Assembly (NCBI GenBank): GCA_951406725.2
Contig: OX597825.1
Coordinates: 17,794,001 to 17,858,000, forward strand
Direction: 5' to 3'
DNA from: Octopus vulgaris
Taxonomy: Eukaryota
Length of the DNA: 64,000 nt
Shown piece after piece: positions 1-64,000 of this stretch (positions are counted from its first letter, which is position 1; every line of letters starts with the position of its first letter). The notes below the pieces were generated by a model that was not told the DNA's origin, searched no databases, and worked only from the letters and a program-made list of their open reading frames with translations. Both the position numbers and the translations under genes were made by a program.

Positions 1-123
1 TGGTACATATTGTATTGCTTTCTTATGACGAATCGCTAACTTATGCGGACGTAAACAAACCTACACTCTGTGGCAAGCGATGGTGAGGTGAAAGCAACAA
101 TACAGAGGCTCTCACACATAGCT

Positions 124-183
<60 letters not shown>

Positions 184-292
184 AGAAAATTCACAAACAA
201 AAAAGACGGAGACAGGTGCAGGTGGTGTAGACAACAAACAGTTGTATTAGTATAACGCTCGGGAAGTGAAAAAAATTTTAACGTTTCGAGCC

Positions 293-383
<91 letters not shown>

Positions 384-1110
384 GAAGGTGATGGAGAATA
401 AGGATAATAGCAAAACGAAAAAGGAGGACAAAAAGAAGTAGAGGAAGAAGAGGATCCAAGACTGCAGCTCATACAAAGTGACGAACTGTGGAATACCCTG
501 TCTGATAAACGGCAACCAAACCTGCTCACCGCGACATATGCAGGTCGGGCTTCTTACAGTTTCTTTCTAACAAATCCACTCACAAGGTGACACGCAGTGA
601 GATTAAACAGTCGAGAGGCCCCGTTGTAAGGAAGCAAAGTTTACCACAGAGGAATCCCTGCGCCCGTATAGTTCATTTATATATGTAGTTACATGTGTTA
701 TTGTTATAAATATATAAACACTCAAATATATACATTCATGTGAATGTATATACTTTTTTTGTGTCCATTGCAAAACACTTAACATTTCAAATTAGTTCAA
801 GGTTCCTTATGCTCTACACATCATTGATCTGCATCCTTTGCTCTCCAGAGAGGAAATTCTACTTGGTACTTTGCCTGGAAAGGAAACAGATTTGAACATT
901 CGCCAGATCTGTCGAAACGGAAATCAAATGATATTTACTGTGATTTATCAACATTAATTTACCTAACACAAGTATTCTTATCTGAGATACTATGTTTATT
1001 TTCGTATAAACGAATTACAATAACCCTTTAAATATCGTTTCCCGAGTGCTTCATTCACACTCAATAGGTTGTACGTCTCACGTTTTCCATATAGTGGACT
1101 TAGGTGATGG

Positions 1111-1409
1111 TGGAAGCACATGGCCTAGTGGTTAGAGCAGCGGACACGCGGTCGAGGGATCGTGAGTTCGAATCTCAGACCGGGCGATGTGTGTATTTAT
1201 GAGCGAAATACCTAAGCTCCACACGGCTCCGGGAGAAGTTAATGGCGAACTTCTGCTGACTCTTTCGCCACAAATTTGTCTCACTCTTTCCTCCTGCATC
1301 TTACAGCTCACCTGCGACGGACCGGCGTCCCGTCCAGGTGGGGAACCTACACGCCAAGGAAACCGGGAAACCGGCCATTATGAGCCAGAAATGGCTTGAG
1401 AAGGAACAA
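1111..1409 (+). mobile_element. tRNA-derived SINE (family A) with 13-bp target-site duplication
   Basis: A box tggcctagtgg and B box gagttcgaatc; flanked by ACTTAGGTGATGG at 1098-1110 and 1410-1422. Confidence 0.88.
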
Positions 1410-1696
1410 ACTTAGGTGATGGGTGTAATCTTAACATTTGGCTACGTCTTAAGCATTGTATTACATTTCTCCAATGATTTAATCATTTCTCCAGTATTAT
1501 TAAATCTTTAATCTATTAATCTATAATCCCTATCACCGTCATCAGTATCACTTCATCTCATCAGCATCACTCTATCTCGAACCTCACAATGACATTTCTA
1601 TATAGGCTGCATACATCTAACCGTACCGGCGGGAAATACATTATCCCTGATCGTAGATATCCCAATAACAGCTTCTTCAGCTAACTTCATAAGCAT

Positions 1697-1859
1697 GTAG
1701 GAATGGCTGTGTGGTAAGTAGCTTGCTTACCAACCACATGGTTCCAGGTTCAGTCCCATTGCGTGGCACCTTGATGTAGTCTCTTCTACTATAGTAGCCT
1801 CGGGCTGCCCAAAGCCTTGTGAGTGGATTTGGTAGACGGAAACTGAAAGAAGCCCCTCG

Positions 1860-1914
<55 letters not shown>

Positions 1915-2146
1915 CTATGTGTGTGTGTGTGTATGTTTGTGTGTCTGTTTGTTCCCCCAACATCGCTTGACAACCGATACTGGTGTTTTTACGTCCACGT
2001 AACTTAGCGGTTCGGCAAAAGAGACCGATAGAATAAGTACTAGGCTTACAAAGACTAAGTCCCGGGGTCGATTTGCTCGACTAAAGGCGGTGCTCCAGCA
2101 TGGCTGCAGTCAAATTATTGAAACAAGTAAAAGAGTAAAAAGAGAG
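1697..2146 (+). mobile_element. tRNA-derived SINE (family B) with internal (TA)/(TG) tract
   Basis: Head tggctgtgtggtaag...ggttcagtccc; colinear with copies at 6118-6515 and 51445-51850. Confidence 0.85.
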
Positions 2147-4812
2147 TATGTCCTCCTTTTTCTTCAACTTGTCAGTAGATATTAAGTTCCCGAAAAGCAT
2201 TTTAAAAATTCTTGGCGCCTTTTACTTGTGTTCCTCTGGACGGCACAAATTCTAACCCACTAACACTTTCACTTCTCCTAAAGTCTTAACATTTAGACTT
2301 TACTTTAGCATCTACTCTTCATTCGAACTTAAGGCTACCACTCGTCTTTCAGATGGATTTCTCTTTGCACTCGGTTTCTCTCCTTTTCCAAAAGACTAGT
2401 GGTGTAGTCATGGTTATTTAATGAACCTTAGTTACACCAGCCAATTCATGTGTCACATCGAAGACTAAATCTTCGATCAATTCACAGACCCTCCTTTGAT
2501 TTCTAGACTCGTAATTTGAAAAAAGTACATACATAGAGTAAATTAAAAGGTCCAAGCATATTGCATTTTAAGGGGTATTTGGTTGTAAAGAAAAATGCTA
2601 AGTGAAACTGAAATGAGCTGAGACCATTTATCAGTAAACATTTTGAGATGAAAATTAAGAAAGTGAATGGGAGTATATAAACGTGAAATGCATTTCATTG
2701 TCGAGAGCGAAGGTAATTGTTAAGACATCACTTTTGAATGAGTATTGGTCTTACTCCATTCTCATGGGATTAACTTTACTTCAACAGCTTTCATCAATAG
2801 TTTTCACTTTGCAATATATTTATTACTAAAATCACTGGCACTTTTGATACCGCCCACGATATTTCTGTTGTTATTGTTTATACTACAACTAGCCTTTTAC
2901 AGCTATTCCACTGGCATCTTGCTCATACCAGAAGTGGCATCATGTTATAACAATTACATCTACAACGTCGATTATGTATTAAGAGCTGGTCTATTTTCTC
3001 CGCTAGGACTTATGCTTTCGGTGATAGTCAACTCCATACTTTAGCGAACCTGGGTTACTGCCAGAATCTCCCCACTTTTACTCCAAATAAATCCCAACTG
3101 GAGACCAATGGCTAAATTTCCTTTGATCACCTTTCATTTTCCCATCAACAATATAATATCAGTCATTACTTTCACGGCGTTTCTATTTACAAATTCTTCC
3201 ATTTGGTCTGATTCTCCACTTGTCTTTGAAAATGCAAACGCATCCTACAAGAGAAAGTATTACCATCGATCATTTTCCCCATCAGGAAAGGATAGATAAT
3301 CTGGAAATTTCTCTGAATTCGTTTCTTTAGCAATATGCTTAAACAATTTAACTATACATTTTAGTACGGCAATTAAAGATTTATATTGTGTTATATTATA
3401 TTATATTATATTATATTATATTATATCATATTTATTTGTCGTAATACTCTTACAATATTAGTCACTTTGCTTTTGCTTTGAAGATTATAAATGTTCCGTA
3501 ATTTCCCATTAATTAAGAAATAATTCATGTATTTCCTGATCAATAAAAGGTTAATGGATAGATTGAGTACAAATTATAAGGACATTATATGATAATAAAT
3601 GCAGTTAGCAATAAATGGTTATGTTAATAGTGTATTTACGTCCCCGTAACTACACCGTTCGGCAGAAGAGACTAATGGAATGAGTACAGGTTTGAAAACA
3701 AATAACAGACAAATAAAAAAGTACTGCGGTTGCTTCATTCAAAATTCTTCGAGGGGCTGCCACATCATGACCGCGGTCTAATAAATGATACAAGTAAAAG
3801 GAAACAGGAAGATAATTCAGAAGGCGAAACGAAATAGCCTTACAAAAGAAGATGAGATCGGCAGCAATTTTCCTTGTGTAATTTCAATTTATTTTACTTA
3901 TGCGACACAACTGCAAATCAGCAAATATTTTATATACTCTTTGTATATCCTCGAGACGAGTGGTTCCGCTTTTATTTCGGATGTGAGACGAGAGAGCGGC
4001 ATTCATAAGCCGCAAAAAAAAAAAACAGAGAAAAAGGCGAATTACTGTATCTGCCATAACTCCGGGAATTTAAAGAACACACGTATGTTAATTATGTGAT
4101 ATTCGTAATGTTTTGTGCGTGGGTGGGTGTAAAATAGAAAATATTTATAATGTGATAGATACGAAGATACTAACGTATATATTTTCACATATTTGTCTCA
4201 TAATTGCCGTTTCGTTTATCATCATTTATAAGACAGTCATAACGTATTTATATATATACATATATACATGCGTAAAATCTCAAAACACAATGTAAAAACA
4301 ACATGGCGTCTTAAATATAAAATCCTGTTTAATTGTGTTTATATTTCAAAAATTACATTTCACTTTATAAACTTAGAACATGAACATTTTATTTGATTAT
4401 ATTTCTTGTTAGACAACGAATATTACAAAACATTTCAAAAGAACCTAATAACTTTAGTTTCAAAAGAAAATTGTATAAACACGAATATAGGCGAAAGGTG
4501 TAATAATTTTCTATAGATGCATGTGTTGCTACGTCCTGCATGATATTAGTCAAGAGCACATATATTTTAAGATAATTGTAAGAGAATGGTTACGTTGCAT
4601 CTGCTATATGAGATGATTATGTATATTATATAAAAAGGTCATGCAACATAAATGAAGGTAAACAAATACAACTTCAAATAAGTACAGACGGGGGTAATCT
4701 AGGAAACGCTTCTGTAAAATATTTCTAAAACTGACAGAAGACTACAAACCAAATGTATGAAGCTCTGTGTTTGCTACCGTGTATGTGAACACACACACAT
4801 ATACCAATGCCT

Positions 4813-4867
<55 letters not shown>

Positions 4868-4993
4868 CGCGTATATAGGGGCAGACGTGGTCGTGGGGTA
4901 AGACCCTTGCTTCCCAACCACATGGTCCTGGGTGAATGGTAGCTTGGGCAAATGTCTTCTACTATAGCCTTGGTGGGACAAAGGAAGTCCGTC

Positions 4994-5041
<48 letters not shown>

Positions 5042-5299
5042 ATGTATATATGTACACACACATACATACATATGTATGTATGTATATATATATATATAAA
5101 CGTAGTACGTGTAGAAACATTACACTGCATCTTAAAAACCGCTCCTGATGTTGCAGTTACTGTTTTGTAAAAGCATTTGGAACTGTTATTGAAACACATG
5201 AGACCAGTGATCGCTTTATCGAATCTCAAAGTTACTTATCTTTAGTGTGATTTACCTCATAACCATTATGTCTTACGACTTTTTTCCATTTCCATTTTT

Positions 5300-5660
5300 G
5301 TTGAATCTTCTGTCTTAAGCGCAGTAAGGGACCCCCTTTGATTATGAATGACGATGGGATTGCCTCTAGAATGTTACCCTCCGTGATGCAAGTCCGACCA
5401 GGGTTCTTTATTGAAGTCCAGTTGTCGTCCCTGCATGCCATCCGCCTCTCTCCACGCCCCCGATGTTATCCAACCGAAAGTCAAAAACCAATACATTTTA
5501 GCACCAGAGACGTTGCAACTTATTTCTACAGATGAGTCAACTGAAACAATGTGAAATAATTTGTCTTGCTCAAGAACACAACACAGAGCCTGGTCCGGAA
5601 ATTGAACTCACATCCACATGATTATAAGCGCGATGCTCTAGCCATTGAGCCATATGTTCC
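5300..5660 (-). mobile_element. Diverged tRNA-derived SINE
   Basis: Minus-strand head tggctcaatggctagagc...gagttcaattccgg followed by gtgttcttgagcaagac; similar to 53550-53865. Confidence 0.65.
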
Positions 5661-6117
5661 ATAAATTCTTCCTGATTTGCTGATTTGTTGATTTGTTTGT
5701 AGTGATTAAATGTTTGTATTGTGTATTAGAGCGCTGTACAGGTCTCAACACAGATGTCGAAATGATTGCCAAGCAGCATGAAAGGACATCTTTTGTTTAA
5801 TAAGGAATCCCAGTGAGCGGTCTAGGAAGTAAAAACACGATTTTATAATGTTCAGTACATCATTCTAACCTCTCGATCAAACACCTTCACCTGCCACAAC
5901 CTACGCATAGTTTGAAAATCCACTGGACGGTACACCTATATATACACATATATATACACATATATATATATACACCTATATATACACCTATATATATATA
6001 CACCTATATATACACATATGTATACATCTATGATGTTCCATAAAAAACCCCCACAAAAGTAAACTTTAGAAAAGACATGGAAATACGCACAAATGGAAAT
6101 TATATATAAAATATTGC

Positions 6118-6515
6118 AGGCACAGGAGTGGCTGTGTGGTAACGAGCGTGCTTTCCAACCACATAGTTCTTGGCTCAGATCCACTGCGTGGCACCTTGGG
6201 TTAGTGCCTGCTAAAATAGCATCGTGCTGATCAAAACCTTTCAGAAACTGAAAGAAGACGTCATATATATGTGTATGAGTTTGTGTGTGTGCTTGTGTGT
6301 ATACGTTTATGAGTCTGTGTGTGAGTTTGTGTCTGTGTTTGGCCCCCTTCCCCCATCGCTAACACTGGTGTATTTACGTCCCCATATTTAGCGGTTCGGA
6401 AAAAGAATGGGATAGGCTTACAAACAATAAGCTTTGGGGTCGATTTCTACGACTAAAACACTTTAAGGGTGTGCTCCAGCATGACCGCAGTCTAGTGACT
6501 AAAACGTTAAGAGAA
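6118..6515 (+). mobile_element. SINE family B, diverged
   Basis: ggagtggctgtgtggtaac...ccactgcgtggcaccttggg...tagcggttcgg...gtgctccagcatg. Confidence 0.8.
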
Positions 6516-6993
6516 TAGCAGAATATTATTTGCTGAGCAGTAGGGGTAGATGTCATCGATTTAACTACTACTGGGTGTGACTAAAATTTGCATCTCCCTG
6601 CCACACTACGTCAAGCCAGTGTGGCAGAGTAGATTCATAAAACCAGTGTGAATTCGAGCTCAAATTCCCGGCCTCCATATCAAAAGAACTGAACATGTTG
6701 TGGACCATGTCCTACAGTGAACTGAACGTGCGCAATCCAATCCAATACTATTGACAAAAATCAATCAAACACTCACACACTAAGAAAAAGTAACAATTCA
6801 CACTCATTTCATACTAAATAAATAAAGTATTTATGTTGCGATACTTTATATGTAAATATAAATTTCTCACAAACATTATTTCTAATTGACTCAACTATCC
6901 ATTTAACCATTATATGTGTGCGTGCATGTCTACTTACATCCAAACATCCATATACATACATACATACATACATAGATATATGCATGTGTATAA

Positions 6994-7037
<44 letters not shown>

Positions 7038-7048
7038 GTGTGTGTGTA

Positions 7049-7093
<45 letters not shown>

Positions 7094-7265
7094 GCATATA
7101 TATGTATGTGGTACAGTTAGGTATATTTGAAAGAACTAGATCTCTGAACTAAAATATATATCGTTAAAATTTTTTTTAAATAAGAAGTTAAACTGATGGA
7201 AACTACCAGTGAAGTCATTATTTTTCTTTTTTCAAATATATATATATATATGTATATATGTATTT

Positions 7266-7316
<51 letters not shown>

Positions 7317-7847
7317 TACATACACATAAATATGTGTTTTCATTATATGTCTGTGCCTATGTGTGGTACGTTGAACTATAAGTACACAGGTATGAATATA
7401 TGAGTGACTATATTGATTGCTGAACATACAGAAATATTTTATGCAGCCATTCTAAATAAATGAATTTATTTAGTGGTAAAATGGAATTGATAAACAAGAA
7501 GAGAAGATTACATATGCCTCAAGATGGTGATTGTAAATATGTCGTGTCTTCAATGTAAATATGATGGATTTTGACTCGAATACAAACATATCCTCTTGGG
7601 CTGTGTGTAAATGGAGTAAATATATTATGTACGATTTACAAAACAACTTCATATTAAACTAACATATAGTTATCTCAATGTAGAGGCTTAACTGCCGGCA
7701 AGGGGAATTTGGCCTTTATCTAAGTTAGGTAATGTGACTTCGTATATTGATATATATGCAAAATATACGTATATAAAGATATAAAAATATGTCTGAATAT
7801 ATGTGGTGATTTGTGTATTTATTTATCTTTCCCCCTTTTTGTTTATG

Positions 7848-7908
<61 letters not shown>

Positions 7909-8355
7909 ATGTACTTCAGTCTTTGTGTGTGTGTGTGCGTAATTGTTTGTGTGTGCCTGTATGTGTATGTGTCTGTGTCTTTGTGCGCGAGTGTTTATAC
8001 TTATGAAAAAATATATATTTACGTATATGTGTCTATATATATTTCTACAGGTATGCGTAGAGAAAAACATATATGCATATGCATAAACATAGGGGAATAT
8101 GATGTTTTCGCACAATTTTGTTTATTAATTTATTTCTCTGTGTATTTTATTTCACGTACATTAGTCTAATGAAGGATAAGTGTAATATATTTTATACACT
8201 TCAGTTAGTACATTTGTTTTGATACACACACGCGTATATATAAATATATGTGTGTATATGTTTCTGTGTGCGTTCGCGTGTTTGTGTGCCTGCGTATGTG
8301 TATAAATATTTATAAATATATATATATAAATATGTATATATAAATATATATGAAC

Positions 8356-8403
<48 letters not shown>

Positions 8404-8477
8404 ATACATATTTGTAGGTATGTGTATATTTTGCATATATATTCATAAAGAAATATAAGTATGCGTACTTGTATATG

Positions 8478-8511
<34 letters not shown>

Positions 8512-8605
8512 TATATACATATATCTATATATCTATCTATCTATCTCTCTCTCTCTATCTCTCTATCTCTCTCTCTCTCTATATATATATATATAGATAG
8601 ATAGA

Positions 8606-8636
<31 letters not shown>

Positions 8637-9231
8637 GCGTGTGTGTATTGTGAGTGGGTGGGTAAGAAAGCGTGTGTGTATGTGAAAATATTTTTACACC
8701 TCTTTAGCAAATGGTAGTGTATATGCGTCACGATAATGCATATGTTCTTTATTTAACAAGTAATCCCCTGTTATATGTTTCTAAGTGTTCATTGGTTTCC
8801 TACCATAAGAACATGACGATGCGTACAGAAGATCGATACAACCTTGGAACGTCTATTTGAACATGTATTCCATCAAATGGGCAATTACAGGACGGAGCAG
8901 GTGTATTGGATTTTTTTATATGAAAGTACATTTACTCTGAAAGAGATTGATGTGCTGGCTATGGATTTTCCAGTCTATTTATGATAGACTGATATACAAA
9001 CATCTCCTTGTTTCTCTATGGAAGAAATTTTCTGCTCTTCCATAACGAAATAAGGACATGCGAACGGTGTATACACGGTTATAAAAACACCTGCGCACAT
9101 CCACTTCTACACATGTAGGTGTGCATAATACTATTTGTTTGTAATTGTTTGTCGCCTTCTCTTTGTCTCTAAGTCTATATGTGTCACTCTCTATCTTACT
9201 CTCTCTATCTTTCTATCTCCCAATCTATGTA

Positions 9232-9405
9232 TCTACCTACCTACCTACCTACCTACCTACCTACCTACCTACCTACCTACCTACCTACCTACCTACCTAC
9301 CTACCTACCTACCTACCTACCTACCTACCTACCAACCTACCTACCTACCTACCGACCAACCCAACTATCTACCTACCTATCCGCCTATCTCCCCAACTAC
9401 CTGCG

Positions 9406-9504
<99 letters not shown>

Positions 9505-9530
9505 GTCTATCAATCTATCTATCCATCTAT
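9232..9530. repeat. (CTAC)n plus (TCTA)n tetranucleotide microsatellite
   Basis: Seen directly; source of the YLPT/YLSI ORFs. Confidence 0.95.
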
Positions 9531-9627
9531 CTATGTTTATACATATACATACGTATATATGTCTATATATGCGTATGTATCTTCATAAACATATATGCGT
9601 ATGTATCTTCATAAACATATATGTGTA

Positions 9628-9790
9628 TAGGCCTAGTAGTTGCTGTGTGGTAAGTAGTTTGCCTACCAACCACATGGTTCCGGGTATAGTCCCACTTCGT
9701 GTCACCTTGGGCAAGTTTTTCTACTATAGCCTCGGCCCGACGAAAGCCTTGAAAGTGGATTTGGTAGACTGAAACTGAAAGAAGCCCGTC

Positions 9791-9792
<2 letters not shown>
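9628..9792 (+). mobile_element. SINE family B, 5' half
   Basis: gctgtgtggtaagtag...ccttgggcaag...gaaactgaaagaagcccgtcg ending in (TA)n. Confidence 0.8.
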
Positions 9793-9845
<53 letters not shown>

Positions 9846-9851
9846 GAGACG

Positions 9852-10283
9852 TGGAAAATGATGGAAATGTTATGTATCCACAATTCATTGCGTCTCGCTT
9901 GAAGATCCTCACCAAGGAGTATCTGGACATCCCGAAGAACTCTGTTACCTCGGATGGAGCAGAATTTGGTGCTTGTCAATATGATGCATACCTATGATTA
10001 TACACCATGTCAGGAGTCAAAAGCAAACAAAGCCTTCTTTAGGGAGAAGGTGCCAGTTTTTGTGAGGGCCAACATTCAGCCCAGTAATACCCCAAATCTC
10101 AACCTTCTCGATTATTTATTTGTATGGGCTTACTTCAAGTAAGACTAATATTTCACCATACTCCAGTATCAACAGCTTGAAGACACGAAAAACCAAAAAG
10201 ACAGAGGTCGCGGCAGCTGCAAAACAATTACGTTCTCGTGTGGAGACAGTAATTGCTCAAAAAGGCGGCCATATTGGGTGATG
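9852..10283 (+). mobile_element. Decayed Tc1/mariner-superfamily DD37D (maT-type) transposase, C-terminal part
   Basis: YDYTPCQ...QPSNTPNLNLLDYLFVW resembles QDSAPAH...WPSNSPDLNPLDYFVW with 37 residues between the two Asp; ends KQLRSRVETVIAQKGGHIG*; frameshifted. Confidence 0.8.
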
Positions 10284-10512
10284 AATGCTTTTGCATTAAT
10301 AAATGTCACACTAAAATATTATGTGTCTACTACCACTATTTCAATATCTATAACCAATTTTATTCATCGTAAAAATTGTCTCAACTTACCAGACACTATA
10401 TATATATATATATGGGTGTGTGTGTGTGTGCGTGTATGTGTGTGTGTGTGCTGATCGTTCATACGTCATTCGACGGACGAGACCATCTCACACACACACA
10501 CACACACACACG

Positions 10513-10543
<31 letters not shown>

Positions 10544-10547
10544 TTAT

Positions 10548-10766
10548 ATACAATCAAAATAAGCAACAAGGATATCCAGAGGTAATACAGTACGATCGTG
10601 TCATGCGACTCCATTTAATTGAACAATGCAAACATTACATCAAATTAATTTGTAGGTTGCTCTACAATTTAATTTGATGCAATATTTGCATTTGAATTAA
10701 ATGGAGTCGCATGAAACGATCGTACTGCATTACCTCTGGATATCCGTGTTGCTTATTTTTAGTATA
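10548..10766. mobile_element. Fold-back element with ~105 bp inverted arms next to a (TA)n tract
   Basis: aaaataagcaacaaggatatccagaggtaat...tgtag, loop gttgct, then ctaca...attacctctggatatccgtgttgcttatttt. Confidence 0.85.
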
Positions 10767-10865
10767 ATCACCTTATTTTAAATTGTATGGATAAAACCAG
10801 ACTAAATTCTGGTGCCTCAACTTCAGTACCACATACATTTGCTGGACCCACATACATACACACAC

Positions 10866-10951
<86 letters not shown>

Positions 10952-11437
10952 ATAAATAAAACACATGCATATATATATACATATATGTACGTACCTACAT
11001 CTACATGTATATATACACGCATATATGAGTACAGGACACCAAAAAAACGTCGAACACAATGAGAAACGAAAACATAGACACAAACCCAAGGAACTGGACA
11101 TTTTTCTTAAACAACAAAAAAATAGAGTACAGGACAAATAACACAAGGAAAAAAACCCTTCTTCAGTCGCCATGGTTTCATCTACTTTACGTTTCGAAGG
11201 TGAAGGTGAGACGTATCTTCAACAGAAACTTTCCTTCCTGCGAAAATTTAAGATCTTTTTGCAGAGGGGTAAAAATGGTAACAAAAACAGGACAGTAACG
11301 ACAGTACAAAATATAAGCAGTAAAAGACAGGACAAGGAAAATAACAAGACAAGAAGGGCTGTTAAGCCGAACGAAAAAAAGATATATATATATATACGTA
11401 TATATAGTACAACAGTACAGTATAGTATACTACTTAC

Positions 11438-11566
11438 ATAAAACTTTAACTGCAATTTTTCGGTAGGAATTCGGTGGGACACCATTTGAAGCTTCACAGG
11501 TATATATATCATCGCAGTAACGCGTCACGTTGTGAATGATAAGCACTTCTCCTGGCGGTCCAACCT
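11438..11566 (-). CDS. Exon of the same Ig gene (C-terminal half of the second visible Ig domain); not in the ORF track
   Basis: Acceptor gtgttttgttgcag|AG and donor TTAT|gtaagt; 129 nt, phase 1 to 1. C+AG=Gln joins the previous exon. Encodes VGPPGEVLIIHNVTRYCDDIYTCEASNGVPPNSYRKIAVKVL; YxCxAxNGVPP is typical of lachesin/IgLON Ig2. Confidence 0.92.
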
Positions 11567-11759
11567 CTGCAACAAAACACAATCAATTTTATTTTAAGGC
11601 GGTGGAAATACAATGCTTCACATATAAATATATACATCATTAATATTGACAAGGTTTAGTTTGGAAAATTCGTTTTATAAAAAGCCCTATTTCTATTATT
11701 TTCCTTTGGCTCGGTTTTATTCGGTCTTATTCTTGGACCTGTTATTGTATCATCATCGA

Positions 11760-11783
11760 TATTATTATTATTATTATTATTAA

Positions 11784-11822
<39 letters not shown>

Positions 11823-11851
11823 TATTATTATTTTTTATTTATTTATTTATT

Positions 11852-11882
<31 letters not shown>

Positions 11883-12104
11883 GTAGTAGTAGTAGTAGTA
11901 GTAGTAGTTGTTGTAGTAGTAGAAGTAGTAGTAGTGGTGGTAGTATTATTACCATCATCAACCTTACTACTACTACTACTGCTGCAACTACTACTGCTAC
12001 TACTTCTGCTACTACTACTACAACTACAACTATAACTAAAATGTTTCCTTTTCTTCTTATCATTACTATTATTATCACTAGTGTTGTTGTTATTATTATT
12101 ATTA

Positions 12105-12166
<62 letters not shown>

Positions 12167-12178
12167 ATTATTATTATT
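11760..12178. repeat. (ATT)n/(TAG)n/(CTA)n trinucleotide microsatellite cluster
   Basis: Seen directly. Confidence 0.95.
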
Positions 12179-12677
12179 TCTGAGTTGAAATTCCGCCGAG
12201 GTGCAGTTTGCTTTTCATCCTTTCAGGGTTGATATATTAAGTACGAGCGAAGCATTTGGTTCGATGTACTCGACTAGTCCTCTCCACCTTAAATTTAAAA
12301 CCTTGCATCATTAGTAAGATAGATTATCATTATTACTACTATTATTACTACTATTACCATTTTTAGTTGTAGTAGTAGTTCGATCATTATTCTCACTTAT
12401 CATCATTATGCAAATGTTTATACGATAATCTAAGTAACAAAGGCATAATCAGACTAGAGCACTTGCAGAGTACTTGATGTCATTTTGATGTCAATCTGCA
12501 AAAGTGTTTCACTTGCAATTTTTTTCTGCTACTTTAGTAACATCTTGTGCATTTTAACATTTAAACCAATTCCAAAAGGAACAATTTTCACTTACTGCTC
12601 TCCAAATTGCTTGATCTCTCCGAGTGACCCATATACTTTTAAATTTGCTTGGCTTTCTTGATATCTACTTTATTATA

Positions 12678-12736
<59 letters not shown>

Positions 12737-12763
12737 CATCAGTATTATTATCATTATTATTGC

Positions 12764-12817
<54 letters not shown>

Positions 12818-12825
12818 CATTATTG

Positions 12826-12892
<67 letters not shown>

Positions 12893-12920
12893 CATCATTA
12901 TTATTATCATTACTATTATT
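12678..12920. repeat. (ATT)n microsatellite
   Basis: Seen directly; source of poly-Ile/Leu ORFs. Confidence 0.95.
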
Positions 12921-14231
12921 ATACTGTGTTGCAATCTGGTTCTCTTACTTTGATAGTATGTTTAATCCCCATGGAGATATCTCCTATCACTCACAATGGC
13001 AGACTTAGTTTCATATAGAGAAATCCTTTAAAGTTGCTTCAAATCCAGAAATCTCGTTAACATCAACAACACAACCATGCTTGTGTTTATACTGTTTTTG
13101 AGCTACCTACTGCACTCACTTTGGAGTTTTGGCCGAAGCATTAGAGAGTCGGACAAAATATCGGTTGGCAGTCATTCTAGTTCTTTACGTTTTGCATACA
13201 AGTAATGCTTAAGATTCTTATAGACTATAGTGCCACGTTAGTCTTTCACTCCCAATTAGGATAAAATCTCTGGACCCTTTAAACAATACCGAAAAGTTAA
13301 ATCAATCCTCATAATATCTCATATTTCCAAATTATGTATTTTTCTTTACACAGAAGTCTGTCTGAGGTATTTAATCTGCAAAATTACGCGTCAAAGAATT
13401 ATCGGCCTTACCAACTCCTATTTTTTTGTTTATATCAAGAAAGCCTTCGAAGATGTTTTCAACTGCGACACCTAAGTTAATATTATCAAAAAAACCTCCG
13501 TTGCACCTTCATAATTCAGCAAGGAAATTTCACTGAATCAATTATTTGCGTTTTGTCGAAAGCGCTCTGCTACAGGGTTTAAATCGCTGAAAATTTGTAG
13601 CTCTCAGATTGAATGACGTATCAGAATGTGTGAATATTATTTATCGGTAATTTTTAACGACAAAACACGAGAGTTCCTCTTTAAAGTCCACTACATAAAA
13701 CATATCACTCACACTTATAACAAACCACATAATCATGCAAAAAGAAACCAAAAAAAAAAACTTCGTAAACTTTTATACTCGCAACAGCTTTAATAACCAA
13801 ATTCCACGCATTTCAAAGAAGCAATCTTTCAGTGCACCCTTCTTAGTCATAAACAACATGCCAGAAAGCGCTCAAATCATTAAAACAATATATTGCCGAA
13901 ATCCGAATAATTCTGCTGATGGCGTCATGTTTATACATGTAGATACATTTATGAGTGTGATAGTGTACGTGGGTTTGATCTGTGTTTGTGTGCTGGTGTG
14001 TGCGTGTATGTATGTGTGCGTGTATTTGTGTTAAATGTGAAACCATATACGCCTATCTCTGTACGTATGTGTTTATATAGATGTATGTTTATATTGGTAC
14101 AGATGTATGAATGGACACATATATATATTGTGAAATGAGATTTTTATTGTAAGTGAATTCAAAATCACGATTAATTCTATTTCACAAAATCAAAACATCA
14201 ACGTGACAGATACTCTGCTTATTTCGTGTGA

Positions 14232-14267
<36 letters not shown>

Positions 14268-14269
<2 letters not shown>

Positions 14270-14560
14270 GATGGGCACAGCTTAGTGGTTAGCGTGTTGC
14301 ACTCACGATTGCGAGATCGTGGGTTCGATTCCCAGACAGGGCGTTGCATTTTGGTCTTGAGCGAAGCACATCATTTCACGTTGCTCTGCGAACATTTCGT
14401 AATCTGACATGTGGCACCCAATGCACATGTATAGGTAATGTAGATTTGGAGGAATGAGCTTACGTCTACACAAACATTTGATCACTATAAACAAATCTTC
14501 TGTGTGGCTGCTTGATAAGAGATTGTCGAACTCTCATACTTCATCTAACGAGGGGAGAGT
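14268..14560 (+). mobile_element. tRNA-derived SINE
   Basis: A box agcttagtggttag and B box gggttcgattccc followed by gtcttgagcgaagcac. Confidence 0.7.
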
Positions 14561-16069
14561 TCGTTATATGTGTGTGTGTGTGTGTATACGTACATGTATG
14601 TATGCGTTTGTGTGTGTATGTATCTATGCATGTATGCACTTAAGAATAGGATTCTTATTGGGTAATAAAATTTCATTTCTTTCTGATCCTTTACATATTA
14701 AATTTAATCTCAAAAATGATATATCGTTGATTGTCAAAATGTCATAAATGAAGATGATATAATGTATCCATCACACACACAGTGTAAGGTTCTGTCCCCG
14801 TCAGTCACTTTTAACCGTACTGTTACATCTGATCCTTTGGTCAATGAAGTAATATAGATATTATATCATTACAAATCTGTCTTCGTCTTGTTATCTGATG
14901 TCCAGTGACCCCATATATGTTGGGTTTTTCAAAATAGCATTATGAGTGTGTCCAAAAACCTATTACGAATATTGTGGATAAAATTTTTGTTCCTTTTTAT
15001 GTTAAATCGAATTCCATATAGCGAACTCACGTGCCTCATTGGAAATTACTCTTCGAAGTTTATTATATAAGTTCATCATAATACGTCTGTTATCATTCTT
15101 TTTACAGTTATATCTCCAACACAAAATATAAGAAACGCATGCGTATAGTGTAAGATTATCCTGCTTATGAACTCGCCAAAAGTATTACATAAGATCCAAT
15201 ACACAAAGAAACAACTCTGGCAATTTCTATCCAATGAACAATCACAAAGTTTATATTTTCAAATTTTGTAGATGATCTTTTTGCAGGTATTGTAAATCTC
15301 AATAAATATTCAGAATATATTGCGTTGGAGGTAATATATAATATTTTATACGTTACGACTAGAGCGGTCTTTTTATTCATATATATTTAACCTCGATATC
15401 TTCCTTTTTTACTAAACTGCGGAACATCTCGAAATTGTGAACACATTCGTCAGGTGTGATTTGATTTGCATACGGGTCAGCATTTCATCAGAATATTGCA
15501 ATTCATAGATCACGATTGTAGATCAAAGGCTTGTTATTTTGAGACGATAAGGAATTGAAAAGCTTTCTTACGTACATGTTTTGTATATTAACTTCAAATT
15601 TAGAATCATGACCGATTTTCATTAAAATAGTCTTCATGTACATCAAAAATCTTTGTTTACCACCACCGTTGATTACAAATTCAAGTGTAATTTCACCATT
15701 GCAAGAAACTCCACCGTTCATACGAATATAAAGTACAGAACCATTGAGCTGAAATGTCTTGGCTTCCGAATATTTGGTCTATGTTTCACACGACAATTCT
15801 CTGTTGTTCCTTTGCTTTTTCTTTGTCGGTCGAACAGCAAGACATCATATCTTGAGGCTCATATTATGCATCAAAATGTGCTATGATTTCCACACTACTT
15901 GGTGATGGGGAAAAATGTATGTAGCGTTAAAATAGAGACATCGGACTGAGGGGTTTCGTCAAACAAAAGTGTGATTCAATTTGGATGTTAAATGGGATGA
16001 CTGTTAAAATAATGAAGTAGTGGCAAAGACAAAAACCATGAGAATCCAAACCATCATTGAAAAATATGA

Positions 16070-16550
16070 AGCCGATGGTTAAGACATGCAAAGTGATTGC
16101 CAGAGAACGCCTAATGAGATCCTGTGCTCTGAGCTTGCAGACGGTCATCGGCCAATGGGTGCACCTAAGATATGCTTCTCTGACTCGATCAAGAAGACCA
16201 TGCCATTGATCAACATCCTACCTGTCAACTGGGAATATGTCGAAGAAGACCGTAAGTACTGGACGCGAGTATGCGTAGAAGGAGCGGTTACAGCAGACTT
16301 TGTTCCATACCAGCAGGCTGAAGAAAAAAGAACCAGAAGGAAGGTAAGAGCACGGCAGCGACTTCTTGGAGAGTTACCGTCTCTGCAGCTTCGGTGCAGG
16401 TTCTGTGAACAAAAGTTCATCTCAAGCATCGGAAGGTACAACCGTGAAAAATGGAAGCATTACTAAGAATGATAAATAAGCGAGGAAGAGAATAACCTTT
16501 AAAATATACTCGACTTCGAGATAATGCCAAAGAAGAATAAGAAAAAGAAG
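16070..16550 (+). mobile_element. RTE-clade LINE 3' end (decayed)
   Basis: RTPNEILCSELADGHRPMGAPKICFSDSIKK...WE...DRKYW and a C-terminal CRFC zinc-finger-like segment, followed by an (AAG)-rich tail. Confidence 0.8.
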
Positions 16551-16783
16551 ATATTATATGAGTGTAAGAATACAAAATGTTCATTGATACCTGAAATTAT
16601 TTCCTGGTAATTCGTTATGTAGTAATAGGGCACCTATTAGACATCATTTTACAAGAAAATCAAATCTCATTAACACAATTGTGAGTGAGTACGTGCGCAT
16701 TTGTGGGTGTGTGTCAATGTCCATACATGTACGTGTGTGTTAGGGTATGTGTGCCGTGTATGCGTGAATAATTGTCTGTATGC

Positions 16784-16828
<45 letters not shown>

Positions 16829-18423
16829 TAGAGAGAAAGAGAGAGAGATACTTATATATATATGATGCACATGTGCCTATGTCTGTGTTTCTTTGTGTAT
16901 CAATATATATAAATATGTGTGTTAATACTTATGTCTTTGAGTATATGTGTTTCTGCGAGCAATTAAGCGTACTAAATATTCCGTCATCTTAAGCTATCTT
17001 CTGACAGACAATATTTCTCTTTGATTAATTACTTCTTTTTAACTTTGCTTCATACAATTAGTTCTAAGAAGTTTAGCATTTATGTGTGTTTTTCTTCATG
17101 ATTTGCTTCCTTTTCATTTCTCTTTTTCCCCTTCCCTATCTTTTGCCATCAGCAAACAATTCGTTTGTCTTGGGAAACGTGTACGACATTGTTCGTTTAC
17201 ATAGTATTCTTGGTTCGCACCATGTAAAACAAGCAGTTTTTCTGTTTGCATTGCTGTTTAATTAAAGCTTCTGACTCAACAAGGCAACTTAAATAAATAG
17301 TAGTTAGAATGTGTTGTTGTGTAATGTTCTTTCTTCCATCGTGTTTCTCTTCGGTAAACTGACGATATCTGCATAGTTACGAAAATCTTCTTGTATCGTC
17401 TTCGCTCTTACTTTGAATAATAGCATCGGAATTTATCTTTTAAAACTTTCTGCCTATCATGTTGTTTACTTTAAGTGGGTCGATCGGTCTGCATCTCTTT
17501 AAATAAAGATTATTTTAGATGACTTTTCTGGATGGTGACGGAGGAGAGGAATCATGCAGTTAAATTTTCTGTTTCCCACGTAATTTTATCTCCAAGAACA
17601 GCCAACGATGTTTATTCAAGAATTTCTTCTTTTAATACAATTTTCTCATGAAACCATAATAGATACCAAATGCTGGTAAACCTTCAGCAAAGATTGAATT
17701 TGGTATAAGATTTCGAAATTTAATCAAGACAATGAATCGTTTATTTATTTCTTTTTCGAAGAATTTCATGACAAACATTTACACGGAATGCGAGAAAGTT
17801 GCTAACATCGATTATTGCATATTACCATTATTATCAAAATATGACAGTGAAGAGTTAGAAGTTATGTCCCCAAAACTTCAGTGAAGAGTTAGAAATAGCA
17901 ACCACATCTCCATCATCATAAAACACGCTATATTATTTAAGTATTAATAAACAAAAATATTGACGAAAGCATTCATAAATCAATTGGTTCTGAATATAAA
18001 ATGGAGGGGCAGAACAACAACTCATCTATCAGAAAAAAATTCGATTAGAGGCCGTCATGTATAACTTTCAAGTTGGACAACAAACATGTCGTGAAGATAG
18101 GATTAGCAAATTCATCATATAAAAAAAATTGTATTCAAAATATAAAGAAAAAAATCCAAAAATTCTTATGTAATTGCTTATGAAACTTTCATATACACAA
18201 CGTTACGTTACGACAACGTATATACTGTTTCGTAAACATAGAGTAAACATATGTATATGATGACGCAAATTCAGATGAACATATGTAGTCATACACACAC
18301 TCAACACATACACATTCACCTATACACACATAAACACATGTACATACATATACAGAAGCACATATGCATGCAGTACGTATGTATGTACGTATGTATGTAT
18401 GTATGCATGTATGTATGTATGTA

Positions 18424-18467
<44 letters not shown>

Positions 18468-19004
18468 TGTATGTGTGTTTATGTATATATGTATGTGTAA
18501 GTGTTTTCTTCAGCTTTTAATTATTCGAAATATGCAAAGATCCATCATTGGGATGTAGCTAAAAATAATAAATTCACATTTTGAACTTCAGAAAAGTCTT
18601 GCCTTTTGTTTGTTTAAATATATGCACACATGCATGCCTGTATGTATGTATGTATGTATGTATATGCGTATGTATGTTTGTGTGTATGTATGTGTGTACC
18701 TCTGTGTCTATATGTATGAATGTGTGTGCATGTATGTCAGTTTGTGTGTGTGTGAACGTTATGAATGCCAGAAGCAACATTAGTTCAAATTAGCAATCTA
18801 TATATCACACTGAAAGCAGATATGCAGATATGCAGAAATACTGTTGAAAGTCTTTCATACTGCGACATACGTCTCGTGATATAATTCGTTTTACACGTAT
18901 AATATTTCGTCTGTTGCTAATGTATTTCCAGGTATATGGATTTGAAGGCTTTTAATAGAATAGCTACTCTTAGAGCGATATACAGATTACTTTCATATAC
19001 ATAG

Positions 19005-19073
<69 letters not shown>

Positions 19074-21943
19074 AGAGTGTGTTGCTCTCTACATTTCATG
19101 CGCACCTTGAAAGTAATGAAGAACCGAGATGACTGAGGAAAGACCATGGATTTTATGTGGCTGCGTAACTCCAAGCCAACGTTAATAAAAAAGATATTGT
19201 TAATCTGGCAATGTCCAGTTTTTATCACTGTTTATGGATATATTTTGTAATTTACCATATTGATTCCAAAGATTGTATGACGCCACTTGTGCAAAACTTG
19301 GCTGCTACCTCTAGCTTTTCATGTGAACGCTTCAGGAGTTTCTCCACGGCTCTTGTTCATTCGTTATCTAAATCCTAATGTATTGCTTCTAATCCTTAGT
19401 ATAACTCACAATAATCTAACTAACTCTTTCACAAATTCTCAGTGTTCTCTCTACTTTAAGACAGAATTAATCCCGTAATGCAACACCCAATACCGAAGGA
19501 CTACGTACAGGGAATAAACATACAAAGCCTATTCTTCCCAGTATTTAAACTCAGATGAGTGGATTAACTACGCATGTTTAAACTAATACCAGTTGCGCCT
19601 ACCTAACAAATGATCTTAAAATATACGCACAACCGAAGACTTGAGTCTGCCATTAAATCTGAAACCTCTGAGTCGCGATTGGTTACAAATACTCGCTTTT
19701 CGCCATCAAAACTAGATAATGAAGTTACAGTCAATAATGTATAACTTTACTTGAATCCATCAGTCTTTTAAACTTTAAACTAAGATTTATGGGAATATTA
19801 ATTAAGTGCGAGGCAAAACAATTAAGCAACAACCGGGTCAGTTTCAAGTATTCAGTTACATATTTCTAACATCTATGATCAGATCAGATCACAACCTTTG
19901 ATAAACTATCAGTCCAGGCCAACGACATTCTTTCTACAAAAATTTCTTTTACATTTCAGAAGTGCGTGTTTACAATATAAAATTACGGGGTTGTAACTGA
20001 GAATTTTTATCACTTAATTCTGAATTTCCTGTAACACAACGAAAATTCAAAGAACACGTGATATCGAAGAAAATTATATCTAGGTGTAAACCTCTTCAGG
20101 CTTCGTGCTCAATTCCAATATTCAAGAATTCGTGGACCCAAAGGGGTATGCGCTTAATATCCTATTGTGAAGCGCATAATGCTTGGATCAATGAAGACAC
20201 TGCTCCAAAATGATGGTTGTTTCCAGCAGTTATTTATATCCGCCCAACTCATTCTTGATATACACATGTTGTTCGAGCTTGCGCTTTTACCAAACGTGTG
20301 TTAGCAACACACATTTTTCTGTATACCGAACGGGATAAAGTGATATTTGAATACTATTCATAGCAGGTCAACCCACTCTTATTCCCTCCCTACATTCTGT
20401 CACCCTCCATTTTACTTGAAATGATGTCTTGGTAGAAGCATATAATTTACGACTATAATGTGTAGCTTTCATATATCGCTCATCTTAACAGGTTTCATTT
20501 ACTAATTGTTAATGATTTAAGTATTAAACAATTTCATCTTATATGGATAAGAAGGTACTATTTATTTAAGTTTATATTTTCATGCGGCGATCTGGTAGAA
20601 TCATTTGTGCATCGGAAAAACCATTAATCGAAATTTCTTCAAGTTCTTTACGTTCTGAAATCATTTTAAGTAGAGGCCAACTTTGCCTTTCATCCTTTCG
20701 GTTTCTGTGAAATAAATACGAGTGGAGCAGTCACTGGTATTCATATTAATTTGCTGACCTTGTGCCAAAATTAGAAAGAATTTATTTAAGTATTCATGGC
20801 TTTTTATCCAGTCATGTATTTAAACAGTTAATTCATTATTTATTGGAGTATTAATTTAGTCTAATCAAGCGGGCAATATAAATCATTTATTGGTTTCAGT
20901 CATTTGACTGCGTTGAAGGGTTTAGTCGAACTATTACGCCCAATGTTTATTTCTATTAATTTTAGTAATTATTCAATCAGAGGTTTGCCGAAATGCTAAA
21001 CTGCGGAGACATAAGACCAGCAGCGGATGTCAACCGCTTTCCAGGGTTGACCAAAAAAGACACTCATACACAAGAATACATACATAGATATAATGCATGC
21101 ATACATGCATACATGCATTCATACATATATACATGCACATATATGTAGTATTCTGTTTCGTGATGGTAAGTTCAACAAAAATGTACATCATCTGGTGAGA
21201 GTTGAATATATTTAATAAGCACAATACATGTTTTTATGTTTTACTATATACTTACATATATATACATACATATATATATATATATATATATGTTATGCGA
21301 TACTATATATATATATTTATGTGTTACTATATATATATTAAATATGTATCATATATATACATACACAAATGTATATCCATACGCGCATACGTGCATACAA
21401 ACACACACACACACACACATATATATATATGCATATATACATACATATGTATATATGGACACCGGATAATATTTTATATGTTGTCATCTCTTAAACTTCC
21501 TTTGCATCTATTCAATCAAATGTAATAAATTGATTTCAAATTTCGGCACAATGGTATCAAATTCGTGGGTGAGGTTAAGTCGATTACATCGACCCCCAAT
21601 GCTCAACATAGTAGTTATGTTATCGACCCAGAAAATTGAAAGGTTAAGGCGGAACAGGAACTCAGAATGTAAAAGCGGTCAATTTTGCTGAGCGTGATAA
21701 CACTTCTGCCTTAACTAAATGTATTAATATTGACGTCAACCCACGAACAATTACATAGGTTATCTTACAAATGGTATACACTTATATGTGTGGTTGTCAA
21801 AATGTCTTCTGGTTTTCTGTTTATTACTTTGCAAATTAAAAGTTTTAAATCCTCAATAATAATAATAATAATAATACTGGCAACAAACATGGACATCAAA
21901 CTCATCGTATGTCTATATATATTCTTTGTGTTTAAATACTTAC

Positions 21944-22093
21944 GTTCTTTTACACCACCTTCATGTCTTTTTTGTCGGTACCAAGTGACAGTTGGCTGAG
22001 GTATTCCTGTTACATTGCAAACTAAACTAACTGTTTCCCCTTCTCTTACGTTCGTATCTACGCTTGATAAGTGATCAATGATTTTCGGCGGCA
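21944..22093 (-). CDS. Same Ig exon, identical copy in left-hand duplicate block
   Basis: Identical by eye to 29477-29626, including both splice sites; GETVSLVCNVTGIPQPTVTW is an I-set/C2 Ig B-C strand motif. Confidence 0.9.
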
Positions 22094-25000
22094 CTGAAAG
22101 TAGAAAAAAGAAATGTTATTTTTTTCTGATTATCTGAAGGTAGTTTGTAGTTACATTTATTAAACTGAAAACGAAGAAAATACATTTTGAAAAAGAATGA
22201 TATTTGAAAATGTCACTCAATTGTTGTATAGTTTTATTTCGATATCAAAGCTAGAATCCATGTATATGAAGGTGAATATCAATGACAATTACTGTATCTT
22301 TGTTTGTCCCAGAACATGAATCTTAGAATAGAATTCGATATGAAATCATTCGGGTCTATTAACTACTTTCGTTTCTCACCAACAGTTTCGTTACAGGACA
22401 AACAGAGTTGTAATTTCTCTGTTATCGGGTCAGCCTAGGCAGTAAAGATTTTCTATTTCCGTTCTCATATAAATGCTTGGGTTTCGTGTATGGTCATAGT
22501 ATTTTTTTTCTTCAGATCTGATTAATTTTATTAGGCGTTGTTATGGCTGAGTGTTTCGTGTCAGTTTCATGTATGTTGAACTCAGCGCCAATGAGTGTCC
22601 TCTCAGAAACCATAATCCTTATTACAGTGGATATAAAATTGAATTTATAATTTAACATAAAGGATTTTCTCATAACAAAAAATGCTCTATGGTAGATTTG
22701 GCAAAGACATTTTTTGTAACTTACGAGCAACGTGTATGCATTCCACTATTATAAAACACAAAAATAATGAATGAAATCTTAAAAAAGATTAAATTGAAGT
22801 GAAATTATTTACTTGGATGAGTCTCTTATATATGAAAGAAACATATGAGTGTTTTCAACATTCATTATCATTATCATTTTTAGTAAATTACCTAAATGAA
22901 AGCTGGAAGTATAGAAAACAGTTTTTCAGTTTTTTGAATCTTCGGGAAATGAAAGAAGGTGAAAATTATTTATTTATCGGACAGAAACGTGGCCCAAATT
23001 TTAAAATTATTTCGCAGGTGCACATGAACCTGATCTCTTAAGCTCGAAGTAAGATTAAGTTTAACAGCTACAAACAAAAATAGATCTTCAGTCGGGATTC
23101 CACAGTGTGTTGTCTGCCAAATTTAAATCACAATACTATGCTATGTTAGGACTTATGTTGAACGCAGAAACGTAGTGATGAGTTCAGCTTCCATGCTGTA
23201 AGACTCGGCTATTATTGCCCCATAAAATTAATTGTATGTGAACAGAAACAACGTTTCCATATACGAATGTAGTATATTTATGTGGGAAAGTAAATAGAAA
23301 GTTTATACTCCCAAGGACTACCTGATAACAACAAAAATTTCCTTGTAAAATGGCCGTTGGTGAGAATTCAAATTATACGCCCGATTGACACTCTGCCAAC
23401 TCACTATTGATTTGTACTTTAGATACAAAATCCAAATTTATAGAGGCTCTATTGTTAGTTATATAGTTTTCTAAATGACTTTAGCGAGGCAAAGTATATA
23501 AATACCTTTCAGACAACAATCAAAACACAAGAACAAAACTCAGTCCGAGGGGAAGTAACTTCCGACTTCATAATGCTGTCTAATACTTTTTTTGAAAAGT
23601 ATTATGTTTATCCTAATAGCTGCCGGCTAATGAATACAGAGTAGATTAAAGCAAGAAGGTTTATGCGGTTTCTTTTATGGTAGGTCTCAAAGCAATTAAC
23701 CTTTTTTGCGAGAGAATTACTTTATATCACATACTGTCTTTTATATCTCACGCACATAGTTACACACTACTTTATTATACATTTTAAATGTGTGTGAATG
23801 TATGATTCATTCCCTGTATTTCTTCACCAAAGGTACACAATTTAGCTCTATACTCCAACATATCTTAATTCATTTCAAATTACACACTATATATGAGTGC
23901 ACTCACATACAAAACACTTTCCAAAGTACATATAGTAGTAAAAAAATATAGCATAATTGTGACCCAGTGAAACTTCATCATTACTTTCCACTGGTAAAAA
24001 GAATGAAACGACATTTTTCTCTCTTGGAAACTATTATTGATAAAATAAAATAACATCGACGATTGAAATAAATTTTTCGCGCAATGAATGAATATTTTAT
24101 TTGTTTACCGCTTAGAAAGATTTACCATGTAATTTCAAATGTCATGGTTTAGAAATAAGGAATTGAAATAGGTTTGAGAATTCCATTTATATGGAGATTA
24201 TATTTTTCAAAGCATTCTGTATTGTATTTTATTGTATTCCAAAGTATTCTGTATTGTATTTATTTCATATTTATATAAAAAAGTTATTAACATTATCTGT
24301 TGATAATTATGCAATGCGTTTTTTTTTAAATAGGCAAGGATATTAAATCAACTAACACCAAACTTAACCTACGTCCATGTTCACTTCCCATACGCTTTCA
24401 ATGTAAGAAGGTACTTAATACGCATCGTTGACGCCATTTATGTAAAATTTCAGTTCTAATTGATGATTTCATCGAGAGGCGATCTACGTCATCTATTACA
24501 GGTTTGGTAAAACTGAACTTCAGTTTTATCCTTGAATTTAGCACAACGTCTTCAATAGAGCGTGTGCATTTTACACTAAACTTCCAATAAGGTTTTCGTT
24601 GGTTCTAAACAGCTTTAAACCATTTCTAAATCTAAGACGACTGAATGAGTATATTCTGCGTCTACTTAGAAGTTCATAGCATAATTGGCAAATGACAACA
24701 TAAAGAGATAATGATATCTTAAATATCATAAAATATAAATCACAAAACGTACAATAATGAACAGAAATCATGCTACTATTAAGCTTAATTTCCGATAAAA
24801 ATTACAGGAACTGTAAATTCCATTTTGTATCGTATAACTTCCCTTTTACTTTCTGCTCATAAACATCCCGAAGCTCGCTATTAACTAGACAGGCGAATGA
24901 AATTCTACAGTTGTAAAACATTAACGTACATTTGTTAGTAATTTTGTCATGTTTTTCCTTCTTTCTCTCTAAAATAATACTATAATTTGCTTCAAGCATT

Positions 25001-25222
25001 TATGAAGATAGAAGTTATAGAATGCAACAAAAATAGAATTTGACAATTAAAACGGAAATATAAAAATACAAAATATTTAAGATACTAGGATGTCACTGGA
25101 GCCATATTAATACTAATTAAGTATGCCTAAGTTAATATTTCAATACATCCCAATGCCTTAAAATTGATTCTTAATGCGCCAAATATATTGCTTTCAATAT
25201 CCATGTTACCAAACATACACTA

Positions 25223-25445
<223 letters not shown>

Positions 25446-26378
25446 TATATATATATCATATAAGCAAGGTAACGATTTATATTAGAGAGTTCATATGTGT
25501 TGATCGTTTTATTTCAAACACTATTATTTCAAACTCCACAAAAATCAGCTGCGCACTTCATTTTTTAGAGAAGAGTAAAAGTTTAGTAATGAGGTCACTT
25601 GTTTTTTACCTTTTCTCCCTTCAAGGGAACTTTGTCAGATATAAGCATATTCATTTCCATTCATGGATACCCTGCTTCAATAGTATTAGGTACATAAAAA
25701 TGTTTTTAACAAATGCGGAGGAGAGTGTAAGACAGCTACACATACCCCAATGCTCAACTGGTACTCCTTTTATCGATCGCGATATGATGAAAGGTGAAAT
25801 TTGACATCGACAAAATTTGAACTCTGAACGTAAAGACGAACGAAATGCCGCTAAGTATATAGCCCGGCGTGCTAACGATTCTGCCAACTCGCCACCTTAA
25901 AAGTTTTCAATATTAAATGTATGTCTGCAGCAGTTGGGATTGATTTTTCCATGATTTTGGCAACCTCAGATTCAAACTTTCAAATTTATATTAAATTTCA
26001 TTTCAGATTCCATAGAATATGAAATGTTACTGAAATGAATGGAGATCCTTGGAGAAATAGAGTTTGAACTAATTCCAAACATAAATTTTAAGAAAAATAA
26101 AGTATGAGAATGGACACCATAAAGACAATTTTAATCCGTTAATACAACTGATTGACTGATTTTATGCATGGGCCTGTCTCTGAAGCGATTTATATGGTAA
26201 TGATCAAAATAATAGATTTGTTACACTACTGATAACTCCATCAGCGCGGTGTTCACAGTGGATAAATCAGATTTTGGAACGGCTCATTTTCTGCTGATTG
26301 ATATTATTGAAACCAATTTCATTTTATGAAATCAATTAAAGGCCACTGACAAAAAACACACTCAAACACCCACATCCT

Positions 26379-26465
<87 letters not shown>

Positions 26466-27451
26466 AAAAACAAAATGGGACAAGAACGCAACACATCCGA
26501 ACATGTAGGTGATACAAAAGGGGACAACAAAACATCCTGATAAGCGATACAAAGAAAACAAGGACGGGTCATTCGAAGTTTTCTTTACTCATTCAAGCAC
26601 CAGATCGCAATTTCGGTTGATTATTCTCGAGATTGCTCCAATCTGGCCAGCCCCAAGAATAATCTAAGCTAAGTGCATTAGATTCCTTGGAAGAAAGCAG
26701 CGAATGTATACAAAAGCGAGGACGGGAAAAAAACGGACAATGTTACACAAATATAATTACAATACAAAAACATATGAGTATATAGATACATGTGTATGTG
26801 TATTGCGCATTTAGGAAATATAATAAGTATATGTTATATAGCCTAGCATAGTAGATTATATATTTTAGCACTTATATTGATTTATATACGCTATTGACAC
26901 CATTTATACCCTAAATGTGTATATTGATTGCAAACGTAATCCCACACCATACCACTAGATGGTAATTAGTGACGAAAATAATGTCGTTAAAACTGTGTGC
27001 ACCACATCGTAACATCAGCAGAATTTAACATATCCCGAACAATTGTGTGTACTTTTCACTCTATGTATTTCACTGCTGTAATGAGTAAAAGTATTTGGTC
27101 ATCCAAAGTCGGAGAGCCACGGGATAAATTACCTGCATCAACTTGATCTAAAAGCAAGTAGTAATTTTACCTTGTCCTTATTCTTCACGTGCACGTTTTG
27201 AAAAGTGCAGTTCGATTTTCATTTTTTTTTTCAAAATTATAATGGAAGTGACAAAGGGGCATATTTGGCATATTTTTCTTTATGAGTTCAATAATGCAAC
27301 AACGAAATACAAAATGAAGGGAATAGTAATGTATGAGGATCCGATAAAAGCAGATGCCAGTATCAACAGCTGTTCCAGAAATTCCGAGCCGGAAACTTCA
27401 GCCTACAAAATGAGCCCTGTTCTGGAAGATCCGTAGAACTTAACTAGGACG

Positions 27452-27551
27452 NNNNNNNNNNNNNNNNNNNNNNNNNNNNNNNNNNNNNNNNNNNNNNNNN
27501 NNNNNNNNNNNNNNNNNNNNNNNNNNNNNNNNNNNNNNNNNNNNNNNNNNN
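27452..27551. other. Assembly gap (100 N)
   Basis: Run of exactly 100 n. Confidence 0.99.
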
Positions 27552-35003
<7,452 letters not shown>

Positions 35004-37271
35004 TCCTGCAAAGGAACAAGATCTCATCATAACTGTTGAGGAACTATCAGTGAAGCTTCAATTTGGTCATTCAACCATTTATTGACACCACATTCTATCG
35101 AAAACTCAGCAAATTGGGTCAATGGGTTCTTCACAAACTTTCCGACTATAATCGTGTGTAGAGAGTGAATGTTCTTCTGTGCCGTCACGTCTCACGAATG
35201 AATTTTTTTTCTTTTTTTTGCACCGAATAGATACTGGTGACGAGAAATGGGTCCTCTATCAAAATGTGAAGTGCCGAAGAACTGGGTGGGGAAAGGAGAA
35301 ACACCAGCACCCCAGGCTGAAATAAAGTACCAGTCAGGCGTTGAAGTCAATATAATTGACTTACCGCCACCCCTCAGACCTGTTGGCTTTGTACGAAAAC
35401 TTAATGGAAACATAAAGGGAAGCATGAGTGGAGTTGCGTAGATTTCTTTCATAATATATTACACGGAAATATGTCTATAGGACAATTATGGAAGCGCATC
35501 AATCGAACAGGCTTTCCCCATATTCATGACATAATTAGCGCATTAGATTTAAATCGACAAATCGATACTTCTTTTTTTTCTTGAATCGAAACCATTGGCT
35601 TCAGATTTTAACACAAGGCCAGTGATTTTGGTGGAGTGGTTTGGACGATTACATGTAATCTAGTTTTCAACTGGTTTTGAAATTATCGACCTTGAAAGAA
35701 TGATTGACAACGTCGACCCCCGTGGAGGGACTTAAAAACGGACGAAATGCCGCTAAGAATTTTTGTTTGGCGTCCTAACTACTCTGCCAGCTCGTTGCTT
35801 TTTTTCCGAAACTTATATATCAGCACCAAATATATTCCGAAAATGTTTTCACATATGGAGAGTGACTTATTTCACTGTTTGGTACAATCTCATGCCTATA
35901 GAGGAGAATATTTGCTACTCTTACAGAAAGTATTACATACACACACATATACACACAAACATACACACACACACGCACACACACATATACACATACATAT
36001 ATATATATACATACATACATACATGTATCTATACATGAACATACACGCACGCGAGAGGGCACACACACACAAACACACACACTCACACGCGCGCAAACAC
36101 ACACACATATACATACGGGGGAAAAATTTCATTGGTTGAATAGTATAGAATTCTAAAACAGACATTTAGATCAGATGGTCAGCACAGCTCTGCATGGTGT
36201 ATTCGAGTTTCCCAGCCCAGAATATTAACAACACTCTCGACACCAGTCTGTGATGGAGATTAACAAAAATCTGATAAGCTTTATATGGAAAACTTGAGAT
36301 ATTAAAGACTGAATTAGATACTCTAAAACATCAAATAACCTCTGACAGTCAAGTTTCGAGAAAATATGGTAATATCTTGTGTTTCAAATTATTATTTTAC
36401 ACTGGATTTTGCTGTCGTTTTGTAAGCCACAAGATTTTGACATATGTTCAATAAATGTATTTGTTTCAAACTCCTTATTGCATTTTTGATAGTTTATATA
36501 TACCTGACAGAATATGAGAATTTCTTTCGACAAACTTGGACCTTATCTTTACGCGACGTCATCGAAATATTTCGATCCGAAGTTTCTCAATAATTCTCTC
36601 GTTTTTTTTTTTGTTTTTCACAATAAAATCAAACCTGAAATGGCCCCGTGAAATCTTAAGAATATATTTACATCTTCAGTCATACATTTGGCTAGCTCAG
36701 TAGTTGGTCTTCGTGAATTAATCTGCCGTTGTCTACTTCAACATTTGAAGTCTTGCGCCAAGCTTAGAAATCAATATTGAAAACAATCTATTGAAGAATA
36801 AGACAATGCTTCTGTTCGTGAGAAAGTTTACAGAAAGTTTATTGTTTTCTGGATTTATGCTTAACCTTATTCAACTTTAATCAAATGTTATCCATTTTCA
36901 TGGCCGTCGACTAGAAGATATAATTGCAATTGCTCATTGTCACGAATGCAAACAGCTTATAAGACATAGAACTATTAACTGATGCTAGCGTTTGTCACAA
37001 GAAAGTGGAGGAAAAGGAAACTATAAACAATAATGAAATTTAGGTTTCAATGGGTTTTCGTGACAGTTTTTTTCTTCCTTCTTGTTCCTGTATAATGCAC
37101 CACAATTAAATCATAGCAAGTAATTCTCTTCCACTCGACAATGGATAGGTATTATTTCTTAGTTGTGTAATTTGAATAATATATGTATATATATGATACA
37201 CATACACGTATACAGACACGTATATATGTCTATATATATTTATATGTACAAGTTTATATTTGCATCCACGA

Positions 37272-37306
<35 letters not shown>

Positions 37307-37464
37307 ATGCCTATAGAGGAGAATATTTACTACTCTTAGAGAAAGTATTACATACACTCACACAGAGATATATATACATACATGTATCTATAAATAAACA
37401 TACACGCACTTGACAGGGCTCACACACACACCCACACACTCACACATACACATAGATACATATA

Positions 37465-37538
<74 letters not shown>

Positions 37539-37556
37539 TGTTCACACTGCACGTTC

Positions 37557-37812
37557 ATGTTCACACTGACACGCTTAAGACAACATGCTGATCCACGTAT
37601 ATCTATATATATATATGTGTGTGTGTGTGCATGTGTATATACGCACAGGCACATATATAAATTCATACACACGCACACATAGACACACTCACACCTGCAT
37701 ACACATGCACAAACGCACACAAACACATACACACACATACATACACACACACACACACGTATATATATATATATATATAATCAAAATAAGCAACAAGGAT
37801 ATCCAGAAGTAA

Positions 37813-37861
<49 letters not shown>

Positions 37862-38081
37862 GTGTGTGTGTGTGTGTGTATGTATGTGTGTGTATGTGTC
37901 TGTGTGCGTTTGTGCATGTGTATGCAGGTGTGAGTGTGTCTATGTGTGCGTGTGTGCGCGCGTGTGTATAAATTTATATATGTGCCTGTGCGTATATACA
38001 CATGCACACACACACACATATATATATATATATAGATATACGTGGATCAGCATGTTGTCTTAAGCGTGTCAGTGTGAACAT
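37557..38081. repeat. Large local inverted duplication (~220-260 bp arms)
   Basis: atgttcacactgacacgcttaagacaacatgctgatccacgtat recurs as an exact reverse complement ending at 38081; the centre (37779-37816) is the terminus of the 10548 element family. Confidence 0.9.
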
Positions 38082-38777
38082 TCCTATATTGTCAATTTTC
38101 TATGGCGTCCTTGTATATTCACTGCAACTTATGTCATCTGATTCTAAATGTCAAAAGAATTTCACCAAACTCCATATAATAGTTTATCACGGGGAAAAAA
38201 AATATATGTATACACTTGCTTTTTTATTAGGTGTCGAGATATCTAGTAAACATGTTCCGATGAAAGTCTTGAACACTTTAAAGACATATTAACAATAATA
38301 CTATTAACAAATCGATAATAAGGGCATAATCATGTTACGTCATTGATTATTCGTATAAATTTATTTAAAACCTAAATGGAAAGCATTAATTCTTCCTCTT
38401 TAAAGATATTATACAATGTAGAAAATCTTATCACAAATAATAGCCAGAATTTCTGTGTTCTTTATATGTCTATCCCGCCTATTTTGCTTAGTGAAAATTT
38501 CGATGCTGTAATTTTTCAAATCTATTGCTTGCTATCACGAAATTAAAGAATAACGTGTTTACGAAACAATAACGTACGTTCAGAGGTGAAGTTCTAGTAT
38601 AAGAAATGATCGCTTGAACCTTTTAAATATTGATATGTTGAATATCACGAAGATTATTAGCGAAAATATCATTTAAATATTATTTTAAAATATACACACG
38701 CAAGCACACGTTTATATATAAGTGTGAATATAAATACACATATGTGAGTAAGTATATGCATATGTGAATACACACAC

Positions 38778-38844
<67 letters not shown>

Positions 38845-38847
38845 ACG

Positions 38848-39043
38848 GGGATGCACTTGTATAGAAAGTGACCTGAACTCAGATCGTGTGCTGGAACGAA
38901 AACAATTGCAGCGTGGAAGGTGTTTATAAGCCATTTAAGTAACACAAAAACCATTAGATTCACTTCAACGTTTAAATATTTTCAAAATATTTTCGTCGCT
39001 TTAAGACCGCGACCTGTTTACTGACAAAACACCGTGCTGCATC
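38848..39043 (-). mobile_element. Single arm of the 57676-57979 element family, between (TA)n tracts, with degenerate hammerhead-like motif (38980-39028)
   Basis: Shares aaacaattgcagcgtggaaggtgtttataagccattt...tttcgtcgctttaagaccgcgacctg; minus-strand core reads GUAAACA (G5 changed to A). Confidence 0.8.
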
Positions 39044-39044
39044 T

Positions 39045-39104
<60 letters not shown>

Positions 39105-39189
39105 ACGATCAGAGACACACATTACTACAACAGAATGTCGATGAAGGTAACATTTACATTTGCAAAATATCTTCAGACACGGTTTCAAA

Positions 39190-39330
39190 TTAATAGGACC
39201 AAGACGAAGGACCTATTCGAAGTTCTTCTCAAAAGTACAATGAGGAAAGCATGCGCCACATTCCGGAGATGTGTTGAAGCTGTAGTGGAAATTGAGGCTG
39301 GCTACATGTAGTAAACTGTTATCCCTCAGC
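39190..39330 (+). mobile_element. Short maT/Tc1-like transposase C-terminal remnant
   Basis: Translates RKACATFRRCVEAVVEIEAGY, similar to the ACxxFRxRxEAVxxAxGG terminus of these transposases. Confidence 0.6.
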
Positions 39331-40121
39331 CACAATCTATTTGATATTTGTTGATTGTAAAAATATGCTTTCATTATTGGATGGATTAATGCGTTTTTCG
39401 TTTTGGGATTTGGTTTGCAAGATTCTATATATGAATTCGTGTGTTGAAGCATATTCTGTTGTGTCTGGGGAGAGTCGTTTTCTTTTTGTGCCTTATAATG
39501 TAACACACTTACCAGTAAAATTTCCACTTATTTCATATTTTTATTTCCTTAAAATTTTCGTTGCGCCTTGCAGACTTTTCAATAGTCTTATGTTTTCTTT
39601 ACCATTTATGCAAACTGCCAAGTTTAACCCGAACATCCTGAAGACTTTTACCCATGTATATTCGTATTTCATTGACTGTGTCATATACAGTTATATATGT
39701 AACACTTGTCATGTGCTTAAGTGCCAGGAGTTATATAGATGACAAATATTATATTATATTTGTAATTTCCCTGCTATAAAACATATTTTCCCTTTACCCA
39801 TAACTTTGCAATTATTTCAGAATACTTTATAGTGTGATTGCTTTGTTAATTTGTTCGTTCTTCTTTGATTTACAACCCAAATGTATGTGACGTCATCCAC
39901 TGTAAAACACTTTGAGGCTAATCGTTTTTGTCTCTTTATTACCTGCCATGTTCAATAATTTCCAGAATGTCTCATCTCATCAAGTATTTTCAGGTAATTA
40001 CTTTTTTCTATATGTCCATTTTCCCCCGTTTGTTTAATTCTAATCGCTGCATTGCACTGATTACCCCGCTGACATAACGTACTCCGTGCTGAATTGTCTC
40101 GATTTGATGAACGAAAACTCG

Positions 40122-40158
<37 letters not shown>

Positions 40159-40909
40159 GCTACTACTACTGCTGTTGCTGTTGTTGTTGTTGTTGTTCTT
40201 GTAGTTGTTAAGCAACAAGACGGGTAAGGTTGATTAGGTGATGGTCTAGGGCTTAGGTGCGAGGGACCCCAGACCTAGGAAAAAAACACTTTGGTCGTCT
40301 TGTTGTAGTCGAGCGCTCTCAAACACACACACAGTTGTGTATACTCATGTGTGTGTAAGCTTGTGCATGTGTATAATGTAAGTGCACGCATGCATAAACA
40401 CACAGACACACACACACATGTATGTAAACAAGTTAATTGTTTCAGTCATTAGCCATCGACTATGCAGGGACACCACCTTGCAATATTTAACCGCCCCAGT
40501 ATTTGTTCTTAAAATCTGGTGGTTAGTCAATCGTTTTCTTTTATCGAACCGCTACGTTACGGACACATAGACACATCAGGACTAGTTGTTAAATGATGGT
40601 CGTGGGCAAACACAAGCACAAAGCCACGCAAAACACACTGACTCACACGATACATAGGCGGACAAGAGAAGCAACAATTAGAAGGACAGGCAAAAAAAAG
40701 ATGGGTCATTCTTGGCTTTCTTTCTTCAGTCAAGTACCAGAACTCACGACCGTGTCGGGCTGTTACACTTGAGATGGCTCAACCTGGTTGTCCCCAAAAC
40801 TTCTAAGCTAAGAGTATTAGACCCATTGGTAAGAAAGCTAGTGAATGTGTACGGTAAGAAAGACAAAGAAAAATAAATAAAATAAACAAAATGCGGAGAA
40901 CGTGGAGCG

Positions 40910-42150
40910 TGTGTGGCCAATGTTTTCTCTATTGAAAATTCTGACAAGATGTCATTTACAAGTTATTTATTCAAGCGAGAAAGAAGGATACTAGTCAGAA
41001 CTTTGCCAGCTGCTGACAGTGTGCCTGTATTGTTTCCACACTTTATTTTGACACTTTTTCCTTTATTAAGAGGAAGAAAATTTGTATGCATCTTCTCTTT
41101 CAGGACAAAGTCAGCTCTCCACTCTACAGTACAAAATTCGTGAATCTTATTTTGACAAATTCCGTGACTTAAGCGCAAATACCTTCCTCCCAGGTTCTTG
41201 GCAATATTCGATTTACTTATTTCTGTTACTACCTCGTCTATTGAGGAGGGTGTAGTGTCCAAGGCTGGTGATACGCGTTTGTTGAATAGTCTCAATTACA
41301 GCATCATCTACACGTTACTCGCGGTTTAGAATCTTAGAAAAATGTTCAATGCAATTACCTGATCATCCTCCTTGTAAAGCAAAGGAGCCGATGCAGAAAC
41401 GTAGGTCCTCAAAGTTACTTCATAAGATAGTGGACCTTCTTCCCGTGATTTGCATCTGCAGAAGCAGGAATATAAGAGGCAAGGCTTTCTCACCACGTAC
41501 TTTAAACCAGTCTGATTGACCATAGCATATTCCAGTGTTTGAGTTGCATGTTGAAACACCTGGTTTCGGAACTCCTCCCATGTTGTAATTACTTCGATCG
41601 CGAATCAACGATTCCGAAGTTTCTTGCGTTATTGCTTTTTGGATGATGAAATATTTTTAAGGCTTCAGACAGTAACCGATTCCTTCAGGGCTCTATTTTC
41701 TCGTGTCTTTTCCGATCAAAAAGGTAAACAAAAGCTGCGCACCGTGCGTTTGTACTGACGTAGCACCATTAGACATGTTGAGACAGACCCTTTTCACTCA
41801 TCGTGTAAAGGTCATTGAACGCCTCCTTCAGAGATGTTTGAGACACATGATGAATGTTAGCGGGTCCTTACTGATTCCAGATTCAGAGGTATTGAGGGGA
41901 GCCGAGATTTTAAGCACTGATACGATGGCGTACAATGGACACATTTTTCAGATGAATGATCTCTAAAGAGATACGATAATACGATGAACTTGTTTGTGAA
42001 AAGCGCCCCTTGCAGTAACCAAAACTACTTTTTCAGAATTTTGCTAAGTACTTGTTGAAGCCATGTGAAATTTGAAAGGTCAGTTGGGAAAGCAATGCTT
42101 GTCGTTACAACCAATGGAGGAAATTTGTAGAGGAAAGGATGGGTATTTTT
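40910..42150 (-). mobile_element. Heavily decayed RTE-type LINE (endonuclease-RT linker and start of RT)
   Basis: LDTTPSSIDEVVTEISK...KIKCGNNTGTLSAAGKVLTSILLSRL matches the CGNYRGISLLSxAGKVLARILLNRL RT entry motif; QSDWF resembles HQDWF. Upstream boundary uncertain. Confidence 0.7.
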
Positions 42151-42369
42151 AAAGAAATGTCAATTTTTGTGCTGAACTCAATGCAGCTACTCGAAAGGCA
42201 CTGCCGATACTACAGACATGTACATCTATCAAGAGCTGAGCTCATAACTCATAGCGGAGGCATAAGTGCATAGTCTTGTCTTCATGCACAGTGCTCTTAG
42301 TTGTTGCTGATTACCTCCTTCGCTCATGAGTGGATGGCTATCATATATGTATTTCCGAACGCCATATTC

Positions 42370-42429
<60 letters not shown>

Positions 42430-43124
42430 TTATATATATAAATGAGTGTTTGTGTGTGCGTATTTCGATGACGCCCACCTGACACTCTTATTTTTCACAA
42501 TAGGTTGCTAAACAAGCAGTTTCGAAAAAATAAAACATTTTTTAACCGCAGTCATTCTTGTATATTTATAATTTTCTTTTTTATATAAATAAATCGTTGC
42601 TTTCATTTATTTATTTATTTGAATAATGTCAGACTATATGCACACACGATATGATTTTGTTATTATTGTACTATGCAGTAAATCCGGCATTGCTATCTTG
42701 CTGAATTTTCTCGATTTTTTTATGCTGCAAATGTTTCTCCCATCGCTCGTTCTTGCGTAACCATGATCAGAGATACTTGTTCCCTTTTTTATGCATGTAT
42801 CATTTGATACGACCTATCATTTTATTAGTTTTCTTTCTGCTTAACAAATTATCCATGTAACATGTTTTCGTTCCAGTTTACTATTCCCATCTTCTATTAT
42901 ATTTCTAATTGTTTTTTTCTTTCTTTTCTCCTGATGGTCTGTGTGGCTGCACATGTCAGAATATCGTAAATTTTCTTCACCACATTCTTTGTCACTTCTA
43001 AAAGTAATGTATCTGTTCGTATATTCTAACACTACTTCTTGGATGTAACTCTATACTCCTCGATAAAAGCTTTTTGCTGCGTTTAATTATTTATTGCAGT
43101 TCATTTTATGACAACTTGAAGAAA

Positions 43125-43411
43125 AGCTGGACAATATATCGTTAACACGTCGGGCTAAATGCTTAGCGGCATTTCCTTGTGCACTCTCTGTTGTCAGTTC
43201 AAATCCCGCTGAGGTCGACTTTGTTTTCATCTGCTCGAGGTCGGCAGAATAAAGTACCAGTAAGACGGCGAGCTGGCAGAAACGTTAACACACCGGGCGA
43301 TATGCTTAGCAGTATTTCGATTGCCGTTACGTTCTGAGTTCAAATTCCGCCGAGTTCGACTTTGCCTTTCATCCTTTCGGGGTCGATAAATTAAGTACCA
43401 GTTACGCACTG
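43125..43411 (+). mobile_element. Two tandem SINE family C units
   Basis: ggcgagctggcagaaacgtt...gagttcaaattccgccga...tttgcctttcatcctttcggggtcgataaattaagtaccag. Diverged copies near 12175, 20585/28114, 21540/29073, 25735/33289, 35600 and 63570. Confidence 0.8.
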
Positions 43412-43568
43412 AATACAATGGATATGAAATAGTTTAAAAGAGAAATTAGTTTTAAAAATTCAAGAAACTTGAGAAATCGGAGTTATAGGAAATTTCTTAG
43501 AACAGGAAATTATATAAATATTTCCAGACTGTCAACCTTCTAATAATTGCTTTCTCCATTATAATATA

Positions 43569-43896
43569 TATATAATTAAAAGGGCAGGCAACAGGTTGCT
43601 CTGCCGCATACCGAAAGAATTAGAATGCTGGTGGCATTTGATAAATCTAAAGAAGATGGTGCTGACGAAAGACTTTAGGCAATTTCTCGCCTAGGATCTA
43701 GATACATATTCACCATTAACGGTAAGAGATTGTTTTCGTTTATTTGCTACTCCGAGTTTGCGTATGTGAATCGCAGGGTTATGTCGTATTTGGAACCTAC
43801 ACTTGTAGAAAATGAAAATAAACAATCTCTGACTGCCATTTCTAATTCTTTCGGTATGCGGCAGAGCAACCTGTTGCCTGCCCTTTTAATTATATA
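43569..43896. mobile_element. Short element with perfect 57-bp terminal inverted repeats and internal degenerate hammerhead-like motif (43656-43716, plus)
   Basis: 43569-43625 is the exact reverse complement of 43840-43896. Interior reads ATGGTG CTGACGA [hairpin agactttaggc/gcctaggatct] GATA CATATT CACCAT. Confidence 0.8.
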
Positions 43897-44024
43897 CTAC
43901 TATATATACTGAACTCCACAGAAGTTCTAGACGCTAAAAGTCATATTTACATACCGAAATTTACCGGTAAATAATTGTTGGTTGTCTAAAAAAACCATCG
44001 AAAAAAAATTATTTACCCTTTTAT

Positions 44025-44122
<98 letters not shown>

Positions 44123-45817
44123 TGTGTATGTGTGTGTGTGTGTTTAATATATGTTCGCTATATACACATCTTTGTTCTGCTGTATAAATAAGACAGCTCA
44201 AATATTCATCTAAAGATTTTCTGAAGAAGGGGTCCTAACCCTGAAATACTGAATTAAAAGTTGCAAGTAGAAACGATCAACCTGCATTATTTTTGAGAAC
44301 TTGCATTTTCTTGGCTTTATAACAAAAAACAATATTAAAAATATTTACACACACATACGGCCAGAATCACACACATACATATACACATGCCTACATATAT
44401 ATATATATATATATGGCGGTAGGTAAGTGGGTAGGTAGATAGGGAGTTCGATCAGTTGGCCGGTTGGTTGGTAGATAGGTAGGAAGGTGGGCTGGCATGC
44501 AAGCATGTTTGCAAATTTCACTTCTCGTTGGAAGACTGGAATCGTAAAGTAACTGTCAATATGCTGATGCATTGTCTCACGAAACGCGGGCAGATAATTA
44601 CATATATTCCTGTACGTTTATATCTACATATTATCTATTTGTTTTCATGTTCGTGTGTTTGCATGTACATGTGATTGTGAGTGGGGGTGTTGCGTGCAGA
44701 ATCTGTGTATACGCAGTTTTAATTTTATCTTTATTTGAATGTATTCATGTCTATGTTTATTACAATATTACATTCAAATTGTCACTCGATAACAAACGTT
44801 ACCTGCTGAATAGATTCTGAATAGATAGAGAAAATAAATTTTACTGAACAACGAAGTACCATAAACGTTAGTTAATATAACGCCGATAAAACTGATGTAA
44901 ATATAATAGCTAAAGATTATATAACAAAGCTTGTCCTCTAGTGGCCGACCACTAAGGTCATCGTTGCTTGAGCATTGGCAAGGAACACAAGTCAATAAAA
45001 AAGTCCGTTCTTTTTCGGACACAAACAAAGAACGGGAAACATAAACTGCGGACGAGATTAAGCCTTTCTTGAATACTCTTTCAGACAAAGGCAGACTGAG
45101 AAGCTGTACTGTCAGTAAATGTTCTTGTATTAGTAAAAGACTGAAAAGTACAAATAATGAGAACCACTAAAAGAAAAAAAAATAAGATATCCATCTGACG
45201 TGGGTGTTAAGGAAAATCGGAGTGAGAAATAACCCACATCGAATAAATATCGGAGAGTAACAAGGTAATCTTATATTGTTACCCAGCCTACTAAATATAG
45301 CAGGTAAATCCCTCGCGAATTTCATAGAATCTTAAAAATTACCTAGCCTATTTAAACTTCCGCATAGAGATGCTCCTTCTTTGTGGTGACTTTAATGCCT
45401 CAGAGAAGAGAATTTTTCGGCAGCATTTAACCCGAACGAAGTTTTGACCAAGATAATTATGAAATATATCGAAAGTACCAAATTTATGCTGGTAGAGTAA
45501 CATTTTTTCTTCAGTTCACCATATGCTCTGCAATTAATTTAACATTTGATATATTAAAGATATGCAACCGAACATCATACAGAGTGAGATGTGTTTCATC
45601 TTTCAAATGTCATTATTTACAAAAGTATTTTCGGACATTATTTCAGTAGCTTCAATGATGACTGCTTTGCAAAATTTTTGCCCGAATATCTAAATACCCT
45701 TCGATTCTTTCGACTATGCCCGCGATAAAGTATTTGCCACAAGTTAAAATGTTATATTTAAGCTGTATACATACATACATACATACATACATACATACAT
45801 ACATACATACATACATG

Positions 45818-45866
<49 letters not shown>

Positions 45867-46077
45867 TTACACACACGTAAACATAAAGACGAATTCAATG
45901 AGTTACCATAGAAAAATATTCATTAATTTTGTGAAACATGATGTAAAGACACTATGTCTGCCCACTATTACTCCGTCGTGTTCCCTCTTCACGGTGACTA
46001 GGTAACTGTAGAGAATATGCATTTAGAAGTTGAAATACGTAACAAACATATTTCAGCTAATCTAAATTTTGCATATA

Positions 46078-46714
46078 AACGTAGTCTAATCAAAAATATC
46101 CGGACTATTGCCATAGAAACGAAGCTAAACCATGCAGAGTGAAACCACTTGACTCAAATTGACCTTAAACATTGTTGTGCATGTGCACTAAGTTTTAACG
46201 TTCTAGCTCACTTTCTCCCGTTTTATAGCATTTCTTGTAATGAAGGTGTGTAGCGTGTGATCGTAGCGTTGATCATGACACGGTAAGTTGAGCCGAGAAT
46301 ATACATAAAAGTTTGCCAAAACCTTGGTAATACCTGCCCAGTGGCCTACATAAAGTCTTGAAAAGGTTTCCATCGTTCTCGATTCAATCAACAAGTCTTA
46401 TGAAAATGAAACCTGAGTGTCCTTTCCGTCAGAGTCCCAAATCCAAATCTTCGGTGATAATGCACTGAACTGAACCGAACTAATCTGTACATCCTCTAAT
46501 AACTCATGGATGGTGATTCGTCGATTTCCTAAAGCTGCACGCAGATCTGCGATTTGTTTTACAGTTTTGCTTGTTGCGGGTTTCTCAGAACGTTCGTCAA
46601 TGTCGACATATTTTCGGCCATCATGGAAAAGTATGAACCAATTATACACTTGTGTATGGCTCATACACTCTTCTCGATGGTAACAGTCCAGATACATATT
46701 GATCAGACGTCGTA
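46078..46714. mobile_element. Non-autonomous mariner with both TIRs and an internally inverted transposase fragment
   Basis: Left TIR cgtagtctaatcaaaaatatccggactattgccat and right TIR atggtaacagtccagatacatattgatcagacgtcgta. Plus strand MTR*VEPRIYIKVCQNLGNTC; minus strand EECMSHTQVYNWF...DERSEKPATS...RRITIHEL. Confidence 0.8.
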
Positions 46715-46757
46715 TATGCATGTATATGTGTGTATGCATGCGTATATATATATACAT

Positions 46758-46811
<54 letters not shown>

Positions 46812-47284
46812 GAGAAAGAGAGATGGTAAATAAATACATGTCTGAAGCAGTAAGACATGTCTGCAGCTGATCAATTACCTACAGAAAAAAAAAATCGACT
46901 ATTTTCCTAAAAGGCCTATCATTTCTCTCAAATGCTCGAGTCATGAAATTATCTCCCCTTCTTATTCACATTCGCTTGCAATGTCCAGGAGTTATTTTTC
47001 TTACTCTGCCGTCGAAGCGAAGATAATAAACCAATAAATCAAGAATTTATCTTTACGGGGTCTTAAATATAAGTTTATTCGCTTTTGTAGTCTGAAGTTG
47101 AAGCCATTGTCCACACGAAGCTGTTCCTCTTAACACCCTTTTGTTATGCATTTGTGTACCTATTTATATATCCATATACGCGCACGTGCCCGCACACAGA
47201 CAGACACACACACACATACACATAAACACACTCATACACACACAAACACACTTTCACTCACACAAATCTTTCTATCTAGTTATA

Positions 47285-47327
<43 letters not shown>

Positions 47328-49026
47328 CTATCTATCTATATATATATATATATATTTATCTTTATATGTGTGTGTGTGTATATACATATATATATATATG
47401 TATAGTAATGTGCGTGTGAGCGTGCGTGTGTATGTGTATGTGTGTATATATTCGTCTGTTCAATTCATTCCAGTACATGTTTTTAGGACAAAGGACGAAT
47501 TGGAACAAGGTGAGATCTATTAACAACATGAATTTTGAAAACGAGAAAGTCGACGCTTCGTTACTTCGACATGACTCCATTAACCGCTAAATTTATTAAT
47601 TGACTATTTATATTAATGTCTCACCTCAATACTGATTCACGTATGCAATCGTTACAACCTGAAATATCAATATATGTGATATAACCCGTTACATCAGTGG
47701 TTGTGGTAACTAGTAATAATCATTTCAATGAAAACAGGGGAAATGAATGCTTACTATAGCTTATGAGACTTCAACCTTTTCTAATGTTAAGTAAACCATT
47801 TGAACTTTTTCGTCAATTATCCAACGTAATTCCTTATTATGAGGAGTAATTTTCTATTAAAGTATTAATGAAGAGATGTGGTTAATTTTATTCATTGGAT
47901 TAGAGAGAGAATAATACAATTAAACGCTACATGGTTCCTTAAGTGATGATACTTTAACTTGGTTAATTATGTCATGCTTTCAGTTTTATATATGTGAATA
48001 TGGTTATAAAGACATACACGTTCCCGCAATATCACACACGCACTTGTATAATTAAATACACCTAACACTCGTAAAAGTAAACACACTCAACCACTCATAT
48101 ATGAAGACAGAGTGGTAGAGATATATACGAAAATTTGAGTTATATAACTGACATTTCAAGCATTATAGATCCTTCGCCATGCATGTGAGATTCCATGTGA
48201 GATTCTAAGAAATCTAACAGAAACGGGTGATTCAGTAATCAACTAAATGAGAAAAAGTTACACACAAATACAGGCACAGATATGCACAAACTCACACACG
48301 CTAGCTCACGCACACACAACGATAGCAAGCAGATGACCATCACGCTCAATAACATATTTGTAGACACAACCAAATAAAAGACACGTGCTTTGACAACCGC
48401 ACTAAACACTCATTAACATATTTTTAGCAACACCTGTTAACAATACTTACAAGTGATGTAATGGCACTGCTAACACAGTAGTTCAGAGTATTGACTTATA
48501 AAAAGGTTTAATAGAGTTCTTAGTTTATTACGTTTGTATAACGAAATACGGTACCCCAACAAGCCATTAATAGTTTTAATAGGATCTCATGGGAAGGCAT
48601 GCTTCTATGGTTAACAGGCTCTTATTTTTATCCTTATTCCTCAATATTTTTTTAAATGTTCTTGTCATTTTTATTTCCGGTTACTTTCATTCCTTAATCC
48701 TTTGAAATATTTGATTAAAATCTCTCCTATAAATTCGATATTTTCCTTGCATTCAACGATTTATCGCAATGTATATTCCGTCTGTGCTTTCGGACTGCTT
48801 CACAATAGTATTGTATTTTAATTTGTCTTACACACACGCACAAGCGCGCGCGCACACAGATACACACAAACACAAACGCGTACACGTGCATAAAAACACA
48901 TACCTACGAACATACACACAGATAAATATCTATGTATAATTATATACTTCCGTATCATATATCTATATATACTACATATATATAATTATACATAAATGTT
49001 TACGTTTAGGTATATATGTATATATA

Positions 49027-49468
49027 ACAGTGCAGCTCTGCCTGCAATGTTATATGGTAGTGAAACATAGGCTACCACAAAGAGAGAAGAGCAAAGATTG
49101 GTAACGGCTCAAAGAGCCATGGAAATGTCAACGCTTGATATCACGCTGAGAGAGCACATAAGTAGCGAGATCATCAGAAAGAAGTCCGGCGTGAGAGATG
49201 TCATCGCAGAGTATACACGCAGCAAGTATAGATGGGCTGGACACGTCACCCGGCTCACCGATAATCGGTGGATGCACGCAGTTGTCGAGTGGTACCCGTG
49301 CGAGCGGAAAAGACCACCCGGAAGACCTCCACGACGGTGGAATTACGATTTCAGGAGGACGATTGGGATCACGTGGATGAGAAAGGCGCGATCCAGAGAG
49401 GAGTGGACAGCGTGCTGTGACCAGGGGTCTCAAATGGACGCCTGACGGACTGGTCGGTCAAGGTGAAG

Positions 49469-49472
<4 letters not shown>
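49027..49472 (+). mobile_element. RTE-clade LINE 3' end
   Basis: LPAMLYGSET*...AQRAME...KYRWAGHVTRLTDNRW...EWYPCERKRPPGRPPRRW...REEW; ends in a short repeat (aaggtgaaggtga) before (TA)n. Confidence 0.88.
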
Positions 49473-49517
<45 letters not shown>

Positions 49518-49564
49518 TTACAAATACATGCACGCACACAAAAGCACACTGACACAGACACACA

Positions 49565-49623
<59 letters not shown>

Positions 49624-50765
49624 CATACAAACATGCATGTAAATATGTGTATGCAAAAACCTTGTGAAATGTATATAAATATTTGATATGTTAAGTAGCA
49701 GAACTCAATGTATTAGCAGCAGTAAACGTGTTAAGCTAGCTGATATCGATATAATATTTATGTATTTTGTTTGTCTGAGTTGATTGTAGTTAGAATGATT
49801 ACATTTAAATATGCAACTGAAGCATTTCAACCAATCGACTGAGTAGAGATGATACAATACGTTCCTGCTGTTGTTTTATATGCCGTCGTTATTGTTTTGT
49901 TTCTGTTGATATGCTTATTTTGCTTCTTTTTGTTTTGTCTTTGCCTTGGTTCTAGCATTTGGTATTGTATTCATGTATTTTTTTTTTTTTGCACTTAACT
50001 TTTAACTTAACGTTTTTCGCTGATCAAGCAGAATTCCGAAGAAAATTACTAAAACCGTTTAGTATAGCTTTCTTGTTCTCTAGAATATTGTACCTTCGAC
50101 TGAACAAATAATATGTTCCTTTTAAGACGTTTTGTTGCACCATATGGAAATTCGGGTGTTGTTTCTAGCTGGGATAAAGCACAAGTACAAACCCACTTAA
50201 CGGAAATACAACCAAATATTTGAGAGTGACTTTTTGCACTGCAATGAGTTTTAACTTAGGGAAAGTTAGCTAATTCATATAAAACATTTATTTGTAATAC
50301 AACCCGATGTGTTTATTTTTTCTTTAATTGAACAAAAATACACATGGCCAAAAATACGTATTATTTGAGCAGTTTAAAACTTTTAACATATTTTTAGCAG
50401 TTGTTTTGTAAAATATATATTTGTTGATTTTGTAAAGGCGGGCACACATTACAGACTTCAACATGTGTTGTAGTTTTTGCTCATCAATATAATTTCTACG
50501 TGGAAATTCCTCTAATACATCATAATAAATGTTAGGTAATTTTGGGATAAGACAAATTACAGAAGAAATATAATTTTCTCCGTGATGTAAAGTGCCAAGT
50601 ATTGAAAATGTAAAGATTTCTTGCAGTTCCTCACTGTTATGTTTCACAATCAAATTGAATTTAATTTAAGTCTTTAGTAACCTTCTATTATATTCTTTTT
50701 GTTTTACTTGGGAAATGGTGTATCTGCGGTTTGTCTCAAATGATATATGATATATGTGTGTGTAA

Positions 50766-50814
<49 letters not shown>

Positions 50815-50912
50815 TATATATGTATGTGTATATATAGATATATATCTATATATATATATATATATATACACATATATACACACATATATATTTAGATGTA
50901 TCAATGTATATA

Positions 50913-50962
<50 letters not shown>

Positions 50963-51444
50963 ATATCTATCTATCTCTCTCTCTCTATATATATATGCAT
51001 ATGTACGTATGTATACTTGATTATTTCCCCTTAGCACAGATTATATATTGTATTATATCAACTTTAACTACTGAATACATAACGCTAATGACTTGTCAAC
51101 TAAACCGAAGAGGTCTTTTACACGGAATAAATTAAATAAATCGATTCCAATATGTAAATGCAGAATCAAACGTACTAATGGTCAGACAGCTGCAAAAGAA
51201 TATTAATATTAGATTAAAAGATTTGCTGTAGTAATGACATAAATATATTTCCCCATTATACAAATATTTCTTTGAAAGAATCAACATGTTGCATAAATCA
51301 TGTAAGTTTTGAATTGATAAAATTTCGTAGATCGTTTTACAAAATGATAACATTGAAAACTAGTCGGATGTGTAAATTTACTTATTTAAGAACCTCCAAT
51401 TCGTTCTCTCAAGCACGAAATCAGAGACCAGATGATGAAGAGAA

Positions 51445-51850
51445 GGCGCAGGTGTGGCTGTGTGGTAAGTAGCTTGCTTTCAAACCACATGGCTCTGGGT
51501 TCAGTCCCACTGCGTGGCACCTTGGGCAAGTGTCTTCTCTTATAGCCTCGGGCCGACCAAAGCCTTGTGAGTGGATTTGGTAGACGGAAAGTGAAAGAAG
51601 CCCGCCGTATATATGTATATATATGCGTGTGTGTGTTTGTGTGTCTGTGTTTGTCTCCCTAGCTTTGCTTGACAACCGATGCTGGTGTGTTTATGTCCCC
51701 GTCACTTAGCGGTTCGGCAAAAGAGACCGATAAAATAAGTTCTGGGCTTACAACGAATAAGTCTCGGGGTCGGGTTGCTCGATTAAAGGCGGTGCTCCAG
51801 CATGGCCGCAGTCAAATGACTGAAACAAGTAAAATACTAAAGAGTAAAAG
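51445..51850 (+). mobile_element. SINE family B, near full length
   Basis: Colinear with 1697-2146; lies about 150 nt from the donor of the 51996 exon. Confidence 0.88.
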
Positions 51851-51995
51851 AGAGAGTAAGAGAGAATATTACGAAAAATTATAGTTTTCGTTTCTTTTCT
51901 TATTTCATTTTGTCGGCAAAGTGGCACAAATATGACAAGTATTACGTCACCCTTTCGAAAACAAACATATATATATATAAAATACTATCACTCAC

Positions 51996-52200
51996 CTTGG
52001 ACAATTAGGTTTATCCGTTTGACTTTAACGGGAGAGGTATTGATGTGGCAAGAGTATATTCCTCCATCAGATGGTTCTACTTCACGGATGTGCAAGTTCC
52101 AAGATGTTGTTGTTGGTCTTTCGACACTGATTCGACTGTCATCAGTGATTCTCCGATCTTGAAGTGTAACTGTAATGGCTTTTGGATTTGCCCATACAAT
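51996..52200 (-). CDS. Exon of lachesin/IgLON/DIP-like Ig cell-adhesion gene (C-terminal part of a V-like Ig domain)
   Basis: Acceptor ttgtaattgcag|ATT and donor CAAG|gtgagt; 205 nt, phase 0 to 1. Encodes IVWANPKAITVTLQDRRITDDSRISVERPTTTSWNLHIREVEPSDGGIYSCHINTSPVKVKRINLIVQ with Ig motifs W, WNLHI and DxGxYxC. Confidence 0.93.
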
Positions 52201-52266
52201 CTGCAATTACAAAAAAAATTCCGGTTCAAACTCAAATACAGATATACATATTTATATATATATATG

Positions 52267-52320
<54 letters not shown>

Positions 52321-52367
52321 TACATAAATATATATATATAGATACACATTCATTTACACATTACATG

Positions 52368-52399
<32 letters not shown>

Positions 52400-52549
52400 C
52401 ACATTTACACACAGACATGTATATATATTTATATATACACTAAGACAGAGAAAGTGCGAAAGTGCGAAAGAGAAAGTGAGAGAGTAAGGTTTGGAGATTG
52501 AGAACAAAACGAAAGAGAGCGGGGGATTATGTATTTGTTTGTTTTTGTT

Positions 52550-52765
52550 TTTTGTTTTTCCAGTTTCAGCTCTTGAGCCGTGGCCATGCTGGGGCACCGC
52601 CATTGTGGTGAAAGAGTACAGCAGGGATCACCACCCCCTGCCGGAGCCTCGTAGAGCTTTTAGGTGTTTTCGCTCAATAAACACACACAACACCGGTCTG
52701 AGAATCGAAACCGCGATCCTGCGACCGCGAGTCCGCTGCCCTAACCACTAGGCCATTGCGCCTCT
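52550..52765 (-). mobile_element. SINE family A
   Basis: Minus strand aggcgcaatggcctagtggttagggcagcggactcgcggtcgcaggatcgcggtttcgattctcagaccgg matches the head of 1111-1409. Confidence 0.82.
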
Positions 52766-53549
52766 ACATGTATGTAAATAAATTTATAGAAATAGACTAA
52801 CTGCGTATTCTCACAATGCATTCTCTTTAAAATCTTATATTACGATACATCTACTCTTACATGGTGCAATCCGATCACAATTGTTTTAATTAGCTCATCA
52901 GTATATAAACTGATTATCCTATAATCAGTATATAGATTGATTATCTAATTAGCTTAGCTGTGATCATACTGGCTTAAGATTGGAAACACTACATATTCAG
53001 TAAAATACTCGCGTAATGAAGAAACCGAAATGCTCGAGTTCCTGACGCATGGACTACTTCCTTTTGAATCGGTGAGCGTTGCTCTTCCAAGTACAGATGC
53101 ATGAATATAACGTTGTCGGAATAGACTCCGCTGTTACGCTGCTTAATTTCTGCCAGTAATCCTGTCTCATATTTACGCATCTTCTGATGCACTTAAGATC
53201 TGTTCAAACTTTACTTTAGACTCACACACGCATGTGACCTGAACACGATCATGCGTACTCATCATATTCACAAATTCATACGTGCATAAAGAAATAAAAG
53301 GAGACACACGCAAAGGGAGAGATATTTTGGAAGTCCCTTAAGCTACTGTGTTGTATATAGATGTAGAAAGTTTAACAGTATCACAGATACCATTCACATT
53401 GTTTTTCTTTAATGGGACATTTGATGCCATCAGCCATAGTATATTACTGATATTTTGAATGCTATGTTGGTTTGTATGTGATGACCTGTATGTAGTAAAG
53501 GAAATACTTGTTCATCCGTGTGAAAACTTCCTTAATCAAATTGTTTAAA

Positions 53550-53865
53550 CTAGCACTCCGTCGGTAACGACGAGGAGTGTTCGAGTTGATCCGTTCAACA
53601 GAATAGCCAGTTCATGAAATTAACGTGTATGTGACTGAGCACTCCACAGTCACGCCTACTCTTAACGAAGGATATTAAGCGTGACACAGAACGTGACAGG
53701 GTTGGCTCTTTGAAATACAGCTGCAACTAATTTTTGTAATCTGAGTGGACTGGAGCAATGTGAAATAATTCATCTTACTCAAGGACACACCGTGCCACCA
53801 GTAATCGAACTCACGACCTCACAATCATCGGCCGCATTCTTGTAAGCACTAAGCCACGCGCCTTT
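53550..53865 (-). mobile_element. tRNA-derived SINE, diverged
   Basis: Minus-strand head ggcgcgtggcttagtg...gtgagttcgattac then gtgtccttgagtaag. Confidence 0.7.
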
Positions 53866-55663
53866 GCTAGTGTGATTGTTTAATTTGCTGTTATTTTCAT
53901 TTCTCACCTGGTAATTGGTTATTGGCCGATTTAAATATGATAAATTAACAAATTAATATTATTTACAGTACATGTAATTCAACAGATTCTGATGAGATTA
54001 GATGCTGTAAAAATGCGTAAGACAAGGACGGATTCTAACTTCATGCATTTTCATTTATAAGTTGCAATATCTGAATTAACTTACTTCAATTTGCAATAGA
54101 ACAGAAATGAAGTCTGTTATGTGTAAATGCCTTCCCTACTATACAAAAATATACCAAAAGATTCCACGAGGGGTTTTATCACCAGGAAGAGGAATATTCC
54201 AGAGTAAATAAATTATTTTGAAGATGCACGAGTGTGTGTAATAAGATCAGTGAAAGGTGTTTAGGTGATATATTGAATGTTATCCTCGGTAAATCTGGTC
54301 TGTCTTAGGAAAAGGTCGAGGCGTTATTTGCTTACAAACGATTGAAAGATTGATGCAGTTCACCGATCGATATATCTATCAACTGATACATCGGTATTAT
54401 ATACTATTCATTATATACATCAATGTCTGATAATGTTCAGAAATAGTACCGTAGCATATCGTTTAACTAGCCGTGATTTATGTTACAAAAACAACTTTGA
54501 TGCTTTTAGTTATATTAAAGAAAGCAATTCAACTGATAAGTTGTATCAGACGCAGGACTAGAACGGACGTTGGGGAAGAAAAAAAAAAAGAAACTAACAA
54601 CGTAGAAGCAAGAGAAATAGCTTTCTAGTTCGTTAAAAATGTAGACATTCCATTCAGTATTCTCGTATATTTGTTTGCTTTTTTCTCAGATATTTTATCA
54701 ATATCACTTTTAATCATTTATGTTATTTCATTAAGAAATTATATACTAGTCTTTCTTTCCATCTCGGCACCCTAACGTTACAGCTTATAGTGAAAGTCGG
54801 GTGCTTTGCGATGTCAATCAATCTACTGCATATTTTCTTTACTCGTGCTGGTATCTCAAGCCAGCACATACATTTTTTTTTTCTACAAGAACCATTCTGT
54901 GTCACCCACTTTATGTTAAATGTTATTTGATAGACAAACCGTGTTATATGCAAGACGTTAAATGAAATTGCAACTTGCGAAAAGGATTTGAGTTATTTTT
55001 AATTTCTTATATTGACAACTATAATTTTTTTCTCCGAATTTATATCTATTTCTTTTTATCTATTTGCAATATTCAGAATACGTATTATTTAAAGCTGAAG
55101 AACGAAGAAAAAACAAACAACAGAAAGAAGAACATAACTGTCATGATATAAGAAAGAGGATAAATATATACATTTTTAAGAATAAAAAGAAAATATTTCC
55201 AGAGAAATATTTTAACATGACTTCAAAGCTAGATCTTTTGAAGTTTGTGCCTTTGGTTTTTCAATAGTTTGATGATATATTCGCTTTTATGATGTGGCTT
55301 CTATGGTCGTCAACAGTAATTGAATGCGTGCTGTTTCGTGCTAGGAATAATTACTTAGCACCATTTTATCCATAAACGGAAAAGTTTCAAGACTTGAGTT
55401 ACTTTTTTAGGAAGAGGCACGAAACAAATCTCTAAAATATAGATAAGTAAATAATGTACGATGAGCAACAAACTGTCGGGGTTCGAAAAGCACTGATGGA
55501 AGAGATGACTACTATACAGAAAACGGGTACGGAAAATGATAGGAACTAAAAATATATGGCGTTGCTTAGTACGTTAGAGATCTTTATTTCTTGGTTTTGT
55601 TTTTACTTTCCCTCGGTGTTATTTCAGTTACAGAAATAGTTTTATTTACTAACAAGAAAGAGG

Positions 55664-55797
<134 letters not shown>

Positions 55798-55869
55798 TAG
55801 ATATACATACACACACATGAATGTACATATATATATGTATGTATAAAGAATGTATATGTATATGTGTGC

Positions 55870-55939
<70 letters not shown>

Positions 55940-56398
55940 TATGTACGTATGTATGTATTGAAAACAAAACAAGAAATATAATTTTTGCTCGCTTTGAAAA
56001 CATGATTTTTAGAACAGAAACATCAAAGGATTTACGTGTTTCAGTAATCGCTTCTCTTTCTAGCTTTTCGCATTACAAACGCAAACTTTTTTACACACTA
56101 TCATTTATAACAATTTACTGGTTACTTTTCTACTTTCTGCAGAGAGCAAAGAACACACACGCACACACGTGCACTCACCCACCCACACACACACACACAC
56201 GCACACGCATACGCACACGCACACACGGGCACACACACCTTCACATACGGACAGACATATACACACATACATACATAATACATATATTCATATATACTAG
56301 CCACTTATATTATTATTTATTAAAAATGATATCATCATATTATATATATATATATGTATATATATATACATATATATATACATGTATATATATATATA

Positions 56399-56443
<45 letters not shown>

Positions 56444-56942
56444 GGTGTGTGTGTGCACACGTGTATGTATGTATGCCTTTATGTATATCTGTAATCTCAT
56501 AAAACCAACAAGGGAACGGAATCTAGATTCGGTGAAATATAAAAATATACATTTTATTGTTTGCATTGAACATATTCCTTTTATTTTAACAGAGCGCTCA
56601 TTGATGGTTGTAATATTCATCTCTGCTTTTAAAAGATTTTACATCTAAGTTAATGTCGAATACCTGTAACTATGTGTCGTGCGGAAACTATGGTTCAGAG
56701 AAGTCTTCCCCGTAGGCATTCAGTTAAAACTTACATTATATATATATAGCGAAATGGAAATACGATGAACGAAGTTGTTGGCTTCACACATCAAACGAAA
56801 TAGGTTTACTAGAAACTATCCACCAGGAATATATCATCTTGTCTAGGAAACCCACTAAATGAGAAATTTATAACTTCCTTTTTGTTCTAATTGCACGGGA
56901 ATTAATTATTCATATTTACAGGATGTATGATAAAAGCTTCTG

Positions 56943-57003
<61 letters not shown>

Positions 57004-57171
57004 AAATACTGATAGGGCACAAAAAGTGTGTCTATAGCCAGCTGGAGGAGGTGTCTTCCTGGGGCTACAAACTACAGTAGCATCCACCCTTAGGCGTTAG
57101 CCATATTCAAATGGCAAATATACGTCACGATGTGTTGCCACTACTGTTTATAACTCACTCTGAGATTTATC

Positions 57172-57204
<33 letters not shown>

Positions 57205-57239
57205 GTAAATGTAATATGTGACAATTATTTGGTAGACAT

Positions 57240-57300
57240 GATAAAACTCCGAGTTTCGGATGCTGAGATGGAAATCCACACCACCATCTCTTCAGTTATC
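57240..57300 (-). ncRNA. Candidate minimal type-I hammerhead ribozyme with canonical core
   Basis: Minus strand reads GAUAA CUGAAGA GAUGG-UGGUGUGGAUUU-CCAUC-UCAGCAUCC GAA ACUCGGAGU U UUAUC: stem I GAUAA/UUAUC, CUGANGA, a stem-II hairpin, GAAA, near-palindromic helix III and a UH site. Confidence 0.6.
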
Positions 57301-57759
57301 CGGCCATTTGGAAAGATGCTATAAAAAATGACCGTTTTACAAAGGGAAATTACTGTGTGATTGACGGTTATTAAGACAAAAGAGATATTTGCATGACCGC
57401 AAAATAAGGGGAGGGAATCTTTCGTCAATCTAGTGAATGTTTATTAGTTGTTTATTATAGTTTGTTTATTATAGACGCATTTTGCTTAAATAACTGTCGT
57501 ATATTGTTGAGAAAATAATATACAAATAAATTATTTGCATAGATATTGCGCGCTAGCATTTTTTTCAATTAATCATATTTATAAATATATGTATAACATA
57601 TGGAGAGAGTAAATAATTATTATATATAATAGCATTTATTCCTTGGTGAGCTTATTAGCAATCGTATCACTATATAAACAATTGCAGCGTGAAATGTGTT
57701 TGTAAGCCATTTGAGAAACCCACAAAAGCCGTTCGATTCACTTCAACATTTAAGTTTAA

Positions 57760-57810
57760 TTTGTCAGAATATTTTCGTCGCTTTAAGACCGCGACCTGTT
57801 CACTGACAAA
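57760..57810 (-). ncRNA. Candidate minimal hammerhead ribozyme with G3:C8-swapped core
   Basis: UUUGUCA GUGAACA G GUCGC ggucuuaaa GCGAC GAA AAUAUU C UGACAAA: 7-bp stem I, 5-bp stem II, GAAA, palindromic AAUAUU helix III, UC site. Confidence 0.6.
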
Positions 57811-57845
57811 AATCTGTGCTGCATCCCTGAGATACAGCACGAATT

Positions 57846-57895
57846 TTTGTCAGTGTACAGGTCGCGGATTTTAGCGACGAAAATATTTTGACAAA
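57846..57895 (+). ncRNA. Mirror copy of the G3:C8 hammerhead-like motif (core A6 changed to U)
   Basis: TTTGTCA GTGTACA G GTCGC ggatttta GCGAC GAA AATATT T TGACAAA. Confidence 0.45.
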
Positions 57896-60824
57896 TTAAA
57901 CTTATATGTTGAAGTGAATCGAACGGCTTTTGTGTGTTTCTCAAATGGCTTATAAACACCTTCCACGCTGCAATTGTTTTCGATTCAGCACACGATCTCA
58001 GATCAAATCACTTGCTATGCGAGTACATCTCCTATCACTATATAATTAACAATTTAATATGATTTTATCTAAGAAAATAGAAAGCGAGCATAGGCTTGGT
58101 TACAATTTCCGGTACAAAATTAATATGAATGGCAAAGGAAATCGTCATTTAAGAGTCTTTCAGTTACTGTTGACAGTCATTTAATTAGTTTTGTGATCTA
58201 AGGAGTCCATGTGTAGGGAAGCAATTTGGATGCGTTTGGATAAAATAAAATGCAGCGTGGAAATGCCCCTTATTGAGGTGAGGTCTTGAAGCAGCTCGTT
58301 TGAATAAAGCTTTATCGTCATATAAATTTTTCTCATTACAGAGTAGAAATTACATCAAATATTCCTTCATTTGACGACAATTTGCATTTGGTACATTGTA
58401 ATGTTGTGTGGTCATTTATTTTAAAAGAGTATATGCTGTTTTAGTAACATCGCAATTAAAATACAAAATATATCCACTGTAGCATATTGAATGGAATTTC
58501 TTCAGTATCATTCACGTCATATGGGAAGGGATTTACTTCGTGCATAATTGCGACAGAAAAAAACTCTGTAGTAGTATGTTTAATACCTTTGTACAAAACG
58601 TTAATGCTTAATAATTCATTAATTTTGAGAAATTGTAGTGTGTTTGGTTCACTTTTGGAGAAAGTCATTTGAAGGATAACGTCATGTTGAGAAGCGAGCC
58701 AAAGGGAACAGCGACAGTCTTTTGAAATTCTTTGGTAATTTTTTCGGATGAGATATGCTAAGTTTTCAGTTCCTTGTGATTGGTAGCTGCAGTGTATCCC
58801 TCCATAATGGTGTAGGATGAATTTGGTTTTGCATGTGCGCCTTCTCAAAGGAAGTGGCGTCATGTAAAGTTGTAAAGTTAATCAAACGATATATTTTTGA
58901 AGTAGATCTGTCGATTTTAATCTCATAACTGTTATAAGAATTACACATGATTTCACAAAACCACAGATGAAAAAATATACACGGAAAATGTGCATTACAC
59001 ACTCACAAACACACTCACATACTTAGCACATCTTGCACAGGTATATATATATATGTATATATGTATATATATATGTATATGTGTGTATGTATGTATGTGT
59101 GTGTGTGTTTGTATGTATCTGCGTTTGTGCTTATATAGGTATGTGTGTATATATAAATATCTTGTCTGACAGATAAAGCAATGACAGTGATTTCATGTCT
59201 AATGTCATAAGAAATTATGACTAGCTTTGCTATAGCTTTCACAGTGGTATCCAACAATATTAAACAGACACAGACATTCATAGACACCCTCAGACACGTA
59301 TATATATATGAGCTCACAGACATACACGCACACTCTAATACGCACATACACATTTGCAATCACTTAATGTATTAAAGTAAACAAGCTATCAACACTCATT
59401 TATCAAAGACATTTATTCTGTCGAGAAATGTATTGGAATAACATATTCAGAATTAAAAACATGATGGAAGGATTGGAAACTTTTGACCCCCAGCCAAGGC
59501 AAAGTTCAATCTGGCCGAAATTATGTTCGATCACAATATACTTTGTGAAAACCTTTTTAAAATTGCTTCAAGACAACTGCATTAAAATGGCTTCCACTCT
59601 GATGGGGAATAAGTAGCACAAATAAATGTTTATGCTCTCCAACGTCAACCAAATACCAAAGATAAAATAACAAGTGTATATAGAGTAAGCGACAGAATAG
59701 ATACAATTAAATTATTTTTTCTGTCCAGATTTTATGTTTTCCAAAGCGCCAAACGTTCGACGTCCTAAAGATATTGATTAGCTAAAAGGATTTTGTTTCA
59801 CGTATTAATTTCCACAGTATATTTGAAGCGTAATACGGTGTTATCGTTTTCCTTGGGGAACGCTCTTAAGACAATATATATTTATATAATTACATGTTGA
59901 GAAGTGTATGTTTCCTGTGCCAGAAAGTAACAACTATGTTCAAAGTGTGTATATCAGTGTGTTCGTGTGTGTATGTGCATATGTTTGCGTATTTCTTTGT
60001 ATATTTGTGTGTTTTTGTGTAGGACTACTAAGTAATATTGTTCGTTCGCAATATATATATTCACACCTGAGTGTATGTTTCTCTTTATATTTTTACATTA
60101 ACGGAATGTCTATTGCGAGCAAAAATGTTTATTGCTACGGTAACATTATATAATATACAGTTTATTTTATAGATGTGAACTTTTATACTTTTCTGTTATA
60201 ACGCAACAAGTTTTTTTTTTTTTTTTTTTTTTTACTGAAGGAATATGAAAATTAGGGTTTCGAATAATAGTTAAAAGTGAATAACTATTGTTTGTAAAGT
60301 ATATGCGTGGTATTTATATTTTTCATACAAGGAAATACCAGCATTCCCAAAAGCTCTATAATCGATTCGGTTGGTTATGATGGTTTAAGCCAGTAAATGT
60401 AATCATTCAGTTACACATAGAAGACAGAAGCTGTATCACTATTAAGGAGGAATAAACATGAAAAATAAATGCTGAACGGGCGTAATGGAGATTCATCTTC
60501 CTTCTACAAACACAGCCATGGTACTTCTCATCGAGAGATTAGAAATAATAATATGTAAACGTTGCTTGCACTGCCAAAATCAATTTTGTCTCACAGTTTA
60601 CTTACATAACTAAAAACGTTAATAATCTTTGATTTTGTGTCTATTTTGATGTCTATTATAGCCATGTTACGCTCATGGTTATCTAGGTTATTAACGGAGG
60701 AAAACAAGTATAACAACACCTATACTGGGTCTGACCGAAGAATGAAGAGAATATGTTTGCGTTTAGAACACAGTGAGAGAGAATTGGAGAGAGATAGAAA
60801 AAAAGAAAGAGAAATGTTGTTATA

Positions 60825-61240
60825 TATTTCTTTATTGCCCAGAAGGGGCTAAACATAGAGGAGACAAACAAGGACAGACAGAGAGATAAAGTCGATTACA
60901 TCGACCCCTGTGCGTAACTGGTACTTTATTTATCGACCCCGAAAGGATGATAGGCAAAGTCGACCTCGGCGGAATTTGAACACAGAACGTAACGAGAGAC
61001 GAAATACCTATTTCTTTACTATCCACAAGGGGCTAAACGCAGAGAGGACAAACAAGGATAGACAAAGGGATTAATCGATTACATCGACCCCAGTGCGTAA
61101 CTGGTACTTAACTTATCGACCCCGAAAGGATGAAAGGCAAAGTCGACCTCGGCGGAATTTGAACTCAGAAAGTAATGGCAGACGAAATACCGCTAAGCAT
61201 TTCGCCCGACGCGCTAACGTTTCTGCCAGCTCGCCGCCTT
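60825..61240 (-). mobile_element. SINE family C with internally repeated unit (partial third copy at 61975-62165)
   Basis: gattacatcgacccc...gtcgacctcggcggaatttgaac occurs twice in tandem; head aaggcggcgagctggcagaaacgttagc near 61240. Confidence 0.85.
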
Positions 61241-62658
61241 AGGAATGTTGTTATAGGGTAAAAGTCGTTGTGCCCGTTGGTTTTTAAAAGCAAAATCTTA
61301 GTTTATTTAAGCATTCCAAAATATTCTGTAAATGCTGGTTTGATTAGAGTCATCAAATATATGAAGAAGGGACAAATAGAATTTCACTTAATCTTGAAGG
61401 GTTCTGTATTAGAAGATTATATTATGATATTTCAAAGTGCTTCATTGCAACAAATATGGGAATGTATATAATGCTTGTGTGTGTACAAGTGCTCTGTTTT
61501 TTCATTCGTTATTTGAAGTCGTTCTGTATTCAAGGAGTTGCTTCTAACGAAGATGCAAAGCTCCAGCTTTGGAAACTACATAACAAAGATGTGGAACTTG
61601 AGAATTTTTGTTTATATTTACTGTTCTACTAAGAGTTTGTAAAATGTAAGTTGAAAATACATGTTAGTTGATTTTATTTTTGTGAAACCCAATATCTTCT
61701 GGATGGAAACTTAGGAAAACCATAATACCATATTACACTTTAAATATATTATAGCTTTAACATATTACTGTTGACTTCTTTTTATCCTCTTTTTTGTCGT
61801 TATCGATATGATCAGAATCGGCTTCGTCTCTTGACTATCAAAGAACATGCACGTGCTGTACTTCAATTGTATTACATACCTAATCATTTGGATCTAATAT
61901 CCAAAACGTTCAACTAAGACGATGCTTTCGTTCGCGTCATAATTTATTCTGTACCATATTATACAATAGAATTATCTTTATTACCCACAAGGGTCTAAAC
62001 ACAGAGGGGACAGACAAGGACAGACAAACGGATTAAGTCAATTACATCGACCCCAGTGCGTAACTAGTACTTAATTTATCGATCCCGAAAGTATGCAAGG
62101 CAAAGTCGTCCTCGGCGGAATTTGAACTCAGAACGTAACGGCAGTCGAAATACGGCTACGCATTTCCTTTTTAAATACCGTATGTTGTACTGAGTGTGTT
62201 TTCCAAAGTACGTGTTCCCACGATGTTTATATCTTGCGGAGTGACTCATTGCCGTTGAAATAGCACTTTCCTTTGCAATTTATTAAGTTTAATTGTTATC
62301 AGCTCTAAAGTTTCATTTTCAAATTATATATTTTTTTAGTTGCTATGCAGCAAATTTGATATAATTAAAAATGTCATCAATTATTATATCGATTGATATT
62401 TGGGACATTGTATCAGTAGTTTGGTATACATTTACAAGTAATGACATTTAGAAGACAAAAACCTCTGATTAATCGTTTCAATAATTAATTAGAGGAAGAA
62501 ATTATAGTCAGTCGTAGATTTTTCTGATTGAGACTATTGAAATTCGGAGGAATGGTATTAAACGTCAAGGAGTGGATACCATAGAAATATCAGTATCTCG
62601 CTATAGACAAGCATTAATGGTTACATTAAAAAAATGTGATTACATGTGCTTGTATGTA

Positions 62659-62697
<39 letters not shown>

Positions 62698-62784
62698 TAT
62701 CCATATAAATATATATATATATGTATGTATTATGCATATATATATATATATATATACGTATGTATATATATATTTATATATATA

Positions 62785-62844
<60 letters not shown>

Positions 62845-64000
62845 TTTTTGTTTGAAAATCACCTTTTGTATAAAAGTATGACAAGTCTGTGTTACGATTA
62901 ATCCACTTACTTTGATACTCTCAATATCACGACGAGGTATTCATTTTTATTCACCATAACAATTCCCTCAACATGCTATCATTGTGCATGGTAGACCAAG
63001 CGTGGTTCAATAATCACATGATGAAAGACATTCAAGCTATCATACACTTTACATTTTGATATATCTTCATCATCCTTGACTATATCATCTAATGTGCCCT
63101 TCTGTCGCTATGCGATGGTACACAAAGATTTAGTGGGATACATGGCTGGTGTTGAAAGCTTGTTCAGTGCCCACATACAGAACCTCACGTTGGCACAACG
63201 CTTTACTTCATAATCTGATCTAGTGGAGTAGAAGGTCGATATCACTCCTGATGATGATGTGACTGTTGATTAAATTATGCACGTAGATATTGTGATATCA
63301 TGTAAGGCCATATAAAATAATTTGATATTCTCAAATCACTAACTCATATTTCGATAGCCTGTAGTGAGCTATGAGTGATCTACAATATCAACCACATTTA
63401 CTAGCAACTGACACACAAGGGAGATTTTTATACAAAGGAAATTGTGTAAAGCTTTCGAATACTATGTAAATATATCCTCATTTATTGTACCAAAGAAATA
63501 TTCAACTAACTAGCGTATGTAACAAGCATAACTGTTTCAAATGTTGGTACAATGCCACTAATATTAGACTGAGCACTGGGGATCGATTACATTGACCCCA
63601 GTGTGCAAATGGTACTTATTCTATTTTCCCCGAAATGATGGAAGACAAAGCTGACCTCGGTAGAATTTTGAAATTCAGAATTTAATCCCTGGAAAGAAAT
63701 ACGACGAGGAATCTTATGCAATTTTGTAAAGATTTAACGGGCCAGGCAAACGTATAAATATCATTAAAATAGGATGTCCGTATTTGAGTTGAACATGCTT
63801 TGACGTTGGAAGATAACGCTATGTATTGCTTCGGCAATAAATATACTAACATTCGAACGATTGTACATCTCACAGTTGACCTGACGTCATACAAAAGATC
63901 ATAAAGTGAGACATCGCAGTTAAGTGGCTTCGGACTGGGATATACTGCTTGGCAATATGGTTTGTGTCCTACCACAGCTTCTGTTTGACTAAAGCTTGTG

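Follow-up and report, generated by a model that had tools for sequence, protein, structure and literature searches.

A head-to-head repeat insertion in the Octopus vulgaris genome carrying a likely Penelope-type minimal hammerhead with a G3:C8 core

The palindrome and its repeat family

We analysed a stretch of 64,000 nt from the Octopus vulgaris genome (the window). It contains a palindrome of 304 bp (57676-57979) with arms that are ~90% complementary; its RNA fold has an energy of -217 kcal/mol (z -35), and 0 out of 100 shuffles were equally stable. This agrees with the palindromic element of the original prediction, but the true span of the element, 57678-58032, is larger than claimed: a 55-nt tail follows one arm only, and a 13-bp target-site duplication encloses the whole (Table 1). 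We infer that the tail is the segment between two reverse-transcription start sites (PMC11167929). A rare variant (57713/57942, <1% of depth) occurs in each of the two arms, so two independent templates are insufficient to explain it unless there was arm-to-arm conversion. The second copy in the window has a core change (G5A) and sits inside (TA)n.

Table 1. Coordinates of the palindromic insertion, its hammerhead-like motifs and a second family member in the window
Feature	Position	Strand	Details
Target-site duplication, left copy	57665..57677	+	13 bp, identical to 58033-58045
Inverted tail-less arm	57678..57825	-	monomer ~3-151, long-loop subfamily
Left-arm motif	57762..57808	-	read from sequence and fold
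Left-arm motif, stem I	57808-57804 with 57766-57762	-	
Left-arm motif, core	G3 57803, C8 57798, A9 57797, extra G 57796	-	
Left-arm motif, stem II	57795-57791 with 57781-57777	-	
Left-arm motif, 3' core	G12-A15.1 57776-57773; C17 57767	-	C17 private; family U17
Arm junction (palindrome centre)	57826..57828	.	centre varies between copies
Direct arm	57829..57977	+	monomer 1 to ~148, short-loop subfamily
Right-arm motif	57848..57893	+	read from sequence
Right-arm motif, core	G3 57853, A6U 57856, C8 57858, extra G 57860	+	A6U private
Right-arm motif, stem II and 3' core	57861-57865 with 57874-57878; G12 57879; U17 57888	+	
One-sided tail	57978..58032	+	55 nt; exact genome matches 2700+2659, control 0
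Target-site duplication, right copy	58033..58045	+	identical to 57665-57677
Second copy of the repeat family	38835..39044	-	single arm, ~82% identical

The repeat unit is ~208 nt long and non-coding (no ORF was found within it), with a fixed 5' end. The exact pattern of its stem II has ~7,000 matches in the genome (3537+3460, vs 0+1 for a reversed-pattern control), an abundance far above chance. We collected insertions at 70 loci anchored by the tail, which fixes the ends of the direct arms; 63 were kept as unique, after six of seven identical composites and one duplicate locus (L079, of L078) were dropped. Amplification of the palindrome as a unit, considered for these seven loci, was rejected: both flanks are shared, which indicates one insertion event carried by a larger repeat.

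Out of the 63 insertions 38 are two-armed (head-to-head) and 25 have a single arm. In all 38 an inverted copy, truncated at its 5' side, lies next to the 5' end, a trait of insertions by Penelope-like elements (PLEs); in 33 of them the inverted arm stops at monomer 141-153, and the one-sided tail, an optional trait, is found as well. The 5' end is full length in 47 out of 101 arms, truncation being otherwise variable, and the palindrome centre also varies. Loop types are mixed between the arms in two out of 14 typed two-armed insertions. Of 28 copies outside (TA)n, 23 have target-site duplications of 9-17 nt; among 756 mismatched flank pairs the number is 42. The targets are AT-rich or microsatellite, and (TA)n adjoins 42 of the 70 loci. 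It is likely that the palindrome is a head-to-head paste-in of the 208-nt repeat by a Penelope-type enzyme. Self-silencing had been suggested for the two-strand arrangement; with so many insertions being single arms, the arrangement is a by-product of insertion and not a design for silencing.

A MITE or a fold-back DNA transposon, in which the likeness to a hammerhead would arise fortuitously from nested inverted repeats, would be in keeping with the long terminal inverted repeats, the frequent TA flanks and the lack of an Rfam hammerhead match (see below). This is extremely improbable: we found no fixed terminal inverted repeats with duplications of fixed length, but one-armed insertions, variable truncation on the centre side, a one-sided tail, duplications of variable size and unpaired core letters conserved across families, and single-arm copies with their own target duplications contradict it. 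The MITE reading, like a Helitron one, was dropped on target duplications and single arms. A LINE-mobilised SINE with tRNA-like boxes and twin-priming inversions is very improbable too. Variable target duplications and 5' truncation are also typical of LINE/SINE insertion, and visual inspection suggests an A-box/B-box-like pair antisense to the arm; but the repeat has neither poly(A) nor its own 3' repeat tail, the same 3' part is present in both arms with no inverted 5' part, two fixed 3' ends lie 55 nt apart, and older subfamilies have an altered B-box-like word. The boxes were dropped as antisense to the truncation polarity.

The hammerhead-like motif and its relatives

The minus-strand motif at 57760-57810 reads as had been claimed: stem I, G3-U-G-A-A-C8-A9, an extra G, a 5-bp stem II and GAAA, then a palindromic AUAU, U16.1 and C17. 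The mirror arm on the plus strand carries the same motif with A6U, as predicted, but has U17 instead of C17; the stem II loop differs between the two arms, again as predicted. Hammerheads on both strands are present in the sense of one motif per arm, but these are not two independent motifs, the left arm being an inverted copy of the monomer. C17 is not the cleavage-site base of the family: 80 out of 81 arms have U17 and none has C, and U17 makes up 99.8% of the depth in a DNA-like run (X15). A6 is likewise present in 64 out of 65 arms, which makes both C17 and A6U private features of the 57678-58032 copy.

The predicted G3:C8 swapped core is family-wide: G3 and C8 are each found in 61 out of 65 arms of the 208-nt repeat family (family A), and among the first 100 matches listed 90 are G3:C8 and none is C3:G8. 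The family core is neither the CUGANGA nor the U3-A8 form of minimal hammerheads; a Watson-Crick 3:8 pair is possible. Rfam searches gave no hammerhead match for the element alone (all 15 rows, mostly hairpin miRNA models, scored below gathering), none among the best 150 of 209 rows for the window, and none among the best 150 of 172 rows for four loci of the related families B and C.

The remaining base-specific positions (U4, G5, A6, A9, G12, A13, A14, A15.1:U16.1 and H17, here U) are the majority state in family A and identical in families B and C. As in minimal hammerheads, an extra nucleotide (here G) follows A9, and G10.1-C11.1 closes stem II. Helix III is short; it is palindromic in families A (reaching a 10-nt self-complement) and C, and non-palindromic in most B copies. 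G3:C8 is fixed in family A and in its older relative, and has been retained in families A and C over ~27% downstream divergence. Family B, an older sister, matches the repeat family at 31 out of 31 core and stem positions, vs 94 out of 128 (73%) downstream (Fisher p 4e-4), although the evolutionary events behind this conservation are few (four lineage states), and the pattern that retrieved family C had stem II fixed. Within the module, B differs only at positions 3, 7 and 8 and in the loops. The identity of the module against the diverged downstream part supports a conserved PLE minimal hammerhead; the B subfamilies with U3·G8 (24 out of 51 copies) and C3·A8 (12 out of 51) weaken the idea that a Watson-Crick 3:8 pair was kept for catalysis. 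On the suggested covariation check, one stem I pair is exchanged between B subfamilies (18 U-A vs 9 A-U copies, p 3e-4; one event); stem II is invariant and the loops vary (a search for stem II double changes gave 15 matches, four of them from a possible very old family).

Cleavage, insertion and editing

Our preferred reading, with a probability of roughly 0.68, is that the palindrome is a head-to-head double insertion, likely of a non-autonomous PLE, and that the G3:C8 motif likely represents a real PLE minimal hammerhead with weak cutting activity. The proposed hammerhead origin and Penelope link stand, as the extra nucleotide after A9, G10.1-C11.1, the palindromic helix III and the U-rich/AU-rich flanks all match PLE minimal hammerheads; the separate "non-canonical ribozyme family" of the original prediction is not supported, the motif being a variant of this known type. 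The swapped core probably cuts weakly. None of the 101 arms starts at the cleavage site and two start within 2 nt (~1.9 expected), so the inserted RNAs were uncut. Alternatively, cut RNAs may never be packaged.

An active ribozyme family, with G3:C8 compensatory and single-arm transcripts cleaving efficiently as dimers to process the element RNA, would explain why a Watson-Crick G3:C8 persists in A and C, why the base-specific core positions are invariant and why helix III is palindromic. In addition, a C3G/G8C double change partly restores cleavage of a PLE hammerhead in vitro (PMC11167929), and U17 is common among published minimal hammerheads (supplement rows). This reading is nevertheless unlikely, since the sister subfamilies were amplified with U3·G8 and C3·A8, an active autonomous PLE family has U4C and a U10.1·U11.1 mismatch in 33 out of 33 full matches, no arm starts at the cut site, and the copies, being single or head-to-head, mostly lack a tandem partner in cis: there is one partial tandem among 70 loci (L097) and not the head-to-tail order of retrozymes.

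A catalytically dead relic, in which the shape is kept only to serve the PLE protein as a signal for binding or folding and G3 and C8 are two unrelated fixed mutations, is a doubtful possibility. It would accommodate three 3:8 states on one scaffold, only one of them Watson-Crick, and the degenerate cores of active autonomous families; hammerhead cleavage is not needed for PLE insertion in vitro (PMC11167929), and Naiads thrive without canonical hammerheads (PMC8557442). However, U4, G5, A6, A9, G12-A14 and A15.1:U16.1 are unchanged between lineages, and positions 3, 7 and 8 are exactly those that hammerhead structure lets vary, a pattern more in line with a retained catalytic fold than with a generic hairpin signal. 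Quite unlikely is a detuned fold with selected core residues and a 3:8 pair altered per lineage, whose main role in PLE transposition would be to dimerise RNA; here the palindromic helix III would pair two template RNAs, and one dimeric PLE enzyme would carry both and build the head-to-head insertion. Two observations go against such a role: Naiads make inverted insertions without canonical hammerheads (PMC8557442), and family B still forms inverted copies despite its non-palindromic loop.

For the preferred double insertion by PLE machinery, we propose that a PLE reverse transcriptase-endonuclease supplied in trans would nick both strands ~12 bp apart, and that reverse transcription would be primed on each nicked strand, one cDNA starting at the tail end and the other at an inner start site. 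Joining of the two cDNAs at their far ends would build the palindrome anew at each insertion, from template RNAs that may sometimes come from two subfamilies. It is known that a PLE protein cuts and extends both strands and that two reverse-transcription starts define the tail (PMC11167929), and the same insertion layout has been published for PLEs (PMC8557442, PMC3846280). Selection would act on the hammerhead fold and tolerate change at no core positions other than bases 3 and 8; cleavage would be slow, with a swapped pair and a 2-bp helix III that needs a dimer and perhaps protein help, and uncut RNA would be the normal template.

Young autonomous elements encoding a reverse transcriptase and GIY-YIG are present in the genome as two families; their head-to-head copies L316 and L319 have a tail on one arm. 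The suggested search for linked Penelope-like ORFs found autonomous PLEs in the genome, but no ORF in the element itself and no shared 3' end: no partner with a matching 3' end was seen among the candidates scored (150 of 6136 in the GIY-YIG scan, 76 of 30320 in the protein search), and the 208-nt element does not resemble the ends of either active family. Both families end in (TA)n in every inspected copy; 28 out of the 70 loci of the short repeat do not.

A transcript running through both arms would fold into a 150-bp duplex, in which the two motifs would be hidden and ADAR editing is likely; this is a consequence and not a purpose of the layout. In RNA-like runs (type guessed; none is recorded as RNA) we observed an excess of A>G/T>C, pooled over the family, which is consistent with ADAR editing of the hairpins; e.g. 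A>G at 57943 reaches 6.4% (X1) and 10.9% (X4), vs 0.19% in the DNA-like run X15 with the same organism label. The claim that the long hairpin is an ADAR substrate is thereby backed by X1 and X4 but not by X5 (RNA by guess), which has no editing-type excess. ADAR marks frozen in genomic copies were not significant in either of two sets (A>G 50/4061 vs T>C 36/4406, p 0.065; 15/2860 vs 20/3057, p 0.61).

Comparison with known systems

Hammerheads are nearly universal in canonical PLEs, yet are poor cleavers and dispensable in the one in vitro system. The G3:C8 copies and their U3·G8 and C3·A8 sisters on the same stems offer a natural allelic series for separating selection for cleavage from selection for the fold. 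Searches with CUGANGA patterns miss whole hammerhead-like families of high copy number, and the animal likely has a sizeable supply of editing substrates in the thousands of 150-bp hairpins that such insertions produce. Nothing on the 208-nt family was found in the octopus literature.

The layout of the element is ordinary PLE biology. As in PLE insertions with an inverted pLTR and a tail (Arkhipova et al. 2013, Craig et al. 2021, Frangieh et al. 2024; PMC3846280, PMC8557442, PMC11167929), a head-to-head, inverted 5'-truncated copy comes with a one-sided tail, duplications of ~10 bp, AT-rich or (TA)n targets and a hammerhead upstream of two reverse-transcription start sites; the octopus repeat differs in its unit of only 208 nt, which is wholly non-coding and fixed at its 5' end, and in a tail of 55 vs 30-40 nt. 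Like Chlamys MRC1-type elements (PMC8557442) and animal non-LTR retrozymes (PMC7229834; bioRxiv 10.64898/2026.07.22.740005), it is short, non-coding and a proposed borrower of PLE machinery. Retrozymes, however, carry type I hammerheads (PMC7229834; bioRxiv 10.64898/2026.07.22.740005) that are canonical and active, form head-to-tail tandem arrays and make circular RNAs, whereas the octopus repeat is single or head-to-head and its minimal core is non-canonical.

The motif shares with the PLE minimal hammerheads of Cervera and de la Pena (2014, PMC4209133) the extra nucleotide between A9 and G10.1, G10.1-C11.1, a palindromic 15.2-16.2/loop 3, a U-rich 5' and an AU-rich 3' flank, thousands of dispersed copies and opposite-strand pairs 100-700 bp apart; those hammerheads have low activity in vitro, and their 3:8 covariation is known as U3-A8 (PMC4209133). 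Differences are the G3:C8 core (U3·G8 and C3·A8 in sister subfamilies), the extra G where the published consensus has H, a longer stem I (5-8 bp) and the absence of an ORF. The same tertiary pair is exchanged in engineered C3G/G8C hammerheads, for which partial rescue was shown (PMC11167929; review PMC8495972), and in natural U3-A8 variants (Perreault et al. 2011, PMC3088659). We found no natural G3:C8 hammerhead in the literature searched. Unlike those engineered and U3-A8 forms, the octopus G3:C8 occurs naturally and is fixed, in ~7,000 arms; it is likely a real natural variant.

The palindromic insertion and its family

The palindrome in the window is predicted to fold as RNA at -217 kcal/mol, more stable than 100 out of 100 shuffles; Rfam gives no hammerhead match at the element. 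The minus-strand motif that the original prediction read as a G3:C8-swapped hammerhead was found exactly as given when the sequence was re-read, as was its plus-arm counterpart with A6U, whose position 17 (absent from that description) is U. The stem II loops also differ between the arms as described, and this difference is explained by the arms coming from two loop-II subfamilies. One rare variant is common to both arms although these belong to different loop subfamilies, which suggests arm-to-arm conversion. Elsewhere in the window there are a tandem duplication, possibly an assembly artefact, and a longer inverted repeat (see the table).

Features and loci of the mini-element families, of Penelope-like elements (PLEs) and of the window (L numbers are loci of this genome)
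Feature	Location	Strand	Remarks
Palindrome	window 57676-57979		304 bp; arms about 90% complementary
Window copy of family A	window 57678-58032		between two copies of a 13-bp target duplication
Variant common to both arms	window 57713, 57942		<1% of family depth
Tandem duplication	window 20023-27451, 27552-35003		7.5 kb; 98.9% identical; flanks a 100-N gap
Immunoglobulin-domain exon in both duplication halves	window 21765-22115, 29307-29648	-	Ig_3, E 4e-11
Inverted repeat	window 37557-38081		about 525 bp; mostly microsatellite-rich
Single two-armed insertion riding in larger repeat	L072, L102, L103, L107, L108, L110, L126		both flanks included
Family B mini-elements	L228, L245, L256-L284 and others		at least 1767 candidates; two subfamilies, U3·G8 and C3·A8
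Possible fourth family	L329, L331, L334, L337, near 1500		C17 in 3/4; U3 with A8 or G8
781-aa PLE family	L161, L162, L163, L167, L168, L173, L174 (e.g. L161:2245-4587)	+ (L161)	RT and GIY-YIG frame
775-aa PLE family	L285-L324		second autonomous family
One PLE 3' end	L151, about 2085-2125	+	hammerhead-like motif, A3:U8 (by eye; one copy only)

The element belongs to a large family (family A). A DNA similarity search of the 2.8-Gb genome returned 2230 candidates (the best 40 of 2230 were scored), and patterns gave 3537+3460 matches for the exact stem II (control 0+1), 2700+2659 for the tail (control 0) and 3955+3894 for the core with positions 3, 7 and 8 free (control 2+4). Among the first 100 core-pattern matches listed, 90 have G3:C8 and 0 have C3:G8. 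The repeat is also present in sequencing runs carrying five organism labels.

Anatomy was studied in 70 loci, which head the list of 5359 tail matches and all lie on contig C1; leaving out seven duplicated loci gave 63 insertions. The monomer is 208 nt long, with G3 at monomer position 25 and position 17 at 60. Insertions have two fixed 3' ends: direct arms end with the tail (by construction, as loci were chosen by it), and 33 of 38 inverted arms end at monomer 141-153. An inverted arm is found in 38 of the 63 insertions, the other 25 being single-armed. The 5' ends range from 1 to 150 (47 of 101 arms start at or before 8), and the printed flanks further upstream have no common sequence. (TA)n adjoins 42 of the 70 loci; target duplications of 9-17 nt flank 23 of 28 loci not beside (TA)n, versus 42 of 756 mismatched flank pairs. 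Arms of mixed loop subfamily occur in two of 14 typed unbiased insertions and in 14 of 30 in a similarity-selected set; arm distance is 0.087 within one insertion (n=31) versus 0.123 between insertions.

The hammerhead-like module across families

The module is conserved in family A with G3:C8 and U17: G3 and C8 are each found in 61/65 arms, A6 in 64/65 and U17 in 80/81; none of these 81 has C17, so C17 and A6U are private to the window copy. U17 also makes up 99.8% of depth in run X15. A core pattern excluding G3 and C8 revealed family B, which is older than family A and has identical stems. It consists of two subfamilies linked over ten positions, and its outer stem I pair is U-A in 18 copies and A-U in nine (one event). 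Against pattern bias, family B was resampled by its downstream part alone (best 40 of 1767 candidates scored): the module is retained in 18 of 29 loci (kept at ≥60% identity, a mild bias), and eight opposite-strand second matches among the 40 scored show that this family forms inverted pairs too. Core and stems (without positions 3, 7, 8 and loops) are identical between A and B at 31/31 positions, versus 94/128 downstream (Fisher p 4e-4). A pattern free at 3, 7 and 8 gave 57 matches, among them those of an old family C related to A (19 copies: G3 in 13, C8 in 13, both in seven). Four loci that have the stem I and the first core positions of the other families, with a different stem II, are possibly a very old fourth family.

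Cleavage and editing

Several observations argue against an active ribozyme. The 3:8 states of family B (n=51) are U·G 24, C·A 12, C:G five, U:A five and other five; being mostly U·G or C·A, they indicate lineages that amplified without a Watson-Crick pair there. Also, none of 101 arms starts at monomer 61, the cut site (two start within 59-63, about 1.9 expected under uniform truncation), which indicates that the inserted templates were uncut. The private C17 would probably not help cleavage, by analogy with a G3-C8 variant for which available text of PMC3884650 reports (data not shown there) higher activity when position 17 is G rather than C. In family A the helix III palindrome is lengthened to 10 nt, and A13 and A14 could be drawn into its pairing (co-fold -3.8 versus -0.2 kcal/mol); in this model it would favour dimers but could misfold the core.

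Read-through of both arms had been proposed to yield an editing substrate. A>G at 57943 reaches 6.4% in X1, 10.9% in X4, 8.9% in X2 and 37% in X10 (runs guessed to be RNA), versus 0.19% in X15 (organism label as X1 and X4), 0.04% in X16 and 0.02% in X17, and T>C at 57951 parallels it across runs. With RNA status guessed, contigs pooled over the family and no matched DNA, the excess is consistent with both strands undergoing A-to-I editing; X5, guessed to be RNA as well, is flat (0.03%), and the sense-strand A>G excess among genomic copies is not significant.

Mobilisation and comparison with known elements

Penelope-like frames, which the original prediction proposed to look for as linked ORFs, do exist in the genome: young autonomous PLEs have 781-aa and 775-aa frames, both with RVT_1 and GIY-YIG matches, and some lie head-to-head, with a tail on one arm in two of three inverted loci (10 loci examined). 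The 781-aa family has an overlapping upstream frame, a (TA)n target, an optional tail of about 45 nt and, roughly 80 nt upstream of the 3' end, a hammerhead-like motif that by eye has the pair U3:A8. All 76 scored copies of the 775-aa family are 100% identical over the query, so this family has been active very recently; by eye, U4C, U10.1·U11.1 and A17 are present in its hammerhead-like motif. The mini-element resembles neither family in sequence: BLAST against the autonomous PLEs found embedded mini copies only, and in local alignment 11 to 189 of 200 shuffles scored as well as the real sequences. Its mobilising partner is therefore one that we infer. A PLE enzyme probably mobilises the mini-element in trans, priming on both strands, and the palindrome would be assembled at insertion; selection probably maintains the hammerhead fold, whose cleavage would be slow or conditional, and hairpin editing would be a by-product.

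Natural U3-A8 hammerheads are in print (PMC3088659, PMC4209133, in the parts available). No natural G3:C8 hammerhead was found in the searchable literature (figure-only supplements could conceal cases), where this pair appears only as an engineered rescue, as in available text of PMC8495972. The locus adds scale and, from a single genome, a series of different 3:8 states carried by a common scaffold. Retrozyme context is given in accessible parts of PMC7229834, PMC6765202 and bioRxiv 10.64898/2026.07.22.740005. The minimal hammerhead of PLEs, as described in accessible text of Cervera and de la Pena 2014 (PMC4209133), has an extra nucleotide after A9, G10.1-C11.1, a palindromic helix III, opposite-strand pairs and low activity; the module of the mini-elements matches it in the first four. 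A tailed arm with an optional inverted arm is the layout of Penelope-like insertions. From the portions available, Craig 2021 (PMC8557442) describes PLE copies that are inverted and 5'-truncated, a tail on one side only, a preference for (TA)n, and derivatives that are non-autonomous; Arkhipova 2013 (PMC3846280) describes inverted pLTRs with 8-10-bp duplications; and Frangieh 2024 (PMC11167929) reports that a PLE protein cuts and extends both strands and assists cleavage, that two RT starts define the tail, that C3G/G8C partly restores cleavage and that insertion proceeds without cleavage. Family A is like these PLEs in its inverted arm, one-sided tail and target duplications.
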